Source: Candidatus Omnitrophota bacterium
GTDB lineage: Bacteria > Omnitrophota > Gorgyraeia > Gygaellales > Profunditerraquicolaceae
DNA length: 64,000 nucleotides
Reading direction: 5' to 3'
NCBI GenBank assembly: GCA_028716245.1
Contig: JAQUQW010000002.1
Location: 293,346-357,345 of the forward strand
Part shown: positions 1 through 64,000 of the stretch, piece after piece
How positions within the stretch are numbered: the first letter of the stretch is position 1
Layout: every line of letters begins with the position of its first letter
Notes under the pieces: generated by a model
What the model saw: the letters and a program-made list of their open reading frames with translations, nothing else
Told to the model about the DNA's origin: nothing
Databases searched by the model: none
Program-made: the position numbers and the translations under genes

Positions 1-35
1 GGTATTGATCCCTAAAATACTACAGCCATATTTAA

Positions 36-752
36 ATGGCCAAAAAAGAATTTCCTGAAAAGTTAGCGTCGAAAGGCAAAGAAGGCCCCGCGCAAAATGA
101 TTTTGGCGGCGGGCTTTCCGGAGATTTTTCCAGCAAGATATCCGGGTTATCCAGTAAGCTTTTTGGGTTAGTTAAAGTTATTTTAGCAGTGCTTATCCTG
201 CCGTTTGTTTATTCATCCGTTGTGTCTTTCCTGAATGAATTCGCGCAGGTGGATAAATACCTGCAGCAGATTTTCTGGAATGGGACAATTACTTTTTTAG
301 CGGTCTATTTATTTATCTGGGAGCCGGTAATAATTTATAATAAAGGGCATAAGCTTTTAGAGATCATGTTTAGTTTCTTTAAGCCGATGGTCAATGTGGC
401 GCCGTTTTTATTGCCCATCTACACTATTTTGTTTTTTATTCTTTATGGCCTGTTATCGCTAGGAATTAAGGACAACTGGCTGATTGAATACGCGCTTTTC
501 TTGATTGGATTCAGTTCGATTTTACATTTAACTTTTTCGGCCAAGACTATTCGTTCTAAAAAAGGGGATTTCTTAAAGGCAAATTACATTTTCGGTTTTT
601 CATTTATTTTTATCCTAAATATCACTTTGCTTGCCTTTGGCTTTAGCCTTATTTTTTCTAAGTTTTCATTCGTTAATTTCTGCAACATCTCCTTTGAGAT
701 AGCCAAGAGTATATTTTACGCTGTTTTTAAGCAGCTTTTCTTGTTTAAATAA
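36..752 (+). CDS. multi-pass membrane protein, function unknown
   Basis: ORF of 238 aa with several hydrophobic helices; no recognisable catalytic motif. Confidence 0.5.
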   Translation: MAKKEFPEKLASKGKEGPAQNDFGGGLSGDFSSKISGLSSKLFGLVKVILAVLILPFVYSSVVSFLNEFAQVDKYLQQIFWNGTITFLAVYLFIWEPVIIYNKGHKLLEIMFSFFKPMVNVAPFLLPIYTILFFILYGLLSLGIKDNWLIEYALFLIGFSSILHLTFSAKTIRSKKGDFLKANYIFGFSFIFILNITLLAFGFSLIFSKFSFVNFCNISFEIAKSIFYAVFKQLFLFK

Positions 753-754
753 TT

Positions 755-841
755 GGTGGGGTGGCTGAGTGGTCGATAGCGGCGGTCTTGAAAACCGTTG
801 TGGGCGTAAGTCCACCCAGAGTTCGAATCTCTGCCCCACCG
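755..841 (+). tRNA. tRNA-Ser (anticodon TGA)
   Basis: Cloverleaf read by hand: acceptor GGTGGGG/CCCCACC, anticodon loop cTTGAaa, long variable arm, T-loop GGTTCGAATC. Confidence 0.8.
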
Positions 842-853
842 AATAAAAATTTT

Positions 854-942
854 GGAGGCGTCGCATAGCTGGTTTATTGCGCTGGTCTCGAAAACCGGTT
901 GGGCGAAAGCCCTCGGAGGTTCGAATCCTCCCGCCTCCGCCA
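854..942 (+). tRNA. tRNA-Ser (anticodon CGA), encoded CCA
   Basis: acceptor GGAGGCG/CGCCTCC, anticodon loop cTCGAaa, long variable arm, T-loop GGTTCGAATCC, 3' CCA present. Confidence 0.8.
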
Positions 943-965
943 ACTAATGTTATGGATCATCAAGG

Positions 966-1304
966 ATGAGAAGAATGCGTTATATACTGATTATTAGTAT
1001 TTTAGCTTCTTTACTCTTGGCACCGATTTGTGGATTTAAGGCTCAAGCCGAAGAAGGGTTATTTTCTTTAACCAAAGATGTAAATTATGATATTACTGTT
1101 CAGCTTTCTCAGGGGATAGTTTCAAAGATAAAGAATGTCCGCGTCCTTGGTACAGTTGAAATAGCAGGCAAGGTATTTCTTGTAGCTGAGCTTCAAAATG
1201 AGGTTAAGGCAGCAAAAAGTCTTATTGTTTTAGATAGTATTAAGACAATCGTGCCGAGCAACACAGCACATGAAACGCTTATTTCGGATAGTTCTCTTAA
1301 GTAA
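966..1304 (+). CDS. small secreted protein, hypothetical
   Basis: 112 aa ORF with N-terminal signal-like hydrophobic segment. Confidence 0.45.
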   Translation: MRRMRYILIISILASLLLAPICGFKAQAEEGLFSLTKDVNYDITVQLSQGIVSKIKNVRVLGTVEIAGKVFLVAELQNEVKAAKSLIVLDSIKTIVPSNTAHETLISDSSLK

Positions 1305-1331
1305 TATTTTAATTTAGGTTCAATAAATTTT

Positions 1332-1416
1332 GGAGAGGTGGCAGAGTGGTCGAATGCGCGCGCTTGGAGAGCGCGTGACTCGCAAGGGTCCCAGGGTTCG
1401 AATCCCTGCCTCTCCG
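1332..1416 (+). tRNA. tRNA-Ser (anticodon GGA)
   Basis: acceptor GGAGAGG/CCTCTCC, anticodon stem CGCGC/GCGCG with loop tTGGAga, long variable arm, T-loop GGTTCGAATCC. Confidence 0.8.
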
Positions 1417-1460
1417 ATAACTTTCTCTTGTTGGTAATTTTCTCCTCAGATACTAATAGC

Positions 1461-2477
1461 ATGTTAAACGGCCCGACAAGAGCCATAGCGGGCTTAAATT
1501 TAATGATAAAAACAGGAGCCAATCCAATAAATAAATATTTGGTTTTTCCTCATGTGTTTATCACGTGTTTAATTTTTGGTTTTCTACATTTAGCTGAGGC
1601 CGGACCGCAAGCCTCGCCAAATACACAGCCAGGGCAGGAAGTAGAATATAGCCAGAATTTGAAGCAAGGAATAACTAAAGAGAGCCGCGAAGAGGAAAAC
1701 CTTCCTCTGGCCGCCGATTCTTATTTCCGTTTTATGCCCTCTTCGGGAGCAATAGCGCAGTCAGGCAGTATCAGTTTAGACAGGTTTGCCTCTGAATTTA
1801 GTTATGATGTAAAAGCATCCAATGGACTCCCCGTTGAATTCATAGTTTCCTTATCCCAAATCGATATAAATAATTCTACCATAATCAAGTTTCCGGCTCA
1901 TCTAACCGCTTTCTCGTTTCAGGCGGCAACCACACTGCCATTTTTCAATTTCTATAAAACTTATTTACGCCTTGAGCTTGAGCCATCATGGTATACGGCC
2001 AATTGGAATTTCCGCGGCTCGTCTTTTACGGTGCCCTCCCGCGTAATCCTGATATGGCAGCGTAACGATAAATTTACATTAGTCACGGGGGTATCCGAAT
2101 ATCCGGATAACAATACGCCGGTATTACCGATCTTAGGGTTCATTTATGCCCCTGATGACAAATTAACCTTTAACATAATACCTCTCAAGCCCAATATTAC
2201 CTATAAACTTTCCGATAAGTGGAGTATTTTTGCGGAAGGAGGCGTTACTTTCGAAGAATATTTCTTAAAGAATAAAAGAGAGGGGAAGGTGATATTGGAG
2301 TATCACGCAGGTTCCTTGGGCTCGGGGTTGAAATATACGTTCAATAAATTCATCCAGGCCTCTTTTTCGACAGGCGCGCTATTCCAACGTTATCTCGGTT
2401 ACGATCCGGATAAAGTCGGCAAAGTTAACCTTAAGAACGGCTTATACACGGAATTCCGGCTTCAGATGAATATTTAA
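1461..2477 (+). CDS. secreted beta-rich protein, possibly outer-membrane barrel; hypothetical
   Basis: The ORF-track start at 1338 lies inside the tRNA, so the start was moved to an internal Met (1461 or 1503). Signal-peptide-like N-terminus and an alternating hydrophobic pattern. Confidence 0.4.
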   Translation: MLNGPTRAIAGLNLMIKTGANPINKYLVFPHVFITCLIFGFLHLAEAGPQASPNTQPGQEVEYSQNLKQGITKESREEENLPLAADSYFRFMPSSGAIAQSGSISLDRFASEFSYDVKASNGLPVEFIVSLSQIDINNSTIIKFPAHLTAFSFQAATTLPFFNFYKTYLRLELEPSWYTANWNFRGSSFTVPSRVILIWQRNDKFTLVTGVSEYPDNNTPVLPILGFIYAPDDKLTFNIIPLKPNITYKLSDKWSIFAEGGVTFEEYFLKNKREGKVILEYHAGSLGSGLKYTFNKFIQASFSTGALFQRYLGYDPDKVGKVNLKNGLYTEFRLQMNI

Positions 2478-2497
2478 ACACCCCGATGAAACTTGAA

Positions 2498-2580
2498 AAG
2501 ACTGTACGATTTCTGTATACCAAATGAGTTGCATTAACATAAGCTGTTGATTATAATTACCTTGTGAGCGTCGGAGTTTA
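2498..2580 (+). promoter_or_regulatory. promoter cassette copy 1: direct repeats CTGTACGATT/CTGTATACCA, -35 TTGCAT (2529-2534), 17-nt spacer, -10 TATAAT (2552-2557), short leader CCTTGTGAGCGTCGG
   Basis: About 85% identical to the copy at 3376..3460; near-consensus sigma70 elements with correct spacing directly upstream of the ATG at 2580. Confidence 0.6.
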
Positions 2581-3349
2581 TGAAGAAAATTAAAATAGCT
2601 GCATTAGCGATTTTTAGTATTGTATTAATTTTATCCGTAAATAAAGCCTATGCCGGTCTGGATAAAAAACGTAATGAGGCAGGTCTTGTGTATTGGCATG
2701 GTGACATAAACCAGCCCAAGATCGCTTTAACCTTTGACGATGGGCCAAATGAGCCCTATACATCAGAAATCTTAGACATATTGAAGAAGCATGGTATTAA
2801 ACAACATTTTTTGTATTAGGGAAGAATGTTGAGCGTTATCCGGATATTGCGAAAAAGATTGTTGCAGAAGGCCATGTAATTGGAAATCACACCTACGACC
2901 ATCCTTACTTGTTGATCCAATCTAAGGCGCATATCAGATATGAAATTGAGAAAGCAGAACAGGCTATTTTTAAGGCTACACATACCAAGCCGCATTTGTT
3001 TAGGCCGCCTTATGGAGTAACGGATAACTGGATATATCATACCGTTAAAGAGCATGGTTATGTTACAGTCGAATGGTCAGTGACTGGTAACAATGGAGGT
3101 AAAGAAATACGTACCGATGCTATTGAGAAAGATGTTTTGAGCAGAGTAACAAACGGAGCAATTATACTTCTTCACGATGGAGACAGGCTTATCAAAGGAG
3201 CTAATCGCAGGAATATTGTAAGGGCCCTGCCGGTTATTATCGAATCTTTACAGCAGAAAGGGTACCAGCTTGTTACGGTACCACAGCTATTAGGTATTAA
3301 AAATATCAATGAGGCTAAATCTCCTGTAATGGAAACACCTCACCAGTAA
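2580..3349 (+). pseudogene. polysaccharide deacetylase (NodB/CE4 family) carrying a -1 frameshift near 2799-2803
   Basis: ORF 2580..2819 gives the TFDDGP motif and ends HGIKQHFLY*. The next frame continues TTFFVLGKNVERYPD..HVIGNHTYDHP..RPPYG (ORF 2909..3349 and its upstream extension). A single-base deletion joins them into one CE4 protein. Confidence 0.75.
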
Positions 3350-3375
3350 ACCCGTCGATAGGACGATGGTTAACG

Positions 3376-3460
3376 AAAACTGTACGATTACTGTATACCA
3401 AATAGGTTGCATTAAGATAACTTCTTAATTATAATAGCCTTGTGAGCGTCGGGGGTTTAT
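3376..3460 (+). promoter_or_regulatory. promoter cassette copy 2 (-35 TTGCAT 3407-3412, -10 TATAAT 3430-3435)
   Basis: Paralogous to 2498..2580; followed at 3464-3478 by CCCTGCCTCTCCGAT, identical to the 3' end of tRNA-Ser(GGA) at 1404-1418. Confidence 0.6.
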
Positions 3461-3530
3461 TTCCCTGCCTCTCCGATTTTTTCTTGCGGAGTAGCAAGAT
3501 CAATTCTATTTAAATCACAGAAAGGATAGC

Positions 3531-4397
3531 TTGATGTTTAGGAAGCTAGCCCAAACAGGCATTATAAACGCGTGCAGTAAAAATAACCTTATAATCATAG
3601 TGTTGACTATAATTGCGATCATAGCTATGTTAAAAGTAGTCGTTCTTTTAACTGAAGAGAGAGGTTTATATCAACCTGATAAGGAAGTGGATATCAGTCC
3701 TCAATCTATTGGCCTTGTTTATGATGATGTTTATTTTGAAACAGAAGACGGGGAGACATTAAATGGTTGGTTTGTGCCTGCAAAAGATACAAAAATTACT
3801 ATTTTATTCTGTGCTGGCCGCGGAGGCAATCTGTCAGATAGGCTGCAAAGGATAAAGTTTTTTAACGAGATGGGCTTAAATATATTTACCTTTGATTATA
3901 GAGGATTTGGAAACAGCTCAGGAAAACCAGGCGAACAGGGTTTGTACAGGGATGTACGGGCAGCTTACAATTACCTAGTGAAAAGGAAAGATATTAATAA
4001 GGACAAAATTGTGGTTTATGGTAAATCATTAGGCGGGCCGGTTGCCGCGGATTTATGCCTGCATTTTAAGCTCTCGGCTTTGATCCTGGAAGCCGCTTTT
4101 CCATCACTTAAGGAATATGTAGGAGACATAGGCGGGATCTTGCCGACAGAATGGTTAGTTTCTGAAAAGTTCGATTCATTATCAAGGGTTAAGAATATAC
4201 ATATACCAAAGCTTTTTGTCCAGGGGATGGATGATGAAATTATAAGTTTTTCCGAAGGGCGCCGTATTTTTAATAAAGCCGCGCCTCCTAAAGAGTTTGT
4301 TCCTTTTGACGGCCATCATGATGACAATATGTTCACTGTCTCTGATGCCTACAAAGAGAAGATTATGAAGTTTCTGCTTAACAACAATATATTATAA
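3531..4397 (+). CDS. alpha/beta hydrolase (BEM46/S9-like), N-terminal membrane anchor
   Basis: GKSLGG nucleophile elbow (GxSxG), downstream Asp and His; 288 aa. Confidence 0.7.
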   Translation: MMFRKLAQTGIINACSKNNLIIIVLTIIAIIAMLKVVVLLTEERGLYQPDKEVDISPQSIGLVYDDVYFETEDGETLNGWFVPAKDTKITILFCAGRGGNLSDRLQRIKFFNEMGLNIFTFDYRGFGNSSGKPGEQGLYRDVRAAYNYLVKRKDINKDKIVVYGKSLGGPVAADLCLHFKLSALILEAAFPSLKEYVGDIGGILPTEWLVSEKFDSLSRVKNIHIPKLFVQGMDDEIISFSEGRRIFNKAAPPKEFVPFDGHHDDNMFTVSDAYKEKIMKFLLNNNIL

Positions 4398-4470
4398 AGA
4401 TTCATTCAAATACCGCATTAAATTTGCCCATCCAAGTGAAAAGCATCATATTTTGTTGTATTGACGCCGG

Positions 4471-4839
4471 TTAGTTCTGTTCTTGTCCCGGGATATATTT
4501 TTTAATTATTCTATCCATTTCGTCTAAATCTATAGGTTTAATAAGGTAATCGCTTGCCCCCAGCGCCCGCGCTTCGTTCTGGTTTGAGTTATCATCTCTT
4601 CCGCTGATCATTATGGCTTTTATGCCGATATTTATTTCTTTCATCTTCCTCAAGAGGTCAAGCCCGTTTATATCCGGCATTTTAATATCCAGAAAAACCC
4701 ATTCAGGTTTATGACGGTTAAATAACTCAAGCGCTTCTTGGCCGCAAGTTGCCTTTTCTACGTTTAGGCCAAGCCGTTTAAGAAAAATACTAAAGAAATT
4801 AACAACCTCAATTTCATTATCGACTACGAGGACATTCAT
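4471..4839 (-). CDS. response regulator, receiver domain only (CheY-like)
   Basis: MNVLVVDNE..DIKMPDINGLDL..: acidic pocket, phospho-acceptor Asp and conserved Lys; no output domain. Confidence 0.8.
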   Translation of the reverse strand: MNVLVVDNEIEVVNFFSIFLKRLGLNVEKATCGQEALELFNRHKPEWVFLDIKMPDINGLDLLRKMKEINIGIKAIMISGRDDNSNQNEARALGASDYLIKPIDLDEMDRIIKKYIPGQEQN

Positions 4840-4901
4840 ATCTACCTCCTGGTCTACGAAGACAACACCCGCGCAATTCCGCTAAGCGCGGGGTGTCTCA
4901 C
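4840..4901 (-). promoter_or_regulatory. palindromic leader element copy A, in the HK-RR intergenic region upstream of the RR start
   Basis: Minus strand reads ACACCCCGCGCttagcggaattGCGCGGGTGTtgtcttcgtagaccAGGAGGtagatATG; same architecture as the purU and clpC leaders. Confidence 0.6.
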
Positions 4902-7082
4902 CTATTGTTTTTTTGGTAATTCTATAATAAAAGAAGTCCCTTCCATATAGTTTGAAGTAAACCGGATTTTGCCTCTGTGGTTTTCTTCTATAATCCTCTT
5001 TACCACATATACTCCTATGCCTGAGCCGGATTTATAGGAAGTTTTGGTGGTAAAGAAAGGGGCAAATATCTTAGGTTTATCCTCTGCTTTTATGCCTATG
5101 CCGTTATCCGATATTTTTATTATTTGTTGGCCTTGCGTATGCGTTAAGCTTAATCCTATGGCCGGGACAAAGGATCCCGGCTCTTTTTTTGCGCCAATCT
5201 GCATTTTTCTTTCTTCGATGGCTTCATAGGCGTTGTCCAGCAGATTATAAATGACTTCGGTTAATTGCGACTTGATTCCGTATATTGCCTCTTCATTATC
5301 AATTTTTACAGTAAGGGGGAGGGAGGCGGTTTCGTGTTTAAACATTAATAGGTCAGAGGAAAGCTTTACGGCTTCTTTCAGGGAAAAGACGGTGAAGAGA
5401 TTTTCTTTATTTTCTACTTTGGCAAAGTCAAGGATCCCTTTGATAATAGCGTCAGTCCTTTTTACGTTATCCAGGATGGTAGCGGCTATCTCATTCAGGT
5501 ATTTAAATGTTTTATTTAGTTCCGGGTTGTGGTTAACCAGCTTATCGTTTTTTTCTATAAAGTTTCTTACCTCAATTTTTAATTCCCCGCCTGTCAAGGA
5601 AAACAGGTTAAGCCTGTTTTTGATCTGGTGGGCAATGCCGTCAGCCATGCCTCCGATTGAAGCAAGCTTTTCGGCGGCGAACATCCTTTGCTGCGAGTCT
5701 TTTGATTCTTCGAAGAATATGCAATTTTCAATTGCCAGCGCTACCTGCCGCGAAAGAATTTTAAAAACATTAATATCTTCATTAGAATAAGGATGGGTGT
5801 TTGTTTTCTCACCCAGAAATACAAAACCAAAAAGCTCTTCCCCGATTAACACGGGGATAACTATTTTGGTTTTAGAAAGTATATTTGAAGAATTTTTTAT
5901 TTGTTCGGGAGCATTTTCAAAGAAAAAGTTTCCGCGGTTTTCCTTTAGATAACGGATAAAAGGATCATCTATATCAAAACTTTTAACGCATTCTCCGATA
6001 TTAGATTCTCCGCGTATTGATTTTAGTTGATACAAATTGTTTTTCTTATCTTTAATAAAGATCGCGGAGAAATTAATCCGGATTGTATTTTTTAAGATAT
6101 AAACAATAAGTCTTGATAATTTTTTTAGGTCATGTTCGGTAACCATGCCAACCGCGGCCCGCAAAAGTATCCTTTGATAACGGCGTTGTTGAGCTAAAAT
6201 AGCCGATTCGGCTTTCATCTGCAGGAAACGGTAGACCAGCGGTCCTATTGTTGCGAAAATAACCGCAAGGGAAGTGGCGAGTAATCCCGAACCCGTGCGC
6301 TTAAGCACGATAAACGGTATGCCTAGAACAATAGTGTAGACCGCAAGAAATATGCCTGCGCGGGTAAAGACAATTCTTATGTCCATAAGGTGATAACGGA
6401 TAATTGCATAACTCATCAAAAAAGAAAAAATAAGTACTGGAATAAAGCCAAAGGGGTATATCTCTAATCCATAGCAAGGCAGCCAATCTGTTGCCCCCAG
6501 ATAAGCAACAAGTGTCGCAATGAGGACTATTTTATATTGCCTCTTTTTCAGTCCAGCCGCTTTTTTATAAAGATTAATATAGTTTATTAAAGTTGCAATA
6601 AGGGGAATAATCCAATAAATTATAAATATATTTCCACCAATACCATTTTTAAAATAGCGTCCCCAGAAATAATGGTGAACTCCCGATAAAATATAATTGT
6701 ATTTTAAATTAGTTAAATAAAATATCAAACTGATTATAGCGCCAAGGATTACATATTTTCTTTGTTTATTGAGTAATTCTTTGTCATGGCATAAACTAAG
6801 CCAATAATTAGCGATTGAAATAAAACACACGCCCAGGAATTCAAATTTATTATACAACTCTATTACTATCCAATCATATTTTGACATATACGTAAGGCCA
6901 TTGCCAAACAGCCAAAAATTTGCCAGAATTATCCATATTGAAAAAGATATATTTAAGCGTACCTTGTTTTTTAAGCCGACAAATAACCCCAAGAAAATGG
7001 ATATTACACCACTGAGAAAAACAGGTATCGCATAAGGATTCCAAAAGTAATTCTGCGGGTTAAACATCTCTTTTAGCATCAA
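4902..7082 (-). CDS. sensor histidine kinase: N-terminal multi-TM sensor, GAF domain, HisKA, HATPase_c
   Basis: About 8 N-terminal TM helices; H-box GIAHQIKNRL; HATPase motifs DNGIGI and GSGIGV. Confidence 0.8.
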   Translation of the reverse strand: MMLKEMFNPQNYFWNPYAIPVFLSGVISIFLGLFVGLKNKVRLNISFSIWIILANFWLFGNGLTYMSKYDWIVIELYNKFEFLGVCFISIANYWLSLCHDKELLNKQRKYVILGAIISLIFYLTNLKYNYILSGVHHYFWGRYFKNGIGGNIFIIYWIIPLIATLINYINLYKKAAGLKKRQYKIVLIATLVAYLGATDWLPCYGLEIYPFGFIPVLIFSFLMSYAIIRYHLMDIRIVFTRAGIFLAVYTIVLGIPFIVLKRTGSGLLATSLAVIFATIGPLVYRFLQMKAESAILAQQRRYQRILLRAAVGMVTEHDLKKLSRLIVYILKNTIRINFSAIFIKDKKNNLYQLKSIRGESNIGECVKSFDIDDPFIRYLKENRGNFFFENAPEQIKNSSNILSKTKIVIPVLIGEELFGFVFLGEKTNTHPYSNEDINVFKILSRQVALAIENCIFFEESKDSQQRMFAAEKLASIGGMADGIAHQIKNRLNLFSLTGGELKIEVRNFIEKNDKLVNHNPELNKTFKYLNEIAATILDNVKRTDAIIKGILDFAKVENKENLFTVFSLKEAVKLSSDLLMFKHETASLPLTVKIDNEEAIYGIKSQLTEVIYNLLDNAYEAIEERKMQIGAKKEPGSFVPAIGLSLTHTQGQQIIKISDNGIGIKAEDKPKIFAPFFTTKTSYKSGSGIGVYVVKRIIEENHRGKIRFTSNYMEGTSFIIELPKKQ

Positions 7083-8379
7083 GGGTTCTCACCGTTAATT
7101 TTTTGGTATGCATAGTCGAAAGATACATTCTAATTAGAGACAAAAACGATTCTTTATCTTTGAGCACCAATCCTGCATATAGCGCTACTTTTGTAACGGA
7201 TCTGCAATATAAATGCGAAGAATTATTACCTATTGCGCAGGGTGTGCGTATATTCCCGTCGTTACGCATATGCAGGCAATATGTTTTCCGGGTTTTGTTA
7301 AAAACATTCATTGGGCAATTTTCAGCCAGCTCTTCTCCGTATTTTGTTCGCAACAATTCTATCATAAGTTTGCTATTACAAATAAAGTTTCCATATTTTT
7401 TCTTTAAACCTAATAATAAAGATACTGTTTTTTCTCTTTGCTCATCGTTCAAAATAAGATAGGAAGATTTTCCTTTGATAGGGGTATACATTGTAAAGAC
7501 TACGCCGTCAATTTTTGTTTTGCTCCATTCTTCCAAAAATTCTGAAATACAACCGGTATTTATAGCATTCAAGCAATATATAATAGCTGTTGATATTCTT
7601 TTCTCTGTCGCAGAAAATGCATTTTTCTTAATTTTATCATATACTCCTGCGCCTCTTAGTTTATCATTTATTTCTTTAGTGCCATCCACAGATATGGCAA
7701 CTTGGACGTTATTGCCAAGAACTGGGATCGGAAACGTGCCGTTAGTTATAACTAAGTTGTTTTTTTTAAAGTTAACTCCCCGTTTTAATAATTCAATTAT
7801 TTCTTCTTTGGCAAAAGGTTCCCCTCCAAACCATGTTATGTTTGTAATGCCGGGGTATTTGTTAAGGACATTTTTAACCGAATCTAAGATGTTTGTGTTT
7901 ACCGTTGTCGGTAACTGTTCGTCATATGAATCCCAAAAGCAGTGTTTGCATCTTAAATTGCACGTATTTGTAATATCAACTGACAAAGCGCGGGGATGTA
8001 AGTCTTCTATTAGCTTTGAGGAAAGAGGTATGGATGAAGTGTCGAAAGGTTGGCAGATTGCGTTAACTTTAATTTCTAATAAGGCCTTCTGTAAGATTTC
8101 TGATGTTTTTTCATCTAACTTTGTAAAACAAGCACCATAAATGAATCTGTTTTCTTTACGCTTATCCCAAATAGTATTTATTTCTATATCTATTATATCG
8201 CCAAAAGGAAATTCTATTCTAATTCCCATCTTTGATAGTAGTAAAGGTTTTTCTGATAAGAAACTTATGCCTGTTTCGTTTAGGTTAATAGTTTCTCCAG
8301 AAACTTCCGAAGCAATTCTTACCGGTAATACGGAATTGTATCTTGTAGATTTTCTTTTTTCTATGGTAAGGTCATTCAC
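7060..8379 (-). CDS. PilZ-like domain fused to a radical SAM enzyme (possible SPASM/twitch-like C-terminal Cys cluster)
   Basis: N-terminus EKRKSTRYNSVLPVRI (RxxxR) and NLNETGISF (D/NxSxxG-like). Then CNLRCKHC (CX3CX2C) and FGGEPF. C-terminus has CPMN..C..C..C. Confidence 0.6.
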   Translation of the reverse strand: MNDLTIEKRKSTRYNSVLPVRIASEVSGETINLNETGISFLSEKPLLLSKMGIRIEFPFGDIIDIEINTIWDKRKENRFIYGACFTKLDEKTSEILQKALLEIKVNAICQPFDTSSIPLSSKLIEDLHPRALSVDITNTCNLRCKHCFWDSYDEQLPTTVNTNILDSVKNVLNKYPGITNITWFGGEPFAKEEIIELLKRGVNFKKNNLVITNGTFPIPVLGNNVQVAISVDGTKEINDKLRGAGVYDKIKKNAFSATEKRISTAIIYCLNAINTGCISEFLEEWSKTKIDGVVFTMYTPIKGKSSYLILNDEQREKTVSLLLGLKKKYGNFICNSKLMIELLRTKYGEELAENCPMNVFNKTRKTYCLHMRNDGNIRTPCAIGNNSSHLYCRSVTKVALYAGLVLKDKESFLSLIRMYLSTMHTKKLTVRTLDAKRDV

Positions 8380-8396
8380 TTTAAGCGCATTTCTTT

Positions 8397-9704
8397 TTAA
8401 AGTTTAAAAGTCAAGGTTAATATATAAACATTAATAAAGGATTTATACCTTCCGTTAATACTGGTGCCGCTGGATGAGCCTACGGCATTATTGATTTTTC
8501 TTGGATTGTAAAACATCGCCGCATACGCAAAATCAAGGCCTAAATTTTTATTAATCTGATACCCTGTTCCCAAAGTCAGGGAATTTGAGGTAGAATCCGG
8601 TAAAGCGGTATCAAAAGTTCCCTCGGGTATGGGTGTTTTATGGAAAAAATATCCTGCTCTTAATTTCCAGCTTTCATTAACCTTATATTCTGTCCCGAAA
8701 GCGTACGATAAAACAGCCCGCCAGTCCCTTTGGACAGGGTTGCCGGCATTCAAAACAGCCAGCCGCGCAACATTTGTTTCCGACGGGTAATCGATCTGCT
8801 CTTTATCTACTGAAGACCAATCCATCCATTCCATGTCTGCCTCAAACCGCCATTTGTCGTCCGGCTTAAAACAATAACCGAATAATATGCTCTGCGGTAA
8901 TCTTGACTTTGTGGACATGTCGGTTTCGTAAGAGCTCCCCCCGAAGATGCCTTGATAGTTAGAGCCGGAACTATTCAGATCATTAAGATAGACCTTGCCT
9001 TTATACGTTAAATCTACAGCGCTGCGGTACATCAGCCCAAAAGAATGGTTTTTATTAAGCTTATATAGCGCAGATAACCGATAACCCCAGGCATTATTAT
9101 CTCTTCCTTTTAGCTGGAAATCTCCGTCGGCTCCGCCCGCCTGGAGAAGCTTCTTTTTTTTATTTGCCAGGGCTTTTGTATAATCCAGGCCTACGCCTAC
9201 AGAAATATTGTCATTTATCTCATATGCCGCAGTAAGCATAACGTCCTGCGTAATTACATCGCTTTTCGTAGCCACGTATTTTGAGAAACTATCTTCCGCC
9301 CAAAAGGTTCCCAGACCCCAGTAAGAAGTTGCGCCCAAGCCAAAGGAAAATTTTTCCAGGCCAAAGTCGCTTACGATAAAACCACTAGGGATCGTAAATA
9401 TCTGCCTGCGCCTGTCTGTTTGGTTTCCGGCGGTATCTTCATAAGTACAAAATGGCTGGACTACAGAAGCGCCCACAGAAACATATGTTTTTCCTTTTAA
9501 CTGGGTAAGTCCGGCGGGATTATAGTAAATAGCCGAGGGATTATCTGCCTGGGCCACAAAAGCAGAGCCTTTTCCTAAGGCTTCAGCGTCCGGGACTTCA
9601 AGACGATAGGCTCCTGAACCGGCAGAGTAGGCATTCTTTAGAGGGAAGGATAATGTTAACCCAAGCGAAAAAATAATTACTATCTTTTTCGTTTTTCCGT
9701 TCAT
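8397..9704 (-). CDS. outer-membrane transport protein, FadL/TodX family (hydrophobic-compound porin)
   Basis: Signal peptide, N-terminal hatch segment with YNPAGL motif, amphipathic beta-strands, about 435 aa. Confidence 0.75.
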   Translation of the reverse strand: MNGKTKKIVIIFSLGLTLSFPLKNAYSAGSGAYRLEVPDAEALGKGSAFVAQADNPSAIYYNPAGLTQLKGKTYVSVGASVVQPFCTYEDTAGNQTDRRRQIFTIPSGFIVSDFGLEKFSFGLGATSYWGLGTFWAEDSFSKYVATKSDVITQDVMLTAAYEINDNISVGVGLDYTKALANKKKKLLQAGGADGDFQLKGRDNNAWGYRLSALYKLNKNHSFGLMYRSAVDLTYKGKVYLNDLNSSGSNYQGIFGGSSYETDMSTKSRLPQSILFGYCFKPDDKWRFEADMEWMDWSSVDKEQIDYPSETNVARLAVLNAGNPVQRDWRAVLSYAFGTEYKVNESWKLRAGYFFHKTPIPEGTFDTALPDSTSNSLTLGTGYQINKNLGLDFAYAAMFYNPRKINNAVGSSSGTSINGRYKSFINVYILTLTFKL

Positions 9705-9858
9705 CCTTTTAGTTTTGAGTATGGAACATTATGCCATTATTAAAGTTGCGGGATTTATTTTTAGCAAAACTTACAAAATCATTATAATGGATTTCTCGGG
9801 TTTGTCCACGGTTTTTTATTTAACTATTAGAAAACAGGAGACTTAGGAAAGTTAGGAA

Positions 9859-9887
9859 TTGACTTTTGTATGCCAAGGTGGTATTAT
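9859..9887 (+). promoter_or_regulatory. sigma70-type promoter (-35 TTGACT, 17 nt, -10 TATTAT)
   Basis: Read directly; drives the RR gene starting at 9965. Confidence 0.55.
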
Positions 9888-9964
9888 TTATTCAAATTAA
9901 GGCCGGGCGTAATTTTAAAGAGACGGCCAAAGATAGCGGCAATGTTAGCGTGGAGGAGAGGGGG

Positions 9965-10357
9965 ATGGGAAAGAATAAAATTATGATTATTGATGATGAG
10001 AGCGGCACCGTTGATTTATTGGCGCACCGCCTGGAAAGTGAGGGCTATCAGGTGGTTGCGTTATCGGATGCCAAAGGGGTCATCTCTAAACTCCATAGTT
10101 TTATCCCGGATCTGATAATATTAGATCTGCTGATGCCGGAATACGGGGGGCTGGATGTTTGCGAGATGCTGAATAAAGAACCCCTGGGGTTAAACACGCC
10201 GATTATCGTAGTAAGCGGTTTGAATAAAGATGCCGATAAAAAGAAGGCTTATAGCCTGGGGATAGAGAAATATTTTGTAAAACCCGTGGATATGGATGTT
10301 TTGTTAGCGGCAATTAAGAAGCTTATAAAGGATAAGAGCAATGCCAGCGAAAATTAA
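9965..10357 (+). CDS. response regulator, receiver domain only
   Basis: True start ATG 9965 with RBS GGAGGAGAGGGGG. IMIIDDE..DLIILDLLMPEYGG..; no output domain. Confidence 0.8.
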   Translation: MGKNKIMIIDDESGTVDLLAHRLESEGYQVVALSDAKGVISKLHSFIPDLIILDLLMPEYGGLDVCEMLNKEPLGLNTPIIVVSGLNKDADKKKAYSLGIEKYFVKPVDMDVLLAAIKKLIKDKSNASEN

Positions 10358-11480
10358 AATATTCTCGGCAATAATTTTTACCACGCTTATAATCGCCGGA
10401 TTTTTTCTTGCGCGAGGATGCATCTCTAATTTATCAGGATCCTTGGCTAAAGATAAAGTTGCCCCGAGAGAATTAAAAGAAGCATTATATTGGCAGGAGG
10501 CGGGCGAAGGCAAGGTGCAGTGTTTTTTATGCCCCAGGCGATGTTTGATACCTTTGGGCCAGCGGGGTTTTTGCCGCGCAAGAAAGAATATCAAAGGCAA
10601 GCTCTATGCCTTAACTTACGGCTAGCCCGTGGCCATACATATCGACCCGGTAGAGAAGAAGCCGCTTTTTCATGTTTACCCGGGGACAAAATCTTTTTCC
10701 ATTGCTACCGCCGGATGCAATTTAAGATGCAAGTTTTGCCAGAACTGGGAAATTTCCCAACTGGATCCTGAAACAGTAAAAGTGGCTTATATTTCGCCGC
10801 AGGATATCGTAAGGGAGGCCAAGCAGAGCGGCGCAAAGACGATAGCTTTTACTTACACTGAGCCGGCGATCTTCTATGAATATATGCTTGATATCGCCAA
10901 ATTGGCCAAAAAGGAGGGCATTGCCTGCGTTATGCATTCGGCAGGTTTTGTTAATGAGGAGCCCCTGCGCCAGCTGTCTAAATACTTAACCGCCGCAAAT
11001 ATCGACCTGAAAGGTTTTAGCGATAAATATTATTCTTCTTTTTGCGAAGGCAACTTAACCAGCGTCCTTAATTCTCTTAAGGTATTAAAAGAGGAAAAAG
11101 TCTGGGTGGAGGTAACCAATCTCATTATCCCTTCCGCCAATGATTCCGACGAAGATATCGGCAATCTTTGTTTGTGGGTAAAAGATAACCTTGGCCCGGA
11201 TACCCCGGTGCATTTTTCCAGGTTCTTCCCGATGTATAAGCTGGCGGATTTATCTCCTACGCCGCTTAAAACATTAATCCGCGCAAAAGAGATCGCCTAT
11301 AAAACAGGGCTGCGCTATGTGTACATCGGCAATGTCCCGGAAAATTTAGGAGAGGATACAATTTGTCCCGTATGCGCCAAATTTCTGATTAAGCGCGCAG
11401 GCTATACCATATTGGAGAATAATGTTATTAAAGGTAAGTGCAAATTCTGCGGCGCTAAGATCTCCGGCGTATGGGATTAG
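10341..11480 (+). pseudogene. AmmeMemoRadiSam-system radical SAM enzyme (PFL-activase-like), interrupted by an in-frame TAG at 10623-10625
   Basis: ORFs 10341..10625 and 10629..11480 share a frame. Read-through gives ..CFLCPRRC..GFCRARKN..LYALTYG*PVAIHIDPVEKKPLFHVYPG..CNLRCKFCQNWE, the hallmark of this family. Confidence 0.75.
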
Positions 11481-13588
11481 TTGCGCAGGTTTTTCAGGGC
11501 AAAGATCGCGTTGAGCAAGATTAAAGTTAAAAGGCTATACGGTGTCCCCAGAAATGGTATAAGCAGTATCCCGCTTACCATTGTCCCCAGGAATGCCCCG
11601 ATTAAATCCGCTGAATAGATAGTCATAGCTAAATTTTTGTTGTCGAATTTATTTTTAAGCAGGTTTTGCGCCAGGAGCGGATAGGAGCTGCCGGTAAGGA
11701 ACCCGCAGATCAAGGAATAGAAATAGAAGATAAACTCGGCGTAACCAACCTTTGTGATTATTTTCAGGTTCCAAAATAAAATAAAGATCGAGATCATCCA
11801 GAAGAGGTAAAGCCCGGAGAGCAGGTTGGCCCGATAGGTTTTGATGGTATTTAAGAGAAATGTCCCGATGCTAAGCCCGGCCATAAACAAGGCGATTAAT
11901 AAGCCTAACTTCCAAAACAAAGCCCCGCAATAAAGTTGGAATAACACAAAAATTATCGAACTAAAGCTGATCGAAGTAAAGCCGATCATCCCGGTATTTA
12001 AGAGGCAGGAAATTTTTTTAAAAAGATAGCCGAAAATTATTATCAGTGCTGCCAAAAGCAAAAGAGCCGCGGCTATGCTTGAGCGCATTTTATTGAAATC
12101 TATTTTGAGGTTAGGATAAAACTTAATTTGTTCCAGGATAAGATAATTAAGGAAACCTGACGGGTTAAGGTCGGTATTTGCCGGGACATTTCTATCCAGC
12201 ATACTTTCCGTATAACTGCGCATCGCAGGGTCAAGATAGTCCTTAAAATGATAGATTGTGAAAAACTTAGTCCGGGGGTTTACCTTGGTAAAATTGTTCA
12301 GCAGATCGTCAGCATTAATTTTTAGCTTATCGGAGGCGATTACAATCATGGAATCAGAAGGGATAATGAAGGTATTCGTAAATACCCTGTCTATGGCATT
12401 TATTATGCTGGAGTCAAACCTGGCAAATTGCGGGCTTAATATTTCTCTTTTAGAAGGGATGGTAAATGCAAATATGCCTTTTGGTTTCAAGCGCCCGGGA
12501 ATAAGTTTAAAAAATTCTTCGGTAAAATAGCGGTTTAAGGCCAGGTTAACCGGCGCGGGCATATTCATTAAAATAGCGTCATATTGCCTGTTTGTGTTCT
12601 TAAGGTATAGGCGGGGATCATCAGTAATAAAATTAACTTTACTTTTTAGCCCGGCAGGCAATTTATTTTTGGCAAGTTTTGAGATCAGGGGGTTTATCTG
12701 CAGGCAATCCAGCGAGTTTAATTTATACTTAGCTATTTCTTCAACCTGTCCGGAGATGGCCGCGCCGACAAAGAGGACATCTTTATTAACGAGGGGGCTG
12801 GTTGCGGACAAACTCATATGGATAAATTCTTCATTGGCGGATCTATCTTCGCTTGTAGCTAAAGAAGATCCTCCGGAAAACAAGGTGGTTGCTCCTGCTT
12901 TGCAAGTGGCAATAATCGGGCCATAGCTAGAGCCAAGATTTACCAGGATATCAGCGTTAGCGAATTCTTTCTTAAGAATAGAGTTAAAACTTACTGCAGA
13001 GATTATAGTTATGATAATGATGAGGCAAGCCGGAAGGATTTTTTTATAGTGATTTTTAATGGCCGGCAACAAAATCAACGGTGATAACGCGAAAATCAGC
13101 GGATTTGTATAATCGATAAAGCAAAAAGTAAAAGCCATGCCCCCCAAGAAAAAACCTATTGCCTCAAAGGCAAAGAACTTAGCGTAAATATCTTTTTGCG
13201 GCTGATTTTCTCTAATGTATTCTTGCACAAAATGCCTGAAGGCAAGGCCGATGGTAAAAGCAGTTGGCCCGATCAAAATAATACTTAAAAATAATACCAG
13301 GCCCAGGCCCGCGGCTTCGTAATATTTTAATCCTGCCAGTGATTTTGCCAGATGGATCAGGCATACGGAGAAAGAAAAAGATAGAGAGGCTAAAATACAG
13401 AGTAGTGTTGTGCGCAGTCTTTTAGAAGTTTTGAGGATACTGCCTAAGGAGCAAAAAATAATCCAGAAACCCACAGCGACCACAAAGGCCAGCTCATTTT
13501 TGGCGATGGAGAAGCTGAATTCACGCAAGATGACCAGCTGAAATATCGCGGCAATTATCCCTAATGCTATAAAGATAATCATGGACAA
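11477..13588 (-). CDS. spermidine-synthase-like (polyamine aminopropyltransferase fold) fused to a large polytopic membrane domain
   Basis: 703 aa with more than 10 TM helices on both sides of a Rossmann-type SpeE-like segment (VLFVGAAISG..DAILMNMP..). Confidence 0.55.
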   Translation of the reverse strand: MSMIIFIALGIIAAIFQLVILREFSFSIAKNELAFVVAVGFWIIFCSLGSILKTSKRLRTTLLCILASLSFSFSVCLIHLAKSLAGLKYYEAAGLGLVLFLSIILIGPTAFTIGLAFRHFVQEYIRENQPQKDIYAKFFAFEAIGFFLGGMAFTFCFIDYTNPLIFALSPLILLPAIKNHYKKILPACLIIIITIISAVSFNSILKKEFANADILVNLGSSYGPIIATCKAGATTLFSGGSSLATSEDRSANEEFIHMSLSATSPLVNKDVLFVGAAISGQVEEIAKYKLNSLDCLQINPLISKLAKNKLPAGLKSKVNFITDDPRLYLKNTNRQYDAILMNMPAPVNLALNRYFTEEFFKLIPGRLKPKGIFAFTIPSKREILSPQFARFDSSIINAIDRVFTNTFIIPSDSMIVIASDKLKINADDLLNNFTKVNPRTKFFTIYHFKDYLDPAMRSYTESMLDRNVPANTDLNPSGFLNYLILEQIKFYPNLKIDFNKMRSSIAAALLLLAALIIIFGYLFKKISCLLNTGMIGFTSISFSSIIFVLFQLYCGALFWKLGLLIALFMAGLSIGTFLLNTIKTYRANLLSGLYLFWMISIFILFWNLKIITKVGYAEFIFYFYSLICGFLTGSSYPLLAQNLLKNKFDNKNLAMTIYSADLIGAFLGTMVSGILLIPFLGTPYSLLTLILLNAIFALKNLRN

Positions 13589-14267
13589 TCTTTCCTTTTG
13601 TTATTATATTAAACCCAAGATGAACGAAAGTCTATATTATTTATTTTTAAGCGGCTTGATCCTCGGTTCGGGCCCTTGTTTAGGTTTCTGCGCGCCGATC
13701 TTAATCGGTTTTACCGCGGCTTATAAACCGTCGCTAAAGGGGGCGCTGGTTTCCTACCTGTCTTTTTCTTCGGCTAAACTGGTTAGCTATATGGTTATCG
13801 GAGCTTTATGCGGTGTATTCTCCGGCATATTAAAAAGCGGTTTTTTCGCGGGCTACCTTAATATCGTAAACATAACTTTAGGTTTTTTTGTTTTACTCAT
13901 CGGGGTTTTGACAATTATTTCCAAAGAACCGTTAAGCAGTAAGTATTGCGCGTTTCTCTCTAAAGGGAACTTAAGGAACGCGGGCATTTTGGGTTTTTTA
14001 GCGGGTTTTTCTCCGTGCCTTCCGCTTCTGGGTATCTTAAATTATATCATTATTATTGCTCACTCGCCGCTTGAAGGATTGTTTTACGCTTTTATCTTTG
14101 GGCTGGGGACCAGCATTTCTCCGGCGATCTTATTGGTCGGCTTATCGGGCAAGCTTTTCGGTAATTTTTCAAGCAATAATAAGATCAGGGCATTAATCCG
14201 GATTGTCTCTAGTTTTATCCTGATATATTTGGGGGCAGGAATCATTTTTCAGAGGTTCATGCGGTAG
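13581..14267 (+). CDS. membrane protein, DsbD_2/CcdA-like (paired Cys in TM segments)
   Basis: GSGPCLGFCAP and GFSPCLP motifs in TM helices. The start may be the Met at about 13620 because it overlaps the divergent gene. Confidence 0.4.
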   Translation: MDNLSFCYYIKPKMNESLYYLFLSGLILGSGPCLGFCAPILIGFTAAYKPSLKGALVSYLSFSSAKLVSYMVIGALCGVFSGILKSGFFAGYLNIVNITLGFFVLLIGVLTIISKEPLSSKYCAFLSKGNLRNAGILGFLAGFSPCLPLLGILNYIIIIAHSPLEGLFYAFIFGLGTSISPAILLVGLSGKLFGNFSSNNKIRALIRIVSSFILIYLGAGIIFQRFMR

Positions 14268-14279
14268 CAAATCTTAGGG

Positions 14280-14308
14280 ATTGACAATAAAGCAAGAACA
14301 TTGTAATA
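14280..14308 (+). promoter_or_regulatory. consensus sigma70 promoter (-35 TTGACA, 17 nt, -10 TAATAT)
   Basis: Read directly, upstream of the pilin gene. Confidence 0.6.
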
Positions 14309-14359
14309 TGTTGTAGCGACGAGATCTGGGGAAAAATCAGCCGGGTTAAAGAGGTAAGG

Positions 14360-14749
14360 ATGGCAAGGAAAAAAATAATAAAATTAAGGTGCCGAGGTTT
14401 TTCATTAATTGAGTTGATGTTCGGTGTTTCGATTTTATTGGTTACGATTATCGCCGCCCTGTCCTCGACTATTGGCTCTATGTTTCTGAATGAATCCAGC
14501 AGGAACCTGGTCACCGCAGCCAATGACGCGCAGTATGTGCTGGAGCAGATAAAAGCGCAAAGTTTCAGCAATATCTCAACCTATATTTCAGGTTTTTCTC
14601 CTACGAAATTCAATAATTTATTGGGAGAGACAGTTACTTTCCCCGGTCCTGTATATACTGCAAATCTGGATACAATAACCGTAGACATTACCTGGAATGA
14701 AAGAAATGCTGCCAGAACCCTCTCGATTACTACGCGTTTCGCGCAATAA
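14360..14749 (+). CDS. type IV pilin / pseudopilin (prepilin N-methylation motif)
   Basis: RCRGFSLIELMFGVSILLV: G|FSLIE cleavage and methylation motif plus hydrophobic helix. Confidence 0.75.
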   Translation: MARKKIIKLRCRGFSLIELMFGVSILLVTIIAALSSTIGSMFLNESSRNLVTAANDAQYVLEQIKAQSFSNISTYISGFSPTKFNNLLGETVTFPGPVYTANLDTITVDITWNERNAARTLSITTRFAQ

Positions 14750-15284
14750 AATAAGGGGCTTTACCCTGATGGAAACGCTCTTTGTCGCCCTTATTTTAGG
14801 CGCGATTATCGGGGTATTCTTTTACGCTGAAAACGCAGTGCAGCATTCTTTTACCTTAAGCTCGGCAAGAGGCAATCTCCAGTCGGAGGTAAGGCGGACA
14901 ATTGGCTGGATAATCAAGGATACCCGCCAGACGGTTAGCTGGGATATCGCCAATAATAGCCCCACTCCAAGTTATATTAAATTCAGGCAAGTTACCGGGT
15001 GGGATACCGCCAATAATACCTTTTCATTAAGTGATTATTATATAGAATATACGTATAATGCCGTTAATCATACAATCATCCGCAGAAAAAGCGACTTAAG
15101 CAATGGTACTTTAGGGTTATGGACTTTAAATGACATAGTCGCCGCGCCTTTCTTTACGGTAAATTCTTTAGGGGCGATTGTCCCGTTGAACAATAGCGAT
15201 TTGCTCACCAGTAAGCAATTAGTTATTACTATATCCGGAGGCACCTATAGCTTGACTGAAGAGGTGCAAATAAGAAATGGTTAA
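14697..15284 (+). CDS. minor pilin / pseudopilin (PilW/GspJ-like)
   Basis: RGFTLMETLFVALILGAII prepilin motif. The annotated start overlaps the upstream gene, so the true start may be later. Confidence 0.65.
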   Translation: MKEMLPEPSRLLRVSRNKIRGFTLMETLFVALILGAIIGVFFYAENAVQHSFTLSSARGNLQSEVRRTIGWIIKDTRQTVSWDIANNSPTPSYIKFRQVTGWDTANNTFSLSDYYIEYTYNAVNHTIIRRKSDLSNGTLGLWTLNDIVAAPFFTVNSLGAIVPLNNSDLLTSKQLVITISGGTYSLTEEVQIRNG

Positions 15285-16161
15285 TAACCGAAGCGTAGTT
15301 TTGGTTTATTCTCTTTTGGTAACTATGGTTTTATCTATTCTGCTCGGATCATTATATCTTAGCAGTATAAACGAAAACCTGCAGGTTAACCAATACGTAA
15401 ACTCTATGCGCGCTTTTTGGCTGGCTGAAGCGGGGATTGCTACCGTCAAAGCCAATCCGGGGCTTAGCGCGGTAAGTGAACATCTCCCTTTTGGATCCTC
15501 TAATTTTTACAATGTGCCTCCGCCTCAGGTTGTACCGAATACCGGTAATGTATATTGGATTATAAATTCTACAGGTACTGTAACCTTACCGAGTGGTTCT
15601 AGTGTAAGCAGGACCCTGACTGCCACCGTAAAAACAGCCGGGGCCGATTCTTCAAAGTTCCCATATGCGGTAGATACGACTACTGATTTGGTTACCAAAG
15701 GAAGCGTGACTATAAATGGCACTCCAAAACAAAATGATAATACTATTAATTTTACCAATATGTTTGGCGTTTCGAAAGCAACCATGAAAGCCGATGCCAC
15801 TCATCTTTATACCAATAGTAATTTTAATGCGCCTGTTGATGGCATAACTTGGGTAGATGTGGCTTCGGGGAATAGCCTGAGTATATCCGGAAATCTTACT
15901 GGAAGCGGTATTTTGGTTATCAATGGTGATGTGCATATATCCGGCACAGTGGTTTTTAACGGCATAATTTATGTTATAGGGACATTAACTATGACTGGCA
16001 CCGTGACGACTAGCGGCAGCGTTATTGCAGAGAGTTCCGCGACAGCAGATACTACAGTATCAGGGCATGTTACGCTGAACTTTGAACTTCCTGAGATAGA
16101 GAATGCATTGGCTAATGTGCAGTTTTTAAACAAGCAGATAGTTGCCTGGCGAGAACAATAA
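15277..16161 (+). CDS. PilX-like minor pilin/pilus assembly protein
   Basis: N-terminal hydrophobic helix followed by LQVNQYVNSMRAFWLAEAG (PilX N-terminal signature); Thr/Ser-rich beta region. Confidence 0.55.
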   Translation: MVNNRSVVLVYSLLVTMVLSILLGSLYLSSINENLQVNQYVNSMRAFWLAEAGIATVKANPGLSAVSEHLPFGSSNFYNVPPPQVVPNTGNVYWIINSTGTVTLPSGSSVSRTLTATVKTAGADSSKFPYAVDTTTDLVTKGSVTINGTPKQNDNTINFTNMFGVSKATMKADATHLYTNSNFNAPVDGITWVDVASGNSLSISGNLTGSGILVINGDVHISGTVVFNGIIYVIGTLTMTGTVTTSGSVIAESSATADTTVSGHVTLNFELPEIENALANVQFLNKQIVAWREQ

Positions 16162-16170
16162 GCTTCATCG

Positions 16171-16686
16171 ATGAAAAAGGTAAAACAAAAATATAAAAAT
16201 AATCGGATCAGCGGCGTAAAGGCCCCTGATTATTTACAAATAATAGAACGCCGTCATTTTATCCGCCATCCATTGTCTTTGCCTCTTACTTACAAGGTTA
16301 TCAGCCCGGGATTAGGCAAGAGCCGGGAGGATATGCAGGCTCAAACAAGCAATATAAGCGTAGGAGGATTGTTGTTCCCGGGAAAACGTTCTGTCCAGCC
16401 CAATTCTATGATTGCGATAAAAATGCCTTTTGAGGATAAGATGTTTAATATTAAGGCAAAAGTTGTCCGCTGCGTTAATAATCCGGAGACCAAACTTTAT
16501 GATATCGCGGTAAGTTTTTTCAGGTTCCATGAAGCTTTTAAGGCAAAAATGATTGAGCAGATTTATCTTATTTCGGAATACCGGGATTTGCTTATTTTGC
16601 AGTCGGGCAAAGAGATTTCTCTTGCCGAAGCATCGCGTAAGTGGGTGAAACGATATTCAGAACGATTTAAAAGGCTTTACTGGTAG
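16171..16686 (+). CDS. PilZ domain protein (c-di-GMP binding)
   Basis: RRHFIRHPLSLPL (RxxxR) and NISVGGLLF (DxSxGG). Confidence 0.7.
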   Translation: MKKVKQKYKNNRISGVKAPDYLQIIERRHFIRHPLSLPLTYKVISPGLGKSREDMQAQTSNISVGGLLFPGKRSVQPNSMIAIKMPFEDKMFNIKAKVVRCVNNPETKLYDIAVSFFRFHEAFKAKMIEQIYLISEYRDLLILQSGKEISLAEASRKWVKRYSERFKRLYW

Positions 16687-16700
16687 GATTTAAGGAACTA

Positions 16701-17279
16701 ATGAACATATTCGTAGGTAATTTATCTTTTGAAGCCAAAGAAGCGGATGTGCATAAAGCTTTTGCGGTTTTTGGCACGGTTTCTTCCGTGGCAATCGTAA
16801 TGGAGAAAAAAGGCAAGAAGTCGCGGGGGTTCGGGTTTGTTGAAATGGTTAATGAGCAGGAGGCGCTTGCCGCGATTGCTCAATTGCAGGGCAAAGAGAT
16901 ATTGGGCCGGCCGGTTAATGTCATGTTTTCTGTGGCCAAGCCCAAGAAGCCAAAAGGCCAGATTTCAGCTAAAAAAGTTACGCCGCGCCCGGATTTTAAG
17001 CGGACAGGAAAATATAGAGAAGGCCGGCGCACAATTAGTTATATGAAACAGCGCTTAGACGCCGGGATTAGCGCTCCGGTTGGTGAGCGTAAATATAAAC
17101 CTAATCCTCTGCGTTGGCGCAAGAAGCCAAGGCCGCAAGCACGTTTTGCCAAACCTGAAGGTGAGCCTAAGCCTTGGGAGAAAAGCCGAGGCGGCGCTAA
17201 GCCTTGGCGAAAGAGTAGTGACGCTCGTCAGCAATCAAATTTTAAAAAACGCCGCAGCCCAATCAGCCATAAGAAATGA
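16701..17279 (+). CDS. RNA-binding protein with RRM domain and Lys/Arg-rich C-terminal tail
   Basis: RNP2 IFVGNL, RNP1 RGFGFVEM; tail carries KPWxKS-type repeats. Confidence 0.8.
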   Translation: MNIFVGNLSFEAKEADVHKAFAVFGTVSSVAIVMEKKGKKSRGFGFVEMVNEQEALAAIAQLQGKEILGRPVNVMFSVAKPKKPKGQISAKKVTPRPDFKRTGKYREGRRTISYMKQRLDAGISAPVGERKYKPNPLRWRKKPRPQARFAKPEGEPKPWEKSRGGAKPWRKSSDARQQSNFKKRRSPISHKK

Positions 17280-17521
17280 AATTAAAACTTAATCTTTTTC
17301 CGTCGGTCCCGGATATGGAAGAGAAGATGTCTAAGATTTTGCAGGAGGCGGTGGATGGCCGGGCCAGCATAGTTGAGATTGCTTACGGTACTGCTTCGGA
17401 TAGTGTAAAAAAACGCATCCTTAATTTTTTAAATAAAAAAGAGATCCGCCAGCTTTATTCAAGATTGGAGAAAACCGATAAAGGCTGGGGGAGGGTTTAT
17501 CTGCATTTTAGGTGGAAGTAA
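17276..17521 (+). CDS. hypothetical small protein
   Basis: 81 aa ORF translationally coupled to the phosphorylase gene. Confidence 0.3.
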   Translation: MKLKLNLFPSVPDMEEKMSKILQEAVDGRASIVEIAYGTASDSVKKRILNFLNKKEIRQLYSRLEKTDKGWGRVYLHFRWK

Positions 17522-19536
17522 AGATTATGGAAAAAAATAAACTACTTGAAGAATTCCATTCATTAGTCCAGGTTGATGATCCTGACGGCCATTATGCTCA
17601 AGATATAAAAGATGGCGACTATTTTGGCATGCCCTTAAAGAGTATTGCTGAGGCGGAAAAGCGCCTGCGTTCTTCCGGTCAGCGGGGCATTGCCTATTTT
17701 TCGATGGAATATGGCCTGGCCACCAGCTGTTATAATAAATTATCCAGCCAGCTTCCTTTAAATCCCGGAAATAAAGTTCCGGAAAACGCGGTTTTTTCTA
17801 ATTTTCGCGTGGCGGATTATTTCTTTGCCTTGCACCAGGATAATATCATCGACTTGCCTATTTACAGCGGCGGCCTGGGGATTTTAGCCGGGGACACGGT
17901 CAAAACCATGGCTGATTATAAGCTTCCGGTAGCCGCCATTGGGATACTTTGGAGTTCGGGTTATTTCAGGCAGAAGTTTTGGTTTAAATACGGCCAGGCT
18001 CCCGAGAAAATGCGCTGGGATCCGCGCACTTATCCGGGCCTTATCCCCTTAAAGAATAAAATAAAAATTTCCCTTAAGTCCGAGGATGTTTATCTTCGGC
18101 TTTGGAAATATTATGTTTATAGCCATAAGCATGATGCTGTTGTGCCCTTGATATTATTGGATTCGAATATCGAAGGCAATAGCGCATCCGCCAAAGAGTT
18201 GACCGACCAGCTTTACCGCAGTGATAATGTGTTTTTGAAGTTATTGCAGAGGGTGATGCTGGGGTTTGGCGGAGTGAGCGCGTTAAATGAATTGGGATAT
18301 CAGATCAATACCTATCATCTCAACGAAGGGCATGCCGTATTTGCTTTTGTTGCCAAGGCGCGGGGTTTAAAAAGTGATGCGGTGGATAAGCTTAAAAACA
18401 ATTTTGTTTATACCTGTCATACTCCGGTTGAAGCCGGCCATGATAAGTTTTCTTTTGACGATTTAGATAAGGTGCTTAAAAAAGAAGATACGGAGGTTAT
18501 CGAAAAATACGGTAAGGAACATTCGGGATTAGCCAATCTTACTCTGCTTTCAATGAATATATCTTCGGCGATTAACGCGGTTTCCCATAGCCATCAAGAA
18601 GTAATGCATATCCAGTTTCCCCAATATAAGGAGCGCATACAGTATATTACTAACGGCGTGCATCACTGCACCTGGATGTCGCAGAAGTTCCAGGAACTTT
18701 TTGAAAAGTTCCCCGCGGCTTTCCCTGATTTTAAGAATAATCCGATGATCCTATCCCGGGCTGCGGAGCTTAAAAACAATCCTGATTTTCGCGCCCAGCT
18801 TTGGGAAGCGCATCAGTCGAATAAAGGCGATTTCTGTAAATTCCTGGGTAAGTGGTCGCTGAAGAAAGATTTATTTACGATCTGCTGGGCAAGGAGGATC
18901 GCCGCCTATAAGAGGCCCAGCCTTATTTTGCACGATGTCAACAGGCTGGTGCGTATCGCCGAGGAAATCGGCCCTTTACAGATTATTCTGGCCGGCAAGG
19001 CCCATCCCAGCGATAACCTGGGTTTTACTTATATTAATGAAATGCTGGATAAGGTGGACAAGCTAAATGTAAATTATGACAAATTAAAAATAATCGTGCT
19101 GGAGAATTATGATATTTCCCTTGCCCGGATGCTTACTTCCAGCGTCGATGCCTGGTTGAATAACCCTCTGCCGCCTTTTGAGGCTTCCGGGACAAGCGGG
19201 ATGAAGGCGATTTTAAATGCCGTCCTGCAGATGAGCACGGTTGACGGCTGGGTGGCTGAAGCAACCGACAGAAAAATCGGCGCATTCTTCGGGTATAAGA
19301 ATAGCGAAGGCAGCGTTGGCAATGAATTTGATCTGCACATGGATGATGATTCCGAAGAATTGTATCAGGCCTTAGAAGGGATGGTCGGCCTTTATTATAA
19401 GGCTAACCGCAAAGGCAAAGTTGATATTTCTTCCAAATGGATAGACATGATGATCGAATGTATCTCTACCGCCGCGCAGTTTAATACCTATCGCATGCTC
19501 GATCAATATAAACACCTTATTTGGAAAATTGCTTAA
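17512..19536 (+). CDS. glgP: alpha-glucan phosphorylase (GT35, GlgP-family)
   Basis: GGLGILAGDT glucan-binding motif and EASGTSGMKA pyridoxal-phosphate Lys motif. Confidence 0.85.
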   Translation: MEVKIMEKNKLLEEFHSLVQVDDPDGHYAQDIKDGDYFGMPLKSIAEAEKRLRSSGQRGIAYFSMEYGLATSCYNKLSSQLPLNPGNKVPENAVFSNFRVADYFFALHQDNIIDLPIYSGGLGILAGDTVKTMADYKLPVAAIGILWSSGYFRQKFWFKYGQAPEKMRWDPRTYPGLIPLKNKIKISLKSEDVYLRLWKYYVYSHKHDAVVPLILLDSNIEGNSASAKELTDQLYRSDNVFLKLLQRVMLGFGGVSALNELGYQINTYHLNEGHAVFAFVAKARGLKSDAVDKLKNNFVYTCHTPVEAGHDKFSFDDLDKVLKKEDTEVIEKYGKEHSGLANLTLLSMNISSAINAVSHSHQEVMHIQFPQYKERIQYITNGVHHCTWMSQKFQELFEKFPAAFPDFKNNPMILSRAAELKNNPDFRAQLWEAHQSNKGDFCKFLGKWSLKKDLFTICWARRIAAYKRPSLILHDVNRLVRIAEEIGPLQIILAGKAHPSDNLGFTYINEMLDKVDKLNVNYDKLKIIVLENYDISLARMLTSSVDAWLNNPLPPFEASGTSGMKAILNAVLQMSTVDGWVAEATDRKIGAFFGYKNSEGSVGNEFDLHMDDDSEELYQALEGMVGLYYKANRKGKVDISSKWIDMMIECISTAAQFNTYRMLDQYKHLIWKIA

Positions 19537-19584
19537 AATCCGTATAGATTTATTTCCGGAATATGATAAGATAACTAAAACTTT

Positions 19585-19658
19585 GCGCCCATAGCTCAAC
19601 TGGATAGAGCACCAGCCTACGGAGCTGGTTGTTGCTGGTTCGACCCCAGCTGGGCGCA
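19585..19658 (+). tRNA. tRNA-Arg (anticodon ACG)
   Basis: acceptor GCGCCCA/TGGGCGC, D-stem GCTC/GAGC, anticodon stem CCAGC/GCTGG with loop cTACGga, T-loop GGTTCGACC. Confidence 0.8.
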
Positions 19659-19689
19659 CTAAATCGTGATCAAAAAACAGATTATCTAT

Positions 19690-20124
19690 ATGCAAGAAGC
19701 TTTAAAAGAAGCAGAGAAGGCTTTTTGCGAAGATGAAGTTCCGGTCGGAGCGGTAATCGTCCACAAGGATAAAATTATTGCCCGCGGCCATAATCAGATT
19801 GAGCGCCTGAAAGACCCCACAGCGCATGCCGAAATAATTGCCATAACCAGCGCCGCCAGTTATCTTGGGACAAAGTGGTTGAACCAGGCCAGCCTCTATG
19901 TTACAATTGAGCCGTGCAGTATGTGCGCGGGGGCATTGGTCCTGGCGCGGATAAAAAACCTGTATTTTGGCTCAAGCGACCCCAAAACCGGCGCCTGCGG
20001 TTCGATAATCAATATTGTAAACCATAAAAAATTAAATCACCGGATTAAAGTTACCGGTGGAATTTTGCAGGAAGAATGCAGTAGTATTTTAAAGGATTTT
20101 TTTAAAAAGAAACGCAAGCAATAG
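19690..20124 (+). CDS. tadA: tRNA-specific adenosine deaminase
   Basis: HAEIIA and PCSMCAGAL zinc-binding deaminase motifs. An in-frame GTG at 19666 is an alternative start. Confidence 0.85.
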   Translation: MQEALKEAEKAFCEDEVPVGAVIVHKDKIIARGHNQIERLKDPTAHAEIIAITSAASYLGTKWLNQASLYVTIEPCSMCAGALVLARIKNLYFGSSDPKTGACGSIINIVNHKKLNHRIKVTGGILQEECSSILKDFFKKKRKQ

Positions 20125-20137
20125 CTAGAAAATTTTT

Positions 20138-20226
20138 GGAGAGATGGCTGAGTGGTCGAAAGCGAATCACTGCTAATGATTCGACCTGAGTAATCGGGTC
20201 CCTGGGTTCGAATCCCAGTCTCTCCG
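20138..20226 (+). tRNA. tRNA-Ser (anticodon GCT)
   Basis: acceptor GGAGAGA/TCTCTCC, anticodon stem AATCA/TGATT with loop cTGCTaa, long variable arm. Confidence 0.8.
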
Positions 20227-20255
20227 TTAAAATTTTGCAACAAGGAGAATAAACT

Positions 20256-20489
20256 ATGATTATGTCAATCGGATTGACTTTTCCAGGCTCACTGCAGGAT
20301 GAAAGCATACTTTGTTATATTTGTAAAAAGTACAATGTTAACTTAAACATTATTGAGGCGTCTTTTTCCATGGATGCCGGATGGGCGATCCTGCAGATAG
20401 AGGGGCTTGAGGAAGAAATTAAAACGGTCTTTACCTACCTGTCAGAAAAAGGCGTGAAAGTACAGCAGATCCAAATAAATAAAAAATAA
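20256..20489 (+). CDS. small hypothetical protein, NIL/ACT-like fold suspected
   Basis: 77 aa; the ..EGLEEEIKTVFTYLSEKGVKVQQI ending resembles NIL domains. Weak. Confidence 0.3.
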   Translation: MIMSIGLTFPGSLQDESILCYICKKYNVNLNIIEASFSMDAGWAILQIEGLEEEIKTVFTYLSEKGVKVQQIQINKK

Positions 20490-20500
20490 TATTTTTCCCC

Positions 20501-22048
20501 ATGTCTTATACCGTATTTGCCCTAAAATGGCGCCCGCAGGATTTTGAAAGCATTATCGGACAAGACCATATCGTCGGCACTCTTAAAAACGCGATTCAGA
20601 AGGATCGCCTTGCTCACGCCTATCTTTTTGCCGGGCCAAGAGGAGTGGGCAAAACTTCAACCGCAAGGATTTTGGCCAAAGCGCTTAATTGTAAAGAAGG
20701 CCCGACTTTAAAACCCTGCCAGAAATGCCCATCATGTTTAGAGATTAATCAGGGCCGCTCCCTGGATGTTATTGAAATTGACGGCGCCTCTAACCGCGGT
20801 ATCGATGAAATAAGGGCTTTGCGCGAAAATGTAAAATTCTCTCCCACCCAGGGTAAATATAAAGTTTATATCATTGATGAGGTGCATCAGATAACCCCGG
20901 ATGGTTTTAATGCTTTACTGAAAACCCTTGAGGAGCCGCCGGAATTCGTAAAATTTATTTTTGCCACAACCCATCCGCAGAAGGTTATGCCGACGATTAT
21001 TTCCCGCTGCCAGCGTATGGATTTTCGCCGGATTACGGTCATTGAAATTATCGCCCAGCTTGAGAAAATTATCCGCGCAGAAAAAATCACCATCGATAAG
21101 GAAGTGCTTTTTGCGATTGCCAAAAGCAGCGATGGTTCGTTGCGGGATGCTGAATCCATTTTGGACCAGCTGGTATCTTTTTCCCGGGGCAATGTATCTT
21201 TAAAAGATGCTATTTCTGTTTTAGGCATGGTTGAACAGGATGTATTGTTTGAGCTCACCGGCAAGATAATCCAAAAAGACCCTGCGCAAGCCCTGAAGCT
21301 TTTTAACGCGATTATCGACGATGGAAAAGACCCGGGTGTGTTTTTGGTTAACCTGATCGAACATTTCCGTAACCTGATGGTGGCTAAAGTTTCTAAGGCG
21401 GATTCAAAATTGGTTGACCTGCCGCAGGAGGTTTGCGACCGCCTATTTAAGCAGAGCCAGTTACTCAGCTTAGAGGAGATTTTTACCGCTTTTAATATTT
21501 TAATCGCTACGCAGGAAATGACCAGGCGCCTGGATTCCCAGCGGATACCCCTCGAGATAAGTTTGGTAAGATTAGCGTATAAGAAGTTGGAGAGTAAGAA
21601 TCAGGTTGAGCCAAAGCCGGCAGCCGTAGTTCCTGAAAGAAAAGAGCAGCCGCTTCCGGAAGAACCGGTTCAAGATGCCTCAACGCAAACTCCGCAAGCG
21701 TCAATTTCTTTAGAAAGCGTAAAGAATGTTTGGAGTAATATTATTAATAATCTGGCCAAGATTAAAATGTCGGTATCGACCTATTTGAGTGAAGGGGAGC
21801 CGACGAAAGTGCAGGGTAATATGGTAACCATAGGATTTCCTAAAAGTTGTTCTTTGCATAAAGAATCTTTGGACCGCAAAGAAAATAAGGATCTCATCGA
21901 GAAAACCGCCTCTGAATTATGCAACGCGGATTTAAGGGTAAATTTTATTTTGACCGCGCAGATGCAGCAGGAAACAGACACGCGCAGCAACCCTTTTATT
22001 AAATCCGCCATCGAGATGTTCGGAGGAAGGGTGGTTAGAGAAGACTAA
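20501..22048 (+). CDS. dnaX: DNA polymerase III subunit gamma/tau
   Basis: AAA+ Walker A GPRGVGKTST, zinc module CQKCPSC, sensor motifs. Confidence 0.9.
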   Translation: MSYTVFALKWRPQDFESIIGQDHIVGTLKNAIQKDRLAHAYLFAGPRGVGKTSTARILAKALNCKEGPTLKPCQKCPSCLEINQGRSLDVIEIDGASNRGIDEIRALRENVKFSPTQGKYKVYIIDEVHQITPDGFNALLKTLEEPPEFVKFIFATTHPQKVMPTIISRCQRMDFRRITVIEIIAQLEKIIRAEKITIDKEVLFAIAKSSDGSLRDAESILDQLVSFSRGNVSLKDAISVLGMVEQDVLFELTGKIIQKDPAQALKLFNAIIDDGKDPGVFLVNLIEHFRNLMVAKVSKADSKLVDLPQEVCDRLFKQSQLLSLEEIFTAFNILIATQEMTRRLDSQRIPLEISLVRLAYKKLESKNQVEPKPAAVVPERKEQPLPEEPVQDASTQTPQASISLESVKNVWSNIINNLAKIKMSVSTYLSEGEPTKVQGNMVTIGFPKSCSLHKESLDRKENKDLIEKTASELCNADLRVNFILTAQMQQETDTRSNPFIKSAIEMFGGRVVRED

Positions 22049-22647
22049 TGGCTAATTATACGGCTTCTATAGATAAATTAATCGATTGTTTAATCAAGCT
22101 GCCCGGTGTTGGCAGGCGTAGCGCTGAACGTATTGTCGCCCATGTTTTAGGCGCCTCTAATGATGAAATCAAAATTTTAGCCGAATGTTTGAATAAGGTA
22201 AAAGAGAACGTGCGTTCCTGCCAAATTTGCAATAACCTCAGCGAAGAAGAAACTTGTAAGATTTGCCAGGACCTTAGCCGGCAGAAGGATATTGTCTGCG
22301 TAGTGGAAAAACCCAGCGATGTTACGGCGATTGAAAAGGCGGGCAATTTCCACGGGGTTTATCATGTTTTGCTTGGTTCGATATCTCCTCTTGAAGGAAG
22401 GGGCCCCGGCGACTTGAAGATTGACGGGCTTATCCAGAGGACAAAACAGGGCGGCATTAAAGAGATAATTATTGCTACCGACGCGGATACCGAAGGCGAA
22501 ACTACCGGTATTTATCTTACTAAATTACTTAAACCACTAGGCGTGCATTTAAGCCGCATCGGATTAGGAATACCGGTAGGTTCAAACCTGGAATACGCTG
22601 ATGCCACTACCCTTTCGAAGTCTTTAGAATCTCGCCGCGCAATTTAA
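22048..22647 (+). CDS. recR: recombination protein RecR
   Basis: HhH LPGVGRRSAERI, C4 zinc finger CQICNN..CKIC, Toprim domain. Confidence 0.9.
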   Translation: MANYTASIDKLIDCLIKLPGVGRRSAERIVAHVLGASNDEIKILAECLNKVKENVRSCQICNNLSEEETCKICQDLSRQKDIVCVVEKPSDVTAIEKAGNFHGVYHVLLGSISPLEGRGPGDLKIDGLIQRTKQGGIKEIIIATDADTEGETTGIYLTKLLKPLGVHLSRIGLGIPVGSNLEYADATTLSKSLESRRAI

Positions 22648-22652
22648 TTCTT

Positions 22653-24578
22653 ATGATCAATATTACTAATCTCTCAAAAAATTACGGCGCCAAAGTCCTT
22701 TTTGAGAATATTTCCCTTAATATAAACCAGGGGGAGAAGATCGGCCTGATCGGGCCAAACGGTACAGGCAAGAGTACATTGTTTTCTTTAATCCTGCGGG
22801 AAACCGAACCTTCCAAAGGAGAGGTGAGGGTAAATAAGGGGGTGCATATCGGCTATCTCCCCCAGGAGGCAAGTTTTAAATCCGATCATACGGTGCTGGC
22901 GGAATTAACCGAAGGCGATGAGCGGATCATGCGTTTTAAAAAAGAAAAGGAAATGCTGGAGTCCAAAAACGAAGCCGGCTCAAAGCGTTACGGTGAAATC
23001 TTGCATGAGCTGGAAACTTTGGGTTTTTTTGAATTGGAGCATAAAGCCGAAAAGATCCTTTCGGGATTAGGTTTTAAAGAGAGAGATTTCAGCCGCTTGA
23101 TTTCGCAAATGAGCGGAGGCTGGCAGATGCGCGCTCTTTTGGCCAAACTGCTTACTTATCATTACGATCTTTTGCTTTTAGATGAACCGACTAACTATCT
23201 GGATTTAAATGCCGCTTTATGGCTTAAAGATTATTTGGCAGGTTTTCGGGGAACTTTTATCATGATTTCCCACGATAAGGCTTTTTTGACCGATGTCACC
23301 AATTATACGTTGATTTTAGAAAATGGCTCGATTTTTAAGGTCCAAGGTAATTATGAACATTACGAGGAGATCAAAGCGCAGAAGCGCACGCATTTGCTTA
23401 AGCAATCCAAGGAGCAGGATAAAAAAATTCAGCAGCTGGAAAAGTTTGTCTCAAGATTCCACGCCCAGCCAAATAAGGCGGCTTCGGTGCGGGCAAAACG
23501 GCGGGTTTTGGAAAAAATGGAAGAAGAAAAAATTGTTTTGCCTGCTGACCCGCGCCAGAGTATCCATGAGTTTGTTTTTCCGCAAACCCGCCGGTCAGGG
23601 CACAGGATAATCACCCTGGAGAATATTTCAAAATCTTACGGAGAGATTAAGGTTTATGAGGGCCTGGATTTTGAAATAACCCAGGGAGAAAAAGCGGTTT
23701 TAGCCGGTGAAAACGGCGCGGGTAAATCTACCTTGCTGAAAATATTGGCCGGCATTGTTGATATTGACAGCGGAAACAGGATCGTCGGCCATAATGTGGA
23801 TATCGGTTATTTCTCGCAAACCCGTACCGATGTTCTTAATGTTGAAAATACCGTTTTGCAGGAGGCTTATTCGGCGGCGCCCGGATATATGGCCGAAGAG
23901 TCGGTCAGGACGATCCTAGGCGCGTTTTTATTCAGCGGCGATGACGCTGATAAAAAAGTTAAGGTATTATCCGGAGGAGAGAAGAGCCGGCTTATTTTGG
24001 CTAAACTTTTGATCGACCCTCCGAACTTCCTGCTTTTGGATGAGCCGACTACTCATCTGGATGTAGACGCTGTTGATGCTTTGGTGCGCGCGCTAAAAAA
24101 TTATGAGGGCACGATTGTTTTTATCAGCCATGATATTTATTTTGTAAGTTCGGTGGCAAATAATGTTTTCGAGGTAAAAAGCGGCAGGGTCAGGAAATTT
24201 CCCGGGACTTTTGATTATTACCTTGAGAAACGCGATACTTTAGTTAATACTGAGGAAGTTAAAAAATCAAAGGCTATTGCTCATAAACCAACTGATGAAG
24301 TAAAAGAGAAAGCCAAAGAAGAAGAGCGCCTGCGTAAGACCGAAGAGAAGAAACGTAAAGCTGATAATTCAGTTATCCGCGATAAAATTAATAAACTGCT
24401 GAAGAAAAAAGAGGAATTGGAGTTGGAAAGTTACGCCAAGGCCCGGGCCTTATCCAATCCGCATTTTTATCGCGACGAAGAAACAGCCAAGGAATATGGC
24501 CGCCGGATGAAGGAGATTGAGAAGCTTATTTTGGAGATTTTAGAGCAGATAAAAGCCCTTGAAAACCAGATTATTTAG
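22653..24578 (+). CDS. ABC-F family ATPase (two ABC domains, charged coiled-coil tail; Uup/EttA-like)
   Basis: Two Walker A (GPNGTGKST, GENGAGKST), two LSGG signatures, no TM domain. Confidence 0.85.
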   Translation: MINITNLSKNYGAKVLFENISLNINQGEKIGLIGPNGTGKSTLFSLILRETEPSKGEVRVNKGVHIGYLPQEASFKSDHTVLAELTEGDERIMRFKKEKEMLESKNEAGSKRYGEILHELETLGFFELEHKAEKILSGLGFKERDFSRLISQMSGGWQMRALLAKLLTYHYDLLLLDEPTNYLDLNAALWLKDYLAGFRGTFIMISHDKAFLTDVTNYTLILENGSIFKVQGNYEHYEEIKAQKRTHLLKQSKEQDKKIQQLEKFVSRFHAQPNKAASVRAKRRVLEKMEEEKIVLPADPRQSIHEFVFPQTRRSGHRIITLENISKSYGEIKVYEGLDFEITQGEKAVLAGENGAGKSTLLKILAGIVDIDSGNRIVGHNVDIGYFSQTRTDVLNVENTVLQEAYSAAPGYMAEESVRTILGAFLFSGDDADKKVKVLSGGEKSRLILAKLLIDPPNFLLLDEPTTHLDVDAVDALVRALKNYEGTIVFISHDIYFVSSVANNVFEVKSGRVRKFPGTFDYYLEKRDTLVNTEEVKKSKAIAHKPTDEVKEKAKEEERLRKTEEKKRKADNSVIRDKINKLLKKKEELELESYAKARALSNPHFYRDEETAKEYGRRMKEIEKLILEILEQIKALENQII

Positions 24579-24607
24579 TGTTAAAATGCCAGACAAATTT
24601 GGCTTAT

Positions 24608-24680
24608 TCCCCCTTAGCTCAGTTGGTAGAGCGAGAGACTGTTAATCTCCAGGTCCTAGGTTCGAGTCCTAGAGGGGGAG
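24608..24680 (+). tRNA. tRNA-Asn (anticodon GTT)
   Basis: acceptor TCCCCCT/AGGGGGA, D-stem GCTC/GAGC, anticodon loop cTGTTaa, T-stem CTAGG/CCTAG. Confidence 0.75.
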
Positions 24681-24843
24681 ATTTTATTGCGTATATTTTT
24701 GTTTGCATATACAATATATAAATAAGACTAATAAGTACAGAGTCGTCCTTATTGGGTGATAAGCGCAAAGTAGGCGTTCATAATGTTGTTGTTTAAACAT
24801 AATGGATGCCTTTTATTTTTGAGGAAATAGAGAGTAACGCATA

Positions 24844-25392
24844 ATGAAAAAAAATATAATCGCTGCAACAGCGCTGGTTCTTAGTTTATGTTACACTTCC
24901 TGTTTTGCGGGAGAGATTGACGTCCATTTTTTCGGGTTTAGTTATCATTTTGACAAGAATGGGGCTAAAAAGGATGCTCCAAACAGGTTAGATAGGAATG
25001 ACCAGTTGATATTTAATCCGGGCATGGGCATGGGTTATGATTTTCGGGAGAGTATAAAGAAAGAAGGGTTTTCTCCGGTTACCTTACTCGGATTTTTCCA
25101 GAATTGCTCTAATTCGCCGTTTTTCTTCGGCGGCGGAGGGTTAAGGTATAGGAAATTCGTGATTGGAAAATTATTCTGGGAGGCAAATGCTCTTGGGATA
25201 TTTGCCTGCGGAAAAGATTGGGATGAAAATAGTTTTATATACGGCGTTATGCCTTATGCAAACACCGGCTTTGGCTATGATTTTGGCGGCCATCTTATGA
25301 CGCTATTATTCGGTTACGCGCCCAAGAACAGCGGCAATTCCATAACAAACGGTACGGATATGTTGTTTGTTAGCTTGGAAGTTTCCTTTTGA
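24844..25392 (+). CDS. small outer-membrane beta-barrel protein (PagL/OmpW-like)
   Basis: Signal peptide, alternating beta pattern, C-terminal Phe; 182 aa. Confidence 0.4.
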   Translation: MKKNIIAATALVLSLCYTSCFAGEIDVHFFGFSYHFDKNGAKKDAPNRLDRNDQLIFNPGMGMGYDFRESIKKEGFSPVTLLGFFQNCSNSPFFFGGGGLRYRKFVIGKLFWEANALGIFACGKDWDENSFIYGVMPYANTGFGYDFGGHLMTLLFGYAPKNSGNSITNGTDMLFVSLEVSF

Positions 25393-25423
25393 AAGAAAGA
25401 TATTAATTAAAAGGATAAATATA

Positions 25424-25612
25424 ATGATCAGAAAAGTAAGCCCAAAGACTGTAAAGGCAACCTCAAAAGCGAAAAAAGGGATGAGATTTGTCTGTGATTC
25501 ATGTGGGATGATTCTTACAGTGGAAAAGACCTGCTCGTGTGATTGTTGCGATATTATCTGTTGCGGTCAGGATATGAAGGTTTTAAGTTTCTGTCCCAAA
25601 GTTAAGGAATAG
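25424..25612 (+). CDS. desulforedoxin-like small Cys-rich protein (Dfx N-terminal-domain type)
   Basis: FVCDSCGMILTV..CCGQDMKVL matches the CxxCG..CCG rubredoxin-like Fe(Cys)4 pattern. Start moved to the Met behind RBS AAAAGGA. Confidence 0.55.
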   Translation: MIRKVSPKTVKATSKAKKGMRFVCDSCGMILTVEKTCSCDCCDIICCGQDMKVLSFCPKVKE

Positions 25613-25779
25613 CTTAAGCAGCCAAGGCGAGTTCTTGACGTAGTTTCTCTATTTCCCCTGAGGCTATAAAAGTTCTAAACTCGTCCACGATGGGGAGTTT
25701 GACTTCCTAATTTTCTATGGTAAAATATATTACAGAGGATTTTAATTTGGGATAAAATAAAACTAAAAAAGGAGGGAAG

Positions 25780-26355
25780 ATGAAAAGGTTCTTGGGGTTA
25801 GTAATAATATTTGGTTCTGTAAGTTTTTTTGCTCTAACGTCAATTTATGCTGCAGTTGACACGGATAAAGTTTTTAATGATATTAAGGGTGACCTACAAA
25901 ATAAAGGGATAGAGGCTGGAGAGATTGACGGGGTTAGAAAACCAGTGGTAGAGATGCTGGAAAAGGGTGCCGCCAAGGATGAGATAGAAAATTCTCTGTT
26001 AGACTTATCAAAAAATGGCGTAAAAGGAAAAGAGTTGAGAGAATCAGTTAATTCAATGGATGATTTGGTGAAAGGTGGTAAATCGCCCAGGGAGGCAGGA
26101 AATGTTGTTTCTCGGGCGGTTCATCAGGCTCAGGCTGAAGGATTAAGAGGAACGGCTCTAGCTGATAAGGTCCATGAGGCTATCAAAAAAATGCAGACAG
26201 AAAAAAGAGAATCAATAGAAACGAAAGAGGAACGAAAGGAAACTGAGAATGTTGGAACAAAGATGGAAGAAGGAAGCAGGAAAGGCAATTTTCCATCTGG
26301 AGCACACGGCGGTGGCATGGGGCATATGGGTCAAGGACACGGTCACAACAGGTAA
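25780..26355 (+). CDS. secreted protein with His/Gly-rich C-terminal tail (possible metal binding)
   Basis: Signal peptide; tail GAHGGGMGHMGQGHGHNR. Confidence 0.4.
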   Translation: MKRFLGLVIIFGSVSFFALTSIYAAVDTDKVFNDIKGDLQNKGIEAGEIDGVRKPVVEMLEKGAAKDEIENSLLDLSKNGVKGKELRESVNSMDDLVKGGKSPREAGNVVSRAVHQAQAEGLRGTALADKVHEAIKKMQTEKRESIETKEERKETENVGTKMEEGSRKGNFPSGAHGGGMGHMGQGHGHNR

Positions 26356-26390
26356 GTTGTATAATATTTTTAATACAAAGGAGAAACATC

Positions 26391-26927
26391 ATGAAAAGGC
26401 TTCAACTTTTCTTGGCACCAATGATTATGTCCGGGGTATTGGTTTTATCCGGCTGTGAACCGGCTCCAGGCTCAGCAGCGTATAACTCAATGCTGCGACA
26501 CCCGCTGGCTGCGCAAGTTACGGGTGGCTCAACATCGGCCCCAACACTGGGCCCAAGCTTCAAACAGGCGCAAATACCTGCTGGCAAAGCGGTAGTCTTC
26601 ATTTATCGTCCCGCTGGTTCCGGTGTCGGAGGCGCAGCGTTACCTTTCGACGTAAAAGCAAATGGCAAAGCTCTAACAACACTGACTCAGGGTGGGTATT
26701 ACGCGTATGTCACCGAACCCGGCAATATAGAATTTACGGCTTTTGATACTGGATTTATGGCGCCAAGCTCAATATTCTCCATAGCTGTCGATGCAAAAGC
26801 AGGTCTTGCATATTACCTTAAAGGCGCACATGGCAAGGGAACTATGGGAAGGGCGCATCTGGAATTAGTCTCCCCGGAAGCAGGAGCGCATGAAATAGCT
26901 GACTGCAAACTAACAACAACGCAGTGA
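26391..26927 (+). CDS. lipoprotein (DUF2846-like)
   Basis: Lipobox LSGC; this ORF is markedly more GC-rich than the neighbouring ORFs. Confidence 0.5.
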   Translation: MKRLQLFLAPMIMSGVLVLSGCEPAPGSAAYNSMLRHPLAAQVTGGSTSAPTLGPSFKQAQIPAGKAVVFIYRPAGSGVGGAALPFDVKANGKALTTLTQGGYYAYVTEPGNIEFTAFDTGFMAPSSIFSIAVDAKAGLAYYLKGAHGKGTMGRAHLELVSPEAGAHEIADCKLTTTQ

Positions 26928-26965
26928 GTGTCAGCGTGATGAGTTAAAGAAAGAAAGGAGCTTAT

Positions 26966-27580
26966 ATGCACTCCAAGTTCAGAATGGCGGTTCTGTTTTT
27001 ATTGATCGTAGTTACGGCCCTATCGTTAACAGGTTGCTGCGGAGTTTTCCCCTCGCTGCCTTGGTGTTCTCATGTGTCAAAACCCACTGATTCAGAAATT
27101 GCGGCCAGGATAGAAGTTAGGAAGAATCGGGAACTGGCAGAATCGACAGTTTCGGCAATTAAGGAAAAGTTCAAAGGCAAAGAAACAGAAGCAGCCTACA
27201 TTAATGCCAGGGATCTATATGTTAAAGCTATGAGCGAAAATAATGCTTGGTTGTCAGTGCTTGCATCGAGTATAGAAAACAATGAGGATTTGGAAGGAGC
27301 GGATTCTTTTAAAAAGCAGTCAAAGGTAGCCGCTGATACCGCGGAATCCTTCCTGGCGTATGGAAAAGAGACATTGATGGGGAAGCCAAGCATAGAAAAA
27401 GCTGCTTTTACAACCAAGAGTTTAGCGCTAGCGCCTATCGCTGATCTGATAACAGCACTTGTGACTAATGGGATAACTATCTGGAAAGAAAATAGAGCTC
27501 AAGCAGCCAGAGAAAGAATGGCAAGGGCAGAGAACATTAGGAAAGAATTAAGCTGGAAAACATGGAAACAGATTGAATAG
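26966..27580 (+). CDS. lipoprotein, hypothetical
   Basis: Lipobox LTGCC. Confidence 0.45.
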   Translation: MHSKFRMAVLFLLIVVTALSLTGCCGVFPSLPWCSHVSKPTDSEIAARIEVRKNRELAESTVSAIKEKFKGKETEAAYINARDLYVKAMSENNAWLSVLASSIENNEDLEGADSFKKQSKVAADTAESFLAYGKETLMGKPSIEKAAFTTKSLALAPIADLITALVTNGITIWKENRAQAARERMARAENIRKELSWKTWKQIE

Positions 27581-27628
27581 GTTTATCTGCCACCCAGGTT
27601 TGTGTGCAAGCTGAGCCGATAAAATCGT

Positions 27629-27663
27629 AAAAGCCCTGTTATTTATGTAACAGGGCTTTTTTG
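27629..27663 (+). terminator. rho-independent terminator
   Basis: AAAGCCCTGTTA tttatg TAACAGGGCTTT followed by a T-run. Confidence 0.7.
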
Positions 27664-27773
27664 TGGGAACATCACCAGAGATAATGAGAGCCTAAAAAGT
27701 GATTATTGAGGGGGGCTAATTTTTGCTTGCAAGGCCTCTTTTTCAAGACTACAATATTAAAGAATGGTATTAA

Positions 27774-28265
27774 ATGGAATCTAATGATAAAAAATATATG
27801 CAATATACAATTAAACAGATAGGCCTAATCCGTACTCCTTACAAGTCAAAAGAAGCTTGTCCTATTCAAGGGAATGTTAATCCTGAAAGTAAAGGAACCG
27901 TTGAGTTATTCCCGGAATATTCCGACGGCCTTAAAGATATAGGTGCTTTTTCGCATATTTATCTTTTTTATGTATTTGACCGGGCCGGAGAAGTCAAATT
28001 GGTGCGTTCTACATTCCTCGATGATACCGAACATGGCATTTTCGCCTCAAGGCATCCCTGTCGTCCTAACGGGATAGGTATTTCTATCGTAAAATTGATA
28101 AAACACAATAACAACATCCTTGAAGTCAGCGGTGTAGACATCCTTGATAATACACCCCTTATAGACATTAAACCTTATATCCCCCGGTTTGATATTTTCC
28201 AAGAAGCCTCTAACGGGTGGACGGAGTTAAAAAAACTGAGGCCTAAACTCCCGGATAGGGAATAG
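27774..28265 (+). CDS. trmO: tRNA (adenine37-N6)-methyltransferase TrmO/TsaA family
   Basis: ..FASRHPCRPNGIGISIVKL..VSGVDILDNTPLIDIKPY.. YaeB/TsaA signature. Confidence 0.75.
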   Translation: MESNDKKYMQYTIKQIGLIRTPYKSKEACPIQGNVNPESKGTVELFPEYSDGLKDIGAFSHIYLFYVFDRAGEVKLVRSTFLDDTEHGIFASRHPCRPNGIGISIVKLIKHNNNILEVSGVDILDNTPLIDIKPYIPRFDIFQEASNGWTELKKLRPKLPDRE

Positions 28266-28288
28266 TTCATAACACAAGGAGGCGCGGC

Positions 28289-28678
28289 ATGTTTAAGAAA
28301 GTCGGAGTTTTTATTTTCTCCGGGGTGGTTTTGTTAAATATCTGCGGTTGTTTTGCTTTATTAGCAGGAGCAGGCGCCGGGGCAGGGACTGCGGCTTGGC
28401 TATCCGGAAAGTTAACGCAGGAATTCCACGCTACTTACGCACAAACCATTAATGCCAGTAAAAAAGCTTTAAGGTCACTTAAATTGGAACTGACAAAGGA
28501 AACAAAAGAAATCAATGTTGCCCAATTAAAAAGTAAATATAGCGACGGTAAAGAGATTTGGATCGATATTCGTAAAGTCACCGAAGATTCTACCAAGGTA
28601 GAGATCCGGGTGGGAGCGGTTAGCCCGGATAAGGACGCCGCGGATAAGATATTGAAAAGGATACAGAGATATTTATAA
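28289..28678 (+). CDS. small lipoprotein, hypothetical
   Basis: Lipobox NICGC. Confidence 0.45.
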   Translation: MFKKVGVFIFSGVVLLNICGCFALLAGAGAGAGTAAWLSGKLTQEFHATYAQTINASKKALRSLKLELTKETKEINVAQLKSKYSDGKEIWIDIRKVTEDSTKVEIRVGAVSPDKDAADKILKRIQRYL

Positions 28679-28724
28679 GTTTTTCCCAGTCGGCAGATAG
28701 TTTCTTCTAAAAGGGCCTATCGAT

Positions 28725-29087
28725 ATGGAAAGAGTCGGATTTATTACTTATAAAAACAAAAATATCCTATTTATAGACCTATCGTATTGTAGTAAAGAAC
28801 ATGCTTTTGCGGTCATTGAGAAAAGCAAGGAGATCATTAAAGGCCAACCAAAACGTTCTGTCTTAGCTTTAACTGACATTAATAATGAGAATGTCTATGT
28901 CCCCGATTTATTCCTGACCATGCAGGAATTCGTCAAGCATAATAAACCATATATAAAAGCCTCCGCGATTATCGCATCTGAAGAACGCCTGAAACTTTTC
29001 GTGGATACTTTATCTTATTCATCAGACAGGGAGTTTTCTGTCTTTGATGATGTCCAAAAAGCTAAGGATTGGTTAATAAAAATATAG
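28725..29087 (+). CDS. hypothetical protein
   Basis: 120 aa ORF with no recognised motif. Confidence 0.3.
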   Translation: MERVGFITYKNKNILFIDLSYCSKEHAFAVIEKSKEIIKGQPKRSVLALTDINNENVYVPDLFLTMQEFVKHNKPYIKASAIIASEERLKLFVDTLSYSSDREFSVFDDVQKAKDWLIKI

Positions 29088-29110
29088 TCTTACAAATAGG
29101 TTGGTGTTAT

Positions 29111-29602
29111 GGTAAACCGATGAAGATAAAAGAAGCAATCAGTTATCCGGTTATTCTCTGGTCAGTTTATAAGAAAAAACCTAAAATACTCCGTATTGTT
29201 TTATCTAAAAATTCTAAATCATTTCCAAATTTCAACGCTTCTTTGTGCCCGGAAATTAATATTCTTGCCAATCAGATTGAAAAATTTTTAAACGGAAAAG
29301 ATGTCCGTTTTCCTTTAAGCATGCTGCGCCTTGACCTTTGTTCTGTTTTTCAGCAAAAAGTTCTGGCCGCCGTCTATGCTATTGCCCGTGGAAAAACCAG
29401 CACGTATCAACTTATTGCAAAGCAGTTGGGCAAGCCCAATGCTGCCAGGGCGGTTGGTGCGGCTTTAGCCGCCAATCCTTTTCCGCTGCTTATTCCTTGC
29501 CATCGAGTTATTCATTCCGACGGATCGCTGGGCGGTTATCTGGGCGGGACAAAGATGAAACGAGAATTACTGCGTAAGGAGGGTAGCTATGAAAAAAATT
29601 AG
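29111..29602 (+). CDS. ogt: methylated-DNA--protein-cysteine methyltransferase
   Basis: Active-site LIPCHRVI (PCHR) and helix-turn-helix DNA-binding region; start uncertain (29069 or 29111). Confidence 0.75.
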   Translation, partial: GKPMKIKEAISYPVILWSVYKKKPKILRIVLSKNSKSFPNFNASLCPEINILANQIEKFLNGKDVRFPLSMLRLDLCSVFQQKVLAAVYAIARGKTSTYQLIAKQLGKPNAARAVGAALAANPFPLLIPCHRVIHSDGSLGGYLGGTKMKRELLRKEGSYEKN

Positions 29603-30536
29603 AAATATATTGATTGTAGTTGTTATTTCTATCTTTGCTGTTGTCATCGTCAGGGACCAGGTGATTAAGTCCGTAATAACGGTTGCAGCTACGCAGGTTC
29701 TCGGAGCGCCCATCCATATCAATGGATTTTCTTTAGGTGTTTTTAACCAGTCAGTGAGAATATCCGGATTTAAAATATATAACCCCAAAGGATTTTCCAG
29801 GGGCATCCTTGTGGATCTGCCAAAGATCAATGTCCTTTATGATTTAGGCGCTTTATTTAAGAAGGAAATACATTTGGTAAATGTTGAGATTGAATTAAAA
29901 GAGATGGGTTTGGAGAAAAATAGCGCAGGTAAATTAAATATCGACGCCTTGAAAGCGGCAAAACAAGAGCGGGGCAAGGAGGATAAGTCATCCAAACAGA
30001 TGCCGATGCGGCTGGATACGGTTAAGCTGGGGATCGGAAGGATTGTTTTAAAAGATTACAGCGCGGGAGAAGAACCGGCTGTGAAGGTATACGATATAAA
30101 TATAAATAAAACTTATAAAAATATTACCAGCGCCCAGCAGTTGGCAGCCCTGATACTGGCTGAGCCGATGAAATCAGCCGGAATAGAGGGGGCTAAAATT
30201 TACGGAGCCGCGATGTTAGCCGGGGTGGCGGTTTTACCGGTAGCGGTGGCGGCAACATTTATCGGCAGAGACAGCGTCCAGCATGAATTTATTGCCGGTT
30301 TTGATAAGGTGTTTGAAACAAGCTCGGTTGTTTTGAAAAAAATGGGCAGGCTTACCAAAGAGGATAAGCCAAACGGTATCCTGGGGGCCGAAATTGACTC
30401 CGCTCAGGTAGCTTTAAAGATCAGGAAAAAACCTGATAATAAAACCGAAGTGGTTATTTCTGCGAGAAAATATCTTTTTCCCAAGCCGGAAATAGCCGGC
30501 GGGGTTCTTTACGAAATTTCTGAAAAAATAAAATAG
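29589..30536 (+). CDS. membrane-anchored AsmA/DUF748-like protein
   Basis: N-terminal TM helix then a repetitive beta-rich region; weak resemblance only. Confidence 0.35.
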   Translation: MKKIRNILIVVVISIFAVVIVRDQVIKSVITVAATQVLGAPIHINGFSLGVFNQSVRISGFKIYNPKGFSRGILVDLPKINVLYDLGALFKKEIHLVNVEIELKEMGLEKNSAGKLNIDALKAAKQERGKEDKSSKQMPMRLDTVKLGIGRIVLKDYSAGEEPAVKVYDININKTYKNITSAQQLAALILAEPMKSAGIEGAKIYGAAMLAGVAVLPVAVAATFIGRDSVQHEFIAGFDKVFETSSVVLKKMGRLTKEDKPNGILGAEIDSAQVALKIRKKPDNKTEVVISARKYLFPKPEIAGGVLYEISEKIK

Positions 30537-30550
30537 GCCGGATATATTTA

Positions 30551-30580
30551 TTGAAAAAAAATACGATATTGAGGTATAAT
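30551..30580 (+). promoter_or_regulatory. sigma70 promoter (-35 TTGAAA, 18 nt, -10 TATAAT)
   Basis: Read directly; the predicted transcription start falls at the start of the palindromic leader. Confidence 0.55.
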
Positions 30581-30588
30581 AACCTCTG

Positions 30589-30644
30589 TCACCCCGCGCT
30601 TATAAGGAATTGCGCGGGTGTGCCCTTGTGGGCAAGGAGGCGTT
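30589..30644 (+). promoter_or_regulatory. palindromic leader element copy B upstream of purU
   Basis: TCACCCCGCGCttataaggaattGCGCGGGTGTGCCCttgtGGGCAAGGAGGcgttATG: hairpin 1 plus RBS-proximal hairpin 2. Confidence 0.6.
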
Positions 30645-31487
30645 ATGCGCACATTCATTCTGTTATTCCAGTGTCAGGACCGAAAAGGCATTGTTGCTAA
30701 AATCTCGGATTTTATTTTAAAGCATGAAGGCAATATCGTTACTGCCGATCAGCATAGCACCGACCCGCAGGGCGGGTATTTCTTTATCCGCGTTGAGTTT
30801 ATTTTAGATAAAGATCAATATGCCAAAAAAGATTTAATTTCGGCATTTTCTCCCATTGGCAAAGATTTTGGCGCGGATTGGAATTTTTATGATAAATCCG
30901 AAGAGTTGCGCATGGGGATATTTGTATCGGAGCCGGACCATTGCTTGGTAGATTTACTGTATTTATGGAATGCGGGGGAATTAAAAGTCAAGATTCCTTT
31001 TGTCCTGAGCAATTATGAAAAACACCGTAAAGTAGTAACCAGCTACAACATTCCATTTTATTATGTGCCGGCAAATAAAGATAACCGAAGGGAATCAGAG
31101 CTGCTTTCTTACGCGGCTGGTTCTACGGATTTCCTGGTATTGGCCCGTTATATGCTGGTGCTTTCCCCGGATTTCCTGAAAAAATATAATCAGGACATAG
31201 TTAATATCCACCACGGCTTCCTTCCTTTTTTTAAAGGCGCTGACCCGGCTGGCAGGGCGCTTGCTGAAGGGGTAAAGGTTATCGGCTCAACCGCGCATTT
31301 TGTAAGTAACCAGCTTGACGAAGGGCCGATCATTGCTCAGGAGGTTGAACATGTATCGCATAAGGATGACCGCGAAGTGCTGATCAGCAAAGGCAGGAAT
31401 TTAGAGAAGAGGGCGCTGGCAGCAGCCGTATCCAGTTATATCGACCATCGTATTATTAAACACGAAAATAAAACCATAGTTTTTTAA
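30645..31487 (+). CDS. purU: formyltetrahydrofolate deformylase
   Basis: N-terminal ACT domain plus formyl-transferase core (HHGFLP, SLD motif region). Confidence 0.85.
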   Translation: MRTFILLFQCQDRKGIVAKISDFILKHEGNIVTADQHSTDPQGGYFFIRVEFILDKDQYAKKDLISAFSPIGKDFGADWNFYDKSEELRMGIFVSEPDHCLVDLLYLWNAGELKVKIPFVLSNYEKHRKVVTSYNIPFYYVPANKDNRRESELLSYAAGSTDFLVLARYMLVLSPDFLKKYNQDIVNIHHGFLPFFKGADPAGRALAEGVKVIGSTAHFVSNQLDEGPIIAQEVEHVSHKDDREVLISKGRNLEKRALAAAVSSYIDHRIIKHENKTIVF

Positions 31488-31502
31488 AAAAGGAGGCTTC
31501 TT

Positions 31503-31877
31503 ATGGCAAAGTTATATGTAAAGGGTTTTGGGTTTGCTTGCGGTATTGTCGCCGCCGCGCTTACCCTGATCGTAGGCACATTAAAGATACTTTTTTATCT
31601 GGAATGCGGATTGAATAAGACGATGTCGATGATTTACCTGGACTATCAACCGACGCTCTTTAGCGTAATCTTGAATTCGGTCTGGGGTTTTATTTTCGCG
31701 GCTGTAATCGGCAGCGCCCTTGCCTGGCTCTATAACCGGATTATCGAGGATAGCAGCAAAGAGATCCAGGAGAAGATAAAATCGGTTGCCCGCTCCATTT
31801 GGGAAAGTAAAGGCAAGCCGGAAGGCAGCTGTGCGGATGATTGGAGAGAGGCGGAAAAAAGAGTCAAAGGGTTTTGA
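31503..31877 (+). CDS. small membrane protein with C-terminal DUF2934-like motif
   Basis: Two TM helices then ..IWESKGKPEGSCADDWREAEKRV. Confidence 0.4.
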   Translation: MAKLYVKGFGFACGIVAAALTLIVGTLKILFYLECGLNKTMSMIYLDYQPTLFSVILNSVWGFIFAAVIGSALAWLYNRIIEDSSKEIQEKIKSVARSIWESKGKPEGSCADDWREAEKRVKGF

Positions 31878-32700
31878 TTTTTTGGATTACAGCAAGGATA
31901 CTTGATTCCGGAGTAGAGGCGCCCGCGGTTATGCCTACGTTTTTAGCATTATTGAGCCAGTTTCTTTTTATTTCTTTGGCCGAGTTGATCCAGTGGGTAT
32001 GTTTATTTAAAGGTTTGGCGATCTCATAGATTCTTTTGGTATTGGCGCTGGTTTTTGAGCCGATAATAATCATAACATCATTTTCCAGCGGCATAGTTTT
32101 TACTTCGCCCTGTTTGATCCTGGTGGGATTGCAGATAGTGTTATGAAATTCCACTACCGGGATATACCGGCGCAGCACGTCCAGGATCTTTTGCACGTTA
32201 TCCAGGTTTTGAGTTGATTGCACGAGGATCCCCGCCCGCCGGATATGTTTGATTTTTTCTATCGGTATATTTTCAAGTTTATCGATTATAATCGCTTTTG
32301 ATTTAAGCCCTCCGGCAATTCCCTGCACTTCATCATGCAGTTTATCCCCGATGATAATTATCCGGCAGCCGCTATTTTCCAGTTTACCGGCAATCGCGTG
32401 GATTTCTTTGACCATCGGGCAGGTAGCATCGATAATCGTATAACCTAATTTCAATGCTTTCTTCAATGTTTTATTGGAGCAGCCATGCGCCCGGATGAGC
32501 AATGTTTTTCCGCTGCCTTTACCAAGCCGGTTGATTTTTTTAATCCCGGCGCGCTGGATCTGCTTGACTACCTCTTCGTTATGCACGATATCCCCGAGCA
32601 TAAATATCGGTTTTTTGGTTTTTACGGTTTCCAGGGCGATAGTAATTGCTTTTCTTACGCCGAAGCAGAATCCCGCTGATTTTGCTAAATGTATTTTCAT
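31864..32700 (-). CDS. ispH: 4-hydroxy-3-methylbut-2-enyl diphosphate reductase
   Basis: MKIHLAKSAGFCFGVRKAI N-terminus, three conserved Cys for the 4Fe-4S cluster. Confidence 0.9.
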   Translation of the reverse strand: MKIHLAKSAGFCFGVRKAITIALETVKTKKPIFMLGDIVHNEEVVKQIQRAGIKKINRLGKGSGKTLLIRAHGCSNKTLKKALKLGYTIIDATCPMVKEIHAIAGKLENSGCRIIIIGDKLHDEVQGIAGGLKSKAIIIDKLENIPIEKIKHIRRAGILVQSTQNLDNVQKILDVLRRYIPVVEFHNTICNPTRIKQGEVKTMPLENDVMIIIGSKTSANTKRIYEIAKPLNKHTHWINSAKEIKRNWLNNAKNVGITAGASTPESSILAVIQKIKTL

Positions 32701-33737
32701 ACTTTAAGGGTTTTTTGGGAAAAATCAACCAGCGCCTGGTTATATCTTTTATCCATTTTTAAACTGTCAATTTGGTTCACGGCTTTTGCGTATAAATATT
32801 TTATCTGATTTTGCGCGTAAGCCAGCGCGCCGGTTTTGACAATAATTTCGCGTATTTTAATCAGCCCGCCCTGCTTTACAGTTTTGCCCTCCAGGATTTT
32901 TTTTATCGCCAGTTTGTCTTTTTTGTCAGCTTTGCCAAAGGCATACCAGATAAGCAGGGTTCTTTTTGCTTCCTTAATGTCGGTTATATTCGATTTACCG
33001 GTTTCTTTTTCTTCGCTGAATGTTCCGATTATATCGTCTTTGATCTGGAAAGCCCTGCCCAGGAGCATGCCGTAAGAATATAGTTTTTTAATCTGGCTGG
33101 TTTTTGCTCCGGCAAGAGCGGCTCCCATAGTCAGCGGAGAGGCAAAAGTGTAGTTTGCGGTTTTATAATCATAAATTTTGTAAACATCTTCCCGGGTAAC
33201 TTTCTCGATGGGTTTGATTCCCAACAATAGCTCAATAAATTCTCCGCTGCCTGTGTATAAGGCTGCCCGGATAAGTTTTTCCAGCGCTGCTTCTTTGCGT
33301 TTTGGTTCCTCTCTAACCGCCAAAAAAGCATCCAGGGCCATGGCGTACATGACATCGCCGGCAACTATAGCCAAATCTTCTCCGCCGAACTTAACTTTTT
33401 TATTTCCGGAAAGACATCCCTTTAACAGCGTATGCATAGAGGGTTTACCGCGGCGCATAGAAGATTTATCGATAATATCATCGTGGACTAACATGAAATC
33501 ATGCAGCAGTTCTAAGGATAGGGCGCTGCGGTAAAGGCCGGCCGGGTTCTTTCTAGAGAATCCCAGATAGCCGATACAGAATAAAATCGGCCTTACCCTT
33601 TTACCGTCGCGCAAGATAAACTCTTTTATGCTCTCAAAAAGTATAGGCGAGAGTTTGTTTAAGGTGTATAATTGATCTATCGAGCGGGTATAAGCACGCA
33701 GTTCTTTTTCAATCCTATTTTTTATTTTCAAAAACAT
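32697..33737 (-). CDS. polyprenyl diphosphate synthase (trans-IPPS family)
   Basis: First DDxxD (LVHDDIIDKS) and second (FQIKDDIIG) aspartate-rich motifs. Confidence 0.85.
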   Translation of the reverse strand: MFLKIKNRIEKELRAYTRSIDQLYTLNKLSPILFESIKEFILRDGKRVRPILFCIGYLGFSRKNPAGLYRSALSLELLHDFMLVHDDIIDKSSMRRGKPSMHTLLKGCLSGNKKVKFGGEDLAIVAGDVMYAMALDAFLAVREEPKRKEAALEKLIRAALYTGSGEFIELLLGIKPIEKVTREDVYKIYDYKTANYTFASPLTMGAALAGAKTSQIKKLYSYGMLLGRAFQIKDDIIGTFSEEKETGKSNITDIKEAKRTLLIWYAFGKADKKDKLAIKKILEGKTVKQGGLIKIREIIVKTGALAYAQNQIKYLYAKAVNQIDSLKMDKRYNQALVDFSQKTLKV

Positions 33738-33777
33738 AGGGTTATGTTAACATATAAAGTATGATTATGCAATTATT

Positions 33778-34938
33778 TTGCCCCCTTTGGATATGAAAAA
33801 AGTTATGATTATCGGCGCTGGTTTTGCCGGCTTAAGCGCGGCAAGAAAGCTGGCTAAGTGTGCAGGAGGCTTAGGGTTGGAGGTTACTCTTTTTGACAAA
33901 AAAGAGTATTCTGCCTTTCTGCCGCTTATCCCTGACTGCATCGGTAGAAGAATCAATCCGCAGTTCCTCCTTTGTAATATTGGGGATTTTTGCAGAAAGC
34001 TAAAAATAAAGCTGGTTTGTGAAGAGGTCGCTGCCGTTGACTTTGAATCCAAACATGTTGTTACCGCGGCTTCTAATTATGCCTATGATTTTTTAATTAT
34101 TGCCAGCGGCAGCCAGACAAATTTTTTTTCCAATCAAGCGGCGCAAAATTATGCTTATGCTTTAAACAATATAGATGATGCCAAGAAGATTACCGCGGCG
34201 CTTAAAAGCAATAAATTTGAGCATTTTATCGTCTGCGGAGGAGGTTACACCGGAGTAGAGGCCGCCGCTAATTTATGGCTATATTTTAAAAAATCCGGCC
34301 GGGAAAAGAAAATTATCATTGTTGAGCGGGCTGCGTCAATATTAGGGTCCCTGCCGGATTGGATGAAAACTTATGCGTGGGATAATTTAAAGAGTATGGG
34401 GATTGAAATCCTGGCCAATTCAGTTATCGAAGAGATCCAGGAGGATAAAGTCAGGGTTTCCGCAAGGCCGGCATTTGAGAAAGCCATGCTGATCTGGGTA
34501 CCCGGTGTTAGGACCGCTGATTTCATACAGAAGCTGCCGGTTAAAAAGAATCCTCAGGGCAGGATAGTTGCGGATGAATATTTAAGGGTAAACCCGCACT
34601 GTTTTTGCGCCGGGGATACCGCTTTTTTTGGGGATAAAAATAATTTTTTGAGAATGGCGGTCCAGTTTGCCATTAGCCAGGGATCCCATGCGGCAGTTAA
34701 TATAATCAGAAGCATTAAAAACCTTCCGCTTGAAAAATTCCGGCCGCTGGATTTAGGTTATATTGTCCCCCTGGCCAACAACCGCTCCTGCGGCGAGGTT
34801 TTTGGTCTCAAGGTAAAGGGGTTATTAGCGACGCTGCTGCATTTTATGATGTGTATTTTTCGCCTGCAGGGTTTAAGTAACCGCTGGGGTTTGGTCTGTA
34901 ATCTTTTAAATACCGGGCAAGGAGGTGAAAGATGTTAG
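33778..34938 (+). CDS. FAD/NAD(P)-dependent oxidoreductase (NDH-2 / sulfide:quinone oxidoreductase family)
   Basis: Two Rossmann GxGxxG motifs (IIGAGFAG; VCGGGYTG). Confidence 0.7.
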   Translation: MPPLDMKKVMIIGAGFAGLSAARKLAKCAGGLGLEVTLFDKKEYSAFLPLIPDCIGRRINPQFLLCNIGDFCRKLKIKLVCEEVAAVDFESKHVVTAASNYAYDFLIIASGSQTNFFSNQAAQNYAYALNNIDDAKKITAALKSNKFEHFIVCGGGYTGVEAAANLWLYFKKSGREKKIIIVERAASILGSLPDWMKTYAWDNLKSMGIEILANSVIEEIQEDKVRVSARPAFEKAMLIWVPGVRTADFIQKLPVKKNPQGRIVADEYLRVNPHCFCAGDTAFFGDKNNFLRMAVQFAISQGSHAAVNIIRSIKNLPLEKFRPLDLGYIVPLANNRSCGEVFGLKVKGLLATLLHFMMCIFRLQGLSNRWGLVCNLLNTGQGGERC

Positions 34939-35321
34939 ACTGGGGAATATTGATTTTGAGGTTGGGAATAGGTATTATGTTTGTGGCGCACGGCCTGCAA
35001 ATGGCTTTTGGATTATTCGGCGGGCCGGGAGTCAAAGGTTTTTCCGGAATGCTTTCCAGTTTAGGATTTTTTCCGGCGATATTCTGGTCCTATGTTGCCT
35101 CATACACGGTGTTAGTTGGGGGGCTATTGCTGATTGCCGGGGTACAAACCCGGCCGGCCGCAACCCTGCTTTTGATTTTTATCCTTACTGCCGCAATTAA
35201 AGTACATTTAAGTAAGGGGTTCTTTTTGTCTAACGGCGGTTTTGAATATACCTTTGTTATTGCCGCAACCTGTCTTGCCCTTATTTTCTTGGGGCCGGGA
35301 AACTTTAGTATTTTACGTTGA
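34932..35321 (+). CDS. DoxX family membrane protein
   Basis: ILRLGIGIMFVAHGLQMAFGLFGG, 4 TM helices. Confidence 0.65.
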   Translation: MLDWGILILRLGIGIMFVAHGLQMAFGLFGGPGVKGFSGMLSSLGFFPAIFWSYVASYTVLVGGLLLIAGVQTRPAATLLLIFILTAAIKVHLSKGFFLSNGGFEYTFVIAATCLALIFLGPGNFSILR

Positions 35322-35352
35322 TTGGCGGATTTATTGTGCTATATTTAATAAC

Positions 35353-36531
35353 ATGCTAAAAAAAATAACGCGCAATTTCTTTATCTTTTTATTGTTGGCC
35401 GTACTATTACCGGCAAAAATACTGGCAGCTAATAAACAGGATTTGCCTAAACTTATTATTTTTCATTCAACCAGTTGCCATCGCTGCCTTGAGGTAAAGC
35501 AGGAAGTGATGCCTGCGATGGAGAATGAATTTAAGGATAAGGTTGTTTTTGAATACCGCGATGTAGGCCAGATAGGGAATTACACGATGATTTTGGGCTT
35601 ATTGAAGAAAGCCGGCGCCAGCCCTTCATTCCGGATTCCGCTTTTTTATTTAGGGGGTAAATTTCTAAGTGCCGAAGGAGAGGTTAGGGGTAATTTACGT
35701 AATTTTATCCTGGAAGGATTAAAGGGGATCCCTCCTAGCGCCCAGCCCGCCTCTTTTGATTTAACCGCATATTTTAAGAGTTTTGTCCCGGCGGCAATAA
35801 TTATCGCCGGACTTGAGGACGGGATTAATCCCTGCGCCTTTACGGTTATCGTATTCTTTATATCTTTTCTTGCCGTGCAAGGCTACCGCAAAAGAGACCT
35901 TATTATTATCGGTTCGGCGTTTATCTTTGCCGTATTCCTGACCTATTTATCTATTGGTTTAGGGATTTTTAATTTCTTTTATCATTTTAAGGGTTTTTGG
36001 GTGATTACGCACCTGTTGAATCTAATTATTGGGTGGTTGAGTATTTTGTTCGGTATCCTGGCAGTTTATGATTTTATAAAATTTAAGAAAACCGGCGCCA
36101 CGGATGAACTAATTTTACAGCTGCCTAAGCCAATTAAGGAGCGCATCCATAAGGTAGTAGGATTTTTTTACCGCAAGAACCCGCAGGAGAAACAGGCTAA
36201 AGCATTGCCCGGCCTGAATAAGCTTGTGTTTAGCGCCTTGATTACCGGGTTTTTGGTTTCACTCCTTGAGGCGGTTTGCACCGGCCAAATGTATTTACCG
36301 ACGATATCCTTTGTCTTAAAGGCCAGCCCGCTTAAACTGCAGGCCTTAGGCTATCTTTTGTTGTATAATATTATGTTTGTAATTCCGCTGATCGTGATTT
36401 TCATTTTTGCGCTGGTGGGCACATCCAGCGCGCAGTTTGCTAAGTTCCTAAAAAGGCATTTGGGTCTAATAAAAATTCTCATGGCAGTTTTATTTTTTAG
36501 TTTGGGGTTATTTTTAATCTGGAGAGCTTGA
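35353..36531 (+). CDS. thioredoxin-like domain fused to DsbD/CcdA-type transmembrane thiol-disulfide transporter
   Basis: N-terminal CHRC (CxxC) in a Trx-like segment; TM core with INPCAF and AVCTG Cys residues. Confidence 0.65.
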   Translation: MLKKITRNFFIFLLLAVLLPAKILAANKQDLPKLIIFHSTSCHRCLEVKQEVMPAMENEFKDKVVFEYRDVGQIGNYTMILGLLKKAGASPSFRIPLFYLGGKFLSAEGEVRGNLRNFILEGLKGIPPSAQPASFDLTAYFKSFVPAAIIIAGLEDGINPCAFTVIVFFISFLAVQGYRKRDLIIIGSAFIFAVFLTYLSIGLGIFNFFYHFKGFWVITHLLNLIIGWLSILFGILAVYDFIKFKKTGATDELILQLPKPIKERIHKVVGFFYRKNPQEKQAKALPGLNKLVFSALITGFLVSLLEAVCTGQMYLPTISFVLKASPLKLQALGYLLLYNIMFVIPLIVIFIFALVGTSSAQFAKFLKRHLGLIKILMAVLFFSLGLFLIWRA

Positions 36532-36902
36532 TGCGTAAAATTATAAGTTTATTTTGTTTAAGTTTTCTTGTTTTCCAATTCGCCTGCGCGGAAAAAGAAG
36601 TTATTGATCCAAATGCGTGGGATTTTGGCAAGGCCAAGCAGGGCGAGGTTTTAAAACACGATTTTCTATTTAAAAATGAAACTAAAAGTGTTTTAAACAT
36701 AACCTCCGTAAATACATCCTGCGGATGCACTGCTTCGCAATCGGACAAGAAATCCTTAAAACCCGGGGAGAAGACGACGATAAATGTAAGTTTTAACTCT
36801 CACGGATATCTGGGCCAAGTTCAACAGTTTGTATATGTGAATACCGATAATGCCGATCTGGCGGTAGCCAGGTTTACCATTAAAGCGCAAATAACTAAAT
36901 AA
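36528..36902 (+). CDS. DUF1573 domain protein (periplasmic, SCGCT motif)
   Basis: ..ITSVNTSCGCTAS.. signature; signal peptide. Confidence 0.6.
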   Translation: MMRKIISLFCLSFLVFQFACAEKEVIDPNAWDFGKAKQGEVLKHDFLFKNETKSVLNITSVNTSCGCTASQSDKKSLKPGEKTTINVSFNSHGYLGQVQQFVYVNTDNADLAVARFTIKAQITK

Positions 36903-36909
36903 AGAGAGG

Positions 36910-37881
36910 ATGGATAATATGTGGTCATTACAGTTAAGGATGTGGTTATTGGTAACTCTTTTGTTCGGGATTATCTATGCGTTACTAGTTATCGTAGGCA
37001 GGAGTTTTTTCCATGTTGGCGGTTTTAGTTTCTATTTAATTATTTCTTTAGTGATGATGTTTATCCAGTATATGCTGGGGCCCAAGCTTGTGGAATGGAG
37101 CATGCGCGTAAAATACATCAAGCGGGAAGAAAACCCCCGCTTGTTTCAGATGGTCGAATCTTTGAGCATGCGCGCCAATATCCCGATGCCCAGAATCGGT
37201 ATTGCCCAGATCGATATCCCCAATGCTTTTGCTTTTGGCCGCTCGTTAAGGGATGGCCGGGTTTGCGTAACTGCCGGAATTATGCAGTTACTCGACGATG
37301 AAGAATTAAAAGCAGTGCTTGGGCATGAATTAAGCCATTTGAAGAACCACGATGTGCTGACGATTACTTTGCTTTCCGTGATCCCGATGATCATGTACCG
37401 GATTGCCTGGCAGTTTTTATTTTACGGCCGCCGGCGTGATGAGCGGGGCGGCAATACCGTATTAATCGGACTGGCCGCTTTCTTATTTTATTTTGTGACC
37501 AATCTTTTGGTGCTCTATGCCTCGCGGATCCGGGAGTATTTTGCCGACCGGGGTTCAGTGCTTTTGGGAAACCAGCCCAAGGCTTTGGCTTCCAGCCTGT
37601 ATAAATTGGCTTACGGGTCAGCAAAATTAAATCCGGAATCTTTAAAGCAAACTGAAGGAATGAAGGCCTTTTTCATCAATGACCCGTCTCAAGGCCGCAA
37701 GGAAGTCTTGGAGTTATCGCAATTGGATCTGGATAAAAGCGGCACGATCGACGCTTCCGAGCTGGATTTACTTAGAAGATCAAATATACGTCTGAATTTA
37801 GGGGATAAGATGCTTGAGCTTTTAAGCACGCACCCGAATATGCTTAAGCGCATCAAGAAGCTTTCCGAATATAGGGCTTAA
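36910..37881 (+). CDS. htpX: M48 zinc metalloprotease HtpX-like, with EF-hand-like loop insert near the C-terminus
   Basis: HELSHLKNHD (HExxH), 4 TM helices; DLDKSGTIDASE matches the canonical 12-residue EF-hand loop. Confidence 0.8.
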   Translation: MDNMWSLQLRMWLLVTLLFGIIYALLVIVGRSFFHVGGFSFYLIISLVMMFIQYMLGPKLVEWSMRVKYIKREENPRLFQMVESLSMRANIPMPRIGIAQIDIPNAFAFGRSLRDGRVCVTAGIMQLLDDEELKAVLGHELSHLKNHDVLTITLLSVIPMIMYRIAWQFLFYGRRRDERGGNTVLIGLAAFLFYFVTNLLVLYASRIREYFADRGSVLLGNQPKALASSLYKLAYGSAKLNPESLKQTEGMKAFFINDPSQGRKEVLELSQLDLDKSGTIDASELDLLRRSNIRLNLGDKMLELLSTHPNMLKRIKKLSEYRA

Positions 37882-38153
37882 TTCCATCTGCCTTCCTCAA
37901 AAGCTGGAAATTTTATGAAGTAGTATATATTATTAGCGGGTGGCAAGCCTTGGACTCGAGTGAGCATCTCAAAAATTCGAGCGGGCAAGGCTGCCCGCAA
38001 TAAATGTCCTGGCAGAGCGAGAATTTTTGCCGAAGCGAAGATTTTCCACGCTGGGGAAAATCGAGCGGTGCTGCGAGAGACAAGGCTTGACAGGACCCGC
38101 GTAAATTATTAAATTTCCCTATAAAATTTACAGCTTTATCCCTCCATTTTCTT

Positions 38154-38182
38154 TTGACATAACCCTAAATCTACTATATAAT
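38154..38182 (+). promoter_or_regulatory. consensus sigma70 promoter (-35 TTGACA, 17 nt, -10 TATAAT) for lysS
   Basis: Read directly; leaves a leader of about 10 nt. Confidence 0.6.
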
Positions 38183-38191
38183 TACTAAACT

Positions 38192-39649
38192 ATGGACATT
38201 AATGAGATTATTCAGCAAAGAACCGCTAAATTAGGGGCGCTTAAAGCTAAAAACGTGCCTTTGTATCCTGCCAATGTGCCTGATCACATTACGATCGGCA
38301 AGGTTTTGGAGAGTTTTGAAGAAGGCAAAAAGGTTACTCTTTGCGGCAGGGTGATGGCTAATCGGGCCCATGGTAAGGTCAATTTTATGGACCTGCGGGA
38401 TGCCACCGGCAAGATCCAGCTTTATGTTAAAAGGGATATTGTTGGGGAAGAAAAAGCCGCGCTGCTTGAGCAGTTGGATATTGCCGATATCATCAGCGCA
38501 AGCGGAGAGCTTTTTAAAACGCATACCGGTGAATTTACGCTTAAAGTAGAAGATTTTACCATTTTATCCAAGGCCCTGCGGCCTTTGCCTGAAAAATGGC
38601 ACGGTTTAAAAGACGTAGAGCTGCGTTACCGGCAGCGTTACCTGGACTTGCTTTGCAATGAAGATGTCAAAAAAGTATTTTTGTTACGCGCAAAGATCAT
38701 CCGGGCGATGCGTAATTTTCTCGACGAGAGAGGTTTTTTGGAAGTTGAAACTCCGATGATGCATGATATCGCCGGAGGGGCGGCCGGCCGGCCTTTTAAG
38801 ACATTCCATAATGAATACGCAATGGACCTATTTTTAAGGATTGCTCCGGAACTGTATTTAAAACGGCTTTTGGTGGGCGGCCTTGACCGGGTCTATGAAA
38901 TTAACCGTTCTTTTCGCAATGAAGGCGTATCCACGCGGCATAATCCGGAGTTTACGATGCTGGAGGTTTATCAGGCTTACACTGATTGCGAAGGGATGAT
39001 TAATTTAACGCAGGATTTAATTTGCCATATCGCCAAAGAGGTTTTAGGCAAAGAGGAGTTGGTTTATCAGGGTAAAACTCTTAGCCTTAAAGTTCCCTGG
39101 GCCAGGCAATCATTCGCCCAATTAGTTAAAGATAAGTTTGGCATAGAGCCGCAAGATGATGCGGCTAAAATGCTTAATAAATTACAGGCCAAAGGATTTG
39201 CCAAAGATAAGGACCGCCTGAGCCGCTCTCAGATAAATAAAATTGTTGAGGATGCCTTGGAGCAGGAGCTGCAAACCAATCCGGTATTCATTACGGATTA
39301 TTTTACCAGCCTTTGTCCTTTGGCCAAGGTGAATAAAGATAACCCGTTGATTTCAGAGAGGTTTGAGCTCTACGTTGCGGGTATGGAAATTGCCAATGCT
39401 TATTCCGAGTTAAATGACCCCTTGGAACAGCGCCGGCGTTTTGAAGAAGAGATCAAGGACCTTGCCTCCGAAGAGAAGAAAAATGTAGATAATGATTATC
39501 TCTTAGCTTTAGAGCACGGTATGCCTCCGGCAGGAGGATTGGGCATTGGCATTGACCGGTTGTTGATGTTATTCACGGATCAGGCCTCAATCAGGGATGT
39601 AATTTTATTTCCCCTTTTACGTAATCAGCAGGAAGAGGAAAAAGTTTAA
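38192..39649 (+). CDS. lysS: lysine--tRNA ligase (class II)
   Basis: OB-fold anticodon-binding N-terminus and class II motifs 1-3 (FRNEG, GGLGIGIDRL). Confidence 0.9.
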   Translation: MDINEIIQQRTAKLGALKAKNVPLYPANVPDHITIGKVLESFEEGKKVTLCGRVMANRAHGKVNFMDLRDATGKIQLYVKRDIVGEEKAALLEQLDIADIISASGELFKTHTGEFTLKVEDFTILSKALRPLPEKWHGLKDVELRYRQRYLDLLCNEDVKKVFLLRAKIIRAMRNFLDERGFLEVETPMMHDIAGGAAGRPFKTFHNEYAMDLFLRIAPELYLKRLLVGGLDRVYEINRSFRNEGVSTRHNPEFTMLEVYQAYTDCEGMINLTQDLICHIAKEVLGKEELVYQGKTLSLKVPWARQSFAQLVKDKFGIEPQDDAAKMLNKLQAKGFAKDKDRLSRSQINKIVEDALEQELQTNPVFITDYFTSLCPLAKVNKDNPLISERFELYVAGMEIANAYSELNDPLEQRRRFEEEIKDLASEEKKNVDNDYLLALEHGMPPAGGLGIGIDRLLMLFTDQASIRDVILFPLLRNQQEEEKV

Positions 39650-39650
39650 G

Positions 39651-40862
39651 ATGTTTTCAGAATTATGGCTGAGCCAGAGGTATTTAAGGGCAGGCAAGAA
39701 AGAAAAGATTATCTCGATTACCGCTTTGATTTCGATGATTGGTATCGGTATCGGGGTGATGGTTTTAATCGTGGTGATCTCGGTGATGAGCGGATTTGAC
39801 CGGTTCCTGGAGGATAAAATGGTCGGTACCAATGCCCACCTTTCGCTGGAATTTGGCGGCGGGTCAAAGGATCCTTACCGGGTAATCGATAAGTTAAAAA
39901 CTTTTTCTTATGTCAAAGGAGCTGCTCCTTTTATCGACGGCCAAGCTTTGGTCAGGAGCGGGAAATCGATTTTCGGGGTAGAGGTACGCGGTATCGACCC
40001 GAAATTGCAGGCAGAGATATCCAAAATTAACGAGTATTTAAAATTAGGAAGCTATAATTTGGCAGGCAACGAAGTGGCTATCGGAGAAGAGCTGGCTTTG
40101 CGCCTGAATCTGGCAATCGGGGACAGTATCAGCTTGATCTCTCCGGTTACTTTGGCCAAAACCGATTTTAATATCAAAGGTATTTTTAACAGCGGGATGT
40201 ATCTCTATGATTCCAGCCTGATTTTAACCAGTATGAAGGGGGCGCAGGATTTTTATAAAATTCCCGATACGGTAAGCGGTATCGCTATCAAAGTAGATAA
40301 TATTTATAAAGTAGGGGACGTAAAGGAAAAGCTGTACCGGGATTTAAAAGGTTTTGGAACTTACCAGGCGCGCACCTGGGTAGACGCCAACAGGAATTTC
40401 CTGGAGGCTTTAAAGCTTGAGAAGATCGTGATGTTTATCGTGGTGACGATGACCACCGTGGTTGCCGCGTTCGGGATTGTGGGCACCTTGATCATGTCGG
40501 TGATGAGCCGGATAAAGGATATCGGTATTCTGCGTTCGGTCGGAGCAAAAACCAAAAGTATCCTGCAGATTTTTATTTTTCAGGGCATGGCCATCGGCTT
40601 AACCGGTATTTTGCTGGGGTTGGCCGGAGGGATATCTTTAGCGTTTTCATTAGACAAAGTCGTGGATCTTATTTCCCGGATTATCGGCAGGAGCCTGATC
40701 CCGCAGGATATTTATTATTTTAACCGGATCCCGGTCAATATAAACAGCGCGGATATCAGTTTAATCGTAATCTGTGCTTTAGTTATAACTTTACTTGCCA
40801 GTATTTACCCGGCATATTACGCCACCAGGATAATTCCCAGCGAGGCTGTCCGGCATGAATAA
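39651..40862 (+). CDS. lolC: lipoprotein-releasing system permease (LolC/LolE, FtsX-like)
   Basis: 4 TM helices, large periplasmic loop, FtsX C-terminal region. Confidence 0.8.
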   Translation: MFSELWLSQRYLRAGKKEKIISITALISMIGIGIGVMVLIVVISVMSGFDRFLEDKMVGTNAHLSLEFGGGSKDPYRVIDKLKTFSYVKGAAPFIDGQALVRSGKSIFGVEVRGIDPKLQAEISKINEYLKLGSYNLAGNEVAIGEELALRLNLAIGDSISLISPVTLAKTDFNIKGIFNSGMYLYDSSLILTSMKGAQDFYKIPDTVSGIAIKVDNIYKVGDVKEKLYRDLKGFGTYQARTWVDANRNFLEALKLEKIVMFIVVTMTTVVAAFGIVGTLIMSVMSRIKDIGILRSVGAKTKSILQIFIFQGMAIGLTGILLGLAGGISLAFSLDKVVDLISRIIGRSLIPQDIYYFNRIPVNINSADISLIVICALVITLLASIYPAYYATRIIPSEAVRHE

Positions 40863-41541
40863 CAACAAGGAGATGCTCAAGGTCAGTTCAATTTGTAAAA
40901 GTTACCGCGATATTACCAGCAACCTTGAAGTATTAAAGAATATAAATTTTAGCGTCGCCGAAGGAGAATTTCTGGCAATCCAGGGGCCGTCAGGGGCGGG
41001 AAAATCAACGCTCTTGCATATTTTAGGAGGGTTAGATAACCCTACTTCCGGTAAAGTTTATTTTGAAGGAAACAGTATCTACGGTTTAAATGAAGACGAG
41101 CTGGCGGGTTTTCGTAACCGCAAAGTTGGTTTTGTTTTTCAGTTTTTCCATTTGTTACCGGAGTTAAACGCGCTGGAAAATGTTTTACTGCCCGGCATTT
41201 TAAAATCGTGGTGGGAAAGGAAAAAAAGTTCCGGCCAGGCCGCAGCGCTTTTAGAAAGGCTGGGTTTAGCCCAAAGGCTTACGCATCGGCCGCTGGCTTT
41301 GTCCGGCGGAGAGCAGCAGAGGGTGGCGATTGCCCGGGCATTGATCAATAAGCCGCGGCTTTTGCTTTGCGATGAACCGACGGGTAACCTGGATTCGGAG
41401 AACGGAAAGAATATCCTGCGGCTTTTAATCGACCTTAACCGCAACGAGAAGATTACGATTGTCATGGTTACTCATGATAAAGAGATTGCTATCGGGGCAA
41501 GCAGAGTTATACATTTGAAAGACGGTATTCTTTTACATTAG
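40855..41541 (+). CDS. lolD: lipoprotein-releasing ABC ATPase
   Basis: Walker A GPSGAGKST, LSGGEQQR, Walker B LLLCDEPT. Confidence 0.8.
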   Translation: MNNNKEMLKVSSICKSYRDITSNLEVLKNINFSVAEGEFLAIQGPSGAGKSTLLHILGGLDNPTSGKVYFEGNSIYGLNEDELAGFRNRKVGFVFQFFHLLPELNALENVLLPGILKSWWERKKSSGQAAALLERLGLAQRLTHRPLALSGGEQQRVAIARALINKPRLLLCDEPTGNLDSENGKNILRLLIDLNRNEKITIVMVTHDKEIAIGASRVIHLKDGILLH

Positions 41542-41567
41542 CACCCCGCGCTTATAAGGAGGAATCA
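41542..41567 (+). promoter_or_regulatory. palindromic leader element copy C (left arm only) fused to the ilvE RBS
   Basis: GCACCCCGCGCTTATAAGGAGGaatcaATG directly after the lolD stop. Confidence 0.45.
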
Positions 41568-42437
41568 ATGAAGATTTATATCAACGGGAAATTTTATGAA
41601 AAAGAAAATGCCAAGGTTTCGGTGTTTGATCACGGCCTGCTTTATGGCGACGGAGTTTTTGAAGGGATCCGTTCCTATAGCCGCCGCGTGTTTAAATTAA
41701 AGGAGCACATTGACCGGCTCTTTGAATCCGCCCAGAGTATTATGTTAAAGATTCCTTTGACTAAGGAGCAGGTGATTAAGGCCGTAGTGAATACGCTTAA
41801 GGCCAATAAATTAGACAATGCTTATATCCGCTTAGTGGTTACCCGCGGGGAAGGTGATTTGGGGCTTGATCCGCGTAAATGCTATAAAGGAGCGACAATT
41901 ATTATTATTGCCGACAAGATCGCTCTTTATCCGCAGAAGCTTTATCAAGATGGTTTAAGTATCGTTACCGTGCCAACGGTGCGCAATTTGCCTGAGGCGC
42001 TTAATCCCCAGATCAAGTCTTTGAATTATTTAAATAATATCCTGGCCAAGATCGAAGCCGGCAATGCCGGATGCGACGAGGCGATCATGCTTGATTCCTT
42101 GGGTTACGTGGCTGAATGTACCGCCGATAATATTTTTGTGGTAAAAGGCGGGCATCTTTACACGCCGCCGCAATGCATGGGTACTTTACGCGGGATCACC
42201 CGGGATTCGATTTTAGAAATCGCCCGCAAAAACAAGATTGCCGCGCACGAACATGTGATTACGCGGCATGAAGTTTATATCTCTGATGAGTGTTTTATTA
42301 CAGGCACAGCCGCACAGATTATTCCGGTGGTTAAAGTTGACGGCAGAACGATTGGAACCGGAAAACCCGGCAAGCTTACGTTTGTTCTGATGAAGAAATT
42401 TAAAGAGTTAACCGCCAAAAACGGAGTAAAATATTAA
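41568..42437 (+). CDS. ilvE: branched-chain amino acid aminotransferase (PLP fold type IV)
   Basis: EGIRSY, VVTRGEGDLG and the class IV catalytic Lys region. Confidence 0.85.
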   Translation: MKIYINGKFYEKENAKVSVFDHGLLYGDGVFEGIRSYSRRVFKLKEHIDRLFESAQSIMLKIPLTKEQVIKAVVNTLKANKLDNAYIRLVVTRGEGDLGLDPRKCYKGATIIIIADKIALYPQKLYQDGLSIVTVPTVRNLPEALNPQIKSLNYLNNILAKIEAGNAGCDEAIMLDSLGYVAECTADNIFVVKGGHLYTPPQCMGTLRGITRDSILEIARKNKIAAHEHVITRHEVYISDECFITGTAAQIIPVVKVDGRTIGTGKPGKLTFVLMKKFKELTAKNGVKY

Positions 42438-42438
42438 T

Positions 42439-42957
42439 ATGCTTTGCGATATCTGCGGAAAAAATCCGGCAACCGTGCACTTGACTGAAATTATCGATGA
42501 CCAGATGAATGAATTGCATTTATGCGAAGAGTGCGCCAGGACCAAAAGCGCGGCCATGGAGCAGCAGTTTGGTTTAAGCGATCTTTTGGCCGGGATGGTT
42601 GATTTCCAGAAGCCCTCCAGCAAAGAAGAGGAGCTGGTTAATATCAAATGCCCCAGCTGCGGCCTAAGTTACGCGGATTTTAAGAAGATCGGCAGGCTGG
42701 GCTGCGGAGAGTGTTATGATGTTTTTCGCAAGTACCTGGCGCCTTTGTTAAAACGCATACACGGCTCAAACCAGCATGTCGGTAAAAGCCCTTTAAAAAT
42801 AAAAACTACCCTTACCCGGGTTAGTAAAAAGAAGATCGATCTTGCGGAATTAAAAGAGCAGCTGCAAAAAGCAATCCAGAAAGAGGCTTTTGAAGAAGCG
42901 GCGCGCCTGCGCGATCAGATCAAAGAGATAGAAACTAAAAAAGGAAAAGAAGGTTAA
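42439..42957 (+). CDS. mcsA: protein-arginine kinase activator McsA (zinc fingers plus UVR motif)
   Basis: CDICGK..CEEC and CPSCG..CGEC zinc fingers; C-terminal UVR-like EAFEEAARLRDQI. Confidence 0.85.
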   Translation: MLCDICGKNPATVHLTEIIDDQMNELHLCEECARTKSAAMEQQFGLSDLLAGMVDFQKPSSKEEELVNIKCPSCGLSYADFKKIGRLGCGECYDVFRKYLAPLLKRIHGSNQHVGKSPLKIKTTLTRVSKKKIDLAELKEQLQKAIQKEAFEEAARLRDQIKEIETKKGKEG

Positions 42958-42958
42958 T

Positions 42959-44011
42959 ATGCAGATCAATGATTTGATCAACCACACCAGCGAATGGCTT
43001 AAAGGGACCGGCCCGAATTCGGATGTGGTTATTTCCAGCCGGATCCGGCTGGCCAGGAACCTCAATAAACTTCCTTTCCCGCATTGGGCCAGTAAGGCGC
43101 AATTGAATGAGGTGATGGAGAAAACCAGCCAGGCGATGTTAAAGATCGAACCGCTTAAAAAATCCACGCTTTTTACGCTGGCGAATTTAGACAACATTGA
43201 TAAACAGTTTTTAGTGGAAAGGCACCTGATGTCCATCGAACATACCCAGAAGACAGAGCAGAAGGCGGTGCTGGTCAATGATGAAGAAAACATCGCGGTA
43301 ATGATCAATGAAGAGGATCATTTACGCGTGCAGCTGATGCAGTCAGGGTTTAATCTTTTTGAGGCCTGGAATATTATTAACGGTATCGATGACGCTTTGG
43401 CCAAGATTTTGGATTACGCGTATCTGCCGGATTTTGGTTATCTTACCGCCTGCCCGACAAATACCGGCACCGGCATGCGCGGTTCAGTGATGCTGCATTT
43501 GCCGGCGCTGGTAATGAGCCGGCAGATCGAGCGGGTGCTGGCGGCAATAGCCAAATTAAGCTTTACAACGCGCGGCCTTTACGGCGAAGGCACGCAGGCC
43601 AGCGGTAATTTTTTCCAGATTTCCAATCAGGTTTCTTTGGGGCACAGTGAAAACGAGATTATTGAGAACCTCAACAGCCTGATCCGCCAGATCATCGAGC
43701 AGGAAACGCAGACCAGGGAGATCATGCTTTCTAAAAGTAAAGATGTTTTAGAGGACAGGATCAACCGCTCTTTGGGTATTTTAAAAAGCGCCCGGATTAT
43801 TACCAGCCAGGAGACGATTGAATTGTTATCGATGGTGCGGCTGGGCAGCGACCTAGGCATGATTAAGGATATCGGCCGGCTGACGATTAACGAGCTTTTC
43901 ATTACCACTCAACCGGCGCATCTGCAGAAACTGGAAAACAAAAAACTTTCATCGCAGGAAAGGGATTTAGCCAGGGCGGAATTGATTCGCAAAAAATTGA
44001 ATTTATTATGA
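42959..44011 (+). CDS. mcsB: protein arginine kinase McsB (ATP:guanido phosphotransferase)
   Basis: CPTNTGTGMR phosphagen-kinase active-site motif. Confidence 0.9.
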   Translation: MQINDLINHTSEWLKGTGPNSDVVISSRIRLARNLNKLPFPHWASKAQLNEVMEKTSQAMLKIEPLKKSTLFTLANLDNIDKQFLVERHLMSIEHTQKTEQKAVLVNDEENIAVMINEEDHLRVQLMQSGFNLFEAWNIINGIDDALAKILDYAYLPDFGYLTACPTNTGTGMRGSVMLHLPALVMSRQIERVLAAIAKLSFTTRGLYGEGTQASGNFFQISNQVSLGHSENEIIENLNSLIRQIIEQETQTREIMLSKSKDVLEDRINRSLGILKSARIITSQETIELLSMVRLGSDLGMIKDIGRLTINELFITTQPAHLQKLENKKLSSQERDLARAELIRKKLNLL

Positions 44012-44107
44012 CACCCCGCGCGGCACCTGGCGCTTATTTGAATTGCGCCAGTATTCGCCTTGTGGCGAAAATTGCGCGGGTGTTGTCTAGGTAGACAAGG
44101 AGAAATC
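44011..44107 (+). promoter_or_regulatory. palindromic leader element copy D (expanded, nested hairpins) upstream of clpC
   Basis: ACACCCCGCGC..[CTGGCGCttatttgaattGCGCCAG][CGCCttgtGGCG]..GCGCGGGTGT TTGTCTAggtTAGACAAGGAGaaatcATG. Confidence 0.6.
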
Positions 44108-46528
44108 ATGTTTAATCGTTTTACGGAGAGAGCAAGAAAAGTAATTATTTTAGCAAAAGAAGAGGCCAGGCGTTTTAACCACGATTATATCGGCACTGAG
44201 CATATATTATTGGGGTTAGTCCGGGAAGGGGAAGGGGTGGCCGCGGCGGTATTGCAGAAGCTGGATGTTTCGCTTGAGAATATCCGCCTGGAGATCGAAA
44301 AGCTGGTCCAGCCCGGGCCCACTACCCAGATTATCGGCGATATTCCTTTCACGCCCCGGGCTAAAAAAGCTTTAGAGCTGGCCGCTGAAGAAGCCCGTTC
44401 CCTGGGGCACAATTATATCGGCACCGAACATCTTCTTTTAGGGCTTATCCGTGAAGGTGAAGGTATTGCTTCGCAGGTACTGTTAAATTTAGGCATGGAT
44501 TTAAACTCGGTGCGTAATGAAGTGATGGGACTTTTAGGTTCCTCTTTACCAGGGGGCAATGTAGGAGGCGCTCAGGCGGCAAAATCCAAGACTCCGGCCC
44601 TTGACGCTTTTGGCCGCGACCTTACGGCATTGGCCCGGGAAAATAAATTGGATCCGGTGATTAACCGCAAGCAGGAAATTGAGCGGGTAGTCCAGATTTT
44701 AAGCCGGCGCACCAAGAATAATCCCGTACTTTTGGGTGAGGCCGGAGTGGGAAAAACAGCAATTGTCGAAGGCTTAGCCCAGTTGATTATCGCCGGCAAT
44801 ATCCCGGAAGTTTTAAGGGGCAAGCGGCTGATAGTTTTAGATTTGGCGCTGATGGTTGCCGGGACCAAATACCGCGGGCAGTTTGAGGAAAGAATCAAAG
44901 CGATTATGGAGGAGATCAAACGTTCGCAGGACATAATTATTTTTATCGATGAGTTGCACACTTTGGTGGGCGCCGGAGCCGCGGAAGGGGCAATCGATGC
45001 CTCCAATATTATGAAGCCGGCGCTTTCCCGCGGAGAGATGCAGTGCATCGGCGCCACCACCGTGGATGAATACCGTAAATATATCGAGAAGGACGCGGCT
45101 TTAGAGCGCCGTTTCCAGACGATCATGGTTGAGCCTCCGACGGTGGAACAAACTATCGAGATCTTAAAAGGCCTGCGCGATAAATACGAAGCGCATCACC
45201 GCGTTACTTTTAAAGATGAGTCCCTGGAGGCTGCCGCTAAATTAAGCGACCGTTATATTTCCGGAAGGTTTATGCCGGATAAGGCGATTGATTTAATCGA
45301 TGAAGCCGGTTCACGGGCGCGCTTAAATGTTTTGATCGTCCCGGACAATATAAAAAAGATCGAAGCCGATGTCGAATCATTAAGAAAAGAAAAAGAGTCT
45401 TATATCAAGAGCCAGGATTTTGAAAAAGCCGCGTCTTTGCGCGACCAGGAACGCCTGGCCCGCCAGGAGCTGGAAAAATTAAATAAGGAGTGGAGCCAGG
45501 CAAAAGAAAAAATGCGGCCGGAAGTTACTGCCGAAGATATCGCCAAAATACTGGCGCAGTGGACAGGGATCCCGATCTTCAGGTTAGAGGAAAAGGAAAG
45601 CGAAAAATTGCTCAAGATCGAAGAAGAGCTGCATAAACGGGTAGTCGGCCAGAATGAAGCAATTGAAGCTATCGCCCACGCGGTCAGGCGGTCAAGGGCG
45701 GGGATTAAAGACCCCAAGCGGCCAATCGGTTCATTCATATTTTTGGGCCCTACTGGCGTCGGAAAAACCCTGCTGGCCCGGGCGCTGGCGGAATTTATGT
45801 TTGGCGACGAAGACGCTCTGTTACAATTGGATATGTCAGAGTATATGGAGAAGTTTAATGTTTCTCGCTTGATCGGAGCTCCTCCGGGATACGTCGGCTA
45901 TGAAGAGGGCGGCCAGCTTACGGAACGGGTGCGCCGCCGGCCGTACGCGGTCATACTTCTAGATGAGATTGAAAAAGCGCATCCGGATGTTTTTAATTTG
46001 CTGCTGCAGGTTTTTGAGGAAGGCCGGCTTACTGATAGCTTTGGCCGGAAAGTTGATTTTAAGAATACGATTATCATTATGACCTCTAACGTCGGCGCGG
46101 AATTGATCCGCAAGACCGGCTCATTGGGATTTAGGACCCAGAAAGAAGAAGGCACTTACCAGGATATGAAAGATAAATTGCTGGAAGCAGTCAAGCATGC
46201 TTTTAAACCGGAGTTCTTAAACCGCGTTGATGATATTATTGTTTTCCGGCAGTTAGCTAAGGAGGAGCTCTCGCAAATTATCGATATCGAGATCGGTTAT
46301 GTCATCCAGCGCCTGAAGGACCAGAAAATAACTTTAGAGGTCAGTAAGGAGGCCAAGGAACTTTTAATTGAAAAAGGATTTGACCCGGTTTTTGGCGCCC
46401 GGCCTCTAAAGAGGACTATCCAGAGGTTCCTGGAGGATCCCTTGGCAGGGGAGATTATCTCTAAAAAATATAAGGAGGGCTCTTCAATTAAGGTAACCCG
46501 TAAAAATGAAGAGCTTATTTTCGAATAA
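44108..46528 (+). CDS. clpC: ATP-dependent Clp protease ATP-binding subunit ClpC
   Basis: Duplicated Clp-N repeats, two AAA+ modules (GEAGVGKTA; GPTGVGKT), UVR motif in the middle domain. Start moved to ATG 44108 behind RBS AAGGAG. Confidence 0.9.
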   Translation: MFNRFTERARKVIILAKEEARRFNHDYIGTEHILLGLVREGEGVAAAVLQKLDVSLENIRLEIEKLVQPGPTTQIIGDIPFTPRAKKALELAAEEARSLGHNYIGTEHLLLGLIREGEGIASQVLLNLGMDLNSVRNEVMGLLGSSLPGGNVGGAQAAKSKTPALDAFGRDLTALARENKLDPVINRKQEIERVVQILSRRTKNNPVLLGEAGVGKTAIVEGLAQLIIAGNIPEVLRGKRLIVLDLALMVAGTKYRGQFEERIKAIMEEIKRSQDIIIFIDELHTLVGAGAAEGAIDASNIMKPALSRGEMQCIGATTVDEYRKYIEKDAALERRFQTIMVEPPTVEQTIEILKGLRDKYEAHHRVTFKDESLEAAAKLSDRYISGRFMPDKAIDLIDEAGSRARLNVLIVPDNIKKIEADVESLRKEKESYIKSQDFEKAASLRDQERLARQELEKLNKEWSQAKEKMRPEVTAEDIAKILAQWTGIPIFRLEEKESEKLLKIEEELHKRVVGQNEAIEAIAHAVRRSRAGIKDPKRPIGSFIFLGPTGVGKTLLARALAEFMFGDEDALLQLDMSEYMEKFNVSRLIGAPPGYVGYEEGGQLTERVRRRPYAVILLDEIEKAHPDVFNLLLQVFEEGRLTDSFGRKVDFKNTIIIMTSNVGAELIRKTGSLGFRTQKEEGTYQDMKDKLLEAVKHAFKPEFLNRVDDIIVFRQLAKEELSQIIDIEIGYVIQRLKDQKITLEVSKEAKELLIEKGFDPVFGARPLKRTIQRFLEDPLAGEIISKKYKEGSSIKVTRKNEELIFE

Positions 46529-47313
46529 TGTTTACATTATTTTTCATTGACCTGGGCCGTAAAATTCTTGAATTCATGTATTTTGTCGGCGGCTTAACTA
46601 ACCTCTCCGTGCAAACCGTGTATTTAACATTCAAGCCTCCGTATAAATATGGCCATATAATCGAGCAGTCCAAGAAAGCCGGTTACGACAGCTTCCCGAT
46701 TGTTTCGCTGCTGGCTTTGTTTATCGGTTTTATTTTCGCTTTACAGACGGCGTATTTTATGCAGCGCATCGGCTCAGAGATGTATATTGCCAGCATGGTC
46801 GCTTTGTCGATTGTGCGCGAGTTAGGCCCGGTAATCACGGCGCTGGTAGTTGCCGGAAGAGTCGGCGCATCCCATACCGCGGAGTTAGGGTCGATGCAGG
46901 TTACCGAACAGATCGATGCCTTGGAAACTATGGCGACCAATCCGGTAAAATACCTGGTCGTCCCGCGCTTTGTGGCTTTAAGCGTTATGCTTCCCATCCT
47001 TACATTGTACGCCAATATTATCGGAATACTCGGAAGCTACCTTATTTGCGTATTAAAGCTGGGGATTACCAGCAGTATGTATATGAATATAACTTTTAGC
47101 GCGTTATTTTATAAAGATTTATTTACGGGTTTATTTAAAGCCTGGATTTTTGGGATGGTTATCGCTTTAGTCAGCTGCTATGAAGGTTTTAATGTCGAGG
47201 GCGGGGCAGCCGGAGTCGGTAAGGCAACGACGCGATCGGTGGTGATTACTTTTATCATGATCATCGCGGCGGATTGTTTCTTTACCGCGCTGTTTTATTT
47301 TATTTTTCCTTAA
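46528..47313 (+). CDS. mlaE: MlaE-family ABC permease
   Basis: About 260 aa, 5-6 TM helices, conserved IVRELGPVITALVVAGRVG segment. Confidence 0.8.
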   Translation: MFTLFFIDLGRKILEFMYFVGGLTNLSVQTVYLTFKPPYKYGHIIEQSKKAGYDSFPIVSLLALFIGFIFALQTAYFMQRIGSEMYIASMVALSIVRELGPVITALVVAGRVGASHTAELGSMQVTEQIDALETMATNPVKYLVVPRFVALSVMLPILTLYANIIGILGSYLICVLKLGITSSMYMNITFSALFYKDLFTGLFKAWIFGMVIALVSCYEGFNVEGGAAGVGKATTRSVVITFIMIIAADCFFTALFYFIFP

Positions 47314-47316
47314 AAA

Positions 47317-48072
47317 ATGATCGAGATACAAAACTTAACCAAAAAATTCGGTAATAACTTAGTTTTGGACCAGCTGAATTTAACGGTCCCCACCGGCCAA
47401 ACCTGCGTAATTATCGGCAGAAGCGGCTGCGGAAAATCAGTCCTGCTTAAACATATCGTCGGGCTGTTAAAACCGGACGAGGGCAAGGTTTTAGTTAACA
47501 GCAAAGAGGTGGGCGGTTTAAAAGAATTGGAATTAACCGCCCTGCGGGCCAAAATCAGCTTAGTATTCCAAGGCGGGGCTCTTTTTGATTCGATGAACGT
47601 TGCTGAAAATGTCGGGTTTAGCCTTTTTGAACATACGCATATTAATCGTGAAGAAATTTTAGCGCGGGTGGAGGAGTCTTTGTCCTTAGTAGATTTAGGC
47701 GGTATCGGTAATCTTATGCCTTCGGAGTTAAGCGGAGGAATGAAAAAACGCGTAGCTTTAGCGCGGGCAATTTGCATCAAGCCGGAAATTATCCTTTATG
47801 ACGAACCGACGACCGGAGTCGACCCGATTACCGCCGACAGTATCAATCGGCTTATCCGCTCGCTCCATGATAAATTAAAAGTCACTTCCTTTGTGGTCAC
47901 GCATGATATGCGCAGCGCCTACCACATCGCCAACAAGATTGCCATGCTGTATAAAGGGAAAATAATTTTAGAGGGTACTCCTGAAGAGATCCAGCATACT
48001 CAGTATCCGGTAGTGCACCAGTTTATTCATGGGCTCTCCAAGGGGCCGATAACTGAATCAATCGATACTTAA
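47317..48072 (+). CDS. mlaF: MlaF-family ABC ATPase
   Basis: Walker A GRSGCGKS, LSGGMKKR, Walker B ILYDEPT. Confidence 0.8.
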   Translation: MIEIQNLTKKFGNNLVLDQLNLTVPTGQTCVIIGRSGCGKSVLLKHIVGLLKPDEGKVLVNSKEVGGLKELELTALRAKISLVFQGGALFDSMNVAENVGFSLFEHTHINREEILARVEESLSLVDLGGIGNLMPSELSGGMKKRVALARAICIKPEIILYDEPTTGVDPITADSINRLIRSLHDKLKVTSFVVTHDMRSAYHIANKIAMLYKGKIILEGTPEEIQHTQYPVVHQFIHGLSKGPITESIDT

Positions 48073-48084
48073 ATGGAGGCTTAA

Positions 48085-48699
48085 ATGATATTCGGAAAAA
48101 CCAAATTAGAGCTAAGGGTGGGCGTCTTTGTTTTTATCGGCATGGTAATTTTAGTTATTTTTATATTGTCGATCGGCGGATTTAAAACCTGGAGTTCCGG
48201 GTACCGGATTAATGTTAACTTTAATTTTGTTAACGGGATAAAGGTGGGGGCGCCGGTGCGTTTTGCCGGAGTCGATGTAGGCGAGGTAAAAAGAATTAAG
48301 CTGGAGTTTATTCCCGAAGAAAGCCGTTCAAATGTGCGCCTGATAGTTTGGGTCAGGGATATTATCAAGATTCCCGTTGATTCCACTGTTTGGGTCAATA
48401 CCCTGGGGTTATTGGGTGAAAAATATATCGAGATAATGCCCGGCAAAGACTATGCCAACCCGATTAAAGAAAATGGATCCATGATCGGCGTTGATCCGTT
48501 GCCGATACACGCGATATTTAACCGGGCCGAAAGTATAATGCATAATCTGGATGACGGGCTTGCCCAGATCAGGAATAAAGAAGGCACATTAGGCAAGCTT
48601 ATTTATGACGATACGGTTTATAATGAATTGCAAGCGCTGGTTACCGATGTGCGCAAGAATCCCTGGAAGTTATTTTTCAGGACTAAAGAGAAAAAATAA
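48085..48699 (+). CDS. mlaD: MlaD-family MCE-domain protein
   Basis: N-terminal TM anchor plus MCE domain (..GIKVGAPVRFAGVDVGEV..). Confidence 0.75.
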   Translation: MIFGKTKLELRVGVFVFIGMVILVIFILSIGGFKTWSSGYRINVNFNFVNGIKVGAPVRFAGVDVGEVKRIKLEFIPEESRSNVRLIVWVRDIIKIPVDSTVWVNTLGLLGEKYIEIMPGKDYANPIKENGSMIGVDPLPIHAIFNRAESIMHNLDDGLAQIRNKEGTLGKLIYDDTVYNELQALVTDVRKNPWKLFFRTKEKK

Positions 48700-50093
48700 T
48701 GAGGACAAAGTCGGTTTTTAGCTGTTCAAATTGCGGGTATCAATCGCCGAAATGGCTGGGCAAGTGCCCGGATTGCAACAGCTGGAATTCTTTTAACGAA
48801 GAGGATTATGCCGTTCCTTCATCCGGGATCAAAGAAAGGGTCTCTTTGTATAAAGAAGGGCCGGTACTTTTAAGGGATGTGGTGGCTAAAGATGAAGACC
48901 GGTTAAAGACTAATATTATTGAGCTGGACCGGGTTTTAGGCGGCGGGATTGTCAAGGGCTCGGTGATCTTAATCGGCGGCGACCCCGGGGTAGGCAAATC
49001 GACCATCTCTTTACAGGTTTCCAACCATTTGACTAAGCAGGGGATCGGGGTGCTTTATGTCAGCGGCGAAGAAAGCGTGGCCCAGACTAAATTACGCGCC
49101 AGACGCTTGGGGGAATCGGGCGCGGATAATCTTTATATCGTCAATCAAACGGACTTATCTTTAATTGTCGAATACATTAAAAAATTAAAACCTCAGGTAG
49201 TCATCATCGATTCAATCCAGGTTATTTTTGATTCCGGGATCAGCTCTTCTCCCGGCAGCGTCAGCCAGGTGCGGGAATGCGCGGGGATCCTGACGCAATT
49301 AGCCAAAACTACCGGGACCTCGATTTTTATTATCGGCCATGTGACCAAAGAAGGGACTTTGGCTGGGCCGCGGGTTTTAGAGCATATCGTGGACACGGTG
49401 CTTTATTTTGAAGGGGACCGTTTCGCGATCTATAGAATACTGCGCGCGGTGAAAAACCGGTTTGGCTCAACCAATGAAATCGGCGTATTTGAAATGGGGG
49501 CGCAGGGTTTGGCGGAAGTAAGGAACCCGTCGGAAATATTCCTTTCGGAGCGGCCCAGCGATGTATCCGGGACGATCGTAACCTCGATTTTGGAAGGGAC
49601 GCGGCCGCTTTTGGTTGAGATCCAGTCGTTGGTTTCCAGGAGCAGTTTCGGTTATGCCCGCAGGCGGGCGCAGGGTTTTGATTTTAACCGCCTTTCTTTG
49701 CTGGTGGCGGTTTTAGAAAAACGCATGGGGCTGGCCCTTGAGGCAGAAGATATCTTTGTCAATGTCGCCGGAGGGATAAAAATCGAAGACCCGGCGGCGG
49801 ATTTAGCGGTATGCGCGGTGGTTGCCTCGAGTTTCCGGGAGCAGGTGGTTTTACCCCGGGCGGTAGTTTTAGGAGAGGTGGGGTTAAGCGGCGAGATTAG
49901 AAGTATTTCCCAGGTGCTGACGCGGATCAATGAAGCGCAAAAGCTGGGCTTTAAGCATTGCGTTTTACCTAAAAACAGCATTAAGAACCTTAAACTTAAG
50001 AGTTCGGATATGGAAATTATTCCCGTGTCTACTTTAAAGGAAGCTTTAGATATTATACTCGGGTTAGGGATTAAATTGGAGGCAAAGAAATGA
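48699..50093 (+). CDS. radA: DNA repair protein RadA/Sms
   Basis: C4 zinc finger CSNCGY..CPDC, RecA-like Walker [15 protein letters not shown] motif, Lon-like C-terminal domain. Confidence 0.9.
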
Positions 50094-51070
50094 ATTTATT
50101 ATTAGCGCGGCTTTTGTTTATTTTAGGCAGTATGGCGATTGGTTATCAGACGGTGGTAATTAATGGTTCCGGCTTAATCGGTTTGATAGTTGGCGCTTTA
50201 GTGGCATTAGCAATGATCGCCGCTGAAGCAGGGTTGCGTAAAGTTTCGGTAAGCGGTTTGTCCAGCGCGGTATTTGGATTAATCTTAGGCTTGATTATGG
50301 CCAAGCTGGTCGGAGATGCTTTTAGCATTGCTCCTATCGATCCGGTTGTGCTTTCCAGAATCAGGGTGGGGCTGACTTTGGTTTTTTGCTATCTGGGTAT
50401 GGTCATGGCCCTGCGCGGAAAAGATGAATTTAATGTCATCATTCCTTATGTGCGGCTGCGCCGGCAGGACCAGGCGCAAGATGTGGTGCTTTTAGATACC
50501 AGCGTGATTATCGACGGCAGGATTGTGGATCTTTGTAAAACTCGTTTTTTAGGGGGTAAAATTATCATCCCGAAATTCGTGCTGCGGGAATTACAGCAGA
50601 TCGCCGATTCTACCGATCCGATCAAACGCCAGCGGGGCAGGCGGGGTCTGGAGATACTGAATGTGATCCAAAATGAGCCGGGAATGGATATTACGATCCA
50701 TGAGCAGGATTTTACCGAGACCACTGAGGTGGATGCAAAACTGGTTTTGTTGGCTAAATTATTGGAAGCCAAAATCTTAACCGTTGATTTTAATTTAAAC
50801 CGCGTTGCCAGCATCCAGGGGATCAAAGTTTTAAATATAAATGAACTGGCTAACGCTTTAAAACCCGTGGTTTTTCCCGGGGAAGAGATGCGGATCAAGT
50901 TGATTAAAGAAGGTAAAGAGCATAACCAGGCGGTGGGTTATCTTGATGACGGGACGATGGTGGTAGTTGAGGATGCCCGCAAGTTACTTGGCCAGGAGGT
51001 TAAGGTTGTGGTGACTTCGGTCCTGCAAACTCAGGCCGGCAGGATGATCTTTACCAAGACAGAAAAATAA
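50090..51070 (+). CDS. yacL: membrane-anchored PIN plus TRAM domain protein (YacL-like)
   Basis: N-terminal TM helices, PIN acidic residues ([12 protein letters not shown]..), C-terminal TRAM. Confidence 0.75.
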
Positions 51071-51072
51071 TA

Positions 51073-51750
51073 ATGGTTAGCGCGATAATCCTGGCAGCTG
51101 GACGGGGAAAACGGCTTAATACGCCAGTACCGAAACCTTTAGTAAAAATTGGTAATTTGCCGGCAATAGTTTATTCTCTTAGGGCCTTAAACAGGCATCT
51201 GGATATCGCTGAGATTATCGTGGTGGTTAGCCCGGGCAATCAGCAGGCAATTACCAATGCGCTAAAGAAATATCCTTTTAAAAAAATAAAGGTTTTTGTT
51301 TTGGGCGGGGCGCGCCGGCAGGATTCGGTAGCTAATGGGCTCAAAGAAGTCAGCGTAAAAAGTGATTGGGTTTTAATCCATGATTCCGCGCGGCCGTTTA
51401 TTGACCGTAAATCGATTAGCAAGGTTATCTTCGCCGCTAAAAAAACCGGCGCAGCAATATTAGGGATACCGGTTAAAGCAACGATTAAGAGCGTCAAAGC
51501 GGGCTTGCTGGTTGATAGGACTGTGGACAGGGCCAATCTCTGGGAGATACAAACTCCACAGGTTTTTAAAAAAGAGCTTATTGTCCAGGCCTATAAAAAA
51601 TATTCTAAAAGCAATGTTACGGATGACGCTTCTTTGGTTGAGAAATTGGGGAAAAAGGTCCAGGTTGTTCCGGGGAGTGATGAAAATATCAAAATTACGA
51701 CTAGCGTTGACCTGTTATTGGCCGGGGAGATTGCCAGGAGGCGTTTATGA
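51073..51750 (+). CDS. ispD: 2-C-methyl-D-erythritol 4-phosphate cytidylyltransferase
   Basis: ILAAGRGKRL N-terminus and IspD-fold motifs. Confidence 0.85.
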   Translation: MVSAIILAAGRGKRLNTPVPKPLVKIGNLPAIVYSLRALNRHLDIAEIIVVVSPGNQQAITNALKKYPFKKIKVFVLGGARRQDSVANGLKEVSVKSDWVLIHDSARPFIDRKSISKVIFAAKKTGAAILGIPVKATIKSVKAGLLVDRTVDRANLWEIQTPQVFKKELIVQAYKKYSKSNVTDDASLVEKLGKKVQVVPGSDENIKITTSVDLLLAGEIARRRL

Positions 51751-52232
51751 TGCAATTTAAAGTCGGAATAGGTTATGATATCCACCGTTTAATTACGGGC
51801 AGGCCGTTATTTTTAGGCGCTGTGGAGATTCCTTATATTAAAGGACTCTTGGGGCATTCCGACGGTGACGCATTGATCCACGCGCTTTGCGACGCGCTAT
51901 TGGGTGCCTTAGCGCTTGGCGATATCGGCGAACATTTTCCGGATACGGATCCTAAATATCAGGGTATTGCCAGTAGTAAGCTGCTTGAGGCCGTTAAGGG
52001 ATTAGTGGACCAGAGCGGTTATCAAATCAATAATCTGGATGTTGTCATTATCGCCCAGGAGCCCAAGCTTGTGCCGTTTAAGCAACAGATGAAAGAAAAG
52101 ATTTCCGCGCTTCTTGGTATCGGCCAGGAGATTGTAAACATAAAAGCAAAAACAAATGAAGGGCTGGACGCGGTAGGAAATCGGGAGGCAATTGCCTGTT
52201 ACGCGGCAGCTTCTTTGGCAAAGGGGGTATAA
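51747..52232 (+). CDS. ispF: 2-C-methyl-D-erythritol 2,4-cyclodiphosphate synthase
   Basis: [15 protein letters not shown] zinc-binding motifs. Confidence 0.9.
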
Positions 52233-52234
52233 AC

Positions 52235-52918
52235 ATGTTCTCCATAATTATAAATATATTGATTTTAATCGCGGCGCTTTATTTAATTAAGTTTATGCTT
52301 ATTTCCGTGATTTTTTACGCTGATATTAGGGCGGCGCAGAAAAGGGATCCGGCGGCAAAAAGTTTTATCGAGGTGATTTTGCTTTATCCCGGGCTGCACG
52401 CTTTGATTTATTACCGGGTCGCCCATTTCTTCTATCAAACACATTTATTTTTTCTGGCGCGCCTTTTATCCCAGGTTGCCCGGTTTTCTACCGGCATTGA
52501 AATCCATCCGGGGGCCAAAATCGGCAAGCGGTTTTTTATCGACCATGGATTAGGCGTGGTGATCGGAGAGACCGCGATTGTCGGAGATGATGTTTTGCTT
52601 TATCAGGGCACAACCTTGGGCGGGACCGGAATCATACAGGGAAAACGCCATCCTACTGTCGGCAATAATGTGGTGATCGGGGCCGGCGCAAAAGTTTTAG
52701 GCAATATTACCATCGGCGACAATTCTTATATCGGGGCAAACGCGGTAGTGGTCAAAGATGTTCCGCCAAATTCCACGGTCGTCGGTGTTCCCGGAAGGAT
52801 CACCAAGCAGGACGGTAAAAAAATGGATGTCAGCTTAGACCACGCGCGGATGCTGGACCCGATTATGCAGTCAATCGAAGAGCTGCAGGATAGAATTAAA
52901 AATTTGGAAAAGAAGTAG
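52235..52918 (+). CDS. cysE: serine O-acetyltransferase (hexapeptide repeat)
   Basis: Left-handed beta-helix repeats (..[14 protein letters not shown]..). Confidence 0.8.
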
Positions 52919-52923
52919 AGTGC

Positions 52924-54324
52924 ATGCCTATCTTTATATATAATTCCCTCACCAGAAAAAAAGAAGAGTTTGTTCCGATAAAGGCTCCGCAGGTAAAAAT
53001 GTATACTTGCGGAGTTACGGTTTATGACGCCTGCCATATTGGCCATGCCCGCAGTTTATTTATTTTCGATTTGATCCGCAGGTATTTAAAATACCGCGGT
53101 TTTGACGTGAGTTTTACGCGCAATATCACCGATATCGACGATAAGATAATTAACCGGGCTAATGAGCTTAAAGTTGACTGGCAGGAGTTGGTTAGTAAAT
53201 ATATCGCCAGTTACAATCAGGATCTAGAAAGCCTGGGGATAGAAAAAGCGGATTTTGAGCCGCGGGCAACCGAAAATATTACCGATATGATTGAATATAT
53301 TAAAAAGCTGGTGGATAAAGGCCTGGCTTATGAATCCGCCGGCGATGTTTATTTTGATGTGCGTAAATTTGCCGGATACGGGAAATTATCCGGCCAAAGC
53401 ATCGACCAGATGGAGACCGGGGTGAGGATCGGCCCGTCGGAGTTAAAGCATGACCCGTTGGATTTTGCCCTTTGGAAACGCTCTAAGGAAAATGAGCCTT
53501 GCTGGCCCAGCATTTTTGGGCCGGGCAGGCCGGGCTGGCATATCGAGTGTTCGGTGATGTCGCAGAAGTTTTTAAAAACCGAAACTTTGGATATCCACGC
53601 CGGAGGCAGGGATTTGATTTTTCCGCACCATGAGAATGAATTGGCGCAGAGTGAATCCTATAGCGGTAAGCCATTTGCTAAATATTGGATACACCATGGA
53701 CTGCTTACGATCAACACGCAAAAGATGTCTAAGTCGCTGGGGAATTTTATCACGATTAAGGATTTTATCGCCAAATACCATAATCCCGAGCTGTTGAAGT
53801 TTTTCTTTTTGTCCGCCCACTATGCCCACCCAATCGATTACAGCGACGCAAAAATCGAGGAGGCCAGGCAAGCATTGCAGAGGATTAGTATTTTTATGGA
53901 TAAGGCCAAGGCAGTCAAGCCGGGTTTGGCGCTAACCCTGTTAAAGAGACATTCTAAAGAGGTGGCTAAGTTAAAAAATAAATTTACCGCTTCTTTAGAT
54001 GATGATTTTAACACGCCGGAAGCCTTGGCTTGTGTTTTTGAGCTGGTGAACCTGGCGAATAAAAATATCGGGAAGGCGGATCTTGTTTTTAGCGCTCAAG
54101 TTGTTTTAAAAGAGATGCTTGAGATCCTCGGCATTACGCTTAAGGCGGTAAGAATCGACACCCAGATCAGCGAAGATGAAATTAAGTCTAAGATTCAGAG
54201 TAGGTCGGATGCTAAAAAATCCAAGGACTACGCGCTGGCCGATAAAATCAGAAAAGAGCTGGAAGAAAAAGGGGTAATTCTCGAGGATACCAAGAACGGC
54301 GCAACTTGGAGAAGGAAGTTGTAG
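52924..54324 (+). CDS. cysS: cysteine--tRNA ligase
   Basis: HIGHA and KMSKS class I motifs. Confidence 0.9.
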   Translation: MPIFIYNSLTRKKEEFVPIKAPQVKMYTCGVTVYDACHIGHARSLFIFDLIRRYLKYRGFDVSFTRNITDIDDKIINRANELKVDWQELVSKYIASYNQDLESLGIEKADFEPRATENITDMIEYIKKLVDKGLAYESAGDVYFDVRKFAGYGKLSGQSIDQMETGVRIGPSELKHDPLDFALWKRSKENEPCWPSIFGPGRPGWHIECSVMSQKFLKTETLDIHAGGRDLIFPHHENELAQSESYSGKPFAKYWIHHGLLTINTQKMSKSLGNFITIKDFIAKYHNPELLKFFFLSAHYAHPIDYSDAKIEEARQALQRISIFMDKAKAVKPGLALTLLKRHSKEVAKLKNKFTASLDDDFNTPEALACVFELVNLANKNIGKADLVFSAQVVLKEMLEILGITLKAVRIDTQISEDEIKSKIQSRSDAKKSKDYALADKIRKELEEKGVILEDTKNGATWRRKL

Positions 54325-54365
54325 TGAATAGTTTGATTTGAAGTAGGGGATTGGAGATTCTCATT

Positions 54366-54400
54366 AAAAAGCCCATAACTTGCGTTACGGGCTTTTTAAT
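54366..54400 (+). terminator. rho-independent terminator after cysS
   Basis: GCCCATAAC ttgc GTTACGGGC followed by TTTTT. Confidence 0.65.
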
Positions 54401-54429
54401 TTGTTAGATGCTATGTTAAACTGCCAAGC

Positions 54430-55400
54430 TTTTCAAGGAATGGTATGATACCTTCATTAAGTGAGTTCAACCATTTCGAAAGGAGGAAAGCATGGCCTAC
54501 AATTCACAGGACTATGACATATTTATCGGAATCGATGTTGACCAAAAAAGCTTCTCGTTTACCGTCAAGGACCACGAACAGATGAACCGTTCACACAGAA
54601 TACCCGCAGATCCAGAGAACCTTTACCGCCATATAGAAAATACCTATAATGGCAAAAGAGTCATCTGCGCCTATGAAACCGGAGGGAGTGGTTATTATCT
54701 TCATGATTATTTAACCTCCGCTACGCGCCAACGGTTAGATTTGCTGCTTGCGGATTTAGAGTATGCACGTAACCAGCAATTAAAGGTCATTAACGAATTA
54801 AGGGCAATAGCGTTAAATAATCCCTGCCTTACGGCTAATGTGCATTGCTTGCGTTCTATCCCTGGTATAGGTTTATTACGGCAATAACCATATTGGCAAA
54901 TATCGGCGATACAGCTAAGCAACCCCAGAGAGCTGGGGGCGTTTATCGGGCTTGTGCCTCGTGAACATTCCACCGGAGACAAAATATCCAAAGGCTCTAT
55001 CACCCACATGGGCGATGTTTTCCTGCGCTCTCTGCTGATTGAGGCCAGTTGGGTAATTATCCGTAAGGATACACGTATGCGGCAATTCTATGATCGCATT
55101 CGCTCCAGGCATCATCCGCATATTGCCGCTCGCAAGGCCATTGTCGCGGTAGCGCGTAAATTAACCTTGATTATTTATAGGGTCTTGAAAGAACAGCGTG
55201 ACTATATAGCTTAATGATAAGAAATAGTGTTAGAGATAGGACCTTTAAGTAACGCTTGCCTTGGGGGACGCCTCGTGGTCAAAATCAGAGTCAATGTTTT
55301 TAGACTCGTTGTTAGATAGAGACCCCTGGGGCCTTAAACGCAAAATCAAATAGTGTGAACCCATGTGGGTTGCCACGTATAACAGAGAGTTAAAGGGTTC
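54430..55400 (+). mobile_element. IS110-family insertion sequence remnant (approximate bounds)
   Basis: Pseudogene above plus a downstream hairpin GTGAACCCATGTGGGTTGCCAC. No terminal inverted repeats, which is usual for IS110. Confidence 0.5.
54492..55214 (+). pseudogene. IS110-family transposase, degraded (at least 2 frameshifts)
   Basis: N-terminal DEDD domain (IFIGIDVDQKSFSF) in ORF 54492..54887. An ..ILANIGDTAKQ.. segment sits in a third frame. The C-terminal Transposase_20 region (ELGAFIGLVPREHSTGDK..) is in ORF 54954..55214. Confidence 0.75.
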
Positions 55401-55522
55401 TAGATTTAACACGAGGAGCTAGAATAAGAAAAGCTTGACACTTTACATAACAGATTTTGGCCTTTTCTGCGTCAGTTGCGGTAGGAAGAAAATAATAATG
55501 ACGCAAGAAAGGAGAGAAAGGA

Positions 55523-56548
55523 ATGAAGAATTCGATAGGCAAAGAATATATCAATTTCTTGAATGGAATCAAATCGCGCATTGTTACAGCGCGGATTCAG
55601 GCGATTAGGTCGGTCAATAAAGAGCTTATAAAGTTATATTGGGATATCGGCAGAACTATCGTCGAGAGGCAGAAAAAATATAAGTGGGGAGATGCGGTAG
55701 TTGAAAGGTTTGCCTTTGATTTAGCCGCAGAATTTAATGGTAGGGCGGGTTTTTCCGTGCAAAATTTATGGCGGATGAGGCTTTTATATCTTGAGTACAA
55801 AGATAGCCTGAAACTCGCACAGCTTGTGCGAGAAATTCCCTGGGGACAAAATATTGTCATAATGCAGATGGTTAAAGATATCAAAGAGCGAGAGTATTAT
55901 ATTCGCGCTACAGCGGAAATGGGATGGAGCCGCAATGTGCTTCTCAACCAGATAAAAGCCGGAGTTTATACCTTCTACTTGAAACAGAAAACCCATAATT
56001 TTCCTAAAGTCCTTCCCGGCTATCTTGCTGAACAGGCAGATGAATCCATAAAAAGCGTTTATAACCTTGATTTTCTTGATATCACAAAATCATTGGTTGA
56101 ACGGGAGTTAGAGCGCCGCCTTGTTGAAAGAATTAAGCGCTTTATGCTTGAACTGGGTAAAGGATTTTCATTTCTTGGTGATCAATACCGCCTAATATTG
56201 GGGAATAATGAATATTTTGTTGATCTTTTATTTTTTAACCGTCTATTAAAATGCCTTGTGGCAGTTGAGTTTAAAACCGGTAAGTTTGAGCCCGAATATG
56301 CCGGGAAGATAGATTTTTATCTTCACCTATTGGATGAACAAGTAAAACTGAAAGATGAAAATCCGTCAATAGGCATTATTCTATGCGCGGCTAAAGACAA
56401 TATTGTGGTTGAGTATGCTTTGCGTAGTACCAAAAAGCCCGTGGGGGTTGCCGAATACTGTCTTACGAATAAACTGCCTAAATATTTGGCCAGAAAACTT
56501 CCTGATGCCAGCGCGTTGAAATTATCGATACAAGAGGAATTGAAGTAG
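55523..56548 (+). CDS. YhcG/DUF1016 family PDDEXK nuclease
   Basis: N-terminal YhcG-type helical domain and C-terminal restriction-endonuclease-like core (..VDLLFFNRLLKCLVAVEFKTGKFEPEYAGKIDFY..). Confidence 0.75.
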   Translation: MKNSIGKEYINFLNGIKSRIVTARIQAIRSVNKELIKLYWDIGRTIVERQKKYKWGDAVVERFAFDLAAEFNGRAGFSVQNLWRMRLLYLEYKDSLKLAQLVREIPWGQNIVIMQMVKDIKEREYYIRATAEMGWSRNVLLNQIKAGVYTFYLKQKTHNFPKVLPGYLAEQADESIKSVYNLDFLDITKSLVERELERRLVERIKRFMLELGKGFSFLGDQYRLILGNNEYFVDLLFFNRLLKCLVAVEFKTGKFEPEYAGKIDFYLHLLDEQVKLKDENPSIGIILCAAKDNIVVEYALRSTKKPVGVAEYCLTNKLPKYLARKLPDASALKLSIQEELK

Positions 56549-56673
56549 CTATGCTCTCTAGTGCCATGGACTCTACATCTTTTTCTATTGAGCTAATTGG
56601 CCTTAGGCGGTATAATCAAAAATCAGGGGCGTTTCTGGAGTTTTTATTGGAAGTAAAAAAAGGAGGACTTTAG

Positions 56674-57018
56674 ATGATGCACTTCTTGGTAAGATGGGGA
56701 ATTAACGCGCTGTCGATTTTTATTGTCGCGCACATTGTCAGGGGCATCGAGGTTTCAAGTACCGCCACTGTCCTGGTGATTGCTTTGGTCTTGGGGATCA
56801 TTAACGCTTTCTTGAGGCCTTTGATTATTCTGGTTACGCTGCCGATCAATATTATTACCTTAGGGGTATTTACCCTTTTTATCAACGGAGCTCTTTTCCT
56901 TTTGGTGTCTAAGATTGTCAAAGGTTTCGTGATTACGGGTTTCTGGACAGCTTTCTGGGGGTATATCCTTTTTAGCATCATTAGTTTCTTGTTAAGCCTG
57001 TTAGTTTTTTCTGTTTAA
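56674..57018 (+). CDS. 4-TM membrane protein, Phage_holin_4_2 / YvlD (DUF360) family
   Basis: ..IVAHIVRGIEVSS..LGIINAFLRPLIILVTLPINIITLGVFTLFINGALFLL.. matches the family pattern. Confidence 0.65.
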   Translation: MMHFLVRWGINALSIFIVAHIVRGIEVSSTATVLVIALVLGIINAFLRPLIILVTLPINIITLGVFTLFINGALFLLVSKIVKGFVITGFWTAFWGYILFSIISFLLSLLVFSV

Positions 57019-57023
57019 TTAAG

Positions 57024-57053
57024 TGATAAATAGAAACGGTCCCATTATTTCTA
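57024..57053 (+). repeat. motif AAATAGAAACGGTCCCATTATTT copy 1 (left flank of patatin gene)
   Basis: 26 nt identical to the copy at 62869..62893; inverted partner at 58103..58118. Confidence 0.7.
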
Positions 57054-57064
57054 GAGGGAGGATT

Positions 57065-58099
57065 ATGCTTTATCATTTTAAAAATCTGGTTTTTGAAGGC
57101 GGGGGCGTTAAGGGGATGGCGTATTCCGGGGCGATGGAGATATTGGCTGAGAAAGGCATCTTGCAGAAAATCGAGCGGGTGGGAGGGACATCGGCCGGGG
57201 CGATTAATTCCGTTTTAGTCGGTTTGAATTATTCGGTTGATGATATGAAAGAAGTCCTTTGGAAGCTAAACTTTAATGATTTAATGGATAACCAGTGGGG
57301 GATAATCGAAGGCCTGCCGAGGCTGGCGGGAAAATACGGCTGGTATAAAGGGGATTTTTTCAGGAAGTGGATTGGAGAAATAATCCGCAGGAAAACCGGA
57401 AGCAGTGAGGCGAGTTTTGCCGATATCTCCGCGCAGAAAGAGCAAAAGGGGTTTAAGGATTTGTATGTTATCGGGACGAATCTTTCCACGCATTTTAGCG
57501 AGGTTTTTTCAAATGAAAAGACACCAGATATGCCGGTTGCCGATGCTGTGAGGATCTCTATGTCGATCCCGTTGTTTTTCGCGAGCAAACGCGCAGGCAG
57601 GCGCAGGGATGTTTATGTTGACGGGGGAGTTTTGGCCAATTACCCGGTTAAACTTTTTGACCGTGAAAAATACGTTCAAGAGAACAAAAGAAGCACGGAT
57701 TATTATGAGGCGCATAATAAGAAGCTGAAAGAGCAGGGGATTAAGATCAGTAAGTACGTTTACAACCAGGAAACACTGGGATTCAGGCTGGATTCTCGGG
57801 AGGAAATTGGTGTCTTCCGCGACCAAAAAGAACCGGCGCACCATAAAATCAAGAGTTTTGTCGCTTACGCCAAAGGGTTAGTCCAGACGATAATCGACCA
57901 TCAGCTTAATCTGCATCTGCACAGTGATGATTGGCAGAGGACGATTTATATCGATGCTTCGGCGGCCAAGACAACGGAGTTTTACTTGTCAGATGAGAAA
58001 AAGGCGGCCTTGGTTGAAGCCGGCCGCAAAGGCGCCAGAGAATATTTTGAGTGGTTTGATAAGGGGAATTCCATTAATAAGGTAGTTGCTACTCTTTAA
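57065..58099 (+). CDS. patatin-like phospholipase
   Basis: Oxyanion hole FEGGGVKG, nucleophile elbow GTSAG, Asp in DGG(V) near residue 200. Confidence 0.85.
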   Translation: MLYHFKNLVFEGGGVKGMAYSGAMEILAEKGILQKIERVGGTSAGAINSVLVGLNYSVDDMKEVLWKLNFNDLMDNQWGIIEGLPRLAGKYGWYKGDFFRKWIGEIIRRKTGSSEASFADISAQKEQKGFKDLYVIGTNLSTHFSEVFSNEKTPDMPVADAVRISMSIPLFFASKRAGRRRDVYVDGGVLANYPVKLFDREKYVQENKRSTDYYEAHNKKLKEQGIKISKYVYNQETLGFRLDSREEIGVFRDQKEPAHHKIKSFVAYAKGLVQTIIDHQLNLHLHSDDWQRTIYIDASAAKTTEFYLSDEKKAALVEAGRKGAREYFEWFDKGNSINKVVATL

Positions 58100-58102
58100 A
58101 AC

Positions 58103-58118
58103 TAGGGACGGTTCTATT
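58103..58118 (-). repeat. motif copy 2, inverted (TAGGGACGGTTCTATT), right flank of patatin gene
   Basis: Reverse complement AATAGAACCGTCCCTA. Confidence 0.65.
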
Positions 58119-58133
58119 AAGGAGTTTTATGAA

Positions 58134-58157
58134 AAATAGAACTGTCCCCTTTATTTT
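58134..58157 (+). repeat. motif copy 3 (AAATAGAACTGTCCCCTTTATTTT), inside the 18-aa mini-ORF upstream of tmk
   Basis: Read directly. Confidence 0.6.
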
Positions 58158-58188
58158 AGTGTTCTTTGCCTCCCGCCTGTGGTAAAAT

Positions 58189-58205
58189 GGTCCCTGTCCC
58201 TATTT
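58189..58205 (-). repeat. motif copy 4, inverted and degenerate (GGTCCCTGTCCCTATTT)
   Basis: Reverse complement AAATAGGGACAGGGACC. Confidence 0.45.
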
Positions 58206-58216
58206 AAAGGAAGGCT

Positions 58217-58825
58217 ATGAGAGGAAAATTTATTACATTTGAAGGGTCTGAAGGTTGCGGGAAGAGCACGCAGTCGAAGATGCTTTTTGGGTATCTTAAG
58301 GCCAAGGGGTTAAAGGCAATTTATCTGCGTGAGCCTGGCGGCGTCAAGGTAAGCGAGATGATTAGAGAGATATTGCTTAATCCTAAGAACAAGATATCGC
58401 CGGCGGCTGAGACTTTACTTTATATGGCTGCCCGCGCCCAGGTGGTTGAAGAGATTATTAAACCCGCGCTGATTGCCGGAAGAATAGTTGTCTGCGACCG
58501 GTTCATGGATTCGACGATTGCTTATCAAGGTTATGGTTTAGGCATCGATATCAAACTGATTAAAGTTATTGGTAATTTTGCCACCCAAGGCATCGCGCCG
58601 GATCTGACCATTTTTTTAGACCTGCCGATTAAAAGCGGGCTGAAACATCGGGATAACTGCAAGGACCGCATCGAGCAGCGCTCGGTTAGTTATCATGAAA
58701 AGGTAAGAAGAGGTTATCTTGCGCTGGCCAAGAATGAACCGCGAAGGATTAAAATCGTCAAAGTCCAGGAAGATAAATTTAAGACGCAAGAGAAGATCAG
58801 GGAGATCGTCAATGCGCTTGGCTGA
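58217..58825 (+). CDS. tmk: thymidylate kinase
   Basis: P-loop FEGSEGCGKST, DRF motif, LID region. Confidence 0.9.
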   Translation: MRGKFITFEGSEGCGKSTQSKMLFGYLKAKGLKAIYLREPGGVKVSEMIREILLNPKNKISPAAETLLYMAARAQVVEEIIKPALIAGRIVVCDRFMDSTIAYQGYGLGIDIKLIKVIGNFATQGIAPDLTIFLDLPIKSGLKHRDNCKDRIEQRSVSYHEKVRRGYLALAKNEPRRIKIVKVQEDKFKTQEKIREIVNALG

Positions 58826-59771
58826 TATTTTAGGGCACCAAAAACCTTTAGCGATAATTAACGCTTATATCCAAGGCTCCGGTTTTTCCGGAGGATTTAT
58901 TTTTAGCGGGCCGGAGGGGATCGGCAAGCGGATGGTCGCTAAAATGGCTGCCCAAAAATTAAACTGTACGGCTCAAACTGATAAACCCTGCGGCCTCTGT
59001 GATTCCTGCCGCAAGATCGAAAATTCAGGGCATCCGGATTTGCATATTATCGAAAACGGCGAAGCGCAAATAAAGATCGAAGATATCCGCGGTATTTTGC
59101 GGGAGGCAAGTTTTAAGCCGTATGAAGGGGCAATGAAGGTTTTTATTATCGATAACGCCCATAAGCTTAATACTGAAGCGGCAAACTCTTTGCTGAAAAT
59201 CCTGGAGGAGCCGCCTAAGAGCACGTTGATTATTTTAATCACGCATAAACCGCAGAATATTATCAAGACTGTGCTTAGCCGTTGCAGGATGATCAAATTT
59301 CCTTCTTTGGTCAGGGCGGAACTTGAAGAGGTTTTGATTAAAAATTATTCATTGGATAAGCTGAGCGCGCATTTTCTGGCCTATTATGCCGAAGGCAGAT
59401 TAGGCTTGGCTTTGAAGCTCAAGGATTCTTTGCAATTGCGGGAGAAGAACAAAATATTCGATTCTTTTGTGTTGTCCGCAAAGCCGCTGGATCGAAATTT
59501 AATGGGGCAAACTAAAGAGCAGCTGCGCTTTTCCTTAAATATTCTTGCTTCCTGGTTCAGGGATCTGTATCTGCTGAAAGCAGGATTGCGGGATAAAGAA
59601 ATAATCCATTTAGACCGCCAGGAGGATTTATTAAAATTAATACCTAAATATTCATTTAAGCAGCTTGACGATATTATGGCTACGATCTCAGAGAGCACCT
59701 TGTATTTGGAAAGAAATATTAACAGCAAATTACTTTTGCACAACTTAGGAGCGCAACTATGGAAGGCATGA
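58812..59771 (+). CDS. holB: DNA polymerase III subunit delta'
   Basis: AAA+-like fold with GPEGIGKR and Cys zinc module CGLCDSC. Start ATG 58812 overlaps the tmk stop. Confidence 0.85.
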   Translation: MRLADILGHQKPLAIINAYIQGSGFSGGFIFSGPEGIGKRMVAKMAAQKLNCTAQTDKPCGLCDSCRKIENSGHPDLHIIENGEAQIKIEDIRGILREASFKPYEGAMKVFIIDNAHKLNTEAANSLLKILEEPPKSTLIILITHKPQNIIKTVLSRCRMIKFPSLVRAELEEVLIKNYSLDKLSAHFLAYYAEGRLGLALKLKDSLQLREKNKIFDSFVLSAKPLDRNLMGQTKEQLRFSLNILASWFRDLYLLKAGLRDKEIIHLDRQEDLLKLIPKYSFKQLDDIMATISESTLYLERNINSKLLLHNLGAQLWKA

Positions 59772-60571
59772 TTTTAGTCCAACTGAGGAATTCCGGCATG
59801 GTCCAGCTTTATCAGGCGGGAAATTTAGTTTTAAAAGCCGGGGATTGCGTGATTGTCGAGCATGACCGGGGTTTGGATTACGGAAGCGTGGTTTTGCCGG
59901 GGCATGCCCGCTGCTGCGCCGTCGAAGAAGGCGGCGCAAAAGAGCCGCCGAAAAAGATAATCCGCCTGGCCAGGGAAAGCGACTTAAAACAGATCGAAGA
60001 TAACGTGATCAAAGCTAAGGAAGCGTATAGGGTTTGCGAGAAAAAGATCCTGGAGCATAAATTGGATATGAAGCTGGTTAAGGCGGAGTATTCTTTTGAC
60101 CGGACCAAAATTTTATTTTACTTTACCTCCGACGGCAGGGTGGATTTTCGTAACCTGGTAAAGGATTTGGCGAAAATGTTTAAGGCGCGCATTGAATTAA
60201 GGCAGATCGGGGTCAGGGATGAGGCCCGGCTTTTTGGCGGATATGGCTCATGCGGCCGCGAGCTTTGCTGCAAAAAATTCCTGAAAGATTTTGAGCCGGT
60301 AACCATCAAAATGGCCAAGGAAGAAGGCCTGCCGTTAAACCCTCCTAAAATTTCCGGTTTATGCGGGCGCCTGATGTGTTGCCTTTCGTATGAATATGAA
60401 ACTTATAAGCTGCTTTCAAAAGGCCTGCCGCACGAAGGGGAGCATGTTAGCACCCCGCAGGGCAAAGGCAAGGTGATCAACATTAATGTTTTTAAACGGG
60501 TAGTCACTGTCGAACTGGAAGAAGGCGGATACCTCGAGGTAAGTTATAAAGAAAAAGAGCATGGCAAATAA
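59759..60571 (+). CDS. ricT: PSP1 C-terminal domain protein (YaaT/RicT-like)
   Basis: ..YSFDRTKILFYFTSDGRVDFRNLVKDLAKMFKARIELRQIGVRDEA..GSCGRELCC. Confidence 0.85.
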   Translation: MEGMILVQLRNSGMVQLYQAGNLVLKAGDCVIVEHDRGLDYGSVVLPGHARCCAVEEGGAKEPPKKIIRLARESDLKQIEDNVIKAKEAYRVCEKKILEHKLDMKLVKAEYSFDRTKILFYFTSDGRVDFRNLVKDLAKMFKARIELRQIGVRDEARLFGGYGSCGRELCCKKFLKDFEPVTIKMAKEEGLPLNPPKISGLCGRLMCCLSYEYETYKLLSKGLPHEGEHVSTPQGKGKVININVFKRVVTVELEEGGYLEVSYKEKEHGK

Positions 60572-62096
60572 ATTTTATATTACTACTCCCATCTATTACG
60601 TGAATGCTTCTCCACATATCGGCCATTCATACACTAATATTGCCGCAGATACTTTGGCCCGCTATAACCGTAATATCCTGGGAAAAGAGAATGTTTGGTT
60701 TCTTACCGGAACCGATGAACACGGACAGAAGATCAAAAAAGCAGCGGATGAGGCCAAGCTTTCCCCGATTGAATTTGTCGATAAAGTAGTGATTCAATTC
60801 CGGGATTTATGGAAGAAACTTGAAATATCCAACGACGATTTTATTCGTACAACCCAAGATAGACATATTAAATTCGTGCAAAAAGCGCTGCAGATCGTCT
60901 ATGGTCAAGGGGATATTTACGAGGGTAAATACGAGGGTTGGTATTGCACTCCTTGTGAAACATTCTGGCCGCTTTCGCAGATCACGGATAATCTTTGCCC
61001 GGATTGCCACCGGCCGCTGGAAAAAATCAGTGAAACTAATTTTTTCTTTAAATTATCAAAATACCAGGATTGGTTGATTAAATATATCAAAGATACTGAT
61101 GAAAATCCGGAGCGGATCCATTATATCCAGCCGGTTTCCAGAAGGAATGAAGTTTTAGGGTTTTTAGAGAATAATAAATTAGAGGATCTTTGTATATCCA
61201 GGCCGGTTGAGCGGCTCAGCTGGGGCATACCTTTGCCGTTTAGCCCAAAGCATGTTACTTATGTCTGGTTTGACGCCTTAATTAATTATATCAGCGCGGT
61301 TGGTGAATTTGACAGTAAGGATATTTATCACTCCGACTGGTGGGATAAGGATGTTAAGGTGGTGCAGCTTTTGGGTAAAGATATTTTAAGACATCACGCG
61401 ATTTACTGGCCGATTATGCTGGAGGCTTTAGGGATCAGGCAGCCGGATACGATTTTTGCCCATGGCTGGTGGATGATCAATGAAGATAAGATGTCAAAAT
61501 CGCGCGGTAATGTGGTTAATCCGGTGGAGATGGCCGATAAATTCGGCATTGACGTTTACCGCTATTTTCTCCTTCGCGATGTGCCGTTTGGTTTAGACGG
61601 TAATTTTTCCGAAGAAGCGATAATCAAGAGATTTAACGGTGATCTAGCCAATGATTTAGGCAATCTTATTTATCGTACGCTGACGATGATTGAGAAATAC
61701 TACGCGGGAAAAATCCCGGATTTGAATATTGAGAATACCATTTATGACCAGAGCGGGGAGGCTATTAAAAGTAAATTGGCGGATTTAGGCAAAGAAGTTT
61801 CTCTGCCGCTTAGCTGGGGAAATGATTTTAGCCTGGCGCTGGAAAAAATTTGGGAGGTTATAGGAATAACGAATAAATATGTTGAAGAGACTAAGCCCTG
61901 GAATTTGGTGAAAGAAGGTAAAGATGAAGAGCTTAAAAGGTTCATTTCTTTATTGGTCCAGGCGATTCGAAAGATTGGCCGGGAAATCGCCCCGTTTATG
62001 CCAAAAACCGCGGAGTCGATTATCTTGCAATTGGGCGGCACCGAGATTAAAAAAGGCGCTCCTTTATTCCCGCGTATTGAAATTAAAAAGAAATAA
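60561..62096 (+). CDS. metG: methionine--tRNA ligase (short form, no C-terminal tRNA-binding domain)
   Basis: HIGH (PHIGHSY), KMSKS, zinc knuckle CTPCE..CPDC. Confidence 0.9.
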   Translation: MANKFYITTPIYYVNASPHIGHSYTNIAADTLARYNRNILGKENVWFLTGTDEHGQKIKKAADEAKLSPIEFVDKVVIQFRDLWKKLEISNDDFIRTTQDRHIKFVQKALQIVYGQGDIYEGKYEGWYCTPCETFWPLSQITDNLCPDCHRPLEKISETNFFFKLSKYQDWLIKYIKDTDENPERIHYIQPVSRRNEVLGFLENNKLEDLCISRPVERLSWGIPLPFSPKHVTYVWFDALINYISAVGEFDSKDIYHSDWWDKDVKVVQLLGKDILRHHAIYWPIMLEALGIRQPDTIFAHGWWMINEDKMSKSRGNVVNPVEMADKFGIDVYRYFLLRDVPFGLDGNFSEEAIIKRFNGDLANDLGNLIYRTLTMIEKYYAGKIPDLNIENTIYDQSGEAIKSKLADLGKEVSLPLSWGNDFSLALEKIWEVIGITNKYVEETKPWNLVKEGKDEELKRFISLLVQAIRKIGREIAPFMPKTAESIILQLGGTEIKKGAPLFPRIEIKKK

Positions 62097-62107
62097 GTTC
62101 TCGTTTT

Positions 62108-62872
62108 ATGTTAATTGACACGCATTGCCATCTTGATTTTCCTCCCTTTGACCCGGACCGCGACGCGGTTATCCAGCGGGCAAAAGCAGCGGGAATCGCT
62201 TATTTTATCAATATCGGTTCAACATTAGAATCTTCAGCTGCTTCCTGCGAATTGGCGCAAAAGTATGCGGAGGTTTATGCCAGCGTGGGAGTGCATCCGC
62301 ATGATGCCGATACTTTTGATCCTCAGGCGGAAAATAAATTAAAAAGCCTGGCGCGGAATAATAAGGTTGTCGCCATCGGTGAAACCGGTTTGGATTATTA
62401 CCGCAACTTATCCAGTCAAGATAACCAAAAACAGGCATTTATTAAACAGATTGCGTTAGCCAAAGATTTAAAGTTGCCGCTGGTGATCCACTGCCGGCAG
62501 GCGGAGAAAGATACGCTGCAGATTTTAAAAGCCGCATTGCCGCTTCGGGCGGTGGTGCATTGTTTTTCCGGGGATGAAAGTTTTTTGCGGGAATGTTTAA
62601 GCTGCGGATTTTTTATTTCATTTACCTGCAATATTACTTATAAAAAAGCTCAAGGCCTAAGGGATATGGTTAGCCTGACTCCGCTGGATAGGTTAATGCT
62701 TGAAACTGACGCGCCGTATTTGTCGCCGGAAGGTTTGCGCGGAAAACGCAATGAGCCGTTTCAGATAAAATTATTGGCAGAAGAGGTCAGCCGGATTAAG
62801 GGAGTAAGCTTTGAAGAGATTGCGAATAGGACAACTCGAAACGCCAAAGAATTCTTTAATTTAAAGGAATAA
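62108..62872 (+). CDS. tatD: TatD family metal-dependent DNase/hydrolase
   Basis: DTHCHLD N-terminus and conserved His/Glu/Asp metal ligands. Confidence 0.85.
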   Translation: MLIDTHCHLDFPPFDPDRDAVIQRAKAAGIAYFINIGSTLESSAASCELAQKYAEVYASVGVHPHDADTFDPQAENKLKSLARNNKVVAIGETGLDYYRNLSSQDNQKQAFIKQIALAKDLKLPLVIHCRQAEKDTLQILKAALPLRAVVHCFSGDESFLRECLSCGFFISFTCNITYKKAQGLRDMVSLTPLDRLMLETDAPYLSPEGLRGKRNEPFQIKLLAEEVSRIKGVSFEEIANRTTRNAKEFFNLKE

Positions 62873-62893
62873 ATAGAAACGGTCCCATTATTT
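62869..62893 (+). repeat. motif copy 5 (ATAAATAGAAACGGTCCCATTATTT) directly upstream of the DUF362 gene
   Basis: Identical over 26 nt to 57024..57049. Confidence 0.7.
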
Positions 62894-62896
62894 AGA

Positions 62897-64000
62897 ATGG
62901 ATGCTAAAGTTTCCGTAGTTAAATGCGCTGGGTATGAACCGGCAATAGTTGAGCAAGCGATAAGGGATACAGTTAATCTCTTAGGCGGGGTCACTAATTT
63001 TATTAAGCCCGGCTCCAGCGTGTTGGTTAAGCCCAATCTTTTAATGTCTAAGGGGCCGGAGTGCGGCATTACCACCCATCCGGAAGTAGTCAGGGCGGTA
63101 ATTCATATATTAAAGGAAATAAACTGCAAGATTATTATCGGTGATGGCCCAAGTGTCTGGGGTAAGTATATTGAAAATGTTGACCAGGTATATGATCTTA
63201 CCGGCATGAGGAAAGTTTGCCAGGAAGAGGATGTGCGCCTGGTTACTTTTGACAAGCGCAGGATGCGTGCTAAATTTCCGCTGACAACTTGGCTTGATGA
63301 ATGCGATCATTTAATCAGCCTGCCTAAATTTAAAACTCATGAATTTACTTTGCTTACCGGAGCAATTAAGAATCTTTTCGGCCTGGTTTCCGGCACCTAT
63401 AAAACCGAGCTGCATAAAAATTATTTTGAGCCGGCGGAATTTTCCAAGATCCTGGTGGATATATACCAGGAGGCTAGGCCCGCCCTGACGATTATCGATG
63501 GGATATTAGCCATGGAAGGGGATGGACCGGCAACCAACGGAAAACTTCGGCCGCTTGGCCTTTTATTAGGCGGTTCGGATTGCGTGGCTCTGGATACGGT
63601 GATGGCTAAGATTATGGGGATTACCAATCAGGAGGTTTTAACGACAAAAGAGGCAGCCCGGCGCGGCTTAGGGGAAAATCAGCTCAGCAGAATTAAGATT
63701 GAGGGGGAGGATATCGCTAAATTAAATATCCGGCCGTTTATCCTGCCGGTAACTTCGGCAAAAATAAGCAAGTTACCAACCGCGGTTAGAAAGATACTTA
63801 AATCCCTGATCAGGTATTATCCTTATTGTTTGAGCCCAAAATGCATCCGCTGCGGCCACTGCGTTAAGGTTTGCCCGCGCCAGTGTATTACTTTTAAAAA
63901 AAGCCGCATTCATTTTGATTACAAAAAATGTATCGCCTGTTTCTGTTGCCAGGAGAGCTGCCCGGAAGCAGCCATCGGAATAAAGAAAAGTATGTTGGCT
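62897..64000 (+). CDS. DUF362 domain protein with C-terminal 4Fe-4S ferredoxin-type motifs (3' end outside window)
   Basis: ORF open to the window end, so absent from the ORF track. MDAKVSVVKCAGYEP.. then CIRCGHCVKVCP and CIACFCCQESCP. Confidence 0.6.
   Translation, partial: MDAKVSVVKCAGYEPAIVEQAIRDTVNLLGGVTNFIKPGSSVLVKPNLLMSKGPECGITTHPEVVRAVIHILKEINCKIIIGDGPSVWGKYIENVDQVYDLTGMRKVCQEEDVRLVTFDKRRMRAKFPLTTWLDECDHLISLPKFKTHEFTLLTGAIKNLFGLVSGTYKTELHKNYFEPAEFSKILVDIYQEARPALTIIDGILAMEGDGPATNGKLRPLGLLLGGSDCVALDTVMAKIMGITNQEVLTTKEAARRGLGENQLSRIKIEGEDIAKLNIRPFILPVTSAKISKLPTAVRKILKSLIRYYPYCLSPKCIRCGHCVKVCPRQCITFKKSRIHFDYKKCIACFCCQESCPEAAIGIKKSMLA

Follow-up and report, generated by a model that had tools for sequence, protein, structure and literature searches.

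A 64 kb window (the whole stretch of DNA analyzed) of an uncultivated Omnitrophota bacterium carries a signaling cluster whose core is a gene pair encoding a twitch-like radical SAM (rSAM) enzyme with an N-terminal PilZ domain and a HisKA_7TM-GAF histidine kinase. The pairing is kept in distant bacteria, and it suggests an enzyme that is switched directly by cell signaling. We favor, with moderate confidence, a model in which the rSAM protein is gated by signaling through a PilZ input and a kinase/receiver input. Our literature search found no paper describing a module of an rSAM enzyme and a 7TM-GAF kinase.

The cluster consists of six genes (Table 1), all of which lie where the first-pass annotation had placed them, with corrections to the architecture of the kinase and to the extent of the AmmeMemoRadiSam gene. 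Four genes form a minus-strand operon in the order FadL, PilZ-rSAM, kinase and RR1, with spacings of 17 nt, an overlap of 20-23 nt, and 62 nt. The overlap is between the rSAM stop codon and the kinase start, which is TTG at 7082 or ATG at 7079. This operon is likely the functional unit, and the divergently transcribed RR2 is probably a second receiver of its kinase. The kinase and the two receiver domains of the cluster are the only ones detectable in the whole window.

Table 1. Genes and promoter-like sites of the signaling cluster, in window positions
Feature	Position	Strand	Remarks
RR1, receiver-only response regulator	4471..4839	-	Response_reg 91 bits; last operon gene
Sensor histidine kinase	4902..7082	-	HisKA_7TM (21-235), GAF (~317-453), H-box GIAHQIKN (His485), HATPase_c (604-725)
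PilZ-radical SAM enzyme, 439 aa	7060..8379	-	Pfam: Radical_SAM 45.8 bits; PilZ 26.3 bits (cut-off 22.5)
FadL/Toluene_X outer-membrane channel	8397..9704	-	Toluene_X 216.6 bits; signal peptide; first operon gene
Promoter-like site TGGACA-16-TATAAT	9808..9781	-	11/12 consensus; faces FadL operon
Promoter-like site TTGACT-17-TATTAT	9859..9887	+	10/12 consensus, TG before -10 hexamer; faces RR2
RR2, receiver-only response regulator	9965..10357	+	Response_reg 85.9 bits; ATG start with GGAGGAG before it
AmmeMemoRadiSam-system rSAM gene, interrupted	10341..11480	+	TIGR04337 335.5 bits (cut-off 220); in-frame TAG 10623-10625

The earlier description of two receiver-only regulators and of a cluster without a DNA-binding output domain is borne out: domain searches of the cluster proteins gave no match to HTH or any other DNA-binding family. 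The kinase had been called a hybrid, but its architecture includes neither a receiver nor an HPt domain. RR2 was also said to be driven by a clean promoter. The site is present, and the 260-bp intergenic region holds a divergent pair spanning 9781..9887, but both sites are recognized by consensus matches alone, and such matches are frequent in this AT-rich stretch (30 observed versus 19.6 +/- 4.4 in shuffles).

Because RR1 and RR2 consist only of a receiver domain, they must work via partner proteins. RR2 keeps the canonical DD...D...S...K set. The key residues of RR1 are D7, N8, D51, S79 and K101; Asn takes the place of the second Asp of the acidic pocket (D13 in CheY), a change that may weaken phosphorylation. 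An AGGAGG ribosome-binding site precedes RR1 by 7 nt, and the 62-nt spacer contains a GC-rich hairpin.

The PilZ-rSAM protein begins with a PilZ β-barrel (approximately residues 7-100), which is followed by a linker helix and then by the rSAM core, where C140, C144 and C147 lie. Its CxxxCxxC and GGEP motifs are invariant in the alignment, as are three further cysteines (C355, C381 and C392), which suggest an auxiliary Fe-S site. The PilZ RxxxR motif is retained in all 11 aligned PilZ-rSAM sequences. The window protein has a degenerate second motif for binding, NLNETG (Ser to Asn) in place of [D/N]xSxxG; therefore, c-di-GMP binding is uncertain. An AF2 model of the protein (pLDDT 86.6, pTM 0.83) is closest in fold to SkfB, SuiB, BlsE, anSME, MoaA and viperin, all generic neighbors at TM 0.43-0.56. 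The gene has the lowest GC content (0.340) among the 48 long ORFs of the window (0.438 +/- 0.035). The rSAM family is rare and sharply delimited: in a set of 1.84 billion representative proteins, only seven clusters at 50% identity exceed 460 bits, and the best score after them is 329 bits.

We compared rSAM gene neighborhoods in 14 independent lineages. A HisKA_7TM-GAF kinase gene lies directly 3' of the rSAM gene on the same strand in eight of them (the window together with its close relative L175, L001-3, L004-5, L006-7, L008-9, L091, L171 and L172), with spacings that range from an 8-nt overlap to ~130 nt. Two more rSAM/kinase pairs appear to be linked, as judged by equal contig sizes (6831 and 4729). 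In three further lineages the rSAM gene adjoins a multi-pass membrane MCP, and in the remaining three (L012, L173 and L178) no transducer is found beside it. The rSAM cores share 46-65% identity versus 22-39% for the linked kinases, and pairwise identities of the two proteins co-vary (Mantel r=0.69, p=0.0002; with the close relative removed, r=0.55, p=0.018). The best conserved part of the rSAM-linked kinases is the 7TM region (column conservation 0.55-0.65, versus 0.40-0.45 for GAF). None of ~100 kinase sensor homologs is fused to an rSAM domain.

The same rSAM core carries a PilZ domain, a canonical receiver domain (REC-rSAM) or no N-terminal domain. In REC-rSAM proteins the receiver, with its full DD/D/T/K set, occupies the N-terminal position that PilZ holds in the window protein, and in the bare forms no in-frame upstream extension is possible. 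Fusion of a receiver to the same core ties receiver signaling to the enzyme. In the window, L004/5 and L171, receiver-only genes also lie downstream of the kinase; L171 has two receivers, a GAF-HD-GYP protein and a third receiver. The kinase adjacency and the REC-rSAM fusions agree with the earlier proposal that the PilZ-rSAM protein is tied to kinase/receiver signaling.

The expectation that five genes of the cluster would be co-conserved in relatives does not hold. Co-conservation instead divides the cluster into the rSAM and 7TM-GAF kinase core, which persists across the eight lineages, and the remaining genes. FadL and RR2 are common only to the window and L175 (69-81% identity; FadL 69%), in which RR2 (81% identity) also keeps its position and orientation; neither was found in any of the more distant contexts examined. 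FadL thus supplements the core module in this one lineage, and it scores 94.5 bits against the E. coli FadL equivalog model (cut-off 585).

In the signaling-gated model, the kinase would detect a membrane-associated cue via its conserved 7TM region and phosphorylate at least one receiver-only regulator, which would then bind the rSAM enzyme and alter its activity. The N-terminal PilZ domain may contribute a second, c-di-GMP-type input. The output of the pathway would therefore be enzymatic, a presumed radical reaction on a conserved substrate, rather than transcriptional. In sister lineages, where the receiver is fused straight to the enzyme, the REC-rSAM protein would itself serve as response regulator, with rSAM as its output domain. 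The phosphotransfer model does not explain why an MCP-type transducer replaces the kinase in three lineages.

The main rival explanation, which we consider possible but doubtful, places the rSAM protein upstream of the transducer, where it would make or be the signal, as an Fe-S/SAM co-sensor or as a ligand synthase for the kinase or MCP, with PilZ and REC as extra inputs. The element shared by 11 of the 14 contexts is indeed a multi-pass membrane transducer rather than a phosphotransfer partner, and the rSAM gene precedes the kinase gene in all eight kinase-linked lineages, as is the case for many accessory sensor genes. Some operons are without any receiver; the gene is missing in three rSAM-kinase lineages (L001-3, L006-7 and L008-9), so that transfer from kinase to receiver to rSAM would not always be locally encoded. 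The far better conservation of the rSAM core than of the kinases also fits a signal source, and the three auxiliary cysteines and the MoaA and viperin fold neighbors would permit a small-molecule or nucleotide substrate. However, conservation in the kinases is lowest in GAF, where a cytoplasmic ligand would most obviously bind, and the MCPs have no detectable homology to the 7TM region. Moreover, a phospho-accepting receiver fused to an enzyme is a classic signature of output, not input.

It is improbable that the rSAM protein is a SPASM/twitch-type maturase that modifies a protein or peptide (by thioether formation, epimerization or a formylglycine-like reaction), with the adjacent transducer or an unannotated peptide as its target and the kinase as the modified protein or as regulator of a RiPP-like locus. 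The spacings in the window operon leave no space for a precursor gene, and no small ORF is conserved from one context to the next, the sole candidates being 68 aa long in L010 and 54 aa long in L173. Neither SPASM (PF13186) nor a RiPP recognition element, protease or exporter was found nearby, and a conserved enzyme beside fast-evolving kinases speaks against the kinase as substrate. These observations are set against best sequence and fold matches that include the peptide and protein modifiers SkfB, anSME, CteB, YydG/EpeE and SuiB, and against the translational coupling of the rSAM and kinase genes, which suggests a complex.

The adjacency could also be meaningless, with an ordinary metabolic rSAM enzyme lying by chance beside signaling genes, as the three lineages without a transducer neighbor might indicate. 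Furthermore, most kinase sensor homologs on contigs of at least 20 kb seem, from contig sizes alone, to lack a linked rSAM gene. However, the pairing with a rare kinase architecture endures despite the divergence of the kinases, and the two genes overlap in four lineages. Independent PilZ and REC fusions on one enzyme core make chance very unlikely.

The first-pass annotation had also proposed the second rSAM gene as a regulated target. A second, different rSAM enzyme of AmmeMemoRadiSam type is present as reported, but its gene is interrupted. The ORF 10629..11480 is the 3' part only, since the TIGR04337 match begins at profile position 53 and the frame runs upstream through the TAG to the ATG at 10341; where the window has this TAG, orthologs encode Gln, Arg or Lys. 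The gene belongs to a separate conserved block with a spermidine-synthase-like gene (opposite strand) and DsbD_2, and this block is syntenic with L176 and L177, from which the signaling genes are absent. An 86%-identical ortholog occupies the same backbone and follows a PBP-family gene, with no RR2, FadL, PilZ-rSAM, kinase or RR1 adjoining it, and homologs are near-universal and highly conserved in Omnitrophota (7989 matches at E<=1e-60). Thus, the gene is an unrelated backbone bystander outside the signaling module. The idea that all five signaling genes are one system in which RR2 controls this second rSAM is scarcely credible. A promoter-like site does precede RR2, whose stop codon overlaps the ATG of the AmmeMemoRadiSam gene by 17 nt in the same orientation, but the orthologs stand apart from signaling genes, a nonsense codon breaks the window copy, and L175 has no matching start in the 78 nt after RR2. 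The gene resembles AmmeMemoRadiSam systems (rSAM, AMMECR1 and Memo) in exceeding the model cut-off and in its Omnitrophota orthologs; unlike them, it is interrupted and is unlinked to signaling genes in relatives, and a scan of ORFs in 1-20 kb found neither AMMECR1 nor Memo.

The kinase resembles PrsK of the XrtA/PEP-CTERM system and other HisKA_7TM kinases in its multi-pass N-terminal membrane sensor, GAF domain and kinase core. It is not a PrsK, because it scores 100.7 bits against TIGR02916 (cut-off 300), and neither a PrsR-type sigma-54 regulator nor an exosortase is encoded nearby. The rSAM protein shares with SkfB, anSME, SuiB, MoaA and BlsE a partial TIM-barrel core, the CxxxCxxC motif, and a Cys-bearing C-terminal extension. 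Identity to SPASM/twitch enzymes is 14-23%, however, with three invariant extra cysteines only; the domain search found no SPASM Pfam domain, and scores against all NCBIfam rSAM subfamilies are at most 55.6 bits, far under the cut-offs of 170-855.

BcsA (cellulose synthase), Alg44 and YcgR are PilZ effectors of c-di-GMP that control enzymes or are fused to them. Here too an RxxxR-bearing PilZ β-barrel is joined to an enzyme, which suggests possible c-di-GMP allosteric control of the rSAM protein. Unlike these effectors, the window protein has an rSAM partner and a degenerate second motif.

CheY, DivK, MrrA and EpsW, each a single-domain response regulator, work through contact with other proteins. 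EpsW switches a biosynthetic enzyme by direct contact (PMC12802240). RR1 and RR2 are receiver-only like these proteins, presumably with a partner of their own, and belong to none of the four families; with the EpsW model RR2 reaches 55 bits, where the cut-off is 200, and with the DVU0259/DivK model 63.4 bits, where it is 160.

Response regulators with enzymatic outputs include REC-GGDEF PleD, REC-methylesterase CheB and REC-HD-GYP RpfG. To our knowledge, rSAM is not among the described outputs, and a literature search found no description of one. Like PleD, CheB and RpfG, the REC-rSAM relatives (P0042, P0046, P0047 and P0054) join an N-terminal canonical receiver to an enzyme, and their genes lie beside that of a histidine kinase. 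They differ in having rSAM as the output domain, and in the window the receiver is a separate protein, with PilZ holding the fused position.

The PilZ-rSAM gene, which encodes a radical SAM (rSAM) enzyme with an N-terminal PilZ domain, resides in a tight operon on the minus strand. Seventeen nucleotides separate it from the gene for a FadL-like outer-membrane protein, its stop codon is overlapped by 20-23 nt by the start of a sensor kinase gene, and a further 62 nt lead to RR1, one of two receiver-only response regulators. The other, RR2, is divergently oriented, and the 260-bp intergenic region upstream of it contains two divergent promoter-like sites. The six genes that the first-pass annotation had placed in this cluster were all recovered by ORF listing and Pfam/NCBIfam scans (see table). 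As it had proposed, RR1 and RR2 consist solely of a receiver in the Pfam domain scan, and no DNA-binding family in the Pfam/NCBIfam scans matches any cluster protein. The promoter suggested for RR2 (TTGACT-17-TATTAT) does match the consensus at 10 of 12 positions, with TG, but such matches are frequent (30 versus 19.6 +/- 4.4 in shuffles).

Positions of the signalling cluster and nearby features in the window
Feature	Position	Strand	Evidence
FadL/Toluene_X outer-membrane protein	8397..9704	-	PF03349, 216.6 bits (threshold 29.7)
PilZ-rSAM	7060..8379	-	Radical_SAM PF04055, 45.8 bits (29.5); PilZ PF07238, 26.3 bits (22.5)
Sensor histidine kinase	4902..7082	-	PF16927, 54.2 bits (28.6); HATPase_c, 77.1 bits
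RR1, receiver-only	4471..4839	-	PF00072, 91 bits
RR2, receiver-only	9965..10357	+	PF00072, 85.9 bits; ATG start, GGAGGAG ribosome-binding site
AmmeMemoRadiSam-type rSAM	10341..11480	+	TIGR04337, 335.5 bits (cut-off 220)
Kinase-RR1 spacer	4840-4901		Inverted repeat of ~10 bp
Stand-alone PilZ-domain protein	16171-16686		PilZ, 35.3 bits
N-methyl (type IV pilin-like) protein	14360-14749
Polysaccharide deacetylase, split	~2560-3349		Frameshift near 2800

By tblastn, the 64 kb window encodes no kinase other than that of the cluster and no receivers other than RR1 and RR2. The genes for rSAM (GC 0.340), kinase (0.366) and RR1 (0.385) are low in GC relative to the 48 long ORFs of the window (0.438 +/- 0.035), among which the PilZ-rSAM gene is the lowest, whereas FadL and RR2 are average (0.43). 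This three-gene core may therefore have a separate origin. The spacer between kinase and RR1 carries a GC-rich inverted repeat (CACCCCGCGC...GCGCGGGTG) without a T tract, which could form an RNA hairpin affecting RR1 expression. A few kb downstream of the cluster are genes for a stand-alone PilZ-domain protein and a pilin-like protein, which suggests that c-di-GMP signalling and pilus functions are encoded nearby.

The kinase had been described as a hybrid; its 726-aa product has only HisKA_7TM, GAF and HATPase_c domains and no receiver, so its architecture is HisKA_7TM-GAF-H-box-HATPase_c. Its H485, in the sequence GIAHQIKN, is conserved across rSAM-linked kinases. The literature found refers to HisKA_7TM solely as a sensor domain of unknown ligand (PMC5847659). 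The protein is distinct from PrsK of XrtA/PEP-CTERM systems (TIGR02916), scoring 100.7 bits against an equivalog cut-off of 300, and the FadL-like protein likewise falls below the cut-off of the E. coli FadL equivalog (94.5 versus 585 bits). Alignment of RR2 reveals the full DD, D, S, K set of receiver residues. In RR1, the corresponding residues are D7, D51, S79 and K101, with N8 replacing the second Asp (compare CheY D12/D13, D57, T87 and K109).

Homologs of the PilZ-rSAM enzyme form a tight family. When 1.84 billion representative proteins were searched exhaustively with the family profile, only seven clusters (50% identity) exceeded 460 bits, the next scoring 329 bits. The motif C140-x3-C144-x2-C147 and the GGEP sequence (residues 185-188) are invariant in 30 aligned sequences, as are the C-terminal residues C355, C381 and C392 in the family alignment, where H370 is nearly so. 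These three Cys may mark an auxiliary Fe-S domain of the kind that defines SPASM/twitch enzymes, but the Pfam scan gave no match to SPASM (PF13186) in PilZ-rSAM. Sequence and structure searches place SkfB, anSME and MoaA among its best matches to known enzymes, and the solved structures nearest to the AF2 model (pLDDT 86.6, pTM 0.83) are SkfB, SuiB, BlsE, anSME, MoaA and viperin (TM 0.43-0.56, 14-23% identity). These are generic SPASM/twitch and nucleotide-using rSAM enzymes and point to no particular substrate. The protein also differs from NirJ1, AhbC, ScmE and similar rSAM subfamilies, reaching at most 55.6 bits against cut-offs of 170-855.

The rSAM core of ~330 aa is strongly conserved and occurs in three architectures, as judged by homolog searches and the family alignment: PilZ-rSAM (~440-590 aa), rSAM fused to a receiver domain (REC-rSAM, 447-469 aa; P0042, P0046, P0047 and P0054) and a bare core (~325-348 aa). 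PilZ and receiver take the identical N-terminal position, and the fused receivers retain the complete DD/D/T/K set. An N-terminal extension is present in six of the seven cluster representatives, and in five it is PilZ or a receiver, assigned directly by Pfam in four and, for P0002, through alignment with the window's PilZ domain. The extension of P0035 has no Pfam match. Mis-called starts were ruled out as the origin of the bare proteins, since their genes have no in-frame upstream extension. On two metagenomic contigs, ~3.8 kb directly upstream of a bare rSAM gene is devoid of called genes (L006, 4160-8000; L007, 3432-7316).

In the window protein, the PilZ beta-barrel spans residues 19-85 of the AF2 model (pLDDT 81-90). 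The RxxxR motif is found as R9-K-S-T-R13 and is kept in all 11 aligned PilZ-rSAMs. The second PilZ motif, [D/N]xSxxG, is altered to N-L-N-E-T-G, with Asn for Ser; this position is Ser in five of 11 relatives, Asn in four and Gly in two, and the motif Gly is invariant.

In the wider rSAM family, the long proteins are tandem rSAM/SPASM proteins and a single fusion to an ABC1/UbiB-type kinase domain (P0343), and are uninformative for the module. A distant clade from anammox-type Planctomycetota (31-36% identity) has no linkage to two-component genes and was set outside the family. In this clade, rSAM is preceded in five loci (L013, L014, L016, L094 and L097) by a conserved soluble protein (118-139 aa). 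All of these except L016 also encode a secreted protein of 188-194 aa, and its gene overlaps the start of rSAM. No relationship to window proteins was seen for any of them, and the two L014 representatives scanned (122 aa and the secreted 188 aa) lack a Pfam match.

Gene context was compared across 14 independent contexts of family members with at least 42% identity. Genome and metagenome contigs were also scanned with two family patterns, CNL[RN]C[KA]HC being too generic; the matches listed contributed no more than four close loci (L011, L012, L091 and L092), and the context statistics thus rest on 14 lineages. A HisKA_7TM-GAF kinase gene is directly downstream of rSAM on the same strand in eight of them: the window with its close relative L175, L001-3, L004-5, L006-7, L008-9, L091, L171 and L172. 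The genes overlap in four of these lineages. A multi-pass membrane MCP-signal protein is the neighbor in three (L010, L092 and L174), and the remaining three (L012, L173 and L178) have no transducer beside rSAM. No homology was detected between the MCP membrane regions and the kinase 7TM region.

Downstream of the kinase, receiver-only genes occur in the window, L004/5 and L171, and in L004/5 the rSAM protein additionally bears a fused receiver. The richest version of the module is L171 (3800-11645), where the rSAM-kinase pair is joined by another HisKA_7TM kinase, by three receiver-only genes and by a GAF-HD-GYP protein of the c-di-GMP phosphodiesterase type, again linking the module to c-di-GMP. 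Pairwise identities of rSAM and kinase co-vary (Mantel r=0.69, p=0.0002; r=0.55, p=0.018 after removal of the close relative). This is the pattern expected from joint inheritance, although shared phylogeny alone would also yield it. The rSAM core is 46-65% identical between lineages, compared with 22-39% for the kinases, in which conservation is higher over the 7TM region than over GAF.

The converse association appears looser. The sensor part of the kinase has ~100 homologous clusters (90% identity), mostly from Omnitrophota, and none is an rSAM or PilZ fusion. Other outputs of the 7TM-GAF sensor module include HD-GYP (P0484) and PP2C (P0485). Four sensor homologs probably share a contig with rSAM hits, given equal contig sizes (4543, 5589, 6831 and 4729), and ~29 on contigs of at least 20 kb have no counterpart among the rSAM hits by the same contig-size comparison. 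By this comparison most such kinases probably work without rSAM, and the dependence therefore seems asymmetric: rSAM is usually accompanied by a transducer, and not the reverse.

Both the adjacency in eight of 14 lineages and the REC-rSAM fusions tie PilZ-rSAM to the kinase and receivers, one of the possibilities that the first-pass annotation had raised. We rate the module as signal transduction that ends in, or starts from, an enzyme. The best-supported reading, to which we give roughly an even chance, is that rSAM is the pathway's enzymatic effector. A membrane-derived cue would be supplied by the 7TM kinase, PilZ is predicted to give rSAM a c-di-GMP-type input, and a phosphorylated receiver would gate the enzyme, either fused to it, as in some lineages, or as separate RR1 and/or RR2 in the window. 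The most compelling argument for an effector role comes from the REC-rSAM fusions. A receiver-only regulator that directly switches an enzyme has a precedent in EpsW (PMC12802240). RR2 itself, at 55 bits, is below the EpsW cut-off of 200. Weak points of the effector reading are the rSAM-kinase operons that have no receiver, the lineages with an MCP partner in place of the kinase, the Asn of RR1 at the CheY D13 position and the degenerate second PilZ motif NLNETG.

An alternative that places rSAM upstream of the membrane transducers, serving them as co-sensor or ligand synthase, would account for the MCP lineages and for the constant gene order. We hold this main rival with distinctly less confidence. 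Maturation of a protein or peptide by rSAM is unlikely: the operon leaves no space for a precursor-peptide gene, no small ORF recurs across contexts, and SPASM is not matched. That the adjacency of rSAM and signalling genes is meaningless is very improbable in view of its recurrence and of the PilZ and receiver fusions.

Least probable of all, to the point of being nearly negligible, is a single five-gene system that includes the AmmeMemoRadiSam gene, the second rSAM gene that the first-pass annotation had drawn into the system. An ortholog with 86% identity, P0116, is encoded between a PBP gene and a spermidine-synthase-like gene (opposite strand), the latter followed by DsbD_2. This locus shows colinearity with window 10356-14269 (amino-acid identity 77-86%) and has none of the window's signalling genes. 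The gene belongs to another unit, and the window and the P0116 genome differ by insertion or deletion of the block 4471-10357. Homologs of FadL, AmmeMemoRadiSam and the spermidine-synthase-like protein are absent from every other rSAM context, apart from FadL in L175. FadL and RR2 are common only to the window and L175, in the same order and orientation (identities: rSAM 76%, kinase 73%, FadL 69%, RR2 81%). Of the genes in the cluster, rSAM and the kinase recur together across lineages, FadL and RR2 accompany them elsewhere only in L175, and AmmeMemoRadiSam is not co-conserved with them. The earlier observations largely stand, and the interpretation holds for PilZ-rSAM, kinase and receivers but not for the second rSAM.

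The AmmeMemoRadiSam gene is also not intact. The ORF at 10629..11480 (283 aa), in which the TIGR04337 match begins at profile position 53, is only its 3' part; the frame opened by the ATG at 10341 runs into an in-frame TAG at 10623-10625 (codon 95). Of 14 orthologs, 10 have Gln at this position, 3 have Arg and 1 has Lys, and TAG is the ordinary stop of 11 of the 48 long ORFs in the window, which rules out TAG reassignment or pyrrolysine. The TAG is thus a nonsense change (a recent CAG to TAG) or a consensus error of the metagenome-assembled genome. Neither AMMECR1 nor Memo, the partners in this system, was found in the scanned ORFs of window 1-20 kb. Two genes are disrupted within 10 kb, the second being that for polysaccharide deacetylase, in which different frames encode the N-terminal part (signal peptide ...HGIK) and the remainder (FFVLGKN...).

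The rSAM family may be a new kind of signalling component, a reading that we consider less likely than not. It would be either the first rSAM output domain of two-component and c-di-GMP signalling, in which phosphorylation or second-messenger binding directly gates radical chemistry, or, more boldly, an rSAM "signal synthase" whose product is read by co-encoded 7TM kinases and multi-pass MCPs. A strongly conserved rSAM core with interchangeable PilZ or receiver N-termini and an almost obligatory, translationally coupled transducer gene offers a concrete system in which direct control of radical chemistry by post-translational signalling can be tested. Comprising a single enzyme, a kinase and one or two receivers, the module is small and could be reconstituted in vitro. 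The rSAM substrate, once known, would reveal what uncultivated Omnitrophota and other organisms change upon a membrane cue.

Known end points of two-component and c-di-GMP pathways are transcription factors, cyclases, phosphodiesterases, methylesterases, glycosyltransferases and motors. Our literature searches turned up no radical SAM enzyme as such an end point, and nothing on PilZ-rSAM, on REC-rSAM or on a module of rSAM and 7TM kinase. Taken singly, the components are unexceptional, each falling within a known superfamily (rSAM, PilZ, receiver, HisKA_7TM kinase and the FadL family); it is their combination that is new.

Follow-up and report, generated by a model that had tools for sequence, protein, structure and literature searches.

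What does a radical SAM enzyme with an N-terminal PilZ domain do in a gene block that also encodes an outer-membrane channel, a sensor histidine kinase, and a response regulator? The locus raising this question lies in a 64-kb stretch of DNA (the window) from an uncultured Omnitrophota bacterium, the source of the fusion. An earlier note on this DNA had proposed second-messenger-gated radical chemistry, coupled to passage of a hydrophobic substrate through the FadL-like channel. We examined the protein, its relatives, and their gene neighborhoods.

Layout of the locus

The features discussed below are as follows.

9866..10357, plus strand: receiver-only protein (Pfam), divergently transcribed; likely start ATG 9965
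9781..9808, minus strand: promoter-like site TGGACA-16-TATAAT, the best sigma-70-like match upstream of the FadL gene; consensus match only
8397..9704, minus strand: FadL/TodX-family outer-membrane channel, 435 aa (Toluene_X PF03349, E = 5.4e-64)
7060..8379, minus strand: PilZ-radical SAM fusion protein, 439 aa, GTG start (MDD5477553.1)
8053..8361, minus strand: PilZ domain, residues 7 to 109, a six-stranded beta-barrel followed by helix 90 to 109
8341..8355, minus strand: first c-di-GMP motif RxxxR (R9-K-S-T-R13), from sequence and conservation
8269..8286, minus strand: second c-di-GMP motif NLNETG, residues 32 to 37 ([D/N]hSxxG with Asn for Ser)
7480..7989, minus strand: radical SAM core, residues 131 to 300, with CX3CX2C and GGEP (PF04055, conservation, fold matches)
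7939..7962, minus strand: CX3CX2C (C140, C144, C147), invariant in 45 sequences
7204..7317, minus strand: auxiliary Fe-S cluster region, residues 355 to 392, with beta-hairpin 368 to 377 (conservation and model secondary structure)
4902..7082, minus strand: sensor histidine kinase with HisKA_7TM, GAF, H-box GIAHQIKN, and HATPase_c (Pfam, alignment)
4471..4839, minus strand: response regulator of 122 aa with a receiver only; the block ends with this gene (Response_reg, 91 bits; MDD5477551.1)

Pfam matches all three neighbors as originally described: the FadL channel, the multi-TM GAF kinase, and the receiver-only regulator. The channel match is full-length (PF03349, 216.6 bits, model positions 15 to 418 of 421), and NCBI names the protein (MDD5477554.1) "outer membrane protein transport protein." Its membership is at the family level only, with a score of 94.5 against 585 for the Escherichia coli FadL equivalog NF007988. 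The stop codon of the channel gene precedes the start of the enzyme gene by the 17-nt gap reported previously; the enzyme itself is annotated only as a "radical SAM protein." The kinase contains multiple hydrophobic segments and matches HisKA_7TM (PF16927) at 54.2 bits, GAF_3 at 31.8 bits, and HATPase_c at 77.1 bits, and the H-box pattern GIxH[EQ]IxN is kept in an alignment of the window kinase with seven partner kinases. Assignment to the PEP-CTERM kinase PrsK was rejected (100.7 bits against a cutoff of 300).

The enzyme and kinase genes do overlap, but the 23 nt first given for the overlap holds only if TTG 7082 is the kinase start. The likely start is ATG 7067, which corresponds to the start called in a sister locus, L176, and leaves an overlap of 8 nt (ATGTTTAA). 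Receiver-only genes also come after the kinase in L005, L006, L011, and L012, and L176 has a receiver gene at the same divergent position as 9866..10357. The promoter-like site agrees with the sigma-70 consensus at 11 of 12 hexamer positions and is a possible start for a four-gene operon (FadL, enzyme, kinase, receiver); shuffled versions of the region upstream of FadL would be expected to contain 18.3 ± 5.4 promoter-like sites, and 28 are present.

Domains of the fusion protein

The earlier note had read the N terminus as PilZ-like and had asked for profile and structure checks, and both confirm a genuine PilZ domain. Pfam PilZ (PF07238) matches residues 7 to 100, covering model positions 1 to 100 of 102, at 26.3 bits against a cutoff of 22.5 (E = 1e-5), a margin of just 3.8 bits. 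The AlphaFold model of the 439-aa enzyme (mean pLDDT 85.7, pTM 0.77) has the six-stranded beta-barrel and one long C-terminal helix of the PilZ fold, and the predicted fold of this domain matches solved PilZ structures only.

Both PilZ signatures had been called divergent, which applies to one of them. The RxxxR motif is intact, with R9 and R13 falling within EKRKSTRYN, which begins at residue 7. The second motif departs from [D/N]hSxxG at a single position, with N32, the Leu, and G37 present but Asn34 where Ser is expected. Among 19 PilZ-fused relatives, most of them 15 to 27% identical to the window protein within the PilZ domain, R13 and G37 do not vary, and conservation of R9 is 90% or higher; together with the fold-defining W71, G82, and F85, these are the invariant or near-invariant positions of the domain. 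The published description of PilZ is matched at the conserved Phe and at the hydrophobic "h" position. Most relatives (e.g., P0006, P0008, P0019, and P0034) have the canonical NxSxxG, and the window clade (the window protein and P0002 to P0005) has (N/D)LNETG instead. Conservation of R9, R13, and G37 suggests selection on the ligand site, and we infer that the window domain binds c-di-GMP with Asn in place of the Ser of its second motif.

It is conceivable, though we think it improbable, that the window clade no longer binds c-di-GMP, having lost the motif Ser, and that its PilZ domain has a docking or structural role, for example for the kinase or a receiver protein, as in PA2960/XAC1133. The replacement of [D/N]hSxxG extends across the whole clade, the Pfam score is marginal, the precomputed PilZ match of the sister P0005 is only "faint," and PilZ domains with lost binding are documented in the literature. 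However, the documented nonbinders have no motifs at all, PA2989 binds c-di-GMP although the D/N position of this second motif is substituted, and Asn may be able to stand in for Ser as hydrogen-bond donor or acceptor. As for the wider c-di-GMP context, the window encodes a second PilZ protein with canonical motifs (16171..16686), and L011 has an HD-GYP phosphodiesterase (HHERFDGMGYP) after its enzyme-kinase-REC-REC block. Among the open reading frames of the 64-kb window that encode 100 aa or more, none has a GGDEF or EAL motif.

The radical SAM core proposed for the rest of the protein is confirmed. Radical_SAM (PF04055) matches residues 136 to 282 at 45.8 bits, above its cutoff, Fer4_12 is also matched, and the protein has the CX3CX2C motif, GGE motif, and partial TIM barrel of the superfamily. 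Within CNLRCKHC (residues 140 to 147) and FGGEPF (residues 184 to 189), positions C140, C144, C147, G185, E187, and P188 are invariant in 45 aligned sequences. The fold matches of the core are generic, at 13 to 22% identity, and include protein-modifying and small-molecule enzymes alike.

The C-terminal Cys cluster, described before as SPASM/twitch-like, is an auxiliary cluster region with four conserved ligand positions, beginning with CPMN at residue 355. C355, C381, and C392 are invariant, and position 389 is divided between His (22 of the 45 sequences; H389 in the window protein) and Cys (23 sequences); C368, the second Cys of the cluster as earlier proposed, is variable across the family. 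The SPASM half of the description does not hold. In Pfam, SPASM (PF13186) gave no match in the enzyme at E ≤ 0.1, and the spacing C-x25-C-x7-[C/H]-x2-C misfits the seven-Cys motif of a SPASM domain (PF13186/TIGR04085), which carries two auxiliary [4Fe-4S] clusters. Several features are compatible with a twitch domain: four ligands, hairpin 368 to 377, helix 395 to 405, and best fold matches to BlsE and SkfB, with anSME also among the best twitch/SPASM matches of the region. However, the model N_Twi_rSAM (NF033640) scores 50.9 against a cutoff of 170. We regard the region as probably twitch-like, with a single predicted cluster, rather than as a full SPASM domain. The invariant CX3CX2C and GGEP and the four auxiliary ligand positions across the 45 sequences suggest that the enzyme is catalytically competent. 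Known twitch/SPASM enzymes, namely, BlsE (PDB 7vob), anSME (4k36), SkfB (6efn), SuiB, MoaA, and viperin, share only 13 to 22% identity with it, and none has a signaling input domain.

A rare family and its neighboring receptor genes

The family is rare, with about eight clusters among 1.84 billion representatives. Three architectures are built on one core (44 to 59% core identity): PilZ-fused, receiver-fused (P0042, P0046, P0047, and P0054), and without an input domain. In the receiver forms, the canonical positions are readable (DD near the N terminus, D in ICDL, T in ITGY, and K in KPF). A neighbor-joining tree scatters the PilZ forms over the kinase-linked clade and places the receiver forms in one subclade. 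The same PilZ subtype occurs on a different radical SAM core (P0246) and on a methyltransferase-like domain (P0252 and P0091), which suggests a transferable regulatory module.

Several relatives carry the JGI product names "sulfatase maturation enzyme AslB" or "Fe-coproporphyrin III synthase." The enzyme scores far below the cutoffs of the corresponding models, both for the anaerobic sulfatase maturase (anSME, TIGR03942; 38.9 bits against 349.45) and for the tetrapyrrole radical SAM enzymes NirJ1 (55.6 against 650), AhbC (55.2 against 650), and NirJ (42.1 against 515). That the fusion falls outside characterized systems, as had been suggested, agrees with our searches: no NCBIfam model comes near its cutoff, no curated family covers the fusion, and we found no literature description of it or of a receiver-radical SAM output. 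Radical SAM is also absent from the review of PilZ domains by Galperin and Chou.

Gene neighborhoods were compared across 15 distinct loci, the window included. A HisKA_7TM(-GAF) kinase gene lies directly downstream of the enzyme gene in 10, with overlaps of 4 to 8 nt in several, bearing out the kinase as a neighbor. The linkage persists down to about 46% enzyme identity, whichever of the three architectures is present; the remaining flanking genes vary. Two deeper relatives adjoin polytopic chemoreceptors instead of a kinase, giving an adjacent receptor gene in 12/15 loci and none in the other 3. Every partner receptor is a polytopic membrane protein and lacks a large periplasmic domain. The stand-alone forms retain the kinase partner, indicating that the enzyme-kinase pair can perform its role without an input domain. 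FadL, in contrast, is upstream in only two loci, the window and its 77%-identical sister L176, and is absent from the flanks of the other 13. The proposed link to the channel is therefore not a general feature; the conserved partner is the kinase.

It is very improbable that the kinase adjacency is meaningless and the enzyme a housekeeping or cofactor-maturation protein (AslB-like or Fe-coproporphyrin synthase-like), as the JGI names would have it, given the low NCBIfam scores, the persistence of the adjacency despite differing flanks, and two different signaling input domains that are hard to square with a constitutive role.

A possible signal-gated module

With the domains, folds, cluster ligands, conserved motifs, and conserved gene order described above in place, the anatomy of the protein and its synteny suggest that catalysis is gated allosterically and that enzyme and kinase are functionally coupled. 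We put at roughly even the chance that signals gate this radical SAM enzyme and that it acts as the catalytic arm of a membrane-receptor module with the kinase. The C-terminal helix of the PilZ domain and a short linker connect it to the core, which would carry a SAM-cleaving [4Fe-4S] cluster (C140, C144, and C147) and a twitch-type auxiliary cluster (C355, C381, H389, and C392). Binding of c-di-GMP at R9, R13, N32, and G37 would alter the packing of the PilZ domain on the catalytic barrel and switch the radical chemistry on or off, analogous to gating of cellulose synthase by the PilZ domain of BcsA. The enzyme and the downstream, translationally coupled 7TM-GAF kinase would form a conserved two-gene module, and the output of the kinase is probably posttranslational, since the operon has no DNA-binding regulator. 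In one sister subclade, a receiver replaces the PilZ domain and could be phosphorylated directly by the adjacent kinase; in others, the input domain has been lost. Weighing against the module are the Asn of the second motif with the small Pfam margin, the lack of GGDEF and EAL motifs in the window, the kinase-linked forms that have no input domain, the three loci with no adjacent receptor, the generic fold matches, and partner kinases that show neither an invariant Cys nor another obvious modification site. Of the gating scheme in the earlier note, the fusion of PilZ to a radical SAM core survives, whereas the FadL channel is confined to two loci and the predicted c-di-GMP site lacks the motif Ser.

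BcsA (PDB 4p00 and 4hg6) is the model for c-di-GMP allosteric gating of catalysis. It shares with the enzyme here the covalent joining of a canonical PilZ domain to a catalytic domain, with the C-terminal helix of PilZ packing on or running into the latter. For BcsA, both binding and gating have been demonstrated, whereas here they are predictions. The PilZ domain of BcsA sits at the C terminus of a membrane GT2 glycosyltransferase, and ours sits at the N terminus of a soluble radical SAM enzyme. The receiver-fused relatives resemble CheB, PleD, and RpfG in having an N-terminal receiver followed by an enzyme, encoded beside a histidine kinase; they differ in their radical SAM output, and the window protein itself has PilZ rather than a receiver.

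One refinement of this signal-gated module, which we consider doubtful, names the substrate: the enzyme may be a CheB/CheR-like adaptation arm that uses radical chemistry and covalently modifies the adjacent kinase or chemoreceptor, with the PilZ domain or receiver setting the level. The tight, often overlapping pairing with a receptor gene of either of two classes points this way, as does the receiver-enzyme fusion beside a kinase, which mirrors CheA-to-CheB logic. The nearest folds are mostly protein or peptide modifiers (anSME, SkfB, SuiB, ChlB, CteB, and PqqE), and the MapZ-CheR1 complex (PDB 5xly) is among the fold matches. There, the c-di-GMP-bound PilZ protein MapZ controls, through its C-terminal helix, a SAM-dependent enzyme acting on a signaling receptor, and the window PilZ subtype is likewise fused to a methyltransferase-like domain in relatives. 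In that complex, the methyltransferase is of the classical type and MapZ is a separate protein acting in trans, whereas PilZ here is in cis on a radical SAM enzyme. Receptor modification would parallel phospho-CheB and MapZ-CheR1, both of which tune chemoreceptor methylation. Against it, an alignment of eight partner kinases reveals neither an invariant Cys, Ser, or Gly that could be the target nor any other conspicuous conserved motif, the kinases and chemoreceptors have no detectable common segment, and three loci have no adjacent receptor.

In a modified form of the idea in the earlier note, the enzyme might instead transform a hydrophobic or membrane-associated compound that the FadL-like channel imports in the window clade and that the 7TM or GAF domain of the kinase senses, a reading that we regard as equally doubtful. 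TodX and the TodS/TodT two-component system serve toluene degradation, and sensor, uptake channel, and enzyme would similarly be coencoded because they handle the same molecule. The short FadL-enzyme spacing, with the same layout in L176, is compatible with such a route, as are the ligand-binding GAF domain of the kinase and the lack of a large periplasmic domain in the polytopic receptors. However, FadL is missing from most loci, no other catabolic or lipid-pathway genes recur beside the enzyme, and the conserved neighbors of distant anammox homologs gave no chemical clue. Unlike TodX and TodS/TodT, the association here is limited to the window clade and comes with no DNA-binding regulator and no recognizable catabolic pathway.

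A bolder version of the signal-gated module, which we offer as a speculation less probable than the module itself, is that these are the first radical SAM enzymes switched directly by signaling, through c-di-GMP and PilZ or through a phosphorylated fused receiver. With an obligate 7TM-GAF kinase or chemoreceptor, they would form an unrecognized module that covalently modifies the receptor, as a radical analog of CheB/CheR adaptation, or makes or destroys its ligand.

PilZ-gated enzymes, such as cellulose synthase and alginate polymerase, and receiver-gated enzymes are well known. To our knowledge, no characterized radical SAM enzyme is regulated by a fused signaling input domain, and we found none in the literature. 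The results suggest an unnamed, rare family that places radical chemistry under cell signaling. If the enzyme is switched by c-di-GMP or phosphorylation, it would tie second-messenger signaling to oxygen-sensitive radical chemistry and constitute a new output class for two-component and c-di-GMP networks. Allosteric control could be tested on a ready natural set, in which one catalytic core carries PilZ, a receiver, or no input domain. We know of no function for the HisKA_7TM sensor domain at present, and its conserved pairing in the 7TM-GAF kinase offers a handle on the function of both the domain and the enzyme family. Omnitrophota are known largely from metagenome-assembled genomes, and the module provides an entry point to signaling in this group.

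The PilZ domain, catalytic core and operon

The enzyme is encoded by ORF 7060..8379(-), which starts with GTG and specifies 439 aa. The motif strings quoted in the earlier note are all present in it, with EKRKSTRYN beginning at residue 7, NLNETG at 32, CNLRCKHC at 140, FGGEPF at 184 and CPMN at 355. An identical protein, MDD5477553.1, comes from a Candidatus Omnitrophota genome bin (487,646-bp contig) under the name "radical SAM protein," which gives no sign of a PilZ domain. Pfam searches also found the FadL channel, 7TM GAF kinase and receiver-only protein that had been described as its neighbors, as well as a divergent receiver gene:

4471..4839, minus strand: receiver-only protein
4902..7082, minus strand: histidine kinase with HisKA_7TM, GAF and HATPase_c domains
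7060..8379, minus strand: PilZ-radical SAM enzyme
8397..9704, minus strand: FadL/TodX-family outer-membrane channel (E = 5.4e-64)
9866..10357, plus strand: divergent receiver-only protein

A gap of 17 nt separates the FadL stop from the enzyme start. At the enzyme-kinase junction the sequence is gATGTTTAAc, and the 23-nt overlap reported earlier applies if the kinase starts at TTG 7082; a start at ATG 7067, matching the one called at L176 (the locus encoding P0005, a sister protein of 77% identity), reduces it to 8 nt. At 9808..9781, shortly before FadL, is the best sigma-70-like site on the minus strand; a consensus match only (11 of 12 positions), it fits a FadL-enzyme-kinase-receiver operon.

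Pfam places PilZ on residues 7 to 100 (model positions 1 to 100 of 102; 26.3 bits versus a cut-off of 22.5; E = 1e-5). A full-length AlphaFold model built from 45 family sequences (mean pLDDT, 85.7; pTM, 0.77) has six beta-strands at residues 19 to 87 followed by a helix at 90 to 109, the arrangement that Galperin and Chou give as the canonical PilZ core. When residues 1 to 112 were modeled separately (pLDDT, 80.9) and compared with the PDB by Foldseek, the best 32 matches were all PilZ proteins, including MotI/DgrA, YcgR, PA4608-type domains, Alg44, BcsA, MapZ, PP4397 and VCA0042, with TM-scores mostly of 0.6 to 0.76; many of these structures were solved with c-di-GMP bound. Similarly, a profile of 19 N-terminal domains searched against PDB sequences returned the PilZ protein YpfA/MotI at the top, a weak match (E = 0.024) whose alignment spans both motifs. 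The N-terminal domain is thus a PilZ domain, the profile search and structure prediction by which the earlier note wanted this claim checked having both borne it out.

Most of the 19 PilZ-fused relatives are only 15 to 27% identical to the window protein in this domain. R13, G37 and G82 are invariant among them, and R9, W71 and F85 reach 90% conservation or more. R9 and R13 form the RxxxR motif, G37 ends the [D/N]hSxxG motif, and F85 is the conserved phenylalanine known to pack on the hydrophobic residue of that motif. Most relatives carry a canonical NxSxxG (for example, NISLGG, NMSQTG, NISQTG or NISNAG), and (N/D)LNETG, with Asn for Ser, is found in the window protein and the four relatives closest to it (P0002 to P0005). 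Binding data for this variant were not found; PA2989, which is substituted at the D/N position, still binds c-di-GMP. The window protein would on balance be expected to bind c-di-GMP, and binding is likelier still for the relatives with the canonical motif.

The catalytic half matches Radical_SAM at residues 136 to 282 (45.8 bits) and also Fer4_12. None of the 45 sequences departs from C140, C144, C147 or the GGEP motif. Toward the C terminus, C355, C381 and C392 are invariant as well, and position 389 holds either His (22 sequences) or Cys (23 sequences) and nothing else. C368, the second cysteine of the cluster as originally proposed, is a variable position, and residue 372 is Arg in the window protein and Cys in most members. 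These four conserved ligands, a beta-hairpin (368 to 377) and helix (395 to 405) in the AlphaFold model, and the lack of a Pfam match to SPASM (PF13186) point to one twitch-type auxiliary cluster. A SPASM domain was rejected on the absent profile match and on there being only four conserved ligands, which favors the second half of the "SPASM/twitch-like" description.

The best structural matches of the core, at 13 to 22% identity, include SuiB, ChlB, CteB, GDGT-MAS, viperin, MoaA and PqqE. Because these span both protein-modifying and small-molecule enzymes, the fold is not informative on the substrate. Named radical SAM families (anSME, NirJ/AhbC, ScmE, PapB, mycofactocin, viperin, MoaA and others) were rejected, all scoring far under their NCBIfam cut-offs; anSME (38.9 versus 349) and NirJ1 (55.6 versus 650) are names that some sources put on relatives.

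Some 2.3 kb away from the enzyme gene is another radical SAM gene, of the AmmeMemoRadiSam family (10629..11480(+); TIGR04337, 335.5 bits versus a cut-off of 220). The full gene, 10341..11480(+), is broken by one in-frame TAG at 10623..10625 (ggcTAGccc), and ORF 10341..10625, in frame with 10629..11480, supplies the missing N terminus (...CFLCPRRCLIPLGQRGFCRARKNIKGKLYALTYG). The TAG could be a sequencing error, the mark of a pseudogene or a site of stop-codon read-through. Convergent with this gene is 11477..13588(-), whose 703-aa product is polytopic in the membrane and carries a spermidine-synthase-like domain (PF01564, E = 4e-10); it adjoins a DsbD_2-type membrane protein gene on the opposite strand (13581..14267(+)).

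Family forms and gene neighborhoods

A word-indexed search recovered about 66 close relatives of the enzyme. Scanned exhaustively with HMMER, 1.84 billion representatives at 50% identity gave 7296 hits at E <= 1e-3, 377 at <= 1e-10 and 31 at <= 1e-30; the close family amounts to about 8 clusters among these representatives and is therefore rare. Three forms of the protein share its one catalytic core: PilZ forms of about 440 to 475 aa, which have that domain at the N terminus (two PilZ domains in P0045); receiver forms of about 450 to 470 aa, which have an N-terminal receiver (P0042, P0046, P0047 and P0054); and stand-alone forms of about 335 to 348 aa, with no input domain. The receivers, as read from the sequence, keep the canonical positions (DD, the D in ICDL, the T in ITGY and the K in KPF). 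In a neighbor-joining tree of the core from 45 sequences, a distance tree that is indicative only, PilZ forms occur across the whole main clade mixed with stand-alone forms, receiver forms make up one subclade, and the basal branches and candidate-phyla-radiation homologues have no input domain. Most simply read, this indicative tree suggests an early single PilZ fusion, several later losses and one swap for a receiver. No separate PilZ ORF was detected by hmmsearch within the flanks of stand-alone enzyme genes.

The window's PilZ subtype also occurs on a different radical SAM core in P0246 (CEYGCLYC) and on a methyltransferase-like domain in P0252 and P0091 (weak Methyltransf_20 match for P0252), in all three with a PilZ domain about 40% identical to that of the window and with the canonical motif DLSE(N/T)G. 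In this lineage, therefore, PilZ looks like a transferable regulatory module, joined repeatedly to SAM-using enzymes.

We compared gene neighborhoods at 15 distinct close-family loci, window included; pattern scans of metagenome and genome contigs yielded at least four close loci (L016, L017, L096 and L097). A 700- to 725-aa HisKA_7TM(-GAF)-HATPase_c kinase is encoded directly downstream on the same strand, often with an overlap of 4 to 8 nt, at 10 of the 15 (the window, L176, L001, L177, L179, L005, L008, L009, L011 and L096). All three forms of the enzyme show this adjacency, which extends to enzymes of about 46% identity, while the remaining flanking genes vary. At two loci of deeper relatives (L004 and L097), methyl-accepting chemotaxis proteins, polytopic in the membrane and with no large periplasmic domain, take the place of the kinase, and the remaining three (L015, L017 and L180) have no adjacent receptor. 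Several loci have receiver-only genes after the kinase; in the receiver-fused relatives at L005 and L006, the enzyme-kinase-REC block continues into a PilM gene. FadL lies upstream of the enzyme only in the window and at L176, whose layout is that of the window down to the divergent receiver. The conserved unit is therefore the enzyme and a membrane receptor, not the channel: the coupling to FadL put forward earlier holds for these two loci and fails as a family trait, the conserved partner being the kinase.

More distant homologues in anammox Planctomycetota (L018, L019, L021, L025, L098 and L099) match the core only, at 30 to 36% identity. The conserved block that they share runs from genes for a SurA-like PPIase and two uncharacterized proteins (122 and 188 aa, the latter with a signal-peptide-like N terminus) through the radical SAM gene to NhaP, TrkA_C and CobA genes; some loci add a PAS kinase and sigma-54 response regulator upstream. 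Counterparts of the two uncharacterized proteins were not found near the window family. In a Paceibacterota genome (L013 and L014, 6001..7515(+)), a 297-aa core-only homologue precedes a metallo-beta-lactamase-fold gene whose product weakly matches Anti-Pycsar Apyc1. Neither the anammox nor the candidate-phyla-radiation neighborhoods indicate a substrate. Echoing the window, L013 and L014 have an AmmeMemoRadiSam gene, here with a Memo gene, about 4 kb downstream.

Proposed signal input and candidate substrates

Among its ORFs of 100 aa or more, the window has no GGDEF or EAL motif. A stand-alone PilZ protein (PF07238, 35.3 bits) with canonical RxxxR and NISVGG motifs is encoded at 16171..16686(+), some 8 kb away from the enzyme gene. 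Immediately upstream of it is a minor-pilin cluster made up of 14360..14749 and 14697..15284, with prepilin N-methylation motifs, and 15277..16161, without that match; the PilZ protein looks like a pilus-associated c-di-GMP receptor. A second PilZ protein is consistent with c-di-GMP signaling in this bacterium, without proving it. Further, at L011, which has a stand-alone enzyme, an enzyme-kinase-REC-REC array leads to a GAF and HD-GYP protein (11960..13282(+)) with intact HD and HHERFDGMGYP motifs, by which it is likely a c-di-GMP phosphodiesterase. This locus also has a second HisKA_7TM kinase, lacking GAF, about 2 kb upstream of the enzyme.

Most likely, the protein is a signal-gated radical SAM enzyme that acts as the catalytic arm of a membrane-receptor module. 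Since the operon lacks a DNA-binding regulator, we infer that the kinase output is post-translational; HisKA_7TM itself appears in the literature only as an uncharacterized sensor domain. Where the enzyme is fused to a receiver, the adjacent kinase would have the enzyme itself as its obvious target. In the PilZ forms, c-di-GMP would address the same control point as receiver phosphorylation, and stand-alone forms may be controlled via co-expression or direct contact. In MapZ and BcsA the PilZ C-terminal helix contacts partners; in the enzyme the same helix runs directly into the catalytic domain, making it, by analogy, a plausible route for allostery.

The substrate can be read in two ways. 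Modification of the receptor itself, a radical analogue of CheB/CheR adaptation, would suit the tight pairing of the enzyme gene with genes of two receptor classes, and also the fact that protein modifiers make up most of the nearest folds. However, neither an invariant Cys nor any other obvious target is seen in the partner kinases, and a search for a segment common to partner kinases and partner chemoreceptors that could serve as a shared substrate site found none. The substrate may instead be a hydrophobic or membrane-associated small molecule sensed by the 7TM or GAF domain. Pointing that way are the presence of FadL in the window clade, sensors that are embedded in the membrane, and two of the structural neighbors, BlsE and GDGT-MAS; against it, FadL lacks conservation and no pathway genes are shared between loci. 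A RiPP maturase with an adjacent precursor was rejected: the loci examined have no conserved small ORF beside the enzyme, and the 68-aa (L004) and 54-aa (L015) ORFs lack family matches and are mutually dissimilar.

PilZ-gated enzymes (BcsA and Alg44-dependent polymerization) and receiver-gated enzymes (CheB, PleD and RpfG) are established; here the output proposed to be gated is a radical SAM enzyme, in the PilZ-fused and receiver-fused relatives alike. Such an output was not found in the literature searched, the PilZ review by Galperin and Chou does not mention radical SAM, and neither Pfam nor NCBIfam has a family describing the fusion, in keeping with the earlier view that it lies outside any characterized system. 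The PilZ-radical SAM family is real, rare and unnamed, and it gives a clear, testable hypothesis.

Follow-up and report, generated by a model that had tools for sequence, protein, structure and literature searches.

Several families of small repeats and of structured leaders are found between bacterial genes. The MIRU are intercistronic direct repeats of 40-100 bp, in the sense of their operon, which contain small ORFs extending over the stop and start codons of the neighboring genes; they vary in tandem copy number and were first seen in the senX3-regX3 two-component operon. The 5′ stem-loops of ompA/aprE type, the T7 RNase III sites, and the insulators of RiboJ type are stable hairpins directly 5′ of the Shine-Dalgarno sequence (SD), which shield the mRNA 5′ end, prevent upstream sequence from interfering with the SD, or do both. 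REPs have an unpaired GTAG or CGTC tag, are mostly arranged as inverted dimers, and lie near the 3′ end of the preceding ORF, their distance to the following one being variable (PMC3733652). BOX elements are modular interspersed repeats with a variable number of modules and a predicted RNA fold, which affect co-transcribed genes, and their turnover between strains of Streptococcus pneumoniae is slow (PMC3049150). The Correia elements of Neisseria and the ERIC of enterobacteria are co-transcribed palindromes adjacent to genes, with orientation-dependent mRNA processing or stability (PMC3049150).

The two-hairpin repeat of Omnitrophota analyzed here is apparently an undescribed family. It was found in a 64-kb stretch of DNA (the whole of which is hereafter the window) from a Candidatus Omnitrophica/Omnitrophota MAG. 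One unit spans ~46 nt and consists of a first hairpin (hp1) directly followed by a second one (hp2). The first (CACCCCGCGC, a loop of 11-12 nt, and GCGCGGGTG) is 30-31 nt long and GC-rich, with 9 bp, one conserved bulged C, and the loop consensus U-W-A-U-Y-G-G-W-A-U-U. Its borders on the sense strand are [A/G]/CACC on the 5′ side and GGTG/T on the 3′ side, and the reverse complements of these on the other strand. The second is a short stem of 4-7 bp, variable in sequence, that ends at the SD. The predicted stabilities are ~-14.7 kcal/mol for hp1 and ~-5.5 kcal/mol for hp2. A strict hp2 directly follows hp1 in 113 of 138 copies, against 4.4 expected. A first-pass annotation of the window had described hp1 as an inverted repeat with a loop roughly of this kind; the repeat is indeed palindromic, but imperfectly so, since the CCCC of the left arm faces GGG and one C is therefore bulged, and the loop may be of 11 or 12 nt.

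The window contains three full units, one of which is nested inside another, and one half copy, so that 4 of its ~60 genes are preceded by a copy of the repeat (Table 1). The exact 10-mer CACCCCGCGC occurs 4 times in the 64 kb, and a scan of the whole window with the covariance model, filters off, gave no matches beyond these units, the full ones having E-values from 1e-14 to 3e-11. The four copies and their flanking genes are as first annotated, and the palindrome, whose second hairpin abuts the SD, is real and not due to chance; the second hairpin before clpC had to be corrected to the sequence of Table 1. Copy 1 is on the same strand as its gene. Copy 3 is probably a deletion derivative, to judge from the AAGGA present both in the loop and in the SD, between which the deletion would have occurred. 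Copy 4 is predicted to fold into a three-way junction (-43.1 kcal/mol, z -3.7). No intrinsic terminator (GC-rich hairpin and U tract) was called at copies 2 and 4, where hp1 is followed by hp2 and by no T run. The promoter annotated upstream of purU is real, but transcription would not start exactly at the first base of the element: because the promoter ends 9 nt before CACC, the start would fall ~1-3 nt 5′ of it. This promoter (GGTATAAT) is also kept in the relative L242, which itself lacks the repeat unit.

Table 1. Repeat copies and associated signals in the 64-kb window (window coordinates)
Feature	Position	Strand	Sequence and remarks
Copy 1, upstream gene end	4902-4904		Histidine kinase stop; copy lies between it and the response-regulator gene
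Copy 1, hp1	4866-4895	-	CACCCCGCGC / loop TTAGCGGAATT / GCGCGGGTG; model match 4850-4895, 62.6 bits
Copy 1, hp2	4850-4865	-	TTGTCT-TCGT-AGACCA, one mismatch
Copy 1, SD	4845-4850	-	AGGAGG
Copy 1, start codon	4837-4839	-	ATG
Promoter-like site	30551-30580	+	TTGAAA-18-TATAAT; 11/12 matches; ends 9 nt 5′ of copy 2
Copy 2, hp1	30590-30620	+	12-nt loop TTATAAGGAATT; 49.7 bits
Copy 2, hp2	30621-30634	+	TGCCC-TTGT-GGGCA
Copy 2, SD	30635-30640	+	AGGAGG
Copy 2, start codon	30645	+	ATG of purU
Candidate scar of a lost unit	34915-34925	+	GGGCAAGGAGG, hp2 3′ arm and SD without hp1; 5′ of DoxX-like gene
Copy 3, half copy	41542-41559	+	Left arm and 5′ part of loop (CACCCCGCGCTTATAAGG), fused to SD; no fold; begins directly after ABC ATPase stop
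Copy 3, SD	41556-41562	+	AAGGAGG
Copy 3, start codon	41568	+	ATG of aminotransferase gene (ilvE)
Copy 4, outer hp1 left arm	44012-44021	+	Begins directly after mcsB stop codon
Copy 4, complete inner unit	44024-44069	+	CACCTGGCGC / TTATTTGAATT / GCGCCAGTA; compensated arms; 56.9 bits
Copy 4, hp2 of inner unit	inside 44024-44069	+	TTCGCC-TTGT-GGCGAA
Copy 4, loop remnant	44070-44073	+	AATT, 5′ of outer right arm
Copy 4, outer hp1 right arm	44074-44082	+	GCGCGGGTG
Copy 4, outer hp2	44083-44098	+	TTGTCT-AGGT-AGACAA; outer right half 15.9 bits
Copy 4, SD	44097-44102	+	AAGGAG
Copy 4, start codon	44108	+	ATG of clpC

Outside the window, a genome scan identified the full architecture in 13 MAGs labelled Omnitrophota and in one low-GC MAG, and metagenomes contain at least 131 further copies. 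Matches outside Omnitrophota consist of arms only and score at most 26 bits, whereas those in Omnitrophota score 38-72 bits. Hence the family, as far as sampled, is almost confined to MAGs labelled Omnitrophota; its diversity and taxonomic limits are under-sampled because the scans demanded canonical arms. The canonical pattern is absent from the viral contigs of IMG/VR, which led us to reject a phage origin. A known RNA family was rejected on the basis of Rfam 15, which returned only tRNAs for the whole window at gathering thresholds, and only noise, far below threshold, in permissive scans of copies 2 and 4. Searches of the literature for the exact sequences and for Omnitrophota/Omnitrophica turned up no pertinent report, and the main paper on Omnitrophota genomics mentions routine Rfam annotation only.

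Both stems covary. In 130 distinct units, 98.7% of the cells are paired (83.3% in shuffles and 30-60% in slid controls), with double changes at 13 of the 15 pairs, in an alignment that was built by the covariance model and is thus biased towards structure. A scan of mismatches that is agnostic to pairing found 78 two-sided changes giving Watson-Crick or G.U pairs and 20 giving unpaired positions. The nested inner units, which were found by position and not by pairing, still have compensated arms. Wobbles are strand-specific, with 24 G.T against 5 A.C. Covariation was also searched for within the hp1 loop and none was found, positions 2 and 8 being uncoupled. Kissing between the loops of hp1 and hp2 was considered and dropped, since by inspection the AGGU and UCGU loops of hp2 have no partner in the hp1 loop. 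The types of the hp1 loop and of hp2 are linked (odds ratio 18, p 6e-11). The checks proposed with the first-pass annotation, i.e., further copies and covariation, thus gave the same architecture in other Omnitrophota MAGs and in metagenomes and strong covariation in both stems. Its reservation that the element might be a randomly distributed copy of a known REP-like family proved half right: the element behaves as an interspersed repeat, but it is distributed in a strongly non-random way and belongs to no known family.

In 105 of 138 copies, an SD, a start codon, and an ORF come after the unit, and the start codon distribution peaks 24-28 nt 3′ of hp1. A gene starts in the sense orientation in 82 of 122 cases and on the opposite strand in only 5 of 122. 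An upstream stop codon is found at 0-12 nt in ~43 of 134 copies (~3 in controls), and 92 of the 138 units have a strong SD on their 3′ side, compared with a strong SD in 16 of the 63 background genes. Placement within operons is frequent, as in grpE-dnaK, ribosomal-protein genes, histidine kinase-response regulator pairs, and mcsB-clpC. In agreement with the first-pass annotation, position and the predicted promoter place the element on the transcribed strand of 5′ leaders or intercistronic spacers. The few ORFs that span units mostly correspond to the frame of the downstream gene, open upstream, and a putative small ORF before dnaK (MAKVKVSKK) is in fact the C-terminus of grpE. In 68 of 78 cases, sense corresponds to the strand that is rich in G and of leading type, a GC-skew pattern that cannot separate replication-linked from transcription-linked orientation, since the strand bias of genes predicts the same. 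Copy 1 and 10 other units are on the C-rich strand, yet in sense to their own gene, and the 64-kb window is alone among the loci in having canonical units on both strands.

The genes downstream are diverse, with 81 Pfam families among 71 genes (dnaK, tuf, ribosomal proteins, pgk, and others). Because these genes are mutually unrelated, they do not constitute a regulon. CIRCE (TTAGCACTC-N9-GAGTGCTAA) and the tandem GGTCAAA heptads of CtsR are the operators expected near clpC and dnaK. Direct reading of the four copies revealed neither, as already annotated, and many of the downstream genes are not stress genes, so these candidates were rejected.

The units come and go between related genomes. 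Empty and filled orthologous sites could be compared at five spacers in four syntenic relatives (~90% protein identity), which are empty at clpC, purU, and ilvE and filled elsewhere. With this and the diversity of the downstream genes, the signal common to stress and metabolic genes that had been proposed at first does not hold. Since close relatives lack the unit at these three genes, any benefit it provides is dispensable. At the ilvE orthologous site, L243 is empty and L244 has a degenerate array. At the DoxX-like gene, L241 has a full unit where the window has positions 34915-34925; the alignment of filled and empty sites makes the latter a possible remnant of a lost unit. There are identical tandem copies and nested arrays of up to four levels, with compensatory arm changes specific to each level; arrayed units are direct or nested and never inverted. 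Other, unrelated hairpin repeats fill the same spacers in relatives. Conversely, certain genes, dnaK, pgk, and argH among them, keep their unit in diverged genomes, with compensatory changes in hp2. The comparison of flanks showed no general target-site duplication, being equal to the control except for three loci, namely L188 and L137, where ~16 nt are duplicated, and L129, which has a tandem duplication. Likewise, alignments of filled and empty sites revealed no target duplication. No fixed target sequence was found.

The interpretation towards which we lean, with some reserve, is that of a new REP/BOX-like interspersed repeat, co-transcribed, selected at the level of the RNA fold, and probably serving as a structured leader of generic type in which the SD stays exposed. 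Units would be gained, lost, tandemly duplicated, and nested in loops on the time scale of related species, as are repeats of the REP, BOX, or MITE type. They would persist in a single niche and a single orientation, from the upstream stop codon or promoter to the next SD, on the sense strand and ending at the SD. Because this is their niche, units should be co-transcribed, a conclusion drawn from their location, a predicted promoter, and the operon setting. As RNA, hp1 and hp2 would self-fold, and selection would keep the fold. Placed at the 5′ border of the translation initiation region, a folded module of this kind would leave a strong SD unpaired and shielded from the sequence upstream. 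Such a generic effect seems the most likely one. The predicted probability that the SD is unpaired is 0.57 for native sequences, 0.42 when the element is shuffled (p 4e-8), and 0.49 when it is deleted (p 0.016), which is a modest predicted gain in accessibility. The unit could also serve as a 5′ or intercistronic stabilizer. Since the loop bases are nearly invariant and the bulge is conserved, hp1 may be read by a protein, which could be the spreading agent of the units or else a factor binding RNA. Given the variety of unrelated genes that the unit fronts and its turnover between related genomes, it does not regulate clpC, purU, ilvE, or the response regulator in particular.

The first-pass annotation had suggested an operator for a dimeric repressor or an RNA thermometer. 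A palindromic DNA operator controlling a regulon would account for the inverted repeat, the fixed spacing of 11-12 bp, and the proximity to promoters in some copies. But the compensatory double substitutions preserve pairing and not sequence, so that the pattern of covariation in the sequences already contradicts this reading. It is also at odds with nesting up to four levels, the strict strand asymmetry, the excess of G.T over A.C, the third or so of units that abut an upstream stop codon inside operons, and the lack of relation between the downstream genes, and we regard it as barely credible. A cis-acting RNA switch or thermometer that gates access to the SD is very improbable. The hp2 subtype UCCUCC-nnnn-GGAGGA does enclose the SD (predicted unpaired probability 0.22, n=6), and 6 of 8 such copies have a 5′ flank with a terminal AGG, a possible competitor for the 5′ arm of hp2. 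But most copies by far, and all those of the window, have the SD outside hp2, on its 3′ side, where it is predicted to be free, which argues against thermometers of the ROSE/fourU type outside this subtype. No conserved core resembles a ligand pocket, the gene set is unrelated, and relatives dispense with the units.

Two further alternatives deserve more weight. A dedicated post-transcriptional system, in which an RNA-binding protein or endoribonuclease specific to Omnitrophota recognizes hp1 with its bulge and loop, is unlikely, if worth considering; it would punctuate polycistronic mRNAs 5′ of the SD, or load or withhold ribosomes, and the next cistron would retain hp2 as its 5′ cap, in a manner reminiscent of the RNase III sites of phage T7 or of intercistronic processing in organelles. 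Loop positions A3 and G7 are near-invariant (96 of 99 loops) in the absence of intra-loop covariation, and the bulged C is maintained through compensatory changes of the arms. The fixed distance to the start codon, the frequent position within operons, and the retention of the unit by the same genes across diverged genomes also fit a dedicated system. Yet the absence of the unit from the same genes in close relatives and the tolerance of decayed or half copies would be odd for an essential processing signal, the 9 bp of hp1 make a short stem for RNase III, and no candidate protein was found. A reader of CsrA type is unlikely because the loop has GGA in only 82 of 140 copies (GGU, UGA, and UGU are common), and a CsrA/RsmA site pair made of the loop GGA and the SD GGA was rejected for this reason. 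More doubtful still is purely selfish DNA without RNA function, whose hairpins would matter as single-stranded DNA for an HUH/Y1 enzyme (RAYT or IS200-like) or some other one, sense orientation and SD adjacency resulting from target choice and purifying selection against harmful insertions. The covariation and the G.T bias could indeed alternatively stem from a single-stranded DNA hairpin needed for mobilization. Selfish DNA fits the presence/absence polymorphism, the tandem and nested arrays, the joint inheritance of loop and hp2 in subfamilies, and the other hairpin repeats in the same spacers of relatives. It also fits the lack of general target duplication, a property shared by IS200/IS605-type and REP elements, and the bias of the sense strand to the leading type, which with co-directional genes points to the lagging-strand template. 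Against it, there are no GTAG/CGTC tags or inverted dimers, units on the C-rich strand are still sense to their gene, and compensatory hp2 pairing at orthologous positions together with a fixed start distance is hard to obtain from target choice alone. A phmmer search with an approximate IS200 TnpA query, which is a weak test, found no Y1 transposase/RAYT among 3011 ORFs (~0.9 Mb of flanking sequence). Finally, with a low probability similar to that of the dedicated system, the units might be the cis-signals of a phylum-specific ribosome-binding-site machinery, i.e., an operon-punctuating protein or nuclease giving hairpin-capped leaders with strong SDs, or else a new mobile element. The latter may find SD-proximal DNA and its own SD-like loops, by structure- or sequence-guided insertion without target duplication.

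In Omnitrophota, which form a large uncultured phylum, the signals of gene expression are essentially uncharted, and a unit that fronts a sizeable share of genes would give a handle on their translation initiation regions. The family is anchored in 5′ and in sense, in contrast with the 3′-anchored REPs, and its recursive nesting with level-specific arm pairs provides a natural test case of how small repeats are tolerated or exploited within operons. The covariance model would aid the annotation of Omnitrophota MAGs, including start-codon calling, the unit may work as a taxonomic marker in metagenomes, and its pattern of presence and absence is usable for strain typing.

Among described repeats, the resemblance with REP/BIME includes a short GC-rich imperfect palindrome, in high copy number, extragenic and probably transcribed, with G.T pairs in the stem, composite clusters, presence/absence between relatives, and no target duplication. 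hp1 itself has the size and form of a REP (an imperfect palindrome of 20-40 nt forming a GC-rich stem-loop). Unlike REPs, the Omnitrophota units have no terminal GTAG/CGTC tag (GT[AG]G is present in 72 of 140 copies, only within hp2, where the loop meets the 3′ arm), they are direct or nested, and it is from the SD and start codon downstream that they keep a fixed distance, in sense, the distance to the upstream ORF being variable. BOX, as well as RUP and SPRITE, are similarly modular interspersed repeats with a predicted RNA fold. However, BOX is made of boxA, boxB(n), and boxC, of ~50-60 nt each, lacks sequence similarity with the units, is enriched between convergent genes or downstream of genes, and shows neither a fixed relation to the SD nor loop nesting. 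Correia and ERIC are also co-transcribed palindromic repeats adjoining genes, but they are 100-150 bp long, with terminal inverted repeats, in both orientations and without strict SD adjacency; Correia elements duplicate a TA target. The fixed-length target duplication that characterizes MITEs, together with terminal inverted repeats, was not found in the comparisons of flanks and of filled and empty sites. MIRU are not hairpin units and do not nest, although copy 1 likewise lies between histidine kinase and response-regulator genes. The 5′ stabilizer hairpins are similar only in their way of working, as they are single-gene or engineered devices and not a genome-wide repeat family of conserved sequence, and processing or stabilization by the Omnitrophota units is hypothetical.

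The element is a two-hairpin unit of about 46 nt in which hairpin 1 (hp1) is followed without a gap by hairpin 2 (hp2). Hp1 consists of CACCCCGCGC, an 11–12 nt loop, and GCGCGGGTG; because CCCC in the left arm faces GGG, its stem has nine pairs and one bulged C. Hp2 opens with a T and closes with an A; between them is a 4–7 bp stem of free sequence whose loop is in most cases NNGU or NNCU. Then comes the Shine-Dalgarno (SD) AGGAG[G], with the start codon 4–7 nt further. The first-pass annotation claimed four copies of a palindromic 5′-leader element, and direct reading finds every one in place; the element is real and also bigger than described, being a repeat family with strong structural covariation and an odd niche at the SD. 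With filters off, R1, a covariance model of the unit, finds only these copies in the whole window (62.6, 56.9, 49.7, and 15.9 bits). The predicted RNA folds match expectation: the nested copy, with compensated arms (CACCTGGCGC/GCGCCAGTA) in its inner unit, gives a three-way junction (-43.1 kcal/mol, z = -3.7). The half copy gives no fold; a deletion between the loop AAGGA and the SD AAGGA could have produced it from a full unit. Long open reading frames (ORFs) of the window are strongly plus-strand-biased (~16.7k codons, vs 4.0k on the minus strand), and its GC skew is uniformly positive.

Unit-bearing sites and neighboring features in the window and at other loci
Site	Sequence	Position	Strand	Content
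Histidine kinase/response regulator spacer	window	4850-4895	minus	copy 1, occupies the spacer
purU upstream	window	30590-30634		copy 2, between GGTATAAT and SD; predicted promoter TTGAAA-18-TATAAT precedes
purU upstream	L242			identical GGTATAAT, then directly AGGAGG; no unit
ABC ATPase to aminotransferase	window	41542-41559		copy 3, half copy: left arm and 5′ part of loop, fused to aminotransferase SD
Class IV aminotransferase protein	window	41568-42437		
ABC ATPase to aminotransferase	L243			empty
ABC ATPase to aminotransferase	L244			decayed multi-unit array
ABC ATPase to aminotransferase	L241; L242	9899-10000; 9896-10000		other palindrome, ~75 nt: GTCATTGCGAG...GAAGCAATC-loop-GATTGCTTCG...CTCGCAATGAC
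mcsB to clpC	window	44012-44098		copy 4, complete second unit nested in loop; 96-nt spacer
mcsB to clpC	L242			11 nt, GGGGACTAACT, empty
mcsB to clpC	L243			17 nt, CTTTTTAAGGAGAGATC, empty
mcsB to clpC	L241	12445-12560		third, unrelated perfect palindrome, TACGGTAGGGGAGGTTTAAACCTCCCCTACCGTA
Pyr_redox to DoxX	window	34915-34925		no unit; GGGCAAGGAGG
Pyr_redox to DoxX	L241	3217-3261		full unit
Pyr_redox family gene	L241	2104-3231		TAA at 3229-3231
ABC to MlaD	window			no unit
ABC to MlaD	L242			decayed unit
grpE-dnaK spacer	L188	~100 nt upstream of dnaK	minus	16-nt flanking duplication
grpE-dnaK spacer	L137	190-285		16-nt flanking duplication
Nested arrays	L195	630-1030; 1400-1680		four levels
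pgk-like gene upstream	L168	~2034-2079	minus	unit
tRNA genes (six)	window	755-1416; 19585-20226; 24608-24680		

Both hairpins are real sense-strand structures. A perfectly paired stem of 5 bp or longer begins at offset 0–1 after hp1 in 113 of the 138 non-identical copies, against 4.4 for shuffles and random genomic positions. Among 130 distinct units aligned with R1, 98.7% of cells are paired (83.3% in column shuffles, 30–60% with slid partners), and both sides change in 13 of the 15 pairs. Two further checks matter because this alignment is fitted to R1. In a pairing-blind mismatch scan against the consensus arms, two-sided changes preserve pairing in 78 cases and break it in 20, with noise included; the variants include CACCCGACGC/GCGTCGGTG, CACCTGGCGC/GCGCCAGTG, CACCCAACGC/GCGTTGGTG, and CGCCCTGCGC/GCGCAGGCG. 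Nested inner units, placed by position with pairing ignored, have their own arm pair at each level. The bulged C is kept through all arm changes. Hp2 has 24 G.T wobbles against 5 A.C mismatches, with pyrimidines prevailing in its 5′ arm and purines in its 3′ arm; therefore the fold is under selection on a single strand. The hp1 loop shows no internal covariation, and its A3 and G7 are near-invariant (96/99 loops); its terminal UU cannot be counted as conserved, because the metagenome search pattern imposed it.

The aminotransferase protein at 41568-42437 of the window is 100% identical to one that NCBI assigns to a Candidatus Omnitrophica MAG. A search with the two arms as query, covering one genome per GTDB species, returned at least 120 loci, which among the matches listed are mostly chance matches in high-GC genomes. 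The full architecture occurs, among these same matches, in at least 13 Candidatus Omnitrophota MAGs and one low-GC MAG labelled Planctomycetales. R1 scores these full-architecture MAGs at 38–72 bits and all non-Omnitrophota matches at 26.3 bits or less. Metagenome contigs add at least 120 loci, with at least 131 canonical copies. As found to date, the family is confined almost wholly to Omnitrophota-labelled MAGs. The unit has no match in Rfam, was not found in IMG/VR viral contigs, and no description of it was found in the searchable literature; the family is apparently undescribed. In sequence not picked for the unit, density is about 3 loci in 74 kb of the relatives, and the 64-kb window itself has 4; by extrapolation, a genome would contain roughly a hundred copies or more.

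Where the unit sits, and how it is oriented, is its most unusual feature. Downstream of 105 of 138 copies come an SD-like site and then a start codon that opens an ORF of 50 codons or longer, with a start codon peak 24–28 nt past hp1. Of 122 cases, 82 have a gene start no more than 60 nt away on the sense side, against 5 on the opposite strand. Approximately one third of copies start 0–12 nt past an upstream same-strand stop codon (control, ~3) and in one quarter the 200 nt upstream contain no ORF end; hence, some units lie within operons and others downstream of promoters. Of 138 units, 92 lead into a strong SD (AGGAG or GGAGG), vs 16 of 63 ordinary genes of the relatives that have one; this SD may be either brought by the unit or picked as target. 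In one subtype (L129, L143, L154, L167, L169, L184, L227, and L233), found before pgk- and argH-like genes, hp2 is TCCTCC-nnnn-GGAGGA, which places the SD within the stem; six of the eight copies have AGG at the end of their 5′ flank. At L168, no SD follows hp2 (...acacaaaATG) and a purine run, AGAGAGG, lies directly 5′ of hp1; given this arrangement, it may be a split SD drawn near the start by the fold.

The genes behind the units have little in common. The 71 distinct downstream genes match 81 different Pfam families, including Hsp70, EF-Tu, ribosomal proteins L16 and L20, PGK, lyases, formyltransferases, response regulators, and lipoproteins, and reading of N-termini adds S8, L6, S6, SSB, ACP, NusA, and Ndk. 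Unit-bearing genes are not a regulon. The unit is not a gene-specific regulator, and the two readings offered in the first-pass annotation, a DNA operator and an RNA thermometer or switch, both fit the data poorly.

Four syntenic relatives (L241–L244), identified through the aminotransferase gene (88–94% identity), show units gained and lost. The ~75-nt palindrome of L241 and L242 is not found within the window, and stop-codon-to-SD spacers seem to serve several hairpin repeat families as landing sites. At the DoxX site, the window has an hp2 3′ arm and SD with hp1 missing, probably a scar left by a unit since lost, because L241 holds a full unit at the matching site. The upstream Pyr_redox gene of L241 ends inside the hp1 loop, so there the insertion supplies the stop codon. 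Identical units stand in tandem at three loci (L195, L205, and L223), and nested arrays reach four levels. In L195, each level has its own complementary arm pair, and the arrays are followed by three identical tandem units with a period of 47 nt. Loop length is linked to hp2 type (odds ratio 18, p 6e-11); this co-inheritance implies that whole units get copied. Comparison of flanks reveals neither a fixed target nor a general duplication at insertion sites, and the nesting point in the loop varies. The sole clear flanking duplication is that of the last 16 nt of grpE (GTTTCTAAAAAATA[G/A]G), present on both sides of the unit at L188 and L137, which may reflect one ancestral event.

Units are nevertheless kept at the same genes across contigs with protein identities of just 42–96% (the grpE-dnaK spacer in five contigs, pgk in four, and argH in three). 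At such orthologous sites hp2 varies by compensatory changes, as in the grpE-dnaK arm pairs UUGUCU/AGACAA, UUGCCU/AGGCAA, and UUGUGC/GCACAA, which is what selection on the RNA fold predicts.

Anatomy, covariation, strand asymmetry, the fixed junction with a strong SD, the unrelated genes, and the pattern of gain and loss are directly observed; what the units do and how they are mobilised is inferred. The units would form part of the mRNA as rigid, self-contained blocks ending at the SD. Such a block would leave the SD single-stranded while shielding the initiation region, and possibly also the 5′ terminus of a transcript, whether primary or processed. The predicted probability that the SD is unpaired is 0.57 for native sequences; shuffling the element lowers it to 0.42 (p 4e-8) and deleting the element to 0.49 (p 0.016), so that predicted folding lends real, modest support to SD exposure. 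Conservation of the bulge and of loop bases suggests a protein that reads hp1, which may be either the agent spreading the units or an RNA-binding factor. Beside SD exposure and shielding, a dedicated processing or loading system and a purely selfish single-stranded-DNA element remain as alternatives.

In conclusion, the unit is a further variant among small interspersed palindromic repeats such as REP, BOX, Correia, and ERIC. REP sequences carry a GTAG or CGTC tag, occur mostly as inverted dimers, and adjoin the 3′ end of the upstream ORF at a variable distance from the downstream one (PMC3733652). Relative to classical REP, the fixed side is reversed here, with a constant distance to the downstream start.
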